NCBI GenBank assembly: GCA_020137815.1
Contig: CM035351.1
Coordinates: forward strand, 3,906,001-3,970,000
DNA: 64,000 nt
Origin: Hormiphora californensis
Lineage: Eukaryota > Animalia > Ctenophora
Direction of reading: 5' to 3'
In this document: positions 1-64,000 of the stretch, piece after piece
Numbering within the stretch: the first letter of the stretch is position 1
How the letters are laid out: the number at the start of each line of letters is the position of its first letter
Position numbers and translations under genes: made by a program
Notes under the pieces: model-generated
Seen by the model: only the letters and a program-made list of their open reading frames with translations
Databases searched by the model: none
What the model was told of the DNA's origin: nothing

Positions 1-3000
1 CCAGTTAGCTATCTCTACTCAACCACAATATTGAGGCACTAGTTTGGGGTTTCAGCCAAGCCCATACTGCATAAACCATCTGTATTAGACTCTCACAGTC
101 AGATGAGATGTGGATGAATTCAGTTGTTTTCCTTCTGGCAGGACAATATGAACAGTGAACTACTACTATACTTTCACTGTTTATCTCTTCATCTAGCAGC
201 CTATCTATTCATCTCACCCGGCCTAAATAATATTGCAAGTTATAAGTGTATAGGTTTATTGATTTTTCATAATGAGCATGAGCAATCAATGTTAGATCTC
301 TATTGACTATTTGTCCGCTATAACATTCATTGCCAGCTACTGTAAGAGTACACAGAGTTTTGAAGATTTGAAATTTCTTGAATCTTGAGAAATGGAAGTC
401 AAACTTCTTCTTCACCCCCAATCTGGTGTGATATCTCGCTAACACTATTGGCTGGTGAACCCTACACGTGACCAAATTGACGCCTGTGTAAACCCATGTA
501 ATGGAAATCCTATCACGTGTCCAGTTTCGATCCCCTGATTGGTTTTCTACACCCATACACGAGGGGTGATCCGGGGCTTCACGAGGTATACACGTGGTTC
601 ACACCAAGGACCTAAAGTGAGGTTTTGGAAAGCGTTCGACGACACCCCTCTCGAGACAAGTCTGAAAAATTTTCCTTGTGTAACTCTAAAGAGAGCTTAT
701 TTATTAAGTGTGCTTAAAGTTTCGTCGAAGAGCCCCTGACCTGTGAGGTTCCTCCACGGTTACCGGGGGCGGCAGTGGGTGCTCCTGTTGTTTGGTACAT
801 TTGCTGGGGGTTCTGCATGCTTGGTATTATAGCTAGAGAACCGGAGGGAGTCGAGTTAGTTTTTGACAAAGTAACAGCTGCAACAGCAAACAAGATAGAT
901 CGGCAACAAGCTGTCAAGAAAGCACATATTATTAAAGATCAAAAAGCAGCCGGTAGATCTATCGGCTAGTATGCCCGCGTGCGGGATCCATGCGATCATT
1001 CAAACATTATCTGAATTTCTTTCTATCTCTCTTCCTCTCTCTCTCATATTGCTAACATTCTCTCTCTCTCTCTCTCATATCTCTGGAGTGACCAGCGGCG
1101 ACGGGGGGATAGTGATGACAGGGGCCGGGATAATAATAAGGAAACCCTGTAAACTGCAACCGGGACGATAGCCTTCACACACGTGTACATGTTGTAACGG
1201 TCAACTTTTTATCAATATGACGGCCTGGGCATGACACTTTCAGAGAGATTACAGATGAAACACTGTATCAATATATAGAGTGGTTGTCAGGCCAATGCTC
1301 TGACAGCATAGTGGTACATGTACCACTGAAATCAGTAACGCGAAGTTTGCTGTTCGCCTTACAATGTATCTGCGAAGTACCGATACGAGCAAAGAAACAC
1401 TTTGCAGTTAAATTCTGAGTAACACGGGTTGCTAAATCCTCATGCTCAATTGCCTATCAATGCGTAACAATGAGAGAGAGAAAGAGACAGGGATTTGAGA
1501 AAATACATACAATAGAGACGAAGTTTATAGTAAGAGGGGAAGAGAGTTTTATGCAACAACATCTTCACTGCACGACTAGGCCATGACGTGTTGACGTGAT
1601 GCAGGTTTAAAAGGTGCGTCTCGAAGACAGCTCTTTCACTATTTACTACACACACAGTCTCTCTGTAGATAGATGGAGAGACGTTAGGGAACTTGGAATA
1701 ATGGAACATATTGTTTGGGAAACAATATATTGTCCAGAGTTGGACTCAAACAAAGATTTGGAGCGTAGAGCCATAGTTGAGAGCTCCTAGGTGAGAGCAT
1801 TGGCAGAGCGAAAACTGTGGTCAGAGCATTGGCCTGACAGACACATGGAATTTGAACTGTGAAATGAGTCTGAGAGTGGAACGCTCTTTATATAGGTAAG
1901 TCTAGAGATGAGTAGAAGCTACTCAAATAGCGAACTATCTAAACTGAAAATGAAACATGAGGTATTTCTTGATGAGGGAGTGGGGACCGCCTAGGAGAAT
2001 TGAGGTGCGATAATTCACTTGATCGCCCGAACTCGTACAAATAGTAGAACTTGTTGAGTAACAAAGTAGAACCGCTCCCTGAAACCGTTACAAAGACTAG
2101 ACTAGACCAGACTGCTGCTGCGGGACATTCAAAGTGGGGACTTGTTGAGCGGGATAACTTTATATAAGTGGTGCTAGCCACCAGGATACATCAATTGGGT
2201 GTGGTGTGTGTTTCTGTTTTCAATTAACGTGCAGTGGACACAATGGGCAGAGTTGTTGGTGTGGAAGTGCAGGCCATTAGCACTAGGTCAGACAAATTGT
2301 TACAGCTGCAGGCACCCTACAAAGGGGAGGGGGTTGGAGCTATAATATTGAGGAAACATAGAACATTGATAGGAAACACGCTCTGATACCAACCTGCAGC
2401 AACCACACCACCCTGTATTGTGAACAGCTTGAGCTGGGGATACTATCGCGAGGTAGGGGTGAATTTGTCACAAACCTATATAATTGCTCTCCCTTCCTCA
2501 TCGGCAATACAATAAAGCGGCTACTGGGAATTGCTTTATTATAGCTATTGAAATCTAATCAACCAGGGAGATATTGATTAGCTTTCAATGGTCGATTCTC
2601 GTCTACGTTAATTCTCGTATGGTTGACCCGGCCGGGTGATTGGTCAGGCAATATAAGACTGGGTTGATTGGTCAGGGTAAATTGAAGATCATCGAGCTAC
2701 TGTGTGACAAATGAAATCTTAATGGATGTGAGAAATAATGAATCCACCGTCGCGGAGGGAAATGGCTCGAGATTCAAAGGAGGAGAAGATGGTTAATTGT
2801 CATTGAAAGGCTCATTCCTCTCATTCATATTCAACAAAGGTTCAGGCCATTAGCAAGATGAATAATATGACTAGCATTAAGATCTGGCTTGAAAAAGAGT
2901 AACAAAGAGCATCAGCAAGAGAATATTCCGAGGAACAGGATCTACTCTATGAAGAGAGCTAGGACTTAGGAGAAGGAGATTATTGAAACTCGTCTGAAAG

Positions 3001-3295
3001 CGCACTACTAAAAACTGAAGCCGATCTGAAGAATAAAAAGGGTGGCGGAGAAGTTTTTGCCGCTCTCATGATCAAGGTGATCCCAGGTAGATTAAAACCA
3101 CTCATTAGATAAGCAAACAAAACGGATCCTGGTACAAGAAGTTAGAAGAGTTGAGATCTCTCCCATGCTGGTACAAGAGGAGTTGAGATCTCTCCCATGC
3201 TAGTACAAGAGGTTAATGGGATGTTGTTTTCCTTGCTAAACGATCGGTACTTAGCGGTCCCCCTGAGAAAACACTATTTAATGCAGGGAGACAAG

Positions 3296-3296
3296 A

Positions 3297-3354
<58 letters not shown>

Positions 3355-3356
3355 GA

Positions 3357-3444
<88 letters not shown>

Positions 3445-3468
3445 GAGAGAGAGAGAGAGAGAGAGAGT

Positions 3469-3499
<31 letters not shown>

Positions 3500-3510
3500 A
3501 GAGAGAAGGG
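3296..3510. repeat. (AG)n microsatellite
   Basis: Visible dinucleotide run; one of many such runs in the window. Confidence 0.95.
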
Positions 3511-5639
3511 AGAAACAGAGCTCTTTTCTCGGCTGATGATTGGAAGGAAAACCAATCTAATATTGGTCTCCTGCTGAGTGGTGTGTTGCAAATGGAGAGT
3601 ATGCTAAAAGGAGTGATCATGGTGGAGGTAAAGAGCTACTTTTGCTCTACCCACTCTCTCTTTCTCTCTCCTGTCACGCAGCAACCCTGAGTAGAGGAAA
3701 TAGAGAGCAAAATAGAAAGGGTAGAGATAGTAACAGGGTAGTTCCCAATCCACGTGGGTGGCTTGATCACCTGGTACTGTCCCTTCTCTCTCTCTCCCTC
3801 TCCCTCTCGTTCTCTCTCTTTCTCTCTCTCCCTCTCTCTCTGTCTCTCTTTTAAGTGCAGTGGGGGCGAAAGACCTGTGTGTAGTGCTGCACCTTCGCTG
3901 ATCTTAATTGCTAATTAGCATATGAGCGGTAAATATGATGAGCTTGATTATGAAAGGGTCTAATTTTGTTTGAAGGTCTCTTGAGGAGTGAGACTGAGAA
4001 TATGAGAAGGAGTGGGAATTAGACTGAGAGAGAGAATGGATAGATCTACACAGATAGATAGACTACTCTTTCATTACAAACGCGGGAAGATTGATCAAGA
4101 GCGATGAGTGACTGGTTGTTGGGCATGTGGCCAAGAAAACAACACCTTGGTACTGTGTACAGTAGTCTCATGTGGACATGTGGGTGTCCATGTGTACAGT
4201 TCAGTAGCCTAGTGTGGGCATGTGAATCTTGTAGTTTTAGGGAAGATACTGCGTGACTCTCTTGTGTCTTGCAAAATATTTTAAATTGAACTGAGGTGAA
4301 GAAGAAACGAAAATAATTGGATTGGACAATAAGCTGTTTCATGGTTCATGCACTTCACACTTCGCAGTCCACACTTCACAGTTCACAATTCTATGGTTCA
4401 ATGCACATGTTACTGACTGTGATGACTATCACCACCTTCCGTTTCTTTCTAGCAGTATTGCACTTGACGGGATTCTGTAGCCTCATAATATCCCTGTTAC
4501 AATATGTCTCTGAGAGAGAGTAGGTTGTGACATATCTGGAGAGACTCTCTCAGATATGTCACAACCTACTAGAACACCCACAACCTATAACAGTATAACA
4601 CCCTGCACCATCTGATCCTTGCAGAGGTTCCGTCCTAGGATCCTCCAGGCACACGACAAATTCAACTTGTATGGAGTCCCCCTCTCATTACGAGTAAAAT
4701 ATGATGGGGAACCCTTCGAATATGTGACATGGCAATGAAGGAGTGAAGGCTGAGTATCAGAGTGCTGACCCCCTCCCCTTCGATAAATCCGATAATCCGA
4801 TCACTCTGACAGACATTATGAAAATGGATGCAGTGTTTATTATTAAAATAGTGGCTTGGTGTGGTCGATGGAGGGACCCATATTGTCTGCAGTTCATGTG
4901 TGTGGAACTCGAGTCATTAGCATTATAGGGGCAATTACTGCTAGGTATATTTAGAACTCCCTTTTAGAGAGAACTATAAGCTGTATAATAGAAAGACATC
5001 TTGATGTAGCTGCTATTTGAAACTGATGGGAGTGAAAGGTGAAGTGTAGGATTCAATGCCATTGCTTTTAGAGAGAAACCGTTAGCAGTTAGAGCCATTA
5101 GGAGGGAGAGTTAGAGGGAGAGTTAGAGGGAATGGGAGAGGGAGAGAGAAATAAAGAGCAAATAATGATGCAACAGCTAAGAGCAGGAACGTCAGGAGAA
5201 AATATGAAGGGAGAGAGAGAGACTTTATAGATAGAGAGAGAGAGGTATATTATAGGGTCACTGCATCTCTTCTCAATTGACCACCAGAATGTTGGTATAC
5301 AATACAATGTGTTACAGTTACACGTGTATCAATGCTTTCACTGCCTCGCGTACTGTCTCACTTTTTGCAGGCTATACGAGAAGGAATTTGTCGCTGCTGC
5401 CCCTCCCTGCAGCTACCCTCCTACTGACCTCTCTGTCAGCTGACACCTTCTTGCTTTGTATGATACCATTGATCCGTTGCTCTCCTGTGTTTTTCTTCCT
5501 GTCCTGAGTCCTCGCGAGTATACACCATTTTACTAGCCTCGAGAGAGAGAGTTGATCTCCCTCCTACCGGTGTGGTAATCGTCCACATTCTCTCCAACAA
5601 TTCACTCTCCCCCACCTCTCTCAATGCTTCTTACCATGC

Positions 5640-5688
<49 letters not shown>

Positions 5689-6256
5689 TCTATTGAGATC
5701 CCTCTCTATCCATTCTTTAACTTGTCTGGCATTCATCGATCTCTCCATCCTAGCCTCTCCCTATTATACTCCCCCAGCATCCAGGGTTCATACTCTTATC
5801 AGTTGTCCTGGAGATGTAATTTCTTTAAAACCCTTCTTGATTTGATTGAATACACATGTTTGTCATGTGTACCATAGCCTTCAGCAGCCAATGTACACGA
5901 GGAGGGGTATCGTGTGACGTGTACGAGTTGGCCAAATAATACCAGTCATCAGGCCATCCAATCATCATACTGATGATCTCCTTTAAACCCGGGATACATA
6001 ATATGTCGTCTCCATAGTAACCCCTACATTTCCTAATATCCAATCAGGCTCAACATCATGATGAACATGTCCTTAGCCTACCTCGATTTCTGTTGCTATT
6101 CTTGAAGTTCGTACCCACTATGACTTCAGCCTGGTTTTTCGTCTACGATTTTTATTCATTCCTCTCTTTTTCTCTACAGTAGGATTCATTTCTCTCCTCC
6201 TCACATTTTTCTATCCGTGTTCATTTTTGTCACCCACTCACCACATCTCTCTTTTC

Positions 6257-6371
<115 letters not shown>

Positions 6372-9300
6372 TCATTCCTCTCTCCATGAGTTCGGTGTCT
6401 GGTTTCTCCACCTGGGTCACCCAGCTACACTCTGATCTTATTTCTCACTCAATACCTTCTATCCAGCTCCCTCTCTCTGTTGTTGTCATATGTGTGCCGA
6501 ATATAATGAATAATATGATCTTCTCCTTCTCCTACTCCTCGGCCAGGTGGATTTGTTAATTATCATTCCACTGAATTCTGATTTTCCAAGAAGCTGAGAG
6601 TGTGTGGTGGATACTCTGAGTTATTCCGGTTCCTAGTGTCCCCCATGCGGCAGGCCGGTCAAATAGTATATGTTTGTTGTAGTTCTGATCACAGTGGGTG
6701 TCATGGCAACCCCCTCCCCTAATGATATATAGCAGGTCCCTTACATTCGTACATACCCCTGTGTGATACACTCTCTCGTTTCTTTGTCATTATACGTGTG
6801 TGTATTATACATTGCTTGTGATCGAATATATCGTATGCCTCTGTGACGTACCTCTGTATAGTCGAATAGGGCCGTTGATTGTTCAAGTAGGTACCTAAGC
6901 TTCACTTTATTCCATGTCTTGCCGTCCTTATATTTTAGCTTCAAAATGGCTTGTCTTTGCCATACTTGCCATGATACAGTACAATTTACAACTCTCTAGT
7001 GTACAATTGCAATGTACCTGAATCATGATGTAACAGTAGCCTATATTCCTTATCAGCTACTATGATATGACACGGGACCCTTTTCTCTCTGTCACCTGTG
7101 ACAAATGCAAGACTGCAATAAACTCAGACACCAGGTATGTTCAGGTTAATCTGCTGAACCATCACCACCAGATAGGTTTGTTTTTGTGTACGACGCAGCT
7201 TATGAACCTGATTTAATGGGACACGTCTAGGTAGGCGGATATGGGCCCATAATATGGAGGAGGCGAATATATCCTCACTCAAAACTTGAATCAGACATTT
7301 CTCCCAAATCCACATGTACAGTGTACGCAAGTACATAATACAAAAGTTGAATCCATGTGCCTAAATCACTTCCAGTACCACTATCTACTCAACTGACTCC
7401 CTTCTAGGTTTGAGTACCTGTGTGGGCACATAATCTGTAAGATCTGTGAGGGTAATGGGAGACCCACCACTGGGAAGTGCGTGTATTGTGGACACCCCGG
7501 ACCAGCACAAGTTCACAGGTAACTTCAGGAGGAAACTATAGAATGTATTGTAAAAAGTAAGAAGTCGTTTCACTCCATAGATGGGCGAAAAGTCTTCTTG
7601 GTCATTCCCAGACCCCAGTTCGTAACTCTTCAGAACCTAAGAGCATGTTCAAAGAATTGCGTCACAGTCCACAGATAATGGGATTCATTTGACCTTTTAC
7701 GGCGACTAATTTCAAAGCTATAATCCTAATTTTTTTCACCATTATTACATGACGTGTAGAACTAAGACACTTTCGACACACTTGATAGCTAAACAGCACC
7801 TTTTTAAACGATATTGAACAGCTCCTGAGCATATCCAAATAGCTCCTGTAGCACTGCATAGCTGCCCATATATTATATAGCTAAGCTATTTTCAGTGAGC
7901 AATTACAGTCTACCACAGCCCATTATATTATGTATAACCGTTTCATAACTTATCGTCTTCATTACACAAACATACAATTGTCGTAGTCTTAAAATGTACA
8001 GTTCTGTTTCACAATGCAAATGTTATTCGGATTCTTATAATAGCCATTAGCCATATAATATGGACATATCATCTAGAACTTGACTAGATTCCTAGCAATC
8101 TTATGCCACACACAAACAGACAAACATACAAACAAACATACAGACACCATAGACACCTGTACACACACATGTCATGTGATCTGCATACCCCATACCTCAT
8201 GGGACATTGGGCCATCAGCAGAATGAGAGATGAAATACTACTGAGTTGCTGTCATTGGATCTCCTTGTTGAGTAAGTATCCTCTTTACTGGTCTACTACA
8301 CAACACTACAACACTACACTACTACAACACTACATTACAATCTTGTAGTGGATCATTCGTTGTAGCTTTTCACTTTTCATTCGTTGTAGTTTTTCCTAGT
8401 GCTTTACTGTTATACTTTGTGGATGGGTTTGTTAGATCTATCATTTATGAGTTGTCCCTATATACCTACTGTTAATTAGATTGACAAATTGTGTTCTGTT
8501 GCCCCAATTCCACTTCCACTCCATGCAAGCTTCATATCACTTTCAGATTCTCTAATCCCCCACACACACATGTTACCCAGCTCCCACACTCTCATTCCAC
8601 CAAATTAAATGATAATGTGTAACCATGGCGACCACTCATCACTAGCAGGCTACCCCTCTCACCCTCACTCCTCCCCTGGTGTTTCCCTTACTTTGTATAG
8701 AGCTTGATGTAATGTGTACCACGCTTTGTGCCTTGGAATGCGGTATATTGATAAGCCAACCCTAGAAAGATAGATTATAGAAAGGCTGCAATATCATATG
8801 GCATGCATATAACATAAAATTTCGTGATCCTTTGGACTGTGTGTTGTTGACTAATGACTGAACCCTCCCTGCATATGCTACCTTTATTAGATCTGCCTGG
8901 TGCAGAAAAACATGAAATCAGTCTCACATTTCACATACACATACGTATTTCGATCAAGCACGTGATATGACCAAACTAATAATATCACAAGACTTACCCT
9001 TTACTATACTATTAGTGAGGTTTGACTTGTAGATAAGAGTGAACACAATTATTTGTCCGTGCGGGCTATAAGCAGTTTACACACGCTCACAAAAGACCGG
9101 GGGACATTGTAAAGTAAGAGAGAAAAGAGAGCTAGCGAGCTAGGCCGCTCGCAATGTGAAACTGCAGAGCGTGTTTCCGGGTCTCATGGTCGGGGATGTA
9201 GACACTATGTTTTAATGTTTATGTGCGTTGTGAAAATTTCATGTTTCAGTTAATTCTAAACTGCCTTGCTCATTAATGAGCTTATGACTAAATGACAGTG

Positions 9301-9442
9301 ACAGGACTTGTTATTGTGACGGCCTGTGACCATTAGGGACTCCATCCATCGTTCTTCTCTTCTTCTCTCTACATTTCTAGAATCAATTTCCAATTTTTCG
9401 TTATCTTCCCTTCCATTTCCAACTCCTCTCGCCCTCCTATAG

Positions 9443-12400
9443 CTCAAGCGATGCGGCAGCTAGAGTGCCCGTTAGTGACGTTTGTGAAGCCTGCGAAGAC
9501 ACAGCACTTTACGCCTGCGTGAGCTGCCCCAAGCTACTCTGCGACCGCTGTGCTCAAATCCACAGGTGCTAACTCTAATTACTATCGTGTTACCATGGTA
9601 ATACACAGGTGCCATACACGCAGTATCGGTATCCAGGGTTGTCATGGTATAATTGTAGTTCACTAACTCAGGGGGGGGGGTCACTAACTCACTTGATATA
9701 TAATCGATTATATCCAGCTGACTCCACTAATGAGATGCTAACACCCTCTCTGTTGTTTCAGTGTTAGTCCAGCTAGAGGGAATCACCAGGTTGTATACCT
9801 GAAGGATTACCCACGACAGGCCGATCCAGCAGAGCACCAGCACCAACAGGTCAACTACGACGTTCCTGAACACCTGTACCTCTCACGGAAACGATCCTCC
9901 CCGGACACAAAGGAAGGGGAACCGGGGAAGAAGAAGTCATCAGCAGCAGCTGGTGTTGAGACCTGGGATAGGACTGCTGAGGCGAGGAAACCCTTCAGGA
10001 AGAACGTACCAGTGAAACAGTTCAGCTATAGTAGATCTGTGAGCAGTATGGCCAGTGAGAAGTTATCCGAGAGGTCTTTCTGCCGCTCGGAGAAATCTGT
10101 TGGTACTGATGTATCTGGAACAGCGAGTATGATCCGTAATAACAACTTCACCATCATGGTTTACAGCAACAGCGAGGGTCCACCGTCTGATCCGGGCGTT
10201 GTCAGGGTGATCAAGAAGACTCCCGTTCACAGTGCTGCTCCTTCACAAACACAACAACCTCAGGTGTTTGGAGAGTGCCATGATCACACGGTTTACATCG
10301 CCAGAAAAGCATCAGAATCTCTAAGCAGCAGTGACAGCACGACCAGTTTCAGTAGTCACACGTGTGAGTCACACAATGAGGAATATACGAGGAGCAGATC
10401 AAGGAGCAGATCGGTTAACAGACACCACTGCAATCATAACAGGTCTGATACAATGGATAACATCTCGGATATCCTTAGTGGAGGGAGGAACTCCAGGGCC
10501 GTCAGTAGTGAGACATCCCCCGGGTTGGTCAGGGAAAGATCACCCTACCAGCAGAGCAGTAAGACCTCCGAGAGGAGCGATGAAGTGGGCGAGGTTGTTG
10601 CTATGGGGATTGGCGAGGTTGCTATGGGTATGGTCGAAGAGGATGGTGACGATTGTTGTACCCCGGTTATACACCAGGGACTGGTGGTCCCTGTCAAGCA
10701 ACAACCGGTACACCTTCTGTATGACAAGGAGCAGTTTACTGATGTCACTCCTAAACTTGATCACCCACAGTTGGCATTTGAGGTTGAGGTAATCAAGAAG
10801 CCAGCTAGAGCAGGGAGTACCTCGTCTTCTGGAAGCAGCAAATCTGGTCGTCTTTCTAGGAGTTCGAGATCTAGTAAATCTCTATCCCACACTTCTGAAG
10901 TGGTGAATGTACTCCACTCCGCTTCAGAGAGTTCCAGACATTCCCTGGTTGATGATCTTCTTGAGAAATACGAGACACCAGCAGCACACCACTCTGATGA
11001 AGAGGAGGATCAGCCGTGTATGGTGCCGGTGAAGACCCCAGACCGGACCTCCCCTAACTCCTCCACCTTCATGGAGAGAGTTAGAAGCACCAGCCTGGGG
11101 AACAGTGACAAGTTCATTGACGAAGACCTGTACAATGATTCAGTAGCTGCTGATGTCGGAGAGGAGCGGGATGTGGAGGAGGAGGAGGTAGAGGCAGGGT
11201 ACATGACACACTCCTCCCATTATTCTGAGACAGCGGAACTAGACAATTTGAGCAACATTTCCGAGGAACAAGAGGAAACCGCGGCTGAGGTTATCCCACA
11301 CCGGGCTGTGGATGGTTCTAGTTCTCAAGTACGAAGAGATTCTAGAGAGGATCAGGTGCCCAAAAAGGGCGGGGATAAGAAGGAAGGAGCAGTGTTAGTT
11401 AAGCAAGAGGAGGTCGATGAGAGCGACAAGGAGAGTGGATCGAGGAAGGGTGATGAATATGGGGTAATTATGCAGGTCGAGGAAGCCTCCATAAACTCTG
11501 ATATAGAGTCAGGAGAGGAGATGGGGTATCAACTCAAACTTGATGTTGAGGATCTCCCAGAGTCTGAATCAGTTTTGGTATCCAAGGAGATTGTTGTTTC
11601 TAACAACGCCGTGCCTTCACCGGTGTTTGGAAGGAAGCAATCTGTACCTATGGTAACGGAGCGCAGGAGATCCTCCGCAGCAAGCCAATCGAAGATCCCC
11701 ATTGCTCGAACTCCCTCGGGGGAGAGGCTAAGGAGAAGGTCCATGTCGGCGGAGAGCAGAGATTCCAGCCCGGGTAAGGGGTCGCGGCGAGGTTCCACCG
11801 GATCTCAACCGCGATCTAGAACATCTTCTAAAGGTAGCCTAACAGGGATTCCAATGACCCGGACTCCATCTGGTGAGAAACTCCGAAGATCTGTATCCCG
11901 ATCAAGTTCAGTGGAGAGTAGGAATTCAAGTGCGTCCCCAAAACGAAGTCTCCGGCGGTCTTCCTCGACTGGGAGCGCCTCTAGAATTCCCGTTAGGAGG
12001 CGAAGTTCTGCCAAGGCAAGCAACTCCAGAGCGAGTTCTGCTAGTCCAGCGAGGTCAGGAAGCTCAGCAAGTCCCACCAGGAGTAGAGCGTCATCTGCTG
12101 AAGGGGGTAGGACCAAAATACCTGTTTTGAAGAAGGCTAACACTCTCAGATCGGCTTCTTCAAGCAGTGGTTCCAGCGTCCCAAGTGGTAAACCTCCATT
12201 GCCCCGCACTATGTCCCGAGACTCAGGGACAGGGATTAGAAATGACGAAAATACTGCGAGGAAATCTATGGAACTCTACTCAGCCTCTACCGCTACAACA
12301 GGCTCTTCAACCTCGGACAGCACCATTAACAGAGTTATAAGACAGGAATCTGAGGATGCTGTTGCTAGGGAACCTGAGGAAATTCAGGTGGTTACTAAGG

Positions 12401-15400
12401 CAACCGATATTGTTACCGAGGAACGTGGCGAACCCGCTGAAATTGAAAAAGAGCGGCAGCTAGCAAGAGCAGATAGTGTTCAATCAAGACAGTCTTCTGT
12501 CAGAGCATCTACTTCTCCCTCCCGGATACCCGTCAGAAAACTGTCCAGGGAGAGCTTGGGCCGTTCATCTGTCTCCTCTACGACGAGTAGAGATTCGAGG
12601 AAGTTCGCTTACAGCAAGAACTCAAGCCGAGCGTCCAGTCCGGGATCGAGTCGAGTTAGGGCAGACAACGCAGAGAAAAGAGCAGCAGCGGACTTCCTAG
12701 GATCTCTTCAGTTCTCCAGCTCTAGAGACAGTTTTAGTTCAGCTAATTCTGTAAAGAAATCCAGGGAATCTCTAAAATCACAATCCCGAGACAGTGTCAC
12801 ATCAGAGAAATTAGAGAGGAAAACTGAAGAATCTATTCATTCGCAGTCTCGAAACAGTGTTGCTTCGGACAGGAAAGAGTCTCTAAAATCCCAGTCTCGA
12901 AACAGCGTTGTTTCAGATGGTAAAGATCCTCTAAAATCCCAATCCCGAGACAGCTTCACTTCCTCGTCCTCAGGTTCTACTGTCGAGAACCTGAAGAAGC
13001 ACTTTGAGAACCTGGCTTCATCCAGTACAGTGGAAGAGCCAGTCCAGCTTCCATTCTCTAACTCAGAGGAACAAACAAGGATGGCGACCTCCCGGGAGCT
13101 ATCCAAGATCCGGGACCCTGAACTAGCGTGTGAGAGCATAGAACTGGATGTGGATGAGCAGCACCTGGAGATGAGCAGTAGTGATGAGGAGTGGGAGTTC
13201 CCAACTGTTAATGCTGGTCACATGGTGGCAGTTCACGCTGATATGGGTGAACCCTACTCAACCAACCCCAGACCCGAGTCTACCGAACCCTACTCTACTG
13301 CAGTTGTTGTTGACAGGAAGGAGTCTATAGATGTCCCTCCCACAGAGACATCTTCAATATGTTCTGGGTCATTCATAAGTGATAACAGCTACCTCAGGAA
13401 GATAATACCTGAGGAGCCACAAAGTGAGCACAGCTCTGGGGTTTGGGATGGTGTGGAACCGCTGAATCTGAAATCATCAGCCAGAACAAACCAGTGCAAG
13501 TACGTGGTGATAGGACGTGCCCCACATGAACCTCTAGACGAGAACACTCTTCATTTCCCGACCATGGACGCTTATAGACAGTGGGCGGCCAACCAGTCCC
13601 TGTCTGATAGGAGTCTTGACGCAGAGTCATTTGTTGGTATGTACGATGATAGCGAGGAAGAAGAGGGCATGCTGTACAAACTGGTAAACCTTCAAACACC
13701 CATCTCAGAAATGGATGACTCACCCTTCAAGGAACCCATCACACCACTACACAAACTAAGACCTGTCCTGCTGGAGGAGGAGAGTATCGCTTCGTCGGAG
13801 GAGGGTGGAGAACACAAGAGTGTTCTCTCTGTTTACTCCAACCCCACCATCGTCTCATCAGGTTCATCTACCAGTACTATTGTGGACGGAGAGGAGGAGG
13901 AGGAGGGAGAGTACAAACTGGAGAAGGAGATCCGGCAAAACATGATGTATGAGCCTCCCCCGGAATACTTTGATTCGGAGGACCGGTGTACCAGTGCCCA
14001 ATCTAGAGATCTACCCGAGATGAAACGTGCCCCATCCCAAGCTAGCATCTCCAGTTCTATCTACTCGGCTGTTAGTAAGGATCTGGGGCACTATGCGGAT
14101 ATGTTTAACAACCAAATGCAGCCAGGCAACCAACCAGAGTCAATCCTGGACGGGGAGAGGTTTAGTAGGAAGTATAGTAAACGTGTGAGTGCCCTGAAAC
14201 CAGGTCAACAGCCCGTTCAAAGATCACTATCTCATCACGGTGCAGGGTCAGCTGCTACTCTCCCTCGGAACAGGAATAGTACCCACAGCTCTGAGGAGAG
14301 GGTGAAGCAGACATACACGTTGCCTAGGAAACCGAGGGAGAACACTCCAAACCTGACTACCTTCCTTAACCAGACTTATGGGGGTCGGGGTGCCTCCCCT
14401 AACGATACTAACACTAGTAGGCTACTGCACAGTAAATCTCTGACGATGGGTAGGGATAACAGGAAGTTTGAAGGGGAGGACTGGATGAATTCTCTACCTA
14501 GACACCTGGGAAGGAAACCTTATCTGAGATCACCTAACATGCGACAGGTAAATTACAGGTAAATTGCAACTCAATTACCTGAGCTAGGTAATTGAGTTGC
14601 AATTTGACTACAATTTCCATAGTCCATTTTCCTGAAAGAACTGGAGATGTTATTTGAGACTGACATCATAGAATCTAGGCTTGTAATATCATGGTACCTT
14701 CACGATTTGTTCATGAACAACTCTCCTCCCAGATTGATTGGAGTATGATGGGGAGAAAGGGAACAGAACCAGGCTTCCTCATGAATCCTACTGGAATAGC
14801 AGGTATCATTTTTATTGGCATTTGGTTCTGATCAGACATGACATCTTCCCTGCTCTGAAACATCTAGCTGCTAGAAACTCCTTTACCCATTACGACCCAA
14901 TACACTCTGACCACATCTATTAACTATTGCAATCCAGTATCCCAGTTGATTCCCCCCATTTCTTCAGTTGATGAGCATTGTGTGGCGATATGCGAAGAAG
15001 GGAACGGTAGAGTGCAGATATTCATTGAGGACGAGAGCGAGTACTGTATTAACAGTCTGACTAACCCCTGCGGGATAGCCATGAGTCCCGATAATATCTT
15101 TGTGTCTGACACTGACAAACACGTGGTCAAGATCTATGGAAGAGCTGCACATGAGGTCGCCGTGCTAGGTATGGACTTTCATCAGGAACAAGTTTTAGAT
15201 CTGTCAATGGAAATGAATTTCGGAAGTATTATCATATTCAAAGCAATATTGTTCATGGAGCTGTACTGTCCCATCCCTGTCCCTCTAAGGGACCACCTTA
15301 CAAAAAGTACCTCTGATCAGGGACCAACTAACCTCTCCCTCTAGGTGGTCCAGGAACGAGTAAAGGGCGGTTCAGAGAGCCCCGTGGGATTGCTTACAAC

Positions 15401-16335
15401 CAGGCTACTGGAGACTTGGCAGTATGTGACACGGAGAATCATAGAGTTCAGGTGTTTGATGTTCAGGGACACCTTATCAAGTGTATCGGAACCAAGGGAA
15501 AGGAACGGGTAAGTGGATATTTACTGATTCTAGGTTATTTACTGAATCCATCGAGAGAACTTCAAAATCCCAAATCATAGATTATCTTGGCATTATCTTG
15601 ATGATCTTAGTATCCCGATACCTGTCTCGGTCCGGCCTATACTGCGAATGTGACCAAAAGATTGCCCAAACGCTAACATCTCCCACTACAGGGCAACTTC
15701 AAGGAGCCGATATCGTGTGCGTATGACAAGTGGGGAAGGTTACTAGTATCCGACCACTGTAACTACAGAGTCCAAATATTTGACTCCCACTACCAATACG
15801 TGACGGACTTTGGAAAGTATGGCAAGAGCTCTGGGGAGTTTTGGGGAGTTAACGGGCTGTGTAGCCATAGCAACGGAGACATTCTTGTTGTGGATAGTGA
15901 CAACAACTGTCTTAGCGTTCATAGCAGTGATGGTCGCTTCATCAGTGTCTTTGGAAGGTACATTTCTAGTTTCTATCACAGATCCAACTGATACAAATTT
16001 AGAATCAGTTGAATTGAACCGGCCCGATTTGAGCGCACTTTCGCTAGGGTTTGAGAACCAAAACGAGGTTTGGCACCGCCAGACAGCATTCGTTTAGCAA
16101 AGTAGAAATCACTTTTGATGTGCCTTTTTCTTCTTCTTTTTGCCTGTTAAAACAGTTTGACTTCCCTATTATCAGGAAGGGGGCTGACCGATGGGAGTTC
16201 CTGTACCCACACTCTGTGGCAACTGACGAGGTCGGCAATGTGTTTGTTAGCGATTGGGGCAACCACCGAATTCACATCATGGACAAGAAACTACTCCCCT
16301 ACCTGGAACAGGAGTCCCACATGATTTACTATTAA
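9443..16335 (+). CDS. B-box zinc finger + long Ser/Arg-rich low-complexity region + C-terminal NHL-repeat beta-propeller protein (TRIM-NHL-like); 5' exon(s) not identified
   Basis: Phase-consistent GT-AG exons 9443-9565, 9762-14547, 14733-14802, 14968-15168, 15345-15508, 15692-15957, 16176-16335 (TAA). The first two join to CEACEDTALYACVSCPKLLCDRCAQIHSVSPARGNHQVV (B-box). The 3' exons give NHL repeats (GFLMNPTGIAV, GRFREPRGIAY...VCDTENHRVQVF, GNFKEPISCAYD...VSDHCNYRVQIF, EFLYPHSVATD...VSDWGNHRIHI). About 1,920 aa from the first recognised exon. Confidence 0.88.
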
Positions 16336-17348
16336 CACCCTCGACACACATTTGGAGGGGGGAGTAGTAATTGTCTACAATATCGATAAGGCAGACATGT
16401 CATATCAGGGCTTATAGGGTTAGAAAAAAGGGATAACGTGGCGATCTACCGATATAGATATCAAGTTGAATAAAGGCAGAGCTAGAGCAAAGATGGGGAA
16501 TATTGGTCACTCATGTGGATATAGTTTTCCGTTATGTTATTGTTTGTGTGATTTTGAATGCCGGATTATTTACCATTTCGATAGCTTGATTTTAATCAGA
16601 TTAATATGATATAGTGTTAGATTTTATCAAGAATGGACAGAGATTTAATTTTCAACTGCAAATGGAACAAACTCATCATATAACCTCAAGAAAAAAAGTT
16701 GCCCAAGTAAAAAAAATATCGGTCCCCTCGCGATCCAGTCTCAATCACCAATTCTATACTACTTTTATTTGTATTTATTTTTGACATTTATACGGGTACT
16801 ATCGGTACTATCTGTCTGGCGGCCAGACAGGATACTATTATAGATCGTGCACTGTACGACGTACAGACTAAAATTGCAATTGGGTACGTTATCAGTTCTC
16901 ATGAAATACCTGGTAGCGTCTTGGAAATTGTTGTCTGCACCAGCACTTTCGTAAAGTCCTGCACTTTCAACCCGATCATCACCAAACACAGCACAATTAA
17001 CAGATTCCATTATCATTGCTAGAAAAATAATTGTCAGGTTAATTCTTATCTCGGATTTGGAAAGTGGAAGCCATGAGTTGAAAACTAGGATCAGGGACTC
17101 GCCAGAAGAAAGATAGGAGGGAACGGTAACTGGGTGGGGTAAAATGTAAACTACACCAGTTGGGAGTTTGGAAACAAGCCAGTACTAGCTTGTACTAGCT
17201 TGTACACTGCAGCACTAGCAGGGAAAACGCCGAGTGCATTGAACCCGAGAGAGAGAGGATACTGACCAGTGCACAGGTTCATGTTTTTGTTATGATTATC
17301 TGATCGCTGTTCTTGCCCGCTCCACGTGCAGAAAGAAATGAGAATAGG

Positions 17349-18075
17349 ACGCCTCTAGACGGAGTCAGACGGGATTGAGACGTGCCGCTTAGACGGCGAC
17401 CCGTCTGAAACGGTCTCTAGTCTCTACCCGTTTAGCCTTTAGGCGGAGTTGGAGTTGGACGAAATCAGACGGAACCTCTGAAATCCTGTCTGGCCAATGC
17501 TCTGACCGCAGTTCTCGCGCACTCGGTCAGACCAATGCTCTGACAGCCTGTCTGGCGCCGCGACCCATCTGAGCGCACTGAGAATCAAATGGGGTCTGGC
17601 GCCGCCAGACAGCTGACAGCTGAAATCAGACGGAAACCAAACCAGTCTCAAGCACGTCAGAACGTCGCCAATAGAAATTTCGTCTCAAGCCCGCCTGACT
17701 CCGTCTCAAGCCCGCCTGGGCCAAAACCCGTCTAGCGTCTAGACTAGACGGTTAGCGGTAACTGTAAGGGCACACCGAATTAAGATGTTATTTGCCCTCA
17801 GCCAATCATTGGCCAAATTGCTTCATCTTGGGCTCGTTGGAAAAAGGGCATCGATCTCTTTCCGTGCTAGAGACGGAATTTCTATTGGCGACGTTCAGAC
17901 GTGCTCAAGACGGGTTTGGTTTCCGTCTGATTTCAAAGGTTCCGTCTGATTTCGTCCAACTCCGTTTAACTCCGTATAAATTACGGGTAGAGACCGTTTC
18001 AGACAGCACGTCTCAATCCCGTCTGACTCCATCTAGACGCAAAACCCGTTTAGACGTCGTTGGATCGGCGTCTGC
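17349..18075. repeat. Cluster of related AGACGG/CCGTCT-rich MITE-like copies in inverted orientation
   Basis: ~17620-17690 is the reverse complement of ~17870-17935, and ~17365-17480 of ~17940-18040. The motifs GGCCAATGCTCTGAC and GGCGCCGCCAGACAGC recur at ~1290, ~1820, ~16075, ~20125, ~21775, ~38170 and ~48990. Confidence 0.6.
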
Positions 18076-18488
18076 CGTCTATACGACGCAAATGAATATT
18101 TGCCCCCATTACCCCCCCCCCCCCTTACTCAACAAGTTTTGAGTACTTTTTTTGCCAATATCCCATTCCTCTAGCCCCCCCCCCCCCCCTCGCCCACTAT
18201 CCCGGACAGTGGCCAAACTTCAGAGACCCCCAAGCCCCAGGTTCGGCCTTTCTGGACCCTATTCTTTATTCAAAGAGTATGAGTAGTTCAAAGCATTTTG
18301 GTTTCAACTTGACGCCATGAGGGAGACATATGGCGAGTAGCGTTATGACTATTTGACAGATTTGGGTCTAGACTGTCCAGATCCGAATGTCTAGTAGACA
18401 TAGGAAGAGAGAGGGGAAAAAGTGAGAAAGAGATAGATAGAGATAAATTAGGGAGATGGAGGGAGAGTCAGAGAGAGAGAAATAATAA

Positions 18489-18592
<104 letters not shown>

Positions 18593-18801
18593 TGAGGGTT
18601 AGAGGGATAGCAAGAGAGCGGCAAACAGGTGTAATTGGTGGAGTGGGGGAGGAAGGGGGGACACTGTCTGTCGATTAGTATTGTTCACACGCGAGCCCTA
18701 CTCTACTCTTTTGCACTTGTGCAAATTTCAACCAGGAAGAGAGCAACTGACAGGGGGCGCCATATTCCATCCTTCTCTCTCTCTCCCTCTCCCTCTCCCT
18801 C

Positions 18802-18836
<35 letters not shown>

Positions 18837-19189
18837 CCTGCACTCGTCGTTTTAAACTGCCTGGGCAACTTCCTGATACTTGGCATTAATTTACGCCACT
18901 TGACATTTCACAGTTAAATTTCACGCCACCAATCCCGGCCTGCAAGTGCAAGAGCTGACCCTCAGTCCTCTTCAATGACTAATGAATGACTAATCTTGGT
19001 GGCGCCATGAGAAACTGTTCATTTACAGTTTCCGTACTTATCTTAACTACTGACAAATAATTAGAACACTCTCCTTTTCTCCCTTGCTGATGGTAAACAG
19101 ATCAAAACATTATTACTGGGTCTGACGTCAGCCCTCCGAATTTTAGCGGGGAATATGAACAGTTTCCTGGCACAATGCCAAGGAGAAAT

Positions 19190-19363
<174 letters not shown>

Positions 19364-20568
19364 GATTATATCACTGAAGGAGTCATCGAGACTTGAGTAC
19401 TTATGGGCCCTTTCATGAATTTATCTCTCCGTTTCCTCTAATTCCCCAACACATCTCCCCCCCCCCCCCCTGATATTTTATCATTGACCTTGGCACTCTG
19501 CATACACGTTATCTTAACACCTTTCCCGGGACCACAGAATCCGGGAGTCAAGTGAATGTAAGATTTGAGAAAATGAACGGACTTGGATCAGAGAGAAAGA
19601 GAGAGAGAGCTGTTGAGAGATAGAGAGAGAGAGAGAGAGAGATAGAGGTGTTAATAAGAGACTAATGAATTGAAGAGGATAAGGTTACACTTACAGTAAA
19701 TTTGGAGACTGGGAGTTTAGAAACACCGAGAAAAACATCATGTTCAGGCCTGTCGTTGAAATTTTCATACTGATTTTTAATTTTCATTGAATTTCAAGGA
19801 TGCCAGTCATTGTCTTCAAGACAAGCGACTCATTGAAAATAACCGGCAGCGGCCCTTGGATCAGACCCGAGGCTGCCGGTTATTTTCTTCCAGAATCCAG
19901 AATCCTGCTGAAAAGGAATTTTTGGAGCCAGGAAATATGAGTTGCCTTGTTCGACTCTTTCTAATTCTATCTGCGCCCGGCCGGTATGAGGTATCCCGGG
20001 AATATGGAGAGATCGCCTGAACCATTTTCGGCACAGCTAACCAAAAGGAACCATGGACTAGACACTCCTAAACGGATTATTAGCTAGGATTCACTAACAG
20101 ACCCTGTTTTGATTATGGGGTCGACGCCGCCAGACAGCCTTTCCGTGATTCGTAAACGGATTAACAGGAATTCCTATTCACCCAGAGCATTCATGTACAG
20201 AAAAGTGGGGCTATGGCGAGGGACTGAGGGAAGTCTTTTTGCAGCATACGAGAAACCCCATCTGCAGTATAGACCTCATGAACATGATTGAATAAGGGTC
20301 ACGCCATATAGTCTACGGTAGATCAGCCCCGATCATGCGCTATCAATATGTGAGTCTCACAGGGATCATGATCACTGCCTCGATTCCCCTCTCTTCTTTC
20401 GCTGTAACGGATCCTGTCTGGGAACTTATTTCCGGGTCTTGGATCGGGCCCAAAATCCTAGTTTTTGTTTTGAAATTCAAAAATAGAAAGCGAGGGACAG
20501 GTATCGAGGAGGAAGAAGGAATGCGGAAGAATTCAGAAGAAACTTAGCGTGAGAGAGTTAGAGCAGGT

Positions 20569-20666
<98 letters not shown>

Positions 20667-22777
20667 CAGCTCCTGGTGACTATGAAGTGCGGGCGACGTT
20701 GCCATGGCAACCCCTCAGATAACAAAGGACCCTAACAAGATAATGGGTGTTGGGAATTGCATTGGAGCCATAAGAACCTGTCCCTCATCATCATCATTGT
20801 CATTAGTGGTAAATCTCATTTTCCATGGAGAGAAAAACAGTGGACCGTGCCAGCCGGGTCATGTGATCGTGATTCCCGCGGCGACAGAATCTCAGAATGC
20901 CCTCAGGCAGCTGCAGAACCCGTACGTGATCTCGCAGTGTGTGCGTGTGTGTGTGACCACTGCCAGATACCGAAGTCGGCGCGGAGTCCCCTACAAAGTG
21001 ACCAAGATTAGCTATCTGCAGAGGAGGAGAAGGACAGCAATTGATAAGAATAGAATTTGCAATGAGATTGAGAGTCAAGTCATTGTCCTGAAAATTTAAT
21101 GATTTCGAATTGCAAAGCGGGAAATGAATTGCCGGTTGGGCCGTACCATGGAAATTCCATTGGAATTTGGAATGGGCATCATATTGGAAATGGAGAACCA
21201 TGGTACCATCCATGTTTATAGAGTAAGGGATGAGACTACCACATAGAGTACCATCCATGTTATACTTGCAGTAGGTTCGTCCATGGAAGCGCCATAATCC
21301 CAGACCTACTACCTACAACTATGACGAAACATTGCTCTAAGATTTCAGAAGTCAGAAGTCAGTGGCTTTTGGAATTTAAATCCCCTTTTTCTTTATTCAT
21401 GCAGCTGTCAGTTGTGCCCTAAGAGAAGGAAACGAAACATGTTTACCGCCGGCATTAGTAATTCTCAGGGTAACACTAACAATCTGATGTTGCCATGGTG
21501 ATCTATAATACGAAACACTGCACCGGTATTATGTGCACATAGCCTAGGGCACATTATGTGCATAAAGACCCAACGAGGGACTTGGAGAATCAGCCCCCGG
21601 ATATTGGCACGGTGCCAATATCCGGGGCACCCTCGCGGCCCACATCTCATTTGTGGACTGCCATCGATCAGAGCATTGACCTGAATTTTGATTAACGACA
21701 GTGCGCTCAGATGGGGTCGGAGCATTGACCTGACTCTGTTTTCATTTCCGTTTCGGAGCGTGCTAGAACCGCGGTCAGAGCATTGGCCATTTTGGCCTGG
21801 CAGATCTATCCGGGTTAGCACGTGGACGGAATCAGTTGAATTGTTCATCAACGAATCAGTTATTAGACGTGGATAAAATTTAATTTCTAGCCGTGCAAGA
21901 CTTCGTTCAGGTATCGCCAATATCAGAATATTTCATGTCATTTTCAGATTGATTAGGCCAGAGCCTAATAAAATTTAAAACTAAAGGCGGGAAAACTGCC
22001 CTGATATCGAGAAAATTTATACCGAGGCCTCAAGAGGGGAGAAAAAGACTGCCTAGAAATTTGGAATTTGTCAGTCCGAGTCTTGACTTCTTGGGCATGC
22101 AGCTAATGACCCGTCTGTGGATGGTTTGAATACACGATTCATTGCTAACTCAACTGAAATGCAGGCTGCAGCTCATTCTGGCTCGAAAAGAATAGCAGAC
22201 CAAGCCTTCAGTCTGATGCCTGGCAAAGGCCAAGAGGGGTCTAATGGGGGGGGGGGGGGGGGGAGGGACTTGATTTTTAAGAAAATAAGAATTAAGAAAA
22301 CCTTTTTAAAATTTTATAGGTGGAGCTCCATTCTCCCTGCCTAACGATGCTTCATTTTTATGATTAGGCAAGGACATTTTCAATTCCATACTATTCCTTG
22401 GATAAGGGAATCGAGCGAGATTTTGGTCTGAATCTGGGCAGGAATAGACAACTGCAGAGTCGACATCTGATTTTTCTGCCATGCTTCTTTGACTACTTCT
22501 TCTCACTCCATCACTTGTAGCTACTCTCCCCCATCTCGCTCACTGACCCCTGCCTACCTCACTTGTCATGCACTAGAATTGTTCATTGGATGAATACATA
22601 TATATATTGGGGGTGATAGATCGAACTGTGATACTTATGCTAATTAAACAATAATTTAAACCTGCTTGCGATGTTTGTATAACCCGGGCCTCACGCTGTA
22701 AATCTACCACCACCAGCAGGAATAATACAAACCGTGAGACTATACCAATTTATCTGTGATAGAGAGGGATGGAGATG

Positions 22778-22856
<79 letters not shown>

Positions 22857-23439
22857 GAGAGAGAGACAGAGAGAGAGGAGTGAGGAAACCCACTTAGCCT
22901 GCAGCAGAAGTCGTAACTCTCTAAGTAGAGCTTCCAGTAGTTCTAATCTAAAAGTTTAAAATGCGTGTGCCGATCTAATCGATTTAGACCCTCAAGACAG
23001 TAATTATTTACATTTAGGAAACATGCACATCAAGAGATGGAAGCATATGTTTCAATCTTGTGCATGTTAGGGGGCTCTCTCTATCTTGCGAGACTTAAAT
23101 TAGGGTGAGAACTGGGTGACTAAAAATAACGGCCACCTCATTTTAAGCCATGACATTATTATATGCGTGTAATTTCCTATTGATTCTCGATTCGTTGAAT
23201 CATCTGCAGTAGTCCCCAAATAAATCGGGCTCAAAGTTAATTCCACTCGCGGCCGCTACTAAAAAAGGACCAGAAATAATACTAAAATTTGAGGAATTGA
23301 TTCGATTAACGCGGGAAGGATGGGGTATAATTATTGTTTTTGTTTCTCATCTGCATCATGTTCTTGGTTCCCCTATAACTCTCATGGCAGCTTTCTCGTT
23401 CTCTCTCTATCTGTATATGTTTCAGGTTTCTCTCTCTCC

Positions 23440-23536
<97 letters not shown>

Positions 23537-23725
23537 AAAAGTAAAAGAAGATTCTAGATGCCCTAATATGCGGCACTCACGGCAAATCTTAGACCAATCT
23601 TGATTCTCGCGATGATACCAGCAATCTCCACCGCTTCTTTTTCTTCTAGGAGTTTTGGTTCGAATCTTTTGGCGGTCTGTCAGCACCTTTTGAATAGTAG
23701 ATTCCTCACATTGTAGCTGCTGGTA

Positions 23726-23801
<76 letters not shown>

Positions 23802-24335
23802 GAATGATTTACATAAGCTATCAATGGCGCCCTAAAGGGAACCCCATATTCATCGGACCGTGGAGACTAGAAATTATGGACGGCCACATGGAGTGAGAGA
23901 TAGAGAGCACTTTTTACATCGATTTCTAACCCCCACATAAATTATCCATGGCTCCCCGATGGTAGAAAAGATCTCAAGTTTCATGAATATAATATGGCCA
24001 TGGGCAATCCCAGAAATTATAAAGATAAAAAGGACCACTACATTTATGAAAATCATGAATGACGAAACTTCGACGTTCTAGCTTTGTGATTGGTAATCGT
24101 TAGACATTCGCCATAGAAATTAGAAACGATACGACCCCGAAGGTGGCCTTCAGGGTTTAAGTTTGCATGGAAAATTCAGTTGGAATTTAGGGCGTGAGAG
24201 ATGCGTGTTTTACCTCAGATAGGGCGTGAAACTGATACCCCCTCTCCTCGAGAGACTGAGAAAGAGTATAATAGTAGGAAAAGAGAGGGATAATAGTGAG
24301 AAATAGAGGAAATAAAGGAAAGGATGATTGTATGG

Positions 24336-24419
<84 letters not shown>

Positions 24420-25655
24420 ATAGAGAGAGAGATAGAGATAGAGAGAGAGAGAGAGATAGAGAGGGAGAATATAGGGCGGGAGAACAAAAGATTAAAAAGA
24501 GTTTATGGAAAAGTTATGAAGAATGGCCTAGAGAGAGAGAGAACGGGCCGGAAAAACGGGGAGAATGGATGGGTTGTTCATGGATTCCAAGGACAGATTT
24601 CCTGGCACCACGGCCGCTCTCGACCCTCTCTCTCTCGACCCTCTCTTCTTTCTTAGTGAGCTGTGCAATTAGATCAAAGGGCAAAACAACTTGGCTCAAG
24701 TTTATAAGTGCATCATAGGCAGGCTGATAAAATCAGTTAATATAGACGGTCAATTTCTTTCCTCTTCTCAAAGCTTCTCAGTCAAGCAAATCTGCGATAA
24801 AAACTATCAATAATCACGTCTCTCTCATCTTCTTCTTCGGCTAAAAACTGGTAATAACTTGGAGACAATGTGTAATTAATAGGGGAAATAATAACTTATG
24901 TTATTACCAGCTTTTCACGACATTCGCACATCTCTTTCTCTATCTTTCTCTCTTCGACAAAACCCCGGGTTATAGATTTTATACAAAAACAACTTATTAA
25001 AAAACTCACTCTCTGGCAACCCATTAGACCCAATAAATATGGGTTTATTTGGAGTTGCCAGACAAAACTCACAATCACACACAGACACGAACAGTGAGCA
25101 GTCATAAAAAGCAACGGCATTGCCGTACTACAGTAAAGTTACCGTACCCCCGCAGCAGCACCACTTCTAAAAACTTAAGGAATCAGGGGGTCATCGTTTA
25201 AACTTTAGGGTGGTCTAGAGGGGCTAAAGCTGCTGGGGGAGGTAACTAGACAGAGCTTCTACAAAACACCATTGATACTGAATAACCCTTGAATTGGGTA
25301 CAAAACGACGTCATTGTTATGCGTGTATATTTAATTGAATAAATAATTTACTATAAAAACGCAAAAGCATAGTATAATTCGAAATTCGTCCCGACTCCAA
25401 ATCACATTCATTGGTATGAATTAATTTTCATTGATTCAATTTTCTTTCCGATATACTATCAAAAGCTTTATCCATCTCGATATGACTTTCTCGACCTCGA
25501 TAAGTGTCTCTGATCACGTTGTCTCGCGTGCTCACTCTGTCATATCAAGGTCATCTTTCTCTTAAATGAAAGTCTCTCGTTACGGATTTAGTTCAGTGGA
25601 ATAGAAATAATAATGATGAATATATGCTCTCCTCCTTGATCCTTTTCCATTCATC

Positions 25656-25975
25656 CTACTCATCGTATCTCAACCTCTCGCGTATGATTTTCTGGACATA
25701 GAAACTGTTCGCTTTTGCAGGGTTTTTGAACCACTCTGACAAATCTCGACTGACCTTTTTCTGATCTAGTAACCGTTCAACCTCGTTGTACCGTGGACCA
25801 AAAGCGGGGCCGGTACCGCTCCCCGTGCTGCTACTTGATCCAGTCCGGGGCTCTGGCTTGGTGAAGCGCTTCACTTGTTCTCGAACCGGTGATATGGGAA
25901 CAAAACGGATGCTATTTTTCTTGGCAGATGCCCCTCCTCCTCCTCCTTTAGTCTTGGAACTCATCGACGCTAACT
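25656..25975 (-). pseudogene. Exon-like/ORF-like fragment of unknown family
   Basis: TTTTTAG acceptor followed by a protein-like 102-aa frame (MSSKTKGGGG...RERLRYDE*) that continues DEWKRIKEE past the TAG; no recognised homology. Confidence 0.3.
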
Positions 25976-27474
25976 AAAAATCATTGGGAATAAAAATATT
26001 ACGACATTTATTAAAGCAATGTCAATGGGAATCCTATACTATTGTTTGGGGCTAGAAGTATACTACCTCTTGACACATCACACGACCAAGTTAGAGATCA
26101 GGGACATTGTCAGAGAGTACTCGCTCCACTCCACACACAACAAAATATACACAAGAACGGTTATGTACGGAGAGGAAGGGAAAATATACGAAATGTAATG
26201 GTGCGATCACGCGGAAGTAATGCCAATTAGCTAAGCTAGGGGGAACACTTTACACCCTATTACACTAACTCTTCCACTCACACATTGGGGGAAGAGAGGG
26301 CCCAAATTAGCCCGCCACCTACACAAACAGAGACCATATAACAGTCTATAACAGTTGAATGTTGCTGCATAAACCAAGAGGAAGTAAACCATAGACTCGC
26401 CAAAACAAACACTCAGTTCCCGCTTGCTCCATTCTCACGCTCTAACCCTCACTCTTGCCCCCCACTATTCTCACAGCTCTCTGCCTCTTGTGAGAAGGGA
26501 TAGCAACAGAGAGAAAGAAGAAGCAGAAATGACGGGATCAATTATGCAATGGCCCCGGGTGTGCGGTGCCCAGTTCATTGCATATTTGAATGCCAGAGAA
26601 AGGGCGCCAAATATTTCCGATAGAAAGTCAAGTTCCGCGGAATTACAACCGACATCATCGGCACTTACAAAAGTTACACTGTCTCTTGGAACTACTACGT
26701 GTCAGGGCAACGCTGCCGTTTGAATTTTGGCGGGTTTTCTTACTCTGTTATGTTCTGCCAATATCAGTGTAAGTCAACGATTGGGAGAAAAAGAGAGTAC
26801 GTTAGCGAGCTAATAGAACATACAGTGCATTGAAAGTGCTAGCCAGGCATTGGCGGGAAGATGGGTCACGCGAGGGATCAGGGAGCAGCGTGATCCAGCA
26901 CGCGCCATCTCCACCTGCTAAAGAGGACCTCTGGACGAACGCCAGAATTTTTGTAAACCCATCTCCATTTTTTCTAGATTCACCCGAGACCTATCTCTCC
27001 CTCTCTCTCTCTCTCTCACTCGTTTCTCTCTCTCTATCTTTCTCTCTCCCTGTCTCTTTCTCTCTCCCTCTCTCTCTTCCATTGTACACGCTCAAACTCC
27101 AATATAATATGTATGGACGCCATTATTGAAGCGCGATGAATATTATGTGCATTATGCGAAATGGCGGGAAAACCGAGCTGCGTTGAGACCGGCTAGGGAT
27201 TAGGGAAAAACTCACTCTAACAATAACATAATTTGGTGTTATAATAGACCTAGGCCTTTACCAGTCTACATACAATGCGAGTTGCACGGTGCAAACGGGT
27301 GAAAAGGTTGAAATTTGAGTAAGCGCTAAGTACTGAAACGTGACTCAATGAATAAGCGATCATACTTCAAACGTTTAAAGACTGTTTATCATTTATGTCA
27401 TAGAAGGATTGTATCATCACTGACAGGAAGGAGTCTGGATACCATATAATGAAAAGTCGTGAGGGTACGAGAGC

Positions 27475-27551
<77 letters not shown>

Positions 27552-28196
27552 AGAAAGAGAGAGAGAGTTAAACAAAAAATGAATGGGTATGTGACTGTGA
27601 GGGAGAAATAGGGTTCCTGCCAAAAGAGGGAGAAAGAGAGTAAAAGACAGAGAGAGAGAGAGAGAGAGAGAGCGCGAGAGAGAAAGAGAGAGAGAGAGGG
27701 GCGAGAGAGAATGATGGTGCAGCGTATGTACACACATTTTAAACATTGATCCAAGGGTTGCGAGGGTATGGGAGGGCGGGAAGATTCGCGCCATAGCTGA
27801 AATCTATGTACTCTCGCCACAAGAAGACTACCGCGCGCGCGGCTAAGTTTCTTAAACAACGTGGGTCCAACGCGGGTCGCTTCTCTCGTGGTAGCGGCAG
27901 GGCACTAACCAACAGAGAATCAGCATTTAAAAGCAAAAAGAGTGAGGAGTCACGAGCAGCAAAGATCGGTTGTGTTTCAGAGTTGCAACAGGCTCCAAAG
28001 GGACAAAGGTGAGCCGCAGCAACAGGAATAATAAACTGCGGTACCCTCCTTTGTTATCCGTCAAGATAAAACACTATATAGTGAGGTTTGTATCTCCTGA
28101 ACTGTAAATAGGGGCACCAACAAGCCTTCCACATTATTTCATATTACAAGGATGAAGGAAATTAGAGGACATGATTTTCAAGATATGTAATAATCA

Positions 28197-29087
28197 AAAA
28201 AGGGGAGAAATAATAATAATAAAAGAGGCCACATGCATCCGGCCTAACAAATTCATTTCTATAAAAACAACGAACTAGCCATCTGGCTACACAGATAAGA
28301 TCATGATAAATGTGACAGTAAAAAGCTAATATTTATGATAGAGGTCTGTTGTAGGCACATCACGCCTGCTCCTTCCTCGGTATCCTCGGATCGAACAGGT
28401 AATTGACCTCACCATAGAGAATGACAGCCGAGTCCGCAGGTGCCTGATACATTCCTCATAAGAGTGGCCGGTCTTCTGGGCCTTCTTTGTGGCGAGTTGC
28501 TTCAGGAACATTTTGAATTCAGTGCCGAAACCTCCTGTTATGGACATCACTAGCGGCGTGAACGACGCTTTCTCGATTTCTGTTACTCGGTGAACATATT
28601 TCTTCTTCTTCTCTTTCTCGTGGTTGATATACGAATCAGCGATGTTCTCGGTTTCATTGGACTGGGCCCTTGAGTCAAAAACTCTTACATCAAAATAGGT
28701 ACAGTCCTGTGATCCCCAGAATCCCCTGGTCGATATATCCAACCTTGCTCCATCCCCTGTCGCTGTCCCCGGTGGTAGTTCCGCTCCTCCTACATTGAGC
28801 AGGTGAGGTTCGATCTTCGTGTCATAGCAAACATCTTGGAGTTCGGCGGCTAGAAAGTCCCGCACACAGTTGTGACGGTTTTGTACGAACTTTCCCATTT
28901 TGCATGACATTGAGTGAGCGATGGAGTTCTTCTCCCCACAAGCACATTCCACGGCCCGAGCTTCTCCGACGACCGGCATGTCGTATCTGGCTGAGAGGGC
29001 ATCATGAAATTCTTGCCGGTTCAGCGTATACCTGTGTGATTGTAGAGGTATACATGTAAGCCAGGTCGACGCTCCTTTCTCTTCCAG
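28197..29087 (-). mobile_element. 5'-truncated CRE-like (RLE-type) non-LTR retrotransposon, endonuclease-bearing 3' part only
   Basis: ORF 28326-29105 contains a CACG...HSMSC zinc knuckle, RHNCVRD, and IEPHL...ARLDI...FDVRVF...EKEKKKKY, typical of the restriction-like endonuclease C-terminus of CRE-clade elements. It is flanked by the direct repeat AAGATATGTAATAATCA at 28180-28196 and 29088-29104. Confidence 0.85.
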
Positions 29088-29105
29088 AAGATATGTAATA
29101 ATCAT
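28326..29105 (-). CDS. Retrotransposon RLE endonuclease fragment ORF (259 aa), no reverse transcriptase
   Basis: Open frame with CCHC and PD-(D/E)xK-like motifs; the ATG lies in the target-site duplication/flank. Confidence 0.6.
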   Translation of the reverse strand: MIITYLLEEKGASTWLTCIPLQSHRYTLNRQEFHDALSARYDMPVVGEARAVECACGEKNSIAHSMSCKMGKFVQNRHNCVRDFLAAELQDVCYDTKIEPHLLNVGGAELPPGTATGDGARLDISTRGFWGSQDCTYFDVRVFDSRAQSNETENIADSYINHEKEKKKKYVHRVTEIEKASFTPLVMSITGGFGTEFKMFLKQLATKKAQKTGHSYEECIRHLRTRLSFSMVRSITCSIRGYRGRSRRDVPTTDLYHKY

Positions 29106-30842
29106 GGCTCACAAAAATAGGGCAATTCGGGCGATTTGGAGATAAATAAACGGGGAAAACAGAAATAAAGATATTAAATTAATAAGGTATGTAGATGGCG
29201 AATCAGATATTAGGAACGGCTATTTTACGGCTATTTTACGTGTAACAACAAGTTGCCTTGTTCGATCCACGATTAGCTCAGACAAGATACTAGCTCAGAC
29301 AAGATACGAATATAAGACAGAGCCTGACAATCTGACAATGTAAAGGATGGTTTGAACATAACAAACAAGAAGCAGAACCTAAATTTAAGAGGAGGAGTAC
29401 ACAAATATTTTACTACGGTGTTCTGTAATACTCCAGAGATAGGCTCCAATTAGTAAGTCGGTCTGAATTGAAGGCAATAATAATAAACGTCAACTAATTG
29501 AATACATAAATAATAATGGATGGTTAGTGGGTGCCACCTGTCATTGGCGAGCTATGCTACGTCGGCGGAGCCCATGGACGATCAATTTCATTTGTCATAT
29601 AACTGTCATAATATGAATGTTTTTTCCCGAGTAGGATGCAAGAAATAAAACAGTCAGACATGATCATTTATTCACACTGAAACAATTGAACAAAAAGTAA
29701 CTGAAATCGCGAGAGAAAAAGAGAAAGAAACCATCGTGTATTTTATGCCATTTCAGCGTCTTTTAGGTATTTTACTATGGGAGATTGGGAGAAGTTTCAC
29801 ATAAATCAGATCAGAGGAAGCAAATGTGATTTTTAACAAATATGGTCGTGGAGTCACTAAACAACGCATCTTGTTTATGGTGAGTTTTACACGGAATATT
29901 TTACTCCTCGAAGTAAGGAGAGGAACAGTCTGTCACTAGATGGTTTACTTAGAAGTTAGAACCACACGTTTGTGAGTCGTTATCGCAAATTTGTTATGTT
30001 CTAACCGGCCAACCCTCATTTACATATCTTTCACCATGTGAGGCTCGGTGAGACAGGGTCGAACAAGGCAATCGCATATCAAATCTTCTCTCACTTTCTA
30101 AAACTAAAAAAACGTGGTATGTAGTTAGGGAAGTAACTAATACGATATGACCTAAAGTGAATTAAGAGTACAAACTTTTCTAATCTCTCTGGGTTTCTCG
30201 TTATTTCCGAGCAGATTCCCACTCAGCCCTCCCGAGTCATTTGTAAATTTGTTAACTTGTAAATTTCAACGTGCTATAGATATATATTGGATAACCGTAA
30301 TGTTCAAAGGCTGTCAGAAGACACAAAAGAGACGGCCGGTAACACGGAGAATGACAAGGCGACGACCAACAACAAGAGAAGACATGCGTAATACTGAGGT
30401 TTCACCCGTGATTGGCATTGTACAGTGAGTACCAACTACCAAGCATGAAGCATGTATACTAGGCGTAACACCGGCGGTGGCCAGCGAGTCACCTGCTACG
30501 GGTGACGGGTCGCACTTTCTTAATTCGCTATCCTCTCATAACATGTGCCGTCGCCTTGATAAATTTAGGTAGGTTTGAGGCTTAAATGGTAAATCACACG
30601 GGTACGGGATCGTCATAAATATTAAAAAGTCAAAAAATGAAGAAAAAAATCGAAACACGACTGTGCGGGTGTAAAAAAAAACTGCGATAAAAACTGCGAT
30701 AAAAACTGTTTTTGTGGCAGTGAAATCTTTCCGCAGTTGCGTTTGACGTAACGCGCAATAAAATTTATATTTGCGATGCATTTTTTTATGGCGCGCTGAA
30801 TATTGAGGACAAATTTGAAAATTTGGGTGGCTGTGGGAAAAC

Positions 30843-31667
30843 GTTAAAATCTGGGTGCCTTTCATTGCTAACAATTCGTAGTTTTGGCGCGCGCGACGGG
30901 TTAGGGCTATCCGTTAGGGTCTGGTTAGGGTTTGGTTTTTGGGGTTATCGGTTAGGGCTATCGATTCTCTAACTGATACCGTTTAGTTTACTCAAATCGG
31001 CCATGTGGTTCCATGGCTATAGCCGTTTGAAAAAAGTCGGTCTAAGTATACTCTTTTGGTAGTGCGCACCTGTAAACAGGCTGCAAGGCACCCAGATTAT
31101 AATTGCGCCCTGGGAAAACGTTAAAATTGGAAAACGTTAAAATCTGGGTGCCTTTCATTGCTAACAATTCGTAGTTTTGGCGCGCGCGGCGGGTTAGGGC
31201 TATCCGTTAGGGTCTGGTTAGGGTTTGGTTTGGGGTTACCGGTTAGGGCTATCGATTCTCTAACTGATACCGTTTAGTTTACACAAATCGGCCATGTGGT
31301 TCCATGGCTATAGCCGTTTGAAAAAAGTCGGTCTAAGTATACTCTTTTGGCAGCGCGCACCTGTAAACAGGCTGCAAGGCACCCAGATTATAATCGCGCC
31401 CGTTAAAATCTGGGTGCCTTTCATTGCTAACAATTCGTAGTTTTGGCGCGCGCGACGGTTTAGGGCTATCCGTTAGGGTCTGGTTAGGGTTTGGTTTGGG
31501 GTTATCGGTTAGGGCTATCGATTCTCTAACAGATACCGTTTAGTTTACTCAAATTGGCCATGTGGTTGCGTGGCTATAGCCGTTTGAAAAAAGTCGATCT
31601 AAGTGTACTCTTTTGGTAGCCCGCACCTGTAAACAGGCTGCAAGGCACCCAGATTATAATCGCGCCC
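30843..31667. repeat. Three ~266-bp tandem units containing TTAGGG-like motifs, plus a degenerate partial fourth unit to ~31850
   Basis: Units start GTTAAAATCTGGGTGCC at 30843, 31136 and 31402 and end CGCGCCC. Confidence 0.85.
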
Positions 31668-32579
31668 GGCCGTGGCTCGCGGTGCTAAAAAATTATCGAT
31701 TTTAGCGGTTTCGACGGATAATAGCCGTTAAGCCTTAAGGCTAGGGTCTTGTTAGTTATCGGTTAAGATTATCGGTAAGTGATATCAATTATCTATCAGA
31801 TTCTGTTTAGTTTACTCAAATTGGCCTTGTCGTTACGTGGCTATAGCCGTTTTCTGGCGACTTAAATATGTATAATGTTATTGTTATTGTTATTGTTATA
31901 TTGTTTGAAAACAGTCGGTCTGACAGTTGTGCTCCGCCATATTTGCCGCCCGCATAAAGCGTCGCCCAAAGCTTTGCTCACGACATCTAAGACACAGTAC
32001 GCTAAGATTAAATGCTTTTTTGTGCGTCTTGGTCAACGCTTTGGGCGGCACTGTGAAAAATGAACACACACAGGGACCCCCGGGCTCAGGCCTCAGACCG
32101 TAACATTTAATCATATCACTCCCGCTGTGCGCGACCATTTGCACGCTGAAATATGCACTGTGCTTCCGCGGGAGCGTGCAGATATAGAGGTAGCGGGATA
32201 TAAGTGAGAAATGTGTTTTTACACCTTATTCACACACAAACACACAGAATATGACTGACAAGGTACTACTGCACGACACACAGTCTGCCATTTTACACTC
32301 ACTCTCCCTCTTTCTCTCACTAATTATCCCCTTGCACGTTTTGTTGTTTGCTATTTCCAAGAATTCCAATCTCCCTCTCTCGCATCTCTCTCTTTATCTC
32401 TCTCTTCTTTTCACTGTTTCAAACTATCAGACCTTCTCTCCCTTGTGTGTAACCGGTGTAGAAGTGTATTTTTGTCTAGTTTTGCTTAGTTTGTACCTTG
32501 TTTTGTCACATCTCTCTGTGTGTAATCACCCAAAATTATGATTGTTTTGCTTGCCATGTGTTTTCTCGCGGAATATATA

Positions 32580-32755
32580 CTCAATAACGTCCTGCACGGC
32601 ATGTGCAAGCGCTCCTATATCGCACTCGTTTCACTCGTGCAATATAGATGTGAAATGCACTCCAGCTCCGCTGTCGTGCATTTCACCTCCATATACGCTC
32701 TGCAGTGCAGAGCGTATATGGCGCGCTTGCACTGCGTGCAGAACGTTATATACTA
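32580..32755. mobile_element. Multi-hairpin MITE-like element ~70 bp upstream of the NBAS ATG
   Basis: Outer imperfect inverted repeat ATAACGTCCTGCACG...CGTGCAGAACGTTAT enclosing hairpins GTGAAATGCAC/GTGCATTTCAC and CCATATACGCTCTGCA/TGCAGAGCGTATATGG. Confidence 0.55.
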
Positions 32756-32824
32756 TATATACCTCACATTTTTCCAGCAGCAATTTATGTAGTATCTACA
32801 CGAAGAAGATTACAAGATTACTCC

Positions 32825-35800
32825 ATGCTTTATGAGTTTGATGTGATACACGAATGGGATGCCTCTGTTCCTAAAAAAGGCCTATCCCTCCCCTTCTTCA
32901 ACAATCCTGATACATGCTCTATCAAATACTCCCCCGTATCGCACGACGGAGAATTCTCGGCAATTCTTACGCACAAGGGAATAGAGATCAGAAGTAGGCG
33001 GACATCGTATGATGTAGTTTGCCAGGTGCCCGGCTCTGTATTTTCTTGGTCCACCAATTCTAACCACCTGGGTGTCCTGGAGTCCGAGAGTGAGGCTGTT
33101 GTGTACAATGTGGAGGGAGAGGAGGTGTTCCGGAAGGCAATGCCCGGGTCTGTGATCGATAAAATAATAATTTGGAAAAGTGGGAGTGTATTTAATCTTT
33201 GTCTACTGACCGAGACGCGACATCAGCTTGTTACAGTATTGGGGACGAAGATTAGCTTCCATTATTCGGAGATATCCTTCAAGGAAGTGTACCTTTTAGA
33301 TGAGCTTTTAATAACACTACATCCTACAAAGAAAGGTACGATTTAACAGTAAATTCAATTCAGGATCAGTATTCTCGATATTCATGTTTCACGTAGTTTT
33401 ATGATTTATTTTCGGTATACAGTCGGACCCGGATTTACCGGGATGCTCGGGGGAAAGGGTTTTGCGCAGTAAATCGGGGGCCGACTGTACTTTTAACCAC
33501 ATTCCACAGGTTTGCAATTGGTATGTAGGAACGTCCTGACTTTAGAGGAGAGTAATACCTTCACTTGCCCCGTGGGATGCCTTCTGGCAGTAGGCAACTG
33601 CGAGGGACATCTTCTGGCTTTGGCGGATAACGCTACCCGCTCTATCTCCCTCTACTTTCTGTGCACCATGAAACTAGCTAAAAGGATCAATTACAGCCAG
33701 GTTTGAGATACATTGAGCAGTTTTAAAAAGTGTATTGTTTAGATCTGTCATGATAAGTAGTTTGGAAATATACTTCCCCTCTCATTGTTTCGAAACTTGA
33801 AATTCGAAAACTCGGTTACCTAACTCATAACCATTCCCAGATTGGTAACTTTGTAGCGACAGAGTTCATCAGGAGTATAGCGTGGTGGGTGAAGGACACT
33901 GTCGCCATTCTCACCTCCACTGGCAGGCTTCTCTTTCTCTGTTATAAGACACTGGAAGTCGAGGACGCCGAATCGTTCTCCCCAACATCATTCCTCCTTC
34001 CCTCCCCACCCAAGTCAATAGTGGTGCTTGAGGAGCACCGGACGGAGCCCGATTTCTCCCTCATCTCCCTGTTCAATGGGTCGGGTGATCAGCACGTGAC
34101 TGTCCACGAGAAGTTGGTTCAGGTCCTCCAGACCTCCCCTGAGGTACTCTTCAGACAGAAGATTAGTGGAGGGGAGTTCGGGGAGGCGATCCTTCTGGCT
34201 AACAAGTTTGATCTGAATGCTGATGAGGTGTACAAAGCACAGTGGGCGTGTAATAATACCCATCCTTCTGCAATACAGGTACATATGCAGACCATTGGGA
34301 TATCTCTTGTCAGGCACTGACTGTACATCGCGCACCCCGCAAGTACTCTTCGGTCTCATATATATGATACAAGATATCTCATACTTCCTAGTGACTCGTG
34401 CATGTACGAATAAATTAAAAAGATTCGGTTATTTGCTTTTCAAACACCACACCACATGTCACGGGTACACGTTTCACACACCAGCTGTGTGTGAAACTTC
34501 CTGGAACAGTAACACAAACACAGTGTAAACCAGTGTATGAACAATGGTTTAGTAGTTGTAATTCTAACTGTATTGTTTGGTAACGAAGTTACCCCTCCCT
34601 TGCCGGCGCTAGGTTATTTCGTAACCAACCTGTTTGCAGGACTTCCTAACCAAAATATCTGATGATGAGTGGGTCCTCACTGAGATCGAATCCTTCATTG
34701 CTACCGATATTGGCTTTGCTACTCAAATTATTGAGTACGGGAAACAAAGAACCAAGTATGTATTGAAACCCCGGGACATGTAACGGTTGAAAATATATGC
34801 AAGCAATGCGATTCAAACTGCAAGTGTGTTAATTTGAAGACATCAATTTTTAGTATCCATCTTTCAGAATCTTTAGTAGACACCTGTTAGAAGTTCTGAG
34901 TTTCCCATTTTCCTGTGTTTCAGGTCCGGTGAAGATGAGCGGTTAGACAACTGTTATCTTGTAGTATCTTTATACGGGGAAATCCTGGACCGGGAACCGG
35001 AGATGGAGTATGATGGAGAGCTCCTGCACCTGTTTTACACCTTGCCCCTAGTTGAGATGGGAATGATGCTCGCCAAGCAGGGCTACTGGACTGCCATTGA
35101 TGTTCTGATGACCAAGAACAAGGTACAGTTTAATAGGTTACAGGAATCGACCGAATCAGGAAATACTGGTCCCTGATTGGCTGATAACCAATCACGTGAC
35201 CTAAATAAGGAGTTCTGATTGGTTGTTTACTTGTTTCGGTCGGTTCCTGATAATTTACAATGTTCACATCAGTCGGGTGGATCTGGAGGAGCTATAAAAT
35301 TCATATTTCACAACCCCACCAGGGTTCATAGCCAATAGGTGACACAGTGTCACACCAGCCATTTTGGTATTTGCATGAGCAAGTGTCAAGTGAGGAACTA
35401 AATCTTTCCTGAGCGAATAGTAATATTCTATGGTCTTTCCTGAGACACGGCAATATGGGGATTGGTGGGAGCTTGTTCAACAACCCCCCAGTCAGACAAT
35501 CCAGTGTCACACCACGTATGTGTTATAGTGTTGTAGCTTAAACCCATGCATTAGGTGTTGTGTGATAGCTAACATCATTTGTAGACACAAATAAGGAGTA
35601 TGTGGTGTACTTGTTCGTCGACAGACCTATACCCTCAGCGGTATATTGACCAAATTCACTAAACCCCCATCAGGGTATAGCCATATGTGAGCAATACCCA
35701 GTCAATTCGGGTGTCGATGCTGTATATGAAATCATTATGGCTAATAATTATGCTAAGGAATTATAGAGTTAGAAACTCTTGACCTCCTGATTTCCCCGAA

Positions 35801-36248
35801 GGATAGGAGGAGTATTGGTCTCTTCCGTTCAGAAGGACCCTAACATCCGCCTCCGATACTACGAATTCACTACCACGTTATGGCTAATTTGTTGACACAC
35901 TTGTGTGAGTGTGAGTAGTTAACACTGGTTAGCAATAGATTGGAAGATTTACACTCCCTGCCCCGTTTACTCGTCCCGTTCTCAACGTTTCCCCCATCCT
36001 AGTTCGTCCTATTATCATATCTATCTATATGCAACATTGGTTCAGTTACTCACTATGACGAGTAAGAACTCCCCTCGTTCCGTCTTGTTCATACTTGTGT
36101 TACACATCCTCTGCTACACGTCACTCTCTCTCTCCTTCTCTCTCTCTCCGTATCGCAGAGTTCACGTCAGTAGAGAAGGGAAGAGGAAGCTCTCTCATCT
36201 CTCATATCTCTCCATCATCGTCTCGTCTCTTCTCGGTAGTACGTCTAC

Positions 36249-36325
<77 letters not shown>

Positions 36326-39300
36326 CCTCTCTCTCCCACTCTCAATGTCCCATTGCTGACTCTTAGTTTCCCAGTTATGATGCTGTGTTGTCCTCTCCTC
36401 TCCTTTCCTGGGTATCGGAGGACGGTAAAGATGCTACGCTGGGAATGTGGGATGAAGAGGTCCTTGATCTACCAGTCACTTCCTTTAACACAAGGTAACC
36501 CCGGGAATATAACTATATTTTTTTTGCTGATATCTGTTTGAATGATATGAAGGAACTTTGTCTTCTACCCTACCGTTTCTTTGTCTCATAACATTGTCCT
36601 CTCCGCGCCAGGCGGGTGTGTGTGTGATGTTACAGTCTGCCTAACCCTTTCTCACGATACGTCCCCTCCACTTCCAGGTCGCCCAGTGAGGTACCCCCTC
36701 ACCTTCTAGAGTTCATTGGACCTGTCTCAGCGGAGAAAGTTATTCGATGGTATCGGGCCCGTGCCTCCCAGATGGTGGAACTATCCTGTCTCTATGAGCA
36801 CTCAATCTCCCTCCTCACCCTGGGGATCGAGCGGCTTGTGCCACTGGATATGCTCCAGTGTGGGCTGTCCCTCCTCCAAAGTGCGGCGTGTTACGGTGCT
36901 GCTCCAGTCACTATGGAACCCCTCCAAACTCTGAATCAGAGTCTGTGTGCCCTGACCCTTGAGCTGGTGGATAGGGTGCCTGCGGTGGAGAGAGTATCTC
37001 TAATTGTTGAGGTAGTCCTGCCCTTTTTGGCCGGGGTGCACTGTGTAACGGGTCAGCAGGTCCCTCTTGATAGATTATTAATGGAGGCTACACCTCATCT
37101 CTGTAGGGACTCTCTCGTCCCCCTTCTACAGATACTGCAATCAAAGGTAAGACAGGTCAGAATACCCCTAGACCCTGGGGAGTGTGTCATGGCTTTTCAG
37201 TATCATACTTATTATAGCTTTGAATCCTATTGTTAATTATTGTTAATCTCGTCAGTCTCACGCAAGTCCAGTACTAAACATCTTTTCCTCCCAGGAGTTG
37301 GTAGTCCCTGATAAACACGCTCTCTCCATGACAGCCCTCACTGCATGCCGCAAGACAGCCGATTGGTTGCCCACAGCTCGTCGTATCGGATCCCTTGTCA
37401 GCACCCTCCAGTGGCACCTCCAGTTCACCGAAATCACCCTGAAACACCTTGGTGGCATGAGCTCTGGTGATCTGTTTACCGGTATCGAGAGTTCGGATGA
37501 GTTCCCTGTCCTGGTTAAGAGGGTAGCGGAGGAGGCGTTTACTGTTCGGGATACCTCTCTTGTTGAGGTTGTGGGACACCTGGGAGGGAGTGGAGTTGAG
37601 GTGATCAGTAGGGTGTTGTTCCAGTGTGCTGTGGCATGTGGTCATGTTGAGGTTGTAGAGTGTGTGGTAATGGCACGTGGTAATCAGGAGAAGGAGGGGT
37701 GGAGGGAGATGGTTAGAACACACACCCATGATCTCTTCTACTCATGCTCAGATACACGGTCTAGTGCCATGGACATTGTCAGGTGAGAACTAGAACCACT
37801 AAAAAATAGGCCTAGTCGATTTCAGTGTGATTCAAATTCTCCCCGTCTCTAGTTTGCTTTCACTCATTCTGAGGGAAACGAAGAAGGGTCGAGTACAAAC
37901 TATACACTTCTCCCGCCTCTATTATATCCCGCCCAGACTATTTTAGACAATTCTCCCGCCCCAGATTGTTGCTACAAGAATGTCCATACCCGGAGGTGAC
38001 GACCCAGCTAAGCGTTCTGGACACCCTGGCAGGACTCGGTTTGGTCCTGAAACCAGCTACCCTCCGCTCTGAAAGTGGGCTTGGAGTCCTGAAACGCGTG
38101 GTGAAGGTTAACGCTACTAACTATAACAAGGTAATAATAGCTGATCCTATTATCATCTTAACTACCGTGGTCAGAGCATTGGCCTGACAGAAACATTCAC
38201 AGTGAATCTTCAACCTGACGTAATGAAATCCCTAATTGGATTAGGATTATGCTAGCGTTTAGGTATTGGACCGTTTTATAGATGAAGTTGAATCTAAAAT
38301 GAACAATAAATATAGCTGCTTCTATTAACCCAAAGGTAAAGGAGCTGGTCCGACTGGGTGAGCTGTTGTCTCTGACCAGGGGGACTGTACTGGTTACACT
38401 ACTGGAGGAGGCACTTCACCACACTAATGTTCCTCTTTGTAAAACACTTTCCTCTGACATTGTATCCCATGGTGAGTTGTGTTGACTGTTGTTATAGTGA
38501 TTTAGTGTGGTTACAACCCATCTGCAAACTTCATGAAATATGAAAATCTTAACGTATGTTTCCATGTGTATTAGCCCGATATTATTAGTACGTAGGGTGA
38601 CTACTAACTACTAAAATCTACTTCACCTCACAGGTTACACTGCTGGTGTAGAGGTTGTCGGTAAGGTTCTCAAGATCCTTCCTGTCGAGGAGAGAGCACT
38701 AAAGATGTCCCTGGTAAACTTTGTTCTTGAGCATGGTCCCATCTCCCTTGTAGACGAGATGATGGGGCAGGTGGAAACTACTCCCCCGCCTGATCCAGTT
38801 GTGGGGGATAACGTGTTCTTTGGAGCATCCTTACATGATCTGAGGGTCAATCCTAAAGGTATGGAGATTAGTTGAAAAGTAAACTATTTTCCTCTTTTCC
38901 ATATATTGCTGTGTTCAGTAATAGATATGTAGTGTTTAGTACCATCTAGTTCATTATCAACCCCTCTATCGTATCATGGCTCGTACCCCGGACCCCCTTG
39001 GTAGCCCACCACAAACACCCCTCCCTCTACTCCAGATGATCTTTCTCAATTTTATCCTGACAATTGTCGGCTCCAGCCCACTAAAACCCCCTCCCTGCAG
39101 ATATATCTCCCTCTTTTCTATATGTGGCCCCTTGGTAGCGCACTTAAACCCCTTCCCTGCAGAGGTAGAAGAAACCGAATCTCTGGAGGATCTCTACCAA
39201 CTATACAGTTACGGTGTGCTATATGAGGGTCATGTGAACATTGACCGTATCCCCTCCATTCCCTCCATCCCTACATGATACTGATGTTGCCCAACTTCCT

Positions 39301-41478
39301 GCTGACCTACAGGCAGTTCACACCAAAATGGCAAACATTCTCCAAGGTGGGTGTTTTGATGTGATAAGAACGGTTGCTATGGGCGTGAACCCCTGTTGGG
39401 GACCCTACGCATGGGTCTCCTCCTCTCTCATATCATATCTCATATCTCATATATTAATTCTCCCTCTCCCCAGGTGACAAACTGCGTGGTATAAAGGGTG
39501 ATATCAACGTACCTAGATTCACCTACGACACCGTCTACCGTCGCACTATCATCATGTCCATAGCAGCGTCACCCCAACTTGATATGGCCCTGGTCCTCGC
39601 CTCCAAATACTCCCTGGACCCCTGGGAGGTCCACTTTGCCCACTATGCCTGGTGTTTGGAGGGGGAGGTAGATATTCCCACAACCACTCTAACCCTCCTA
39701 CAAACACGGGAGAGTGAGTTTTTGGAGAGGTGCCAGAATGAGATCTACCCAAAGTTGGGTGGAACTCAGTATGGAGCTCTGATCCTGTACTTCCAACACA
39801 CGGGGAATGTGGCTCGGAGCAGGGTGTTGGATAAACTAAAATCAGCCCTGACCGGTCTGGATTGGAAGGTATTCCTGGAGGAGAGTAATGGTGAGATACT
39901 GTTGGGAATGTTGGCACCCGTTCTGTCTGAAGGGACGGTTCATGTTATTGGGAAGGTAGTACCGAATCTTCACCCCTCCCTAACTAAGAGTGACATCTTC
40001 TCGCGTTATGCTGAAGTTTCATTCTTCTCTTCGCCCCATGCTCCTGAAAGACGGTGGACGGCAGTTAAATCTGTCCTCCAGAACATCTCAGATCCGGTTT
40101 CACTGCTTACCCGCATGGCCCTGGCAAGGAGTTCCGACATGACATGGGATCTACGGCTGGAGATATCAGAGCGTGTCCCGGATGTGAGGCGATATCTGGA
40201 AAAGTTCACTCTACCCCACACTCACCCTTATTTACCGGTATATCTTGGTTGCTATGGGAGAGATGACCTTAGAAACATGATGCTCGTTGCTATGGTGTTA
40301 GATAGAGATATACCAGTTGGTGATGTGTTTGTCCTGGCTCCAGACACCCCTCCTGAGGTGTTAATGGATTGGGTTATTACATGGCTGACTGGAGATAGGG
40401 AGCTGCCCAGTGAGATCCAATGTAATGCTCTGGAAACGGTTAGTACTTAGTTTTTTGTTTTCTTCTATTAGCATTCAACACAGTACACTCCAATTAGTCA
40501 ATTAATTAATTAATTGGTCAATTAACTCCATTTTCTCTGCCAGGAGGATAATCTATTTGAGCGGCTGGTTGACAGTGGTATCCTAGATAGAGAGACCATG
40601 TTATCCAAACTAAAGCTCCTCTGTGAAACAGCCCGGGATGACGTTCTAACCGAAATGATAGCTGCAGTGGAACCCCACCTTACATCCAGTGATGGACCAC
40701 TACTGGCCTACTTCCGGACAAGACCCCTAGTTGAACTCCACTTCCCAGGGGTCCTGGGACATCTGACACCCTCTTCAGTCCCTTCAGAGGGGTTGTTTCA
40801 GGAGCTGTGCCAGGCAGCGGGTGGTAGGTTTGTAGCGTGCTGTGCTCTGTTCGATGTCCTGAAAGTGTGGTCTGAACTGGGAAGAGAGGAAACGTGGGCC
40901 ATGATGCTACTTGAACAGATATCAAGGTAACTAATTAGATTAATTAATTAATTAATTAACTACCATGGGGTATAATCTGTGAGTGTGTGCACTTTTATTT
41001 GAGTTTCTACTTTCTAATTCTACAGATCCAAGTTAGTTAGATTTTGGTTTAATTTTAACAAAACATATCAACTTATTTCAGGACTGAAGAATCGGATTCA
41101 TGTTGCGAGTTGGTGTGTGAAGTTGTCACCTTCCACTGCGACCTCCTATCACGTGCCTCTATCACAACCTGTCAGACCTCCCTCTTCTCAGCCCTACCAG
41201 GAGCAGTAGCTGTCCTTTCCTCCGATCACACCGATCTAGTTGAACTCTCCACCCTCCCATCCCATCCTATCTTGTCTCGTCTCATTCTCGATAAGGAGCT
41301 ATATCTGAACGAACCTGATATAGTGCCCTCCCTCGTGGGTCTAACCGAATACTCAACGGTGGAGAGAGTCGCTAGGAGACTGAGGGAGTCCGGGGCTATA
41401 GTTGATAGCATGTCCCTTCTCGCATCGTTCTCTCAGTCAGCCTACCAGACTTTCGCTTCTTATCTCAGCTACAATTGA
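32825..41478 (+). CDS. NBAS: NBAS / Sec39 (NRZ ER-tethering complex subunit), about 1,640-1,665 aa
   Basis: Exons 32825-33335, 33510-33700, 33841-34278, 34640-34755, 34924-35122, 36367-36494, 36678-37146, 37295-37782, 37965-38130, 38336-38471, 38634-38858, 39163-39346 (frame problem, see findings), 39474-40438, 40544-40926, 41082-41478. Recognisable NBAS motifs: MLYEFDVIHEW, TSPEVLFRQKISGGEFGEAILLANKFDLNADEVYKAQW, EKVIRWYRARASQMVELSCLYEHSISLLTLGIER, INVPRFTYDTVYRRTIIMSIA...ALVLASKYSLDPWEVHFAH. Confidence 0.88.
33418..33490. mobile_element. Mini Tc1/mariner-type MITE in NBAS intron 1
   Basis: TA|CAGTCGGACCCGGATTTAC ... GTAAATCGGGGGCCGACTG|TA. Confidence 0.6.
35141..35250. mobile_element. ~110-bp MITE (CAGGAA...TTCCTG) in an NBAS intron
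   Basis: Imperfect TIRs CAGGAATCGACCGAA / TTCGGTCGGTTCCTG around CTGATTGG repeats. Confidence 0.6.
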
Positions 41479-41862
41479 AGTGAATTTTGTGTGAATTATT
41501 TAGTTCTTGTTAATTCTTCAAATGTAAATCTGATCTTTCAAGTACTTGAACAGCTATTTTACTGATCATGATATATCATATTGCCTGCCCCACTCCTGCC
41601 CCACAAGGGCAGGAGTGGGGCCCCCACTCCTGCCCTTGTCTCATATAAGACCGTCCTCTCCTTCGGCCCGGTGCGGCTACGTGACGACGCAAAGTATATC
41701 TTATATGCGTGATGTACAGTCAGTGCCTGAGAATCCTGCACATGACTGCCCCATTCCCCCATGAGGTCAAACCTCACACCTGTTTACTTCTTTAACTTCA
41801 CTACCTACCTTGTGATATAGGAGCGGTCCAGTTAGATCGAGAGATCGAGAGAGGGTGTAATC

Positions 41863-44800
41863 ATGATCCGGAGTATGTTGTTGGTGGCTCTGATTCTGGG
41901 TATGGTTCACGGTGAGGATGATGTCATCAATGATGCCCCTCCTTCCATGGACATCCCTGTGAGTGTAACGCGTGTTCTAGCTGTATATTTCTAGTACCTC
42001 TGTCCTCTTCAGTTATTAAAGTTTACCTCTCTGGTTAATTATTTGTTTAATAACCGTACCCAATACATCTCCCGATCAATAATCCACCCCCCCCCCTTTA
42101 GGAAGGCGCTCCTCCCGGCACTCAGGCCATGTCCTTCAAACAACCAGCCCTCACCGAGGAAGAGGAGAAGGGTCAGTGGTTCCCTGTTCGGTATCAGTGT
42201 GACGCTTGCCACATCGTAGTACACAATGTGAGTATAATCATACCATGCTGTGATCTCTCTCTACTGTACATGTCCTTGACTTGAAAACATCTTGAGGCAT
42301 TCGTAACATATAATATCTTCCCCCTCTCGCCCAGCTTAGTCGAGCATAGCAACCTCGACCCTCGTTGTAACAACGTATACTCCCATACCATCTTGGTTCT
42401 GGGTTCGTAACATATAGACCCCGCCGGCTCAAATAGACGCACGGCGCGCTCAAACAATTTGCACTGGTCTATTGGGCCGTGCACTGCCGTGAGTTTGTGT
42501 CTCGATAGACGCACGCCCTCTGACAGATTTGTGTAAAGATCACCAAGAATCACTGGAAACATGATAAAATGACTTGGTAACACAAGAGGGAGTGTGTGTA
42601 CAACCTACAACGTTCTCTGTCTAGATTTGGCGCCCGCCAGTCTGTTGCAACTGTTGCTCATGACCCACAATTAACTGCTATCTCTCTCTGCATTCCACCC
42701 TTTGAAACTGTTACAACGATTGTTTCGAGTGTGTAGGAATGTAGAGAGGCAATCTGTAGCTTTATTTCCAACTGTTTGACCCGTTTTGTGTGAGCTCTCT
42801 GTTTGAAAACCACGTAAATTGTGCTTGTTTTGCATCTAGGTGCCCGCCAGCGGGGTCTATAGAACACAACTCCCTCCCTTGCGTGCAGATATACCTGTAA
42901 ACCCCTCGCTGACGCTCGGGATTTACATAGTACATAACTCCCTCCCGCGCGGGCATCTATTCAATAGACGCACTGCAGAGCAGTGCGTCTATTGAGCTGT
43001 AATGCACGGGTCCCGAAGGGACCGTGCATTACAGCCCTGTAAATCCCGAGCGTCAGCGAGGGGTTTACAGGTATATCTGCACGCAAGGGAGGGAGTTGTG
43101 TTCTATAGACCCCGCTGGCGGGCACCTAGATGCAAAACAAGCACAATTTACGTGGTTTTCAAACAGAGAGCTCACACAAAACGGGTCAAACAGTTGGAAA
43201 TAAAGCTACAGATTGCCTCTCTACATTCCTACACACTCGAAACAATCGTTGTAACAGTTTCAAAGGGTGGAATGCAGAGAGAGATAGCAGTTAATTGTGG
43301 GTCATGAGCAACAGTTGCAACAGACTGGCGGGCGCCAAATCTAGACAGAGAACGTTGTAGGTTGTACACACACTCCCTCTTGTGTTACCAAGTCATTTTA
43401 TCATGTTTCCAGTGATTCTTGGTGATCTTTACACAAATCTGTCAGAGGGCGTGCGTCTATCGAGACACAAACTCACGGCAGTGCACGGCCCAATAGACCA
43501 GTGCAAATTGTTTGAGCGCGCCGTGCGTCTATTTGAGCCGGCGGGGTCTATAGGGCTGTAATGCACGGTCCCTTCGGGACCCGTGCATTACAGCTCAATA
43601 GACGCACTGCTCTGCAGTGCGTCTATTGAATAGATGCCCGCGCGGGAGGGAGTTATGTACTATACAAGGTGGCCCATAAATTATGAGGCCGGGGGACGAG
43701 CTGTACCTCCGAAACGGTGATAGTTGTGCAAAAACAAACTACGGGAACATGCTGGAACAATTCCTTGGTAACTTTTTGCAAATTTTGAGTTTTTTATTCA
43801 AAAGTTCATTTTTCATTCATGAACTATTTACACGTTCATTAATGAATTAAGGACTGTAATTTACCGAGAGTGAGCCATTTTGTTTGGGTTGAATTCATCT
43901 TTCCAATGTGCACCATGAAAATCAAATTGAAGCACCAGGTCACATGGCAGTTGAGAAAATGCACATGCATGATTTTGGCTCTTCCTGCGACTTTCAATCA
44001 GCTGTATCACGGCTACCTTTTGTTCAATCTTTTTAAAAATTTGGGTGAACATTGGATAAGCAAAGATCTTTGCTCACAAGAAAAATCAAGGTCAAAACTG
44101 AAAGTTCATTTTTGAGTTTTGGTAGTTCATTCCACTCATTCAGGAACCAACATCCCTAAAGTGATGAAAAGTGATTGGTTTTGTTTGGCCCATACCCTGC
44201 GATGATAGAGAGGTGTAAAAACACGTTTTCCGGGCTAGTTAGTGGGTGTCCATGTGATCATGATGATATCTGACACCTCTTCTGAGCCATAATCAAGGGA
44301 TTTTCTCGAATTCAAGCATGTGATTTCGGTTATCTGTGATTGGTATCGTGCAGCAATGTTGAGAGATCTCATAGCACCTCAAAAATTATGATTAGCTCAA
44401 TGAAATGAGTTTATTTATGATAGAAGATATTAAAACAGACGTCAAAATGAACTAAACTACCATTTTCGATCCAAAATCAGCTCATTTCATTGAGCTAATC
44501 ATAATTTTCGAGGTGCTATGAGATCTCTCAACATTGCTGCACGATATCAATCACAGATAACCGAAATCACATGCTTGAATTCGAGAAAATCCCTCAATTA
44601 TGGCTCAGAAGAGGTGTCAGATATCATCATGATCACATGGACACCCACTAACTAGCCCGGAAACGTGTTTTTACACCTCTCTATCATCGCAGGGTATGGG
44701 CCAAACAAAACCAATCACTTTTCATCACTTTAGGGATGTTGGTTCCTGAATGAGTGGAATGAACTACCAAAACTCAAAAATGAACTTTCAGTTTTGACCT

Positions 44801-46462
44801 TGATTTTTCTTGTGAGCAAAGATCTTTGCTTATCTAATGTTCACCCAAATCCTTATTATAATTTGCAAATGAACGTCGTGAGGAGGATGATGTAGTATCC
44901 ACACGTGCAAATAGTGGGGGGTTGCCAAGGAGGTGGCTTGGGAGGGGTATTGGAGGTGGGATACTGCACGTGCATGTTAGTGATCGCAAAAGGCAAGCTT
45001 CCCCTCGTCCGACCCGAAGTTGGGAGATTCGTCGAAACAGCAACCTTCAGGCTGTTAAAATATTTTTTGATGCGCGGCGGCCTGTTTATTATAGTAGGGT
45101 CGGTTGTGGGAAGTTGGGTCTGGAATTTTAAATTTGACTTTCTGATATGATTAGGGACTCTATAAAAAGTCCAAAGTACCATCCCACAGGTCTCTACCAC
45201 CCCCGGTTCACTAATTAGTCGTAATTATGTGATTTATGACGTTATCGCCAATTAGCACTAATAATACCAGTTCCTGGTCACTTTGAGCTTAGATTTTGAT
45301 ACCAGCTGATAGAGGATCACTAGATTTTTCCGTTTGGCTGGCGGTTGGCTGGCACCACGTGGGATTAGGGGTTTAGGTCGTCGTGGGAGGTCGACATTGG
45401 TCGCGTTCGATCGGGCTCGATGAGGTGATCAAAAGCTAGTGGGCCAGACCTTGGCCCCACCCCGTTCTTGGCTTATTGGGCTTTTTCTGTTTCCCGCCAA
45501 AATATTTTCCCGCCATATATATGCTTTATTTTTTTTGCCCCTGCACTGCCACTGCACATTTTTTTAATTGCTTATAATTAATTGGATAGTTAATTTTGAA
45601 TATTCCCATTTTTTGTAGACCTTTCTATATGCTTTAAGAGCATTCCTACAAAGTTTCAAGTCGATATTTATAGCAGAACGGAAAATATTTTCAAATGCTC
45701 AGGGGCAATGCTCAGGGGCACCATAAAAATGTCCGTTTTTTAATTGCTTATCACTCATTGATTACTTAATTTTGAATATTCCCACCTTTTGTAGACCTTT
45801 CTATATGCTTGAAGAGCATTCCTACAAAGTTTCAAGTCGATATTTCAAGCAGATCGGGAGATAATTGCGACTCAGGTGCCCCTGGGCCACTTTTGTTAGT
45901 GCGAGGGCAATTTTAAAATTTTAATTGCTTATAATTAATTAATTAAGTAAAAAATCAAAAATCAGGCTCCGTGGTGACTCTTAGTTATACCACTAGAACA
46001 TGCCTACAAAGTTTTAGATCGATATGTCAAACAGTGTGGCCACAATTTGAATTTTAAAATTGCCCAGGGGCAGTTTTTTCAAATGCTCGGGGGCAAAATT
46101 CAGGGGCACCAGAAATGTCCATTTTTGCATGCCTATAACTCATTGATTACTTAATTTTGACTATTCTAACTTTTTGTAGATCATTTTTTATGCTTGAAGA
46201 GCATTCCTACAAAGTTTCAAGTCGATATTTCAAGCAGATCGGGAGATAATTTCGGCTCAGGGGCAATGCCCAGGGGACAGAACACGCCATGCTCAGGGGC
46301 ACGGTGCAGGGGCTACTTTTTAATTACCTATAATTAATTAATTAGGCAAAAAATCAAAAATCCGGCCACGTTATGACACGTAGTTATACTACTAGAACAC
46401 GCCTACAAAATTTCAGGTCGATATCTCAAAAAATGTGGCCACAATCGCTGCCTGAAATTTGC

Positions 46463-46495
<33 letters not shown>

Positions 46496-48812
46496 GACCT
46501 ACGTTTGTATATATAGGGCCGGCTTTTTGGATTTGGTGCAGGGGCAAAAAATTTTTTTTCTTCGTTTTTTCTGTTTTCTTCGGGTCGGAGGTGCCTGCCG
46601 GCACCTAAATTGGTTGTTTATTGCGTGTTCCTGTGGCTGTTGTTGTTGGTGTCTTGGGATCTACTACTGGGGCCGCTATCATTGCCAAAGCCTTTCTACC
46701 TACGTACCCCGTTGATTCTCTACACAGCTACAATTCTACGGATCTTTATCACCTGATTCTACATGTTATTCAGCGGGATTTCCCTTGATGTTTATCACCA
46801 GCGCTCTACCAATACCAACCTCCGTATTCTTTACCCCGACATGGAGAGACGAAGAGTAAGAGGGGGAGAGAGACATGGGGACGGTGGGGGGGGGGGGGTT
46901 GAGGGACTTCAATGGGCTTTCTAGTTTTTAAAAAGATTGAACAAAAGGTAGCCGTGATACAGCTGATTGAAAGTCGCAGGAAGAGCCAAAATCATGCATG
47001 TGCATTTTCTCAACTGCAATGTGACCTGGTGCTTCAATTTGATTTTCATGGTGCTCATTGGAAAGATAAATTCAACCCAAACAAAATGGCTCACTCTCGG
47101 TAAATTAGAGTCCTTAATTCATTAATGAACGTGTAAATAGTTCATGAATGAAAAATGAACTTTTGAATAAAAAACTCAAAATTTGCAAAAAGTTACCAAG
47201 GAATTGTTCCAGCATGTTCCCGTAGTTTGTTTTTGCACAACTATCACCGTTTCGGAGGTACAGCTCGTCCCCCGGCCTCATAATTTATGGGCCACCTCTC
47301 TGGGGGGGGGGGGGGGGGGGCCTGCCGCAAAAATCTCAGCTACCCTCTTTTCGGCAGATGAGATTTTTGAGATTTTTGGGAAAATTTGCTCAATTACGTT
47401 TGAGATTTTTGAGATTTTTGTGTTAAATTGGCACAATTTTTGCTGCCAATATTCAGTTTTTCGACATATGTTTTAGCTTAAAACTGAATCACAATAGCAG
47501 TTTAGTAATTTCAATAGGCAGATTTCATGTTTTAGCTTCACATTAACTTTTGTACTAGAACACAAGGAAAATTTCTATCCAGAATTTTGATTTTTGGTAG
47601 AAAAACACAAGGATTGTTTCTATTCCAAATTTTCGAATGGAAATTTTTCCTTTCTATGAGATTTTTGAGAAAAATTTGGGTTTACCCCGAAAAATCGCAA
47701 ATTTGCCTCAAAAATCTCAAAAATCCCACGTTTTTTAGCCAAAAATTGAAAATCTCAAAAATCCCAGCTACCCTGAAAATCGCCAATGAGGCATGAGATT
47801 CTTGCGGCAGGCCCCCCCCCCCATATCTCCCCCCTCAGCTTGGTTCTGCGTCCCCCCATTCCTAACATCTCCCCCCCCCCCCCCATCAGCTCGGTTCTGC
47901 GTCCCCCATTCCTAACATCTATATCTCCCCCCATCAGCTTGGTTCTGCGTTCCGTGCCGCGGAGAAGAAGATCCCAAAGAAGAAGAAGAGGCAGGTCCTG
48001 GGCGATATTGATATCCTCGAGGTCGTAGAGGATGTTTGTACTAAAAAGGGCTTTGAACAGTAAGTGAATTGAATGATTTGTTTGAATCAGTGTGGTACTA
48101 CTATATTTGTCCCGTCTGTGGGGAGCGCAGAGACAGTACGAACAGTACTAATATATAAATCAAGTTTTGTGTTAATATATCGGTTTATCACCACGGTTAC
48201 CATACTGTTTTTTTGTTGTGTTGAATGATTTTCTTTCAAAGCACTTCCGTGCACTATTACAACTCTCTCCCTTCCCAGGTACAGTGTACAGGAGTTTGAC
48301 GGCCAGGTGGTGCTGAAGGGACCCGCATTCCCAGACAGGAACGCCCCCGGTATGTCCATGGGCGGGGGACTTTGGCCCACCCGGTACGTCAACTATTGTG
48401 GAAACAAAGTGGAGGATTTTGCTGAGGATGAGGTGAGAACAAACAAACAAACAAACAAACAAACACTAAACAGACAGACAAACAAACAAACAAACAAACA
48501 AACAAACAAACAGACAGACAGACAAACAAACAAACAAACAAACAAACAACTAAACAAACAACTAAACAAACAAACAAACAAACAAACAAACAAACAAACA
48601 AACAAAAACCCTCTAAATTTCAGATCTATGACTATTACCGCCAAGGCAACCTATTCCACGAGCTCTGTTTGAAGAGCGACTGTAGAAAAATAGTGAAAGA
48701 AATTCCTGATGCTGTCAACTTCAAAGCATCCCTTTCTCCGGACGAGGAGATTTGTAAAGCGCAGGACAAGGCAGCAGGAACCTGTAAAAACTCTGCTAAA
48801 CAGGAACTCTAA
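41863..48812 (+). CDS. MZB1: MZB1/pERp1-like (canopy/saposin-fold) ER-resident protein, 228 aa
   Basis: Exons 41863-41958, 42102-42227, 47938-48059, 48279-48432, 48624-48812 splice in frame. Signal peptide MIRSMLLVALILGMVHG, CDAC motif (PVRYQCDACHIVVH), GGLWPTRYVNYC...FAEDEIYDYYRQG resembling MZB1 GGPWPTRL...FGEDQIYEAHQQG, and C-terminal KQEL retention-like signal. Confidence 0.85.
42413..43662. mobile_element. Interleaved inverted-repeat cassette X-Y-X'-Y' built from TAG-initiated hairpin modules (Academ-like MITE termini)
   Basis: X 42413-42927 is the reverse complement of 43038-43552 (the ORF track shows the same peptide on both strands). Y 42928-43038 is the reverse complement of 43551-43662. 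Modules begin TAGACCCCGC, TAGAACACAACTCCCTCCC and TAGTACATAACTCCCTCCC. The superfamily assignment is tentative. Confidence 0.7.
43665..47297. mobile_element. Foldback/Tc1-mariner-like non-autonomous element with ~745-bp TIRs, right arm split by a Helitron
   Basis: Left end TA|CAAGGTGGCCCATAAATTATGAGG. 43667-44039 pairs with 46925-47297 and 44039-44409 pairs with 44481-44849. The right terminus lacks the final TG and the TA. Confidence 0.75.
44850..46924 (+). mobile_element. Non-autonomous Helitron
   Basis: Starts TC (TCCTTATTATAA), ends CTAG, and sits between A44849 and T46925 with no TSD. Removing it restores the reverse complement of the foldback left arm. Internal degenerate tandem repeats at ~45560-46450. 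Confidence 0.8.
47302..47822. mobile_element. MITE with poly-G/poly-C ends and TIR GGGCCTGCCGCAA(A/G)AATCTCA
   Basis: Gn-CCTGCCGCAAAAATCTCA at the left and TGAGATTCTTGCGGCAGG-Cn at the right; internal GAGATTTTT/AAAAATCTC repeats. Confidence 0.65.
48438..48606. repeat. (AAAC)n microsatellite filling most of MZB1-like intron 4
   Basis: Visible tetranucleotide run between the donor at 48433 and the acceptor at 48623. Confidence 0.95.
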
Positions 48813-49741
48813 GTAATTAACTATTACTTGACTAACTAATTAGTCGAATTGTTATGTGGACATTTTTATTTCTACCCTGTGTTTTATCGTGTGTTTGTGT
48901 TTGAGTATTTGTGCTTCAGAGTTTCAGTAACATTTCGCGTTGTTTGTTTCCCTACAATTTCCATCATCAGGAACTATCCAATGATCTGTCTGGCGCCGCC
49001 GACCCCATCTGAGCGTTGGTATCGCGGCCTTCGTTTGGCGTGCTTCGCACGCCGCGCCGGCAAGGGAGGGGTAACTTCGTTACCAAATCTGAGCGCACTG
49101 TCGAGAGAATCAAATTGGGGTATGGGCGCCGCCATACAGCCAATGATCATGTTGGAAAATGGCCAGTGCTCTCCGCCCTCGTATCAGTAGAGATTGCACG
49201 GGGAAGTTGTGCATCGTGGCACTCAGACTTGACAATGATGTAGGGCGCGACGACACAACTATAAAACGTTGCGCGCGAAAACGCCGCGCAGTTCCCACGA
49301 TAAGTGTAACAGTTTCATACGATAGATGTTCAAATTGAACTTCTATGAACAGTTCATTTCTTCACATGCAATGCCCCCGAGGAAGTCTCTGCATAATGCG
49401 AATGATTGTGTTTTCTGTCAATTCATTCTGTACTTTAGAATGCCTGGACAGCACATCTGGTTCCCACAATTACGGGCATGGAGGAAATAGTCTGAAAAAG
49501 CTGCTAAAAACAGTGCAAATGTAAAACTCATTGAATAAAAGGTATGGAACTATCAATATACCTCACATAACAATACATCTCTTTTTCTCTATCCTCCCGC
49601 ATATATCACACAATTTCATACATACCATTACATACTGTTACACGCACACACCCCAATAAGAGTATGTCACACTCACACACTCACACTATCTCACACACGA
49701 TTTAAATCGTATCACACACAACTCAAATCGTATCACACACT

Positions 49742-49782
<41 letters not shown>

Positions 49783-49934
49783 TCTATCACACACTCGTGT
49801 CACACACGCACTATCTCTCACACACGCACTATCTCACACACACAGCTCACACAAATGATGATAGTTCGATAGCTCCCCCACAACACACAGCAATGGACAC
49901 ATATTTTACACAAGATCACGTCTCTTCCTCCTCT

Positions 49935-51958
49935 TCAAACATCCTGATAGGGGGGTGGGGACAGTTAGATATATGAATTCGACGTTAATGTCTCGAAACA
50001 ACTATCAATTCACATGCGGGAGAGAGGGAGGGGTATAATTGGCTAGCTCTACAGTCGACCCATCTCTCACCGGGTAGGCGGACTCTAGTACTAACGGACT
50101 CTATATCTAAACCCAAGGAGGACTCTATATCTAACCCTAACCTTTACCCTAACCCCTAACCTCAAACCCAAATAACGGCCATAACACTTCTAAATGATTT
50201 CCGGCCGAAATCTCGAGTTCGCATTTCGTTGGAACTTAGAACATAACTAGGAGGGTTAGATGATAACTTACAGTGTTCTCAATTTGTAGGCTATACTCGG
50301 ATACATTATCCTGTTCCTGTAGTTTATACCCCTTGCCTTTAGTTTTAACCAAGGCCAACCGTGGCTTCGTCTTGCACAGCTCCTTGTATCCCTCATACCT
50401 GTACAGAGGGATTGTTAGGGACTGATAATGGTCGTCAGTTGACAAGCTAAACTAATGGAGCTCAACGGCCGATGCGATTAACATTGGCCTACCAAGTCCC
50501 CACTCCCCCAATGTCCAAAAAGTCGGCAGGTGTATACTTTTCCAGCGAATGGGAGGTAGCGCGCTCAGTAAGTGCTGACGGCTGTCACTTTTCAGCGCGC
50601 GCAGTGTACCATAACGAGTGATGGGATAAAGGTCGGGGCACTGTAACTTGTATTGCATACGATATGTTGTAGGGAGAGCTGCACAGCTATTATATAACAG
50701 GTCTGTGCAGCACATGAAGCCACAGGTGTTGATTCACACTCTGTTTTTAAAATCAAATTGCAATTAGAGACTTGTACACGCTCACAAAATTATGAATGAG
50801 ATTCAGCAGCCCAAATTACCCTGTACAGTGCTATTATAATACTACACGCAGCTGTCTTTTAATCGCTCATTTTTTTATATTTCTCTCTCTATCTCCCTCT
50901 CTCTCTCTTTCTCTCTCTCTCAAATCCCAGTTACGTCAGTGTGCAATACTTCAACCACATATCATGTACTTGAAGGGGGGACGTGAGTGTAAAAGTCTTC
51001 AGGTAGACCTCTATGATAATAGCATACACAGATAATACTACAGACAGCATGGCTGACAACACGGCTCCTGGAGTAGTGACTTTTGAAGAGACTAAGACAC
51101 GATAAAGAGTTCGACTAGTAAGAAGAGGGGACAGGTATGGATTACTTCTGCACTGACTTCAACCCTAGCTAGGGACGGTGCTTACCGTAAGGGTTTAGGG
51201 CGGCAGAGCATGTATAGGAGATTCCTGGCGCACCCTTCTGTAAAGGGATTATCACTGCTAGTGTACTTGTGTGTCACCTGTGTTAGAGAGTAATTAAATG
51301 GTTAGAGGGTTGTGTGGGAAATAATACCCTCTCTTCCTAACCCCTCTATTTCTTTAATTCTCAATTTGTACCACCCCTCTTCTCCCTCTCTCTCTCTTTT
51401 TCTTGCAGTTAACCCCCATGTTGTAATAAAATTGCAATTTCCTGGTATTGCTAAATCTCACAAGATTTTGTCACCAAACCGCGATTTTCTTCCACCCTGT
51501 ATTATAATGCTAGGGGGGGGGGGGTATGCCCCACACGGTATATCAGCATTTTGGTTAAGGGAATTTGTAGGTTATATGTATATAGTTATCAAAAAACCAC
51601 TTCACATCTGTTGGAGTGAAACTTTTTTGGTGTATGATCTGAGATCCTATTGGAGCACTATGTACGTAGAAAACCTTGGTTATAAGTCCTCAGCTCCAAA
51701 ATTGGCCCCCAAATGACGCTAAACTAATCGACTAGCTTTAAACGGTTTAATAATTGATTAATTTTGAATAATTATTCGAATAATTACCTTTTCATTTGTT
51801 GTGAGACCAAGGCGTATGAGGACAATGTGAAAACTAAGAAGCCCCAGAACAGGCACCAGGGATATGACGCAGAACACCGCCACTATCAAGCTGAGAGAGG
51901 TGTGGGAGTTAGAGAGAGGGAGAGGAAGAGGGCGAGAGAGAGAGAGAGAGGGAGAGGA

Positions 51959-52015
<57 letters not shown>

Positions 52016-52140
52016 TAGAGAGAGAGAGAGCGAGAGAGAGGGGGGATAGGAGTGTATTATTTTACAGGTGTGAATATGGTACCGGGGCACCATATAGGCT
52101 AACACATACACACGCCAAGAGAAAGAATAAAGCTTTCTCT

Positions 52141-52171
<31 letters not shown>

Positions 52172-55038
52172 ACTCTCTCTCTCTCTCTCTCTTTCTCTCT
52201 TTCTCTCTCTCACTCTCTCTGAGTAGGTAGACAAACATCCGGTTTCCCTCCGGCCAAGTCGTTTCATAGGCAGCGCACACCATCACATTATCCCACCCAA
52301 CCGTGACCCAAGTCAATAGTCATAATACATATGGGGTACATATTGTGTATTGTATATATGTGGTACATGATATTATATCTGTCAAGTGTGATCGTTCCTG
52401 AATAATATATAGGGTGTCCCATTATATATATTCTAAGTGCCGGTTAGAATACATGGAACACCCTGTATATATCAGGTTTGGGGTTGGAGGGACACCCATA
52501 TATCATAGGAGAATCTAAACGAGTTTCCAACTTGCCCCAATTAGTTCCCCTGTTTAATAAGCTCTTACCTAGCGATGTCTGACCAGAGCGGCTGGACGGT
52601 TGCACACCGGAGAATGCAGATTGAGAGGGTGAGTAGGATGTGAAGATTTAGGCAGGTGAGGAAGCAGAAGAAAAATTTGTAGTTCCTTTTACCAACACAG
52701 TTGTTAACCCAAGGACAATGGTGGTCAAAATTCTGAAATGTAACATTTAAATAATTGTACACTTGCATGGGAAATGTTACACATGATGTATGTAAATAAC
52801 ACAAGCGTGGGAAATAAGATGTGTGAACCGGTGATAAATACCGATGTCCGATAATAAGACCCAAAAATAGAGTTCACACGCTCGCAAAATACATATGCAC
52901 ATATTATACATATCTATGTAGTGTTTCTCACCTCTACACATCTATTACACACACTACAGTGTGATGTATTTCTCACCTCTACACATCTATTACACACACT
53001 ACAGTGTGATGTATCTCTCACCTCTACACATCTATTACACACACTACAGTGTGATGTATTTCTCACCTCTACACATCTATTACACACACTACAGTGTGAT
53101 GTATCTCTCACCTCTACACATCTATTACACACACTACAGTGTGATGTATTTCTCACCTCTACACATCTATTACACACACTACAGTGTGATGTATTTCTCA
53201 CCTCTACACATCTATTACACACACTACAGTGTGATGTATTTCTCACCTCTACACATCTATTACACACACTACAGTGTGATGTATTTCTCACCTCTACACA
53301 TCTATTACACACACTACAGTGTGATGTATTTCTCACCTCTACACATCTATTACACACACTACAGTGTGATATATTTCTTACCTCTACACATCTATTACAC
53401 ACACTACAGTGTGATGTATTTCTCACCTCTACACATCTATTACACACACTACAGTGTGATGTATCTCTCACCTCTACACATCTATTACACACACTACAGT
53501 GTGATGTATTTCTCACCTCTACACATCTATTACACACACTACAGTGTGATGTATCTCTCACCTCTACACATCTATTACACACACTACAGTGTGATGTATC
53601 TCTCACCTTTACACATCTATTACACACACTACAGTGTGATGTATTTCTCACCTCTACACATCTATTACACACACTACAGTGTGATGTATTTCTCACCTCT
53701 ACACATCTATTACACACACTACAGTGTGATGTATTTCTCACCTCTACACATCTATTACACACACTACAGTGTGATGTGTTTCTCACCTCTACACATCTAT
53801 TACACACACTACAGTGTGATGTATCTCTCACCTCTACACATCTATTACACACACTACAGTGTGATGTATCTCTCACCTCTACACATCTATTACACACACT
53901 ACAGTGTGATGTATTTCTCACCTCTACACATCTATTACACACACTACAGTGTGATGTATTTCTCACCTCTACACATCTATTACACACACTACAGTGTGAT
54001 GTATTTCTCACCTCTACACATCTATTACACACACTACAGTGTGAAGTCCTGGGTGGCCGGTAGAACTGGCACGTCTCACAGAACTTTAAGCGGATACTGG
54101 TATTTCGGATTACTACGTATTTAAATAGCGGGCTACGTAAATCATTCTCCGTATCCTCTGGGATTTCTGAAATGCAATGTCTTTGAAATATATCGATAGG
54201 AAGTGATCAAAGTGTCTACAATATCATATCTGACACCAAGGTTATAAAGAAATCTTTATTGGACACGCCCTTGATATCTCGATAACTTCTTCCTAATAGT
54301 GAGGAAGCAAGTTAGGGCGCGGTCGTGAGTCACGACTTCTACGATGCTGACGTACGTCGCGAGGTCGAGGCTGCGTAGCAGCCGAGACCGAGCAAAAATT
54401 TGCAGCCTAGCGAATAGAATCTTGCAGCCTAGCTGAAGGCTTAGAAAAATATTTTTTTAGATTTCTGAAATTCGGGGCACTGGGGTCGTGACCATAAAAC
54501 TGGATATACTAGATAATACTAGAGGGATTCTATAGAGTTGGATGGGGGAACGTACCTTTTTGTAAGACACCAGGGTCGGTAAAGGCCGTCTGAAGGTAGT
54601 ATATTACGGTGAACAGGAATATAATAACGGATACGACTGCAAGGGGCAGTATTTTTAGGACACCCATATCCAACATGAGTTGCCGTAACCTGAGATGTGT
54701 TGGAGTTACAAAATTAGATCACACCACCACTACAGAGTACTGTAACCGTACTTACTAACTCCCCCTCCCCGGCCCCACATATGTGTACATTTCCCTCTCC
54801 CTACCTGAGAACACAGCTCAGCTGATTGTACACCCCCCTCCCCCCCCCCCCGCTATTACTCACGTGAAGGCGTAGAAGACGCCACTGACAGCTACAAGGA
54901 TTGAAAAGGCAGCGAGAAAGAGCATGGCCCTACAGCAGGCGCCATCCCCTGAGCAACCCTTGAAGTTAGGGTCATCCTGAAGGTGGCTATGGCGAGCCAG
55001 TTTGAGAGAGGGGGCAGGAGCTGCTCTATGCCATGGTG
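49935..55038 (-). CDS. DHHC palmitoyltransferase, ZDHHC5/8-like; start codon not firmly placed
   Basis: Minus-strand exons 55038-54864, 54689-54556 (TDPG motif), 54166-54012 (DLRSPLFK...[25 protein letters not shown]), 52732-52569 ([21 protein letters not shown]), 51890-51788 (GLTTNEK), 51277-51186 ([10 protein letters not shown]), 50398-50272, 49943-49935. The product ends ...IENTDV*, a class I PDZ-ligand-type end as in ZDHHC5/8. Confidence 0.88.
52921..54045 (-). repeat. 45-bp tandem array (25 copies) derived from the ZDHHC exon/5' splice-site junction
   Basis: Unit (minus strand) GTGAGAAATACATCACACTGTAGTGTGTGTAATAGATGTGTAGAG = [15 protein letters not shown]. First donor at 54011, last at 52931; the 1080-bp difference is 24 x 45. 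Confidence 0.97.
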
Positions 55039-56687
55039 CTGTGGGAATAGGTCGTAGAGTAAGATCAGAAATGGGGACTAATATAGTATAGCAACCCACA
55101 CATAATATGTAATGATATCATAACGAAGCAAGCAACAACAAAAAATTCAAAGTGTCAACAAATTGATTTCTGTAGAGCCAACAAGACAAGATGAAATGGC
55201 AAATGGCAATATAAACATTAAACCGTATATTGAAACGTCTTAGTATTTACTTGTTCCGAGAACTTCTTAGTTTTAGATTTTGCGAACTGGTTCATGGTTG
55301 GGGTTTCGGTACCGCAACAATTCAGACAATTGATATGATTTGAAATAAATACACGGGTGGAACACAAATATGGATGCACACTCAACTATAGAAAAACATT
55401 GATAAAAAACGCCAACACACATGTAAGAACAGTTCCAAACTGTCCCTTGCGAGACACAGATACAGTTCCATAAAGTCAGTCGAAATATCATACCCCTTTT
55501 TTTGAAAGGTGATGTTTTGTTGATAATCTTAATTATATAGTTTCAAGTTGTCAGGAACCAGAGATACCGCAGAAATAATCGTTAACACCAGGGGTGAGAA
55601 GTGAGAACAGTTGAAAACAGACTTTGGTTACTCTGTGCGTATATTTTAGGAGTTGTGACCAACATTGAAGTACAATATGCAGGTCTGAAGCATCTCGTAT
55701 TTACCTGAGCAGACTGGTGCAACACAGTATGAGCTACACTTACAGCAACAATATTTTTTCGCTGCACAATATGAACAACAATGAATACAGAAGTCTGAAG
55801 ACAGAATATTAATTCACGATGTTTCTGGAAATCGTAGTGATAATTGAAGAGTAAGCACTAAGCACTAACCACTAAGAATTTAGGATAGTATTTTATCAAA
55901 ATTTTGAGAGAATTGGGATGGCGCCATACGCTAAGGGTCCAGTTAGAGATTTTGCGACCGAAGTTAGTTACAATGGTGCAGGCCCCTGCTGACACTGCTG
56001 CGCGCGCCACTCTAGATGCAAATCACATCGAAAACCCTGCTAGTCAACGAAGATTTCGCGCGCACAGGGACTCTCCCAGCTTGCGCCAGTTGCAGATTGG
56101 CTGCAACTGGAGCGTTAGGGTGATCACAATCCCACAGATGGACATGTACAGCGGGCTACAGTTGATACCGTGAAACAGTAATATGTGACACTAGAAGTTT
56201 GCTTAATTACAGCAGTCGGGACTCGGGAGAGCTGGAAAGAGAAAAGAAGCTGTCTTGTTCCAAAAAATCAAAAAAAGAAAAACTTAAATTTTTTTCAGGA
56301 TCAGGAGCATTTTGGAAGACACTTTTTGTGCGCACCGCGCGGTGCAGTGCGTACAAAAAGCGCGTAAAATATTTGCGCGGCTGAAAATAATGACGTCATC
56401 TCTTGCCTTCTGGCTATTTGCCGGTTTCAACCCAACCTCTAATCTTTACTCTTTACAGTTCTGCTTGTTTCAAACAAGGATATCCGGAGACATGTCAGGT
56501 ATTATATCGGTGGCACGGTGATGTTGTTGGGCAACTGCAAGTCAAAGTAAAACAGCGTTTATTCTTTTGCTCAAATAATGCGTTATTAAATATTAAATAT
56601 TCTGAGATAAATACTACACTTTCTCACTTCGCAGCTAGTCGGAGTCCTTTATACCCCTCACACTGACAAGTGGCAAAAAAGTCCAAT

Positions 56688-59600
56688 TTAACAAAGTCCA
56701 CAAGTGTGAGCACAGTGGCTGCTGTAACGTTCAGAGGCACACCACCCTTCACCAAGTTTACTCTTCCAGCGGGAACACTCCGGGGCGTCCTGCTTAAAAC
56801 AGTCACCTGAATAGAGAGATATTAATTCGAGGAATGAGATTCAGCATATAATAAGACTAAGAGAGGAAAGGGACTTTTCATCAATGCTGCAAAGTGTAAA
56901 ATCTTTCTGGCCTAAATTAAATGTAGCCAAAATTGGTCACTAATCATTGCTTTTTGAACGAGATTTATTGCCATGCTACGCAGTCTGTCCATTCGGGCTC
57001 GCATAAGCTCACACCGGGCCTTCGGCCCGGTGTGAGAGCCAACAGACTGGGAACATGTCAAGAAATTTAGGAAACTTTCATTATTGTTTAATTAATTAAT
57101 CATAACTTACGTTTTACAACTTCGATCTCAACTTCATTGGCCAGTACTTCAACTTCATTGACTTTGCAAAGTCCACAAGTGTGAGCACAGTGGCTGCTGT
57201 AACGTTCAGAGTCACACCACCCTTCACCAAGTTTACTCTTCCAGCGGGAACACTCCGGGGCGTCCTGCTTAAAACAGTCACCTGCAGATAATACAGAGAT
57301 ATTAATTGGAATTTGGAGGAATGAGATCCTAATTGTTTCAGTCCTGTAGATTTCACTAAAGATTCATTGAAATTTAGGAACTTTTGTCACTTCAAAGTCG
57401 GCCTACAGCAAAAACTATTCATATCCTATCAATCATAAGTCATAACTTACGTTTTACAACTTCGACTTCATTGACTTTGCACATCCCACAGGTGTGAGCA
57501 CAGTGTTTGTTGTACCGGTCAGAGGCACACCACCCTTCTTTGAGTTCCATGTTCCACCGGGAACACTCCGGGGCGTCCTGGGAACTGCAGTCAGCCACTC
57601 CGTGACCTGTAATACAGAGTTGTGGACATGGGGTTCAGTTAGGCGACTATAACTGTCATGCATTCCCTCAATTTCCCACCAACTCAGATTTGGGCGGGGC
57701 CACCTGAGCGACCAAAATAAAAATCCGAAATAGAACTCGTAGAGGCATTAACGCCATTTGCAATGATACCTAAGAAAATTCAGAGGACTTACGTTCTTCG
57801 ATCTCAACTTCATTGGCCAGTACTTCAACTTCATTGACTTTGCAAAGTCCACAAGTGTGAGCACAGTGGCTGCTGTACCGTTCAGAGTCACACCACCCTT
57901 CACCAAGTTTACTGTTCCAACGGGAACACTCCGGGGCGTCCTGTTTAAAACAGTCACCTGTAGATAATACAGAGATATTAATTATTGGAGGAATGAGAGT
58001 TTTTATTGTGCTGCAAACGTATAAGATCTTTCTGGCCTAATGTAGCCAAAATTGGTCACTAACTATTACTTTCATAATAAGCTTTGTTTAGTTCAAACTC
58101 ATTTAATTTTATTTTAAAAGAGGGTCGAGCTAGGCAACATCAGCTCAAGTAATAATAACTTACGTTTTACAACTTCGACTTCGACTTCATTGACTTTGCA
58201 CATCCCACAGGTGTGAGCACAGTGTTTGTTGTACCGGTCAGAGGCACACCACCCTTCTTTGAGTTCCATGTTCCACCGGGAACACTCCGGGGCGTCCTGG
58301 GAACTGCAGTCAGCCACTCCGTGACCTGAAATACAGAGTTGTAGAAATGGGGTTCAGTTAGGTGACTATAACTGTCATGCATTCCCTCGTTTGGAACGCT
58401 CAGATTAGGTTGGAGACACCTGAGCGCCACAAAATTATTTGTAATTAACCAGAATAAATGCCCAAAATAGAACTCGCAAATGGCAAACTTAGCAAATGAT
58501 ACCTAAGAAACAACATAGGACTTACGTTCTTCGATCTCAACTTCATTGGCCAGTACTTCAACTTCATTGACTTTGCAAAGTCCACAAGTGTGAGCACAGT
58601 GGCTGCTGTAACGTTCAGAGTCACACCACCCTTCACCAAGTTTACTCTTCCAGCGGGAACACTCCGGGGCGTCCTGCTTAAAACAGTCACCTGAATAGAG
58701 AGATATTAATTGGAGGAATGAGATCCTAATTGTTTCATTCCTGTAGATTTCACTAAAAATTGATTGAAATTTAGGAACTTTTGTCACTTCAAAGTCGGCC
58801 TACAGCAAAAACCATTCATAACCTAAATCAATCATAAGTCATAACTTACGTTTTACAACTTCGACTTCATTGACTTTGCACATCCCACAGGTGTGAGCAC
58901 AGTGTTTGTTGTACCGGTCAGAGGCACACCACCCTTCTTTGAGTTCCATGTTCCATCGGGAACACTCCGGGGCATCCTGGGAACTGCAGTCAGCCACTCC
59001 GTGACCTGAAATACAGAGTTGTGGAAATGGGGTTCAGTTAGGTGACTGTCATGTATACCCTCGTTTTGTGCGCTTGGATTAGGGCGGGGCCACCTGAGCG
59101 CCACAAAAAGTAGGCAAGCTGTACTAATTGACCAAAATATATTATATCCGAAATAAAACTTGCAGAGGCATTACGGGATTAACGCCATTTACAACCCTTA
59201 AAGGTTGACAAGATACCTAAAACTTTTCGTATATCGTCTTATTTTGATTTATCATTAATTTTCAGCATTTTTTCAGAATTTTTTGTCGGCTAGAAAAAAA
59301 TTCGAAATAGGGGGTCTACCGATATTGTCAGCACTGGTTTTACTGGGCACACTCACTGCGTCTCGCAAATTGAAATTCACGTTTCCGGTTCCTCAAAAGA
59401 TAGCTACTTGATCTTGGTTGCGTTGGATTGGTCTCAATAAGACCTTTCCAACGCTACCAAAACGGTTTCTGTATCTCATCAGGAACCGGAGATATTAGGG
59501 TATCAATTTTTAAATTGCGCCTCTCGTTTATCAGTAGACCCCCTATTTTGCACATATTTCTAGCCGACAAAAAATTCTGAAAAAATGCTGAAAATTAATG

Positions 59601-60032
59601 ATAAATCAAAGTAAGACGATATACGAAAAGTTTTAGGTATCTTGTCAACCTTTAACCAATATAATCAGGGAGGAAGATTCCTAAGAAACAACATATGACT
59701 TACGTTCTTCGATCTCAACTTCATTGGCCAGTACTTCAACTTCATTGACTTTGCAAAGTCCACAAGTGTGAGCACAGTGGCTGCTGTATCGTTCAGAGGC
59801 ACACCACCCTTCACCAAGTTTACTCTTCCAGCGGGAACACTCCGGGGCGTCCTGCTTAAAACAGTCAGCCATTCTTCTCTCGGGAGCACCTGAAAACAAG
59901 GATATCGTGTTAATTAGCTAATCAATTAATTGGGTTACGAGTTAACTAGGAGAACATGATCACCATGGTCACCAGAAACATACCGAGGACAAGGACGGCC
60001 AGTAGGGCAGCGGAAAGAGCAACTCGAATCAT
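56688..60032 (-). CDS. Secreted multi-ShKT (BgK/ShK-like) polyprotein precursor, 442 aa, 8 domains
   Basis: Exons 60032-59984 (signal peptide MIRVALSAALLAVLVLG), 59889-59704, 59005-58850, 58690-58526, 58325-58164, 57957-57793, 57606-57451, 57281-57111, 56806-56688. All internal exons are phase 1-1. Each exon after the first carries a 6-Cys C-x7-C-x11-C-x8-C-x3-C-x2-C ShKT motif. Confidence 0.9.
59202..59651. mobile_element. TTAA-targeting MITE (Kolobok-like AGG termini) in intron 2 of the ShKT gene
   Basis: TTAA at 59198-59201 and 59652-59655 flank AGGTTGACAAGATACC...GGTATCTTGTCAACCT; about 100 bp of near-perfect TIR. Confidence 0.8.
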
Positions 60033-60541
60033 GTTGTGTGTTGTTTGAGAATGCAGTGGGGTGCACGCTCTGATGCTCCCCCTTTTGTACCTCTCCTCAT
60101 GCACAATGGCCTTCGCCCCGGGACGACCCGGGACAATGGATTTCCGTGCACTTGAGAGAGGTAACAATACAGGGTGCTTAAGCAGGAAGGGTTGGAAACA
60201 AAGCTCTTGGGGACATGGGGAGCTGGGGCAATAAAAAACTCCTTTATTTAGAGCACCTTTTTGTTGCTAAAAAGAGGTTGGTTTGTTTTATCGAAGGGTG
60301 AAACACATGACCAGGATGGTATGTTGAGAGAGGGAGAGGGAGAGAGAGAGATATTATAGAGAGAGGGAGAGGGAGGGTGGCTGGGAGCAGTGATTATGGA
60401 CCGTGTTTTTCGGGGACACACCCAAACCTCTTCACTATATTATAATAAATGATATTGATTAAACACGCCTAGATTTTTGTACCAGCTACTTATAGTTGGC
60501 GATTAGAATTAAAGACCCCCTTACTACATTCTTTACTTTGC

Positions 60542-60583
<42 letters not shown>

Positions 60584-61046
60584 CTCTCTCTCCCTTCTCT
60601 CTCTCTCTCTCTTTCTCTCTCCCCTCCCCCTGTCACTTGGGAGGCTTGAGAGTGTTTTTGTTCAAGCCCGTGACTGTCTTCACGCGATAGAGTCACTAAA
60701 TAGTCCCCCCGGTTCTGATTGGAGTCTAATCGAATCCCTGTGCTCGGGCGGGAGCCCCGAATTGGTTACGTCTGAGTTTAAAATGTTGCAAGGAAGAGAT
60801 GTACTGCGGGGATGTGCTGGGGTGTGCTCGTATTGGAGGGTGATTGTCACATGACCTGTGAGTCATAGAGTATAGACACGATCCTCAATTAGGGAGGGAT
60901 CGTGAGGACACGAAAAAATCTTCATTACTACACGAATCGACGAAGAAAGATTGGGCCTGAACAAGCTATTGTTTGTTGTCTCTCACTCACGATCTCTCTT
61001 TCCCTCTAGCTTCGATCATGTTCTGGGTAGTTGAAGAAATTGAGAG

Positions 61047-61108
<62 letters not shown>

Positions 61109-62609
61109 ACTCATATAAATTGAATGTTCGAATCTCCTTCTTGATTGTAAATGGGTTATAACTGCACTCGCTATGCCAGACTAAAAATGACTAATAGGAC
61201 TCAAGAGGGGGGAGTAATTAAACTACATGACCCCCACTCTCTCCCAGCCGCCCCTCACACTGAATCAATTATAAGTTGACTTGCACTAGTTACAATATTC
61301 TGGTGATGTGATCCCTGGTATAGTTACTAGTGATCCTAGTTTAGAACAGTGATCCAGTGAGAGTGAGAGCAGTGGTAATTAGGTTAACCCTAATTATTGT
61401 CTTAGGGCACACGCCACAAGCTGCTTGCGAATTGGATAACTAGGTTCTAGTTTTTGACGTGAAATATCACCCCTCAAATAGTAGTCCACCCCCTCTACAA
61501 GGAGACATTGTTAAAGGGAGAAACTAATTTAATCTTCGCAGCCCCGTTTTCCTCTCAAACTGATCTTTTAGTAGCTCCTTTATGAAATTGCCAGAGTTTC
61601 CGGGGCCCCCCCTCTTTTTATTTGTTACAACCCCCACTTCAAACTCCTGCTTTATTCTCCTAGCTATATTGATTGATATATTGCTGTTGCTTCATGTCTG
61701 AGGAAGCACGTCGCATCCTAATTCTAGTAGTGCAGTGCTTGGGAGACTACTAAACCGTTAACCACCAAGGTTAAAGTCCCTATACGTTGTCGAGTAACAA
61801 CCAATACCAGGTTTCAGGAGGTTGTACTAAACCTAACTGGCGAATGGTTTAGTAGTCTCATGTTATATGCTGCACTGACGGGAATAAAAGCAAATTAGGG
61901 AGAATGGTGGGAAGATTCTGTGAGTTTTAGTTTTAGATTGAGTATTATATTCACAAGAGATTCTGAGCAGTGTCTACTCCCTTATTTTCTTATTCTCACT
62001 GTTCCTCTAAACTTGTAGCCCTCAATGTCTGTTCAAATTTCCATTGTGCACCATGCGTACTTAGTGAGTACTCACTATTCTAATCTAGCGCTTATTTGCC
62101 AATTGTATTCCACCAAAACCCGATTACTATCTGTTTTTCTAAAAACTCCCTCCCTCTTCTTGTCTCTGATTGGTCGAGACACTATAGCACACGATCACGT
62201 GACCTGCGAGAGCGAGCGAGAGATCCCCCTCCAGCTTCACTGCAGTAGGCGGATCAGTAGCGTGCTGCGTGAGGGGACACGCGCAAAGTGATACATAGCT
62301 AGTTGTGTCTGCACCAGTACAGATCATGTGATACATGTGTGGGGGCGTGAGCTGCTTTTGACCCCCACTGAGTATTTCAGATAATTGGGCTTGTTGGGTG
62401 ATCTGTTTCGGGTTGCTTGTTTTGTGACCGCTCTCTTTATTTCTCTCTCTTTGTGATTGTTGGTGCTGCATAGGTCTCTGTATTAGAATGAAGTTATAAA
62501 GCTCTAACTATGTTGTATTAATGGACCCCCTACTGTTTATTGTCTTGCATTCGATTGAGCAAATAATCAGTCATGACCTGAAAAGGTTCACGCCTCTCCC
62601 TTTCTCTTA

Positions 62610-63316
<707 letters not shown>

Positions 63317-64000: not shown

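What the first reader, a model, noticed from the sequence alone, without database searches (positions are those of the whole stretch)
52921..54045. Array of 25 in-frame splice donors inside the DHHC cysteine-rich domain of a ZDHHC5/8-like gene
Seen: the last 33 nt of the exon ([11 protein letters not shown]) plus the first 12 nt of the intron (GTGAGAAATACA) are tandemly amplified. The unit is 45 bp, has no stop codon in the coding frame, and every copy keeps a GT donor (variants AAG|GTGAGA and GAG|GTAAGA still fit the consensus). Known: this segment lies in the zinc-binding cysteine-rich domain just before the catalytic DHHC. Inference: choosing donor n would insert n x [15 protein letters not shown] (0-24 copies, up to 360 aa and 72 extra Cys) without a frameshift. 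That would give a ladder of isoforms that could tune or inactivate the enzyme or bind extra zinc. If only the first donor is used, the spliceosome ignores 24 near-identical donors closer to the acceptor, which is also notable and would show intron growth by splice-site duplication.
Basis: partly seen in the sequence, partly recalled or inferred. Interest (0 to 1): 0.8.

Follow-up and report, generated by a model that had tools for sequence, protein, structure and literature searches.

The report
Repeated splice donor in ZDHHC intron
A 45-base piece covering the end of one exon and its splice signal is copied 24 extra times in a protein-lipidation gene of a marine animal (probably a comb jelly), but the spliced RNA found joins the exons with no sign of the copies, so this is most likely an ordinary silent repeat of a kind already known from human and lancelet genes.

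Summary
The array is real: 24 extra 45-bp units give 25 GT donors, and the frame stays open through all of them. It is also present in DNA from two studies of this species (roughly 23-81 copies by contig depth in one). A close relative has a single copy, so the array is a recent gain that grew intron 3 from about 200 to 1,279 nt. The isoform ladder is not supported. All 4 of the 5 RNA runs that cover the exon run straight into the next exon, with no contig on the repeat junction; an even ladder would give that junction about 12 times the exon depth. Leakage of about 10% to donor 2 would not be detected, and the RNA donors' genomes were not seen. The class is known: human F7, CBS, 6-16/IFI6, LMNB2, PDGF and amphioxus 'mirages'. 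This scan has also noted it on other DNA. One modest point of value: products of downstream donors would be in frame, so nonsense-mediated decay should not hide them, which makes this a clean natural test of first-donor choice. Verdict: new member of a known kind, low interest.

The parts
54864..55040 (-). First exon seen of the ZDHHC5/8-like gene (start codon not fixed)
   Evidence: RNA contig X7 covers 54862-55040 and skips 174 nt to the next exon; tblastn
54556..54689 (-). Exon 2
   Evidence: RNA joints in X7; open model
54012..54166 (-). Exon 3, 155 nt, encoding the first half of the DHHC cysteine-rich domain; its last 33 nt are the exon part of the repeat unit
54006..54011 (-). Donor 1, the one used in the RNA contigs
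   Evidence: loose ends at 54012 continue with the letters of exon 52732 in X7, X8, X9, X10
52932..54011 (-). 24 extra 45-bp units (12 nt intron start + 33 nt exon end), each followed by a GT donor
   Evidence: present in DNA runs X2 and X4
52733..52931 (-). Donor 25 plus the 199-nt remainder of intron 3, inferred to be the ancestral intron
   Evidence: In organism B the single donor is followed by sequence matching this stretch (27 of 28 aligned letters, 2 small indels, compared by eye)
52569..52732 (-). Exon 4, encoding the catalytic DHHC motif
49935..51890 (-). Exons 5-8 (51890-51788, 51277-51186, 50398-50272, last exon from 49943 with the stop after two codons)
   Evidence: tblastn with P0001, stop-free model of exons 1-7; last exon read from the sequence

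Best explanation
This is a minisatellite whose unit straddles the exon 3 / intron 3 junction of an intact ZDHHC5/8-like gene; it likely arose recently from one 45-bp duplication that then expanded, and the spliceosome likely uses the first donor so that the 24 copies are removed as intron and a normal enzyme is predicted. Shown: the array, its presence in two studies' DNA, one copy in a close relative, and RNA contigs that join exons 3 and 4 with no repeat junction. Inferred: (1) origin by slippage or unequal crossing-over at a 2-3-nt match (AC/ACT) 45 nt apart on either side of the donor, then turnover that spread one variant to 7 units; (2) choice of the 5'-most donor by exon definition or co-transcriptional first-come commitment, as shown for human F7; (3) near neutrality of the copies.
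For: RNA: 4 of 5 RNA runs laid had contigs here; all 4 run unbroken from unique exon 3 through the shared 33 nt into exon 4, with zero depth on the unit junction. Depths are 8.05, 8.28, 3.1 and 5.4. An even ladder would put about 97, 99, 37 and 65 on that junction, and last-donor-only twice that. Relative: organism B DNA (X12) has one donor followed by the post-array intron, and no depth on the unit junction. None of the 5 nearest relatives fetched whole, nor P0001-P0004, has a repeated segment. A search with the 415-aa read-through frame found 6 proteins among 10 candidates, each matching at most 17% of it. Variants: 3 of 5 distinct changes alter the amino acid, against 30 of 45 expected for random transitions. 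Precedent.
Against: The RNA runs are metatranscriptomes: whether those animals carry the array was not seen, and X8 differs from the window at 1 of 99 bases. 3 of the 4 are one study, so there are two studies. All data are short-read contigs at depth 3-8; the 33 nt before every donor are identical, so the inference rests on unbroken contigs and absence of the junction, and contigs drop rare variants. 10% use of donor 2 would give depth under 1. X9 and X10 reach only 8 and 12 letters past the junction. 4 of 5 variants fall in the 12-nt intron part (P = 0.02), a weak hint that the exon-derived 33 nt are more constrained; homogenisation with the real exon or import of intronic alleles would also explain it. 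In 6-16 and CBS two downstream donors are used.
Confidence: 0.76

Rival explanations
1. First donor dominates, but donors 2-3 are used at a low, reproducible level (6-16/CBS pattern), giving in-frame +15 and +30-residue forms that probably misfold or are inactive and have no function.
For: Two pseudo-sites are used in 6-16 and CBS (IFI6 passage). Donors 2 and 3 are identical to donor 1 for 33 nt upstream and 6 nt downstream and would give exons of 200 and 245 nt. The RNA depth cannot exclude about 10%.
Against: No RNA contig carries the unit junction in 4 of 4 covered runs. F7, LMNB2 and PDGF use only the first site.
Confidence: 0.12
2. The array is a selected splice dial: donor choice inserts 0-24 cysteine-rich units that tune or silence the enzyme or bind extra zinc.
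For: Frame open and all Cys/His codons intact in 24 of 24 units. The read-through frame folds as a beta-solenoid with mean pLDDT 90. Variants lean to the intron part, P = 0.02.
Against: No RNA support. In-frame and stop-free arises by chance in 7-33% of such duplications. Only 8 of 45 possible transitions alter a Cys/His, so 0 of 5 is expected about a third of the time. The array is absent from a close relative. The meaningless opposite-strand frame also folds with the same strand pattern (pLDDT 69.5), AlphaFold2 is known to do this for perfect repeats (PMC11795689 abstract), and the model has no solved match above TM 0.23. The cysteine-rich domain spacing is unbroken in all relatives seen.
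Confidence: 0.05
3. The array is polymorphic, the RNA came from single-copy animals, and carriers mis-splice the gene.
For: No DNA from the RNA donors was seen; X8 is slightly divergent.
Against: 2 of 2 organism A DNA runs laid (two samples, two studies) hold the array. X7, X9 and X10 are 99+% identical to the window. The rest of the gene is intact.
Confidence: 0.05
4. The array, or most of its length, is an assembly artefact.
For: The window's end (62594-63312) looks error-rich. The exact copy number is not fixed: 23-81 from X4 depths.
Against: Unit contigs at depth 5,735-8,091 against 100-357 for entry and exit in X4; very high summed depth in X2; the share of the main loop in X4 (0.71) is close to the share of donors with A at +7 in the window (18 of 25).
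Confidence: 0.02

Closest known systems
Human F7 intron 7 37-bp VNTR (Borensztajn et al. 2006, PMC1557585; I read part 1 of 6 with abstract and introduction, plus 7 passages)
   Same: First unit spans the exon-intron boundary; identical downstream donors stay silent; only the 5'-most is used.
   Different: F7 repeats 4 exon bases in a 37-bp unit with 5-9 copies. Here 33 exon bases are repeated in a 45-bp in-frame unit with 25 donors, in a non-mammal.
Human 6-16 (IFI6), CBS intron 13, LMNB2 (100 bp) and PDGF intron 4 (81 bp) minisatellites (known only as cited in PMC1557585 and one passage of PMC4526556; Turri et al. 1995 was not held)
   Same: 10-25 reiterated donors. 6-16 has 25 pseudo-sites; the 81-bp PDGF unit is also a multiple of three and only the authentic donor is used.
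   Different: 6-16 and CBS also use two downstream donors; no such use was seen here at depth 3-8.
Amphioxus 'mirage' minisatellites (Adh3, BflGb6, BflGb9; PMC3087553, 5 passages read)
   Same: Tandem copies of an exon-intron boundary in a marine invertebrate; reported not to disturb normal splicing; repeat turnover within the cluster.
   Different: Different phylum; here more copies (25 against 3-6 in BflGb6), 98% alike, and dated by a single-copy relative. Length instability was not shown here.
Human ZDHHC5 (PDB 9oa6)
   Same: Best solved match to P0001, E 1.1e-63, with the cysteine-rich domain aligned without a gap across the exon 3/4 junction.
   Different: About 300 residues here against 718; orthology was not tested with a tree.

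Membership tests
Exon-intron junction minisatellite (F7 type, 'mirage') | Head-to-tail array of a 10-160-bp unit | tested here: met
   45 bp x 24.9, 98% matches
Exon-intron junction minisatellite (F7 type, 'mirage') | First unit spans the authentic exon-intron boundary | tested here: met
   RNA junction at 54012; unit = 33 nt exon + 12 nt intron
Exon-intron junction minisatellite (F7 type, 'mirage') | Splice signal reiterated in the copies | tested here: met
   25 of 25 GT donors
Exon-intron junction minisatellite (F7 type, 'mirage') | The most upstream donor dominates and normal mRNA is made | tested here: met
   4 of 4 covered RNA runs; limits: depth 3-8, contigs only, donors' genomes unseen
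Exon-intron junction minisatellite (F7 type, 'mirage') | Copy number varies between alleles | tested here: inconclusive
   X4 gives 23-81 by depth; X2 depth is a sum over many contigs and gives no count
Multi-donor isoform ladder (6-16/CBS type) | mRNAs spliced at downstream repeat donors | tested here: inconclusive
   None seen; an even ladder or last-donor use is excluded if these animals carry the array, 10% use of donor 2 is not
Recursive-splicing ratchet points | A pyrimidine-rich acceptor directly before each regenerated donor | tested here: not met
   Each junction reads AG then GT, but the array has 0 YYYCAG on the minus strand, and the gene's 6 acceptors are all CAG after pyrimidine-rich sequence
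DHHC palmitoyltransferase (PF01529) | Pfam score above the gathering cut-off and full Cys/His spacing with DHHC | tested here: met
   83.9 and 55.5 bits for the two sides, cut-off 28.7; spacing pattern found in the first-donor model
ZDHHC5/8 subfamily | Closer to ZDHHC5 than to ZDHHC9/Erf2/ZDHHC20 | tested here: met
   218.7 bits against 144.6, 95.7 and 87.4 for P0001
ZDHHC5/8 subfamily | Clade membership on a tree; enzyme activity | not tested
   No tree was built; activity needs an assay

The most novel reading that the evidence does not exclude
In some tissue, stage or stress of this animal, downstream donors are used on purpose and insert a variable number of Cys/His-rich 15-residue units (perhaps a zinc-binding solenoid) between the two halves of the DHHC zinc domain, so that repeat length and donor choice dial ZDHHC5/8 activity; a young, species-specific splice rheostat in a catalytic domain.
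Probability: 0.05. Interest if true: 0.7.

Novelty: new member of a known kind. Interest (0 to 1): 0.2.

Why it matters
As it stands it is a tidy example, not a new mechanism. It shows an intron growing about six-fold by copying its own donor, dated by a single-copy relative. Because downstream-donor products would be in frame and stop-free, nonsense-mediated decay should not remove them, so their absence reflects donor choice itself. If the animal is a ctenophore (recalled lead, not shown), the 5'-most-donor rule described for human F7 would also hold in a very early animal branch, and would beat the nearest-donor choice that would recreate the ancestral 199-nt intron. If the ladder were real, it would be a repeat-length dial inside an enzyme's zinc domain, which would be surprising.

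Tried and rejected
No own genome is held, so the frequency of such arrays in this genome could not be counted; among the 6 other longer-period arrays of the window checked, none has more than one GTRAG. RNA run X20 had no contig on the stretch: no evidence either way. X2's summed depth (85,829 against 218-298 on flanks) is no copy number. The AlphaFold2 beta-solenoid was rejected as evidence: same pattern from the opposite-strand frame at lower confidence, known bias, no solved match above TM 0.23. The Fer4 hit has 0 stretches passing on their own and reflects repeated CxxCxxC. Recursive splicing was rejected. Cluster look-up gave no names. Turri et al. 1995 was not held. Paper searches for a ctenophore case and for the gene id found nothing relevant; one search found no paper with all four terms; these searches are too narrow to say the case is not in print. 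Look-ups of earlier notes by place and by sequence were empty.

Full report
Observation. The minus strand holds an exon at 54166-54012 followed by 24 more copies of a 45-bp unit made of the first 12 nt of the intron and the last 33 nt of the exon. TRF scores it as 24.9 copies at 98%. There are 25 GT donors, at 54011 minus 45k, and the coding frame is open through all units until 5 codons after the last donor. 14 of 24 units are identical. There are 5 distinct variants: one shared by 7 units and four single ones.

The gene. With the first donor, exons 1-7 translate without a stop, and the full Cys/His spacing with DHHC is restored across the exon 3/4 junction. Both sides score above the Pfam DHHC cut-off. 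The nearest database protein P0001 is 96% identical over exon 3, and its best solved match is human ZDHHC5, aligned without a gap across this junction. That two zinc ions bind the conserved Cys and His of this domain is from a passage of PMC9332573; that the repeated segment supplies ligands to both ions is recalled, not tested. P0013, 98% identical to part of P0001, carries an id whose style I recall as Pleurobrachia gene models, so the animal is probably a ctenophore; no call confirms this.

Is it real? 20 runs were listed and 8 were laid. Both organism A DNA runs laid, from two samples and two studies, hold the unit junction. In X4 the shared core has depth 8,091 and the main loop 5,735, against 357 for the entry contig and 100 for the exit contig, which gives 23 to 81 copies. 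X2 shows far higher depth on the unit than on its flanks. Either sample could be related to the assembly, but not both studies are likely to be its source.

Age and origin. In organism B (X12, about 5 differences in 99 exon bases) one contig runs from unique exon 3 through the donor straight into sequence matching what follows the last copy in the window, and nothing covers the unit junction. One run of organism B was laid. So the ancestral intron was likely about 200 nt and is now 1,279 nt. This assumes gain in A rather than precise loss in B; the high identity of the units favours gain. A short AC/ACT match lies just before the unit and 45 nt later, which fits slippage or unequal exchange; this is inference.

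Which donor is used? 5 RNA or probable RNA runs were laid; X20 had no cover. In X7, X8, X9 and X10 a single contig runs from unique exon 3 to 54012 and continues with the first letters of exon 52732, and depth on the unit junction is zero. Because the 33 nt before every donor are the same, a junction alone cannot name the donor. The argument is that any downstream donor puts the unit junction in the mRNA, which would add a contig and tend to break the path. An even ladder predicts depths of about 37-99 there, against exon depths of 3-8. Limits: contigs drop rare forms, 10% use of donor 2 would be missed, three of the four runs are one study, X8 is slightly divergent, and the RNA donors' DNA was not seen.

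Selection on the repeat? An in-frame, stop-free unit arises in 150 of 450 or 196 of 2841 possible duplications here. 3 of 5 variants change the residue, against 30 of 45 expected. Against my reading, 4 of 5 variants lie in the 12-nt intron part (P = 0.02, one test of several) and none alters a Cys or His. The read-through frame folds as a confident beta-solenoid, but the opposite-strand frame gives the same pattern at pLDDT 69.5, the bias is published (PMC11795689, abstract), and no solved structure matches above TM 0.23. No database protein with the repeat was found among 10 candidates, a weak search.

Known systems. PMC1557585 (part 1 of 6 and 7 passages) describes the class: F7, LMNB2 and the 81-bp PDGF repeat use only the authentic donor, 6-16 (25 pseudo-sites) and CBS also use two downstream ones, and in F7 the most upstream functional site wins. 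It also notes that older duplication experiments gave conflicting results. PMC3087553 (5 passages) describes amphioxus 'mirages' that do not disturb splicing; I took this lead from earlier scan notes, which report similar arrays in rays, sharks, a sea urchin and other invertebrates and which I did not check. Supplements of these papers were not read.

Verdict. A real, young, junction-spanning minisatellite, most likely spliced out whole from donor 1 (0.76), with possible low leakage (0.12) and a small chance of a functional ladder (0.05). New member of a known kind; interest 0.2.

Noticed in passing
window 59980-56620, minus strand: A gene with a signal-peptide-like first exon and 8 near-identical phase-preserving exons, each encoding a six-cysteine unit that recalls ShKT domains (recalled; the one exon scanned had no Pfam hit at E 0.01). 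Two exon types alternate and their introns are duplicated too.
   Followed up: partly
window 42413-43663: Long perfect inverted repeat: 515-nt arms, 100% complementary, 110 nt apart, with a further 122-nt pair; could be a foldback element or an assembly feature.
   Followed up: no
window 44034-44855 and 59198-59655: Near-palindromic elements with 200-nt and 127-nt arms, MITE-like; the second sits in an intron of the cysteine-rich gene.
   Followed up: no
window 54271-54500: Intron 2 of the ZDHHC gene holds high-copy dispersed sequence (depth about 10 times flanks in X2, also present in organism B).
   Followed up: no
window 50280-49935, minus strand: The ZDHHC protein is short (about 300 residues) and ends in T-D-V, which fits a class I PDZ-binding motif as recalled for ZDHHC5/8; the last exon adds only two residues.
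   Followed up: no
window 12844-12954, plus strand: 48-bp in-frame repeat (2.3 copies, 82%) inside a long serine-rich open frame.
   Followed up: partly
window 62594-63312: A 720-bp GA tract with 15% indels that looks error-rich, so microsatellite sequence in this assembly may be unreliable.
   Followed up: no
P0013: This gene model from a related genome starts out of frame at the end of exon 3 and reads into the intron before joining exon 4, probably a prediction error at the same junction.
   Followed up: no
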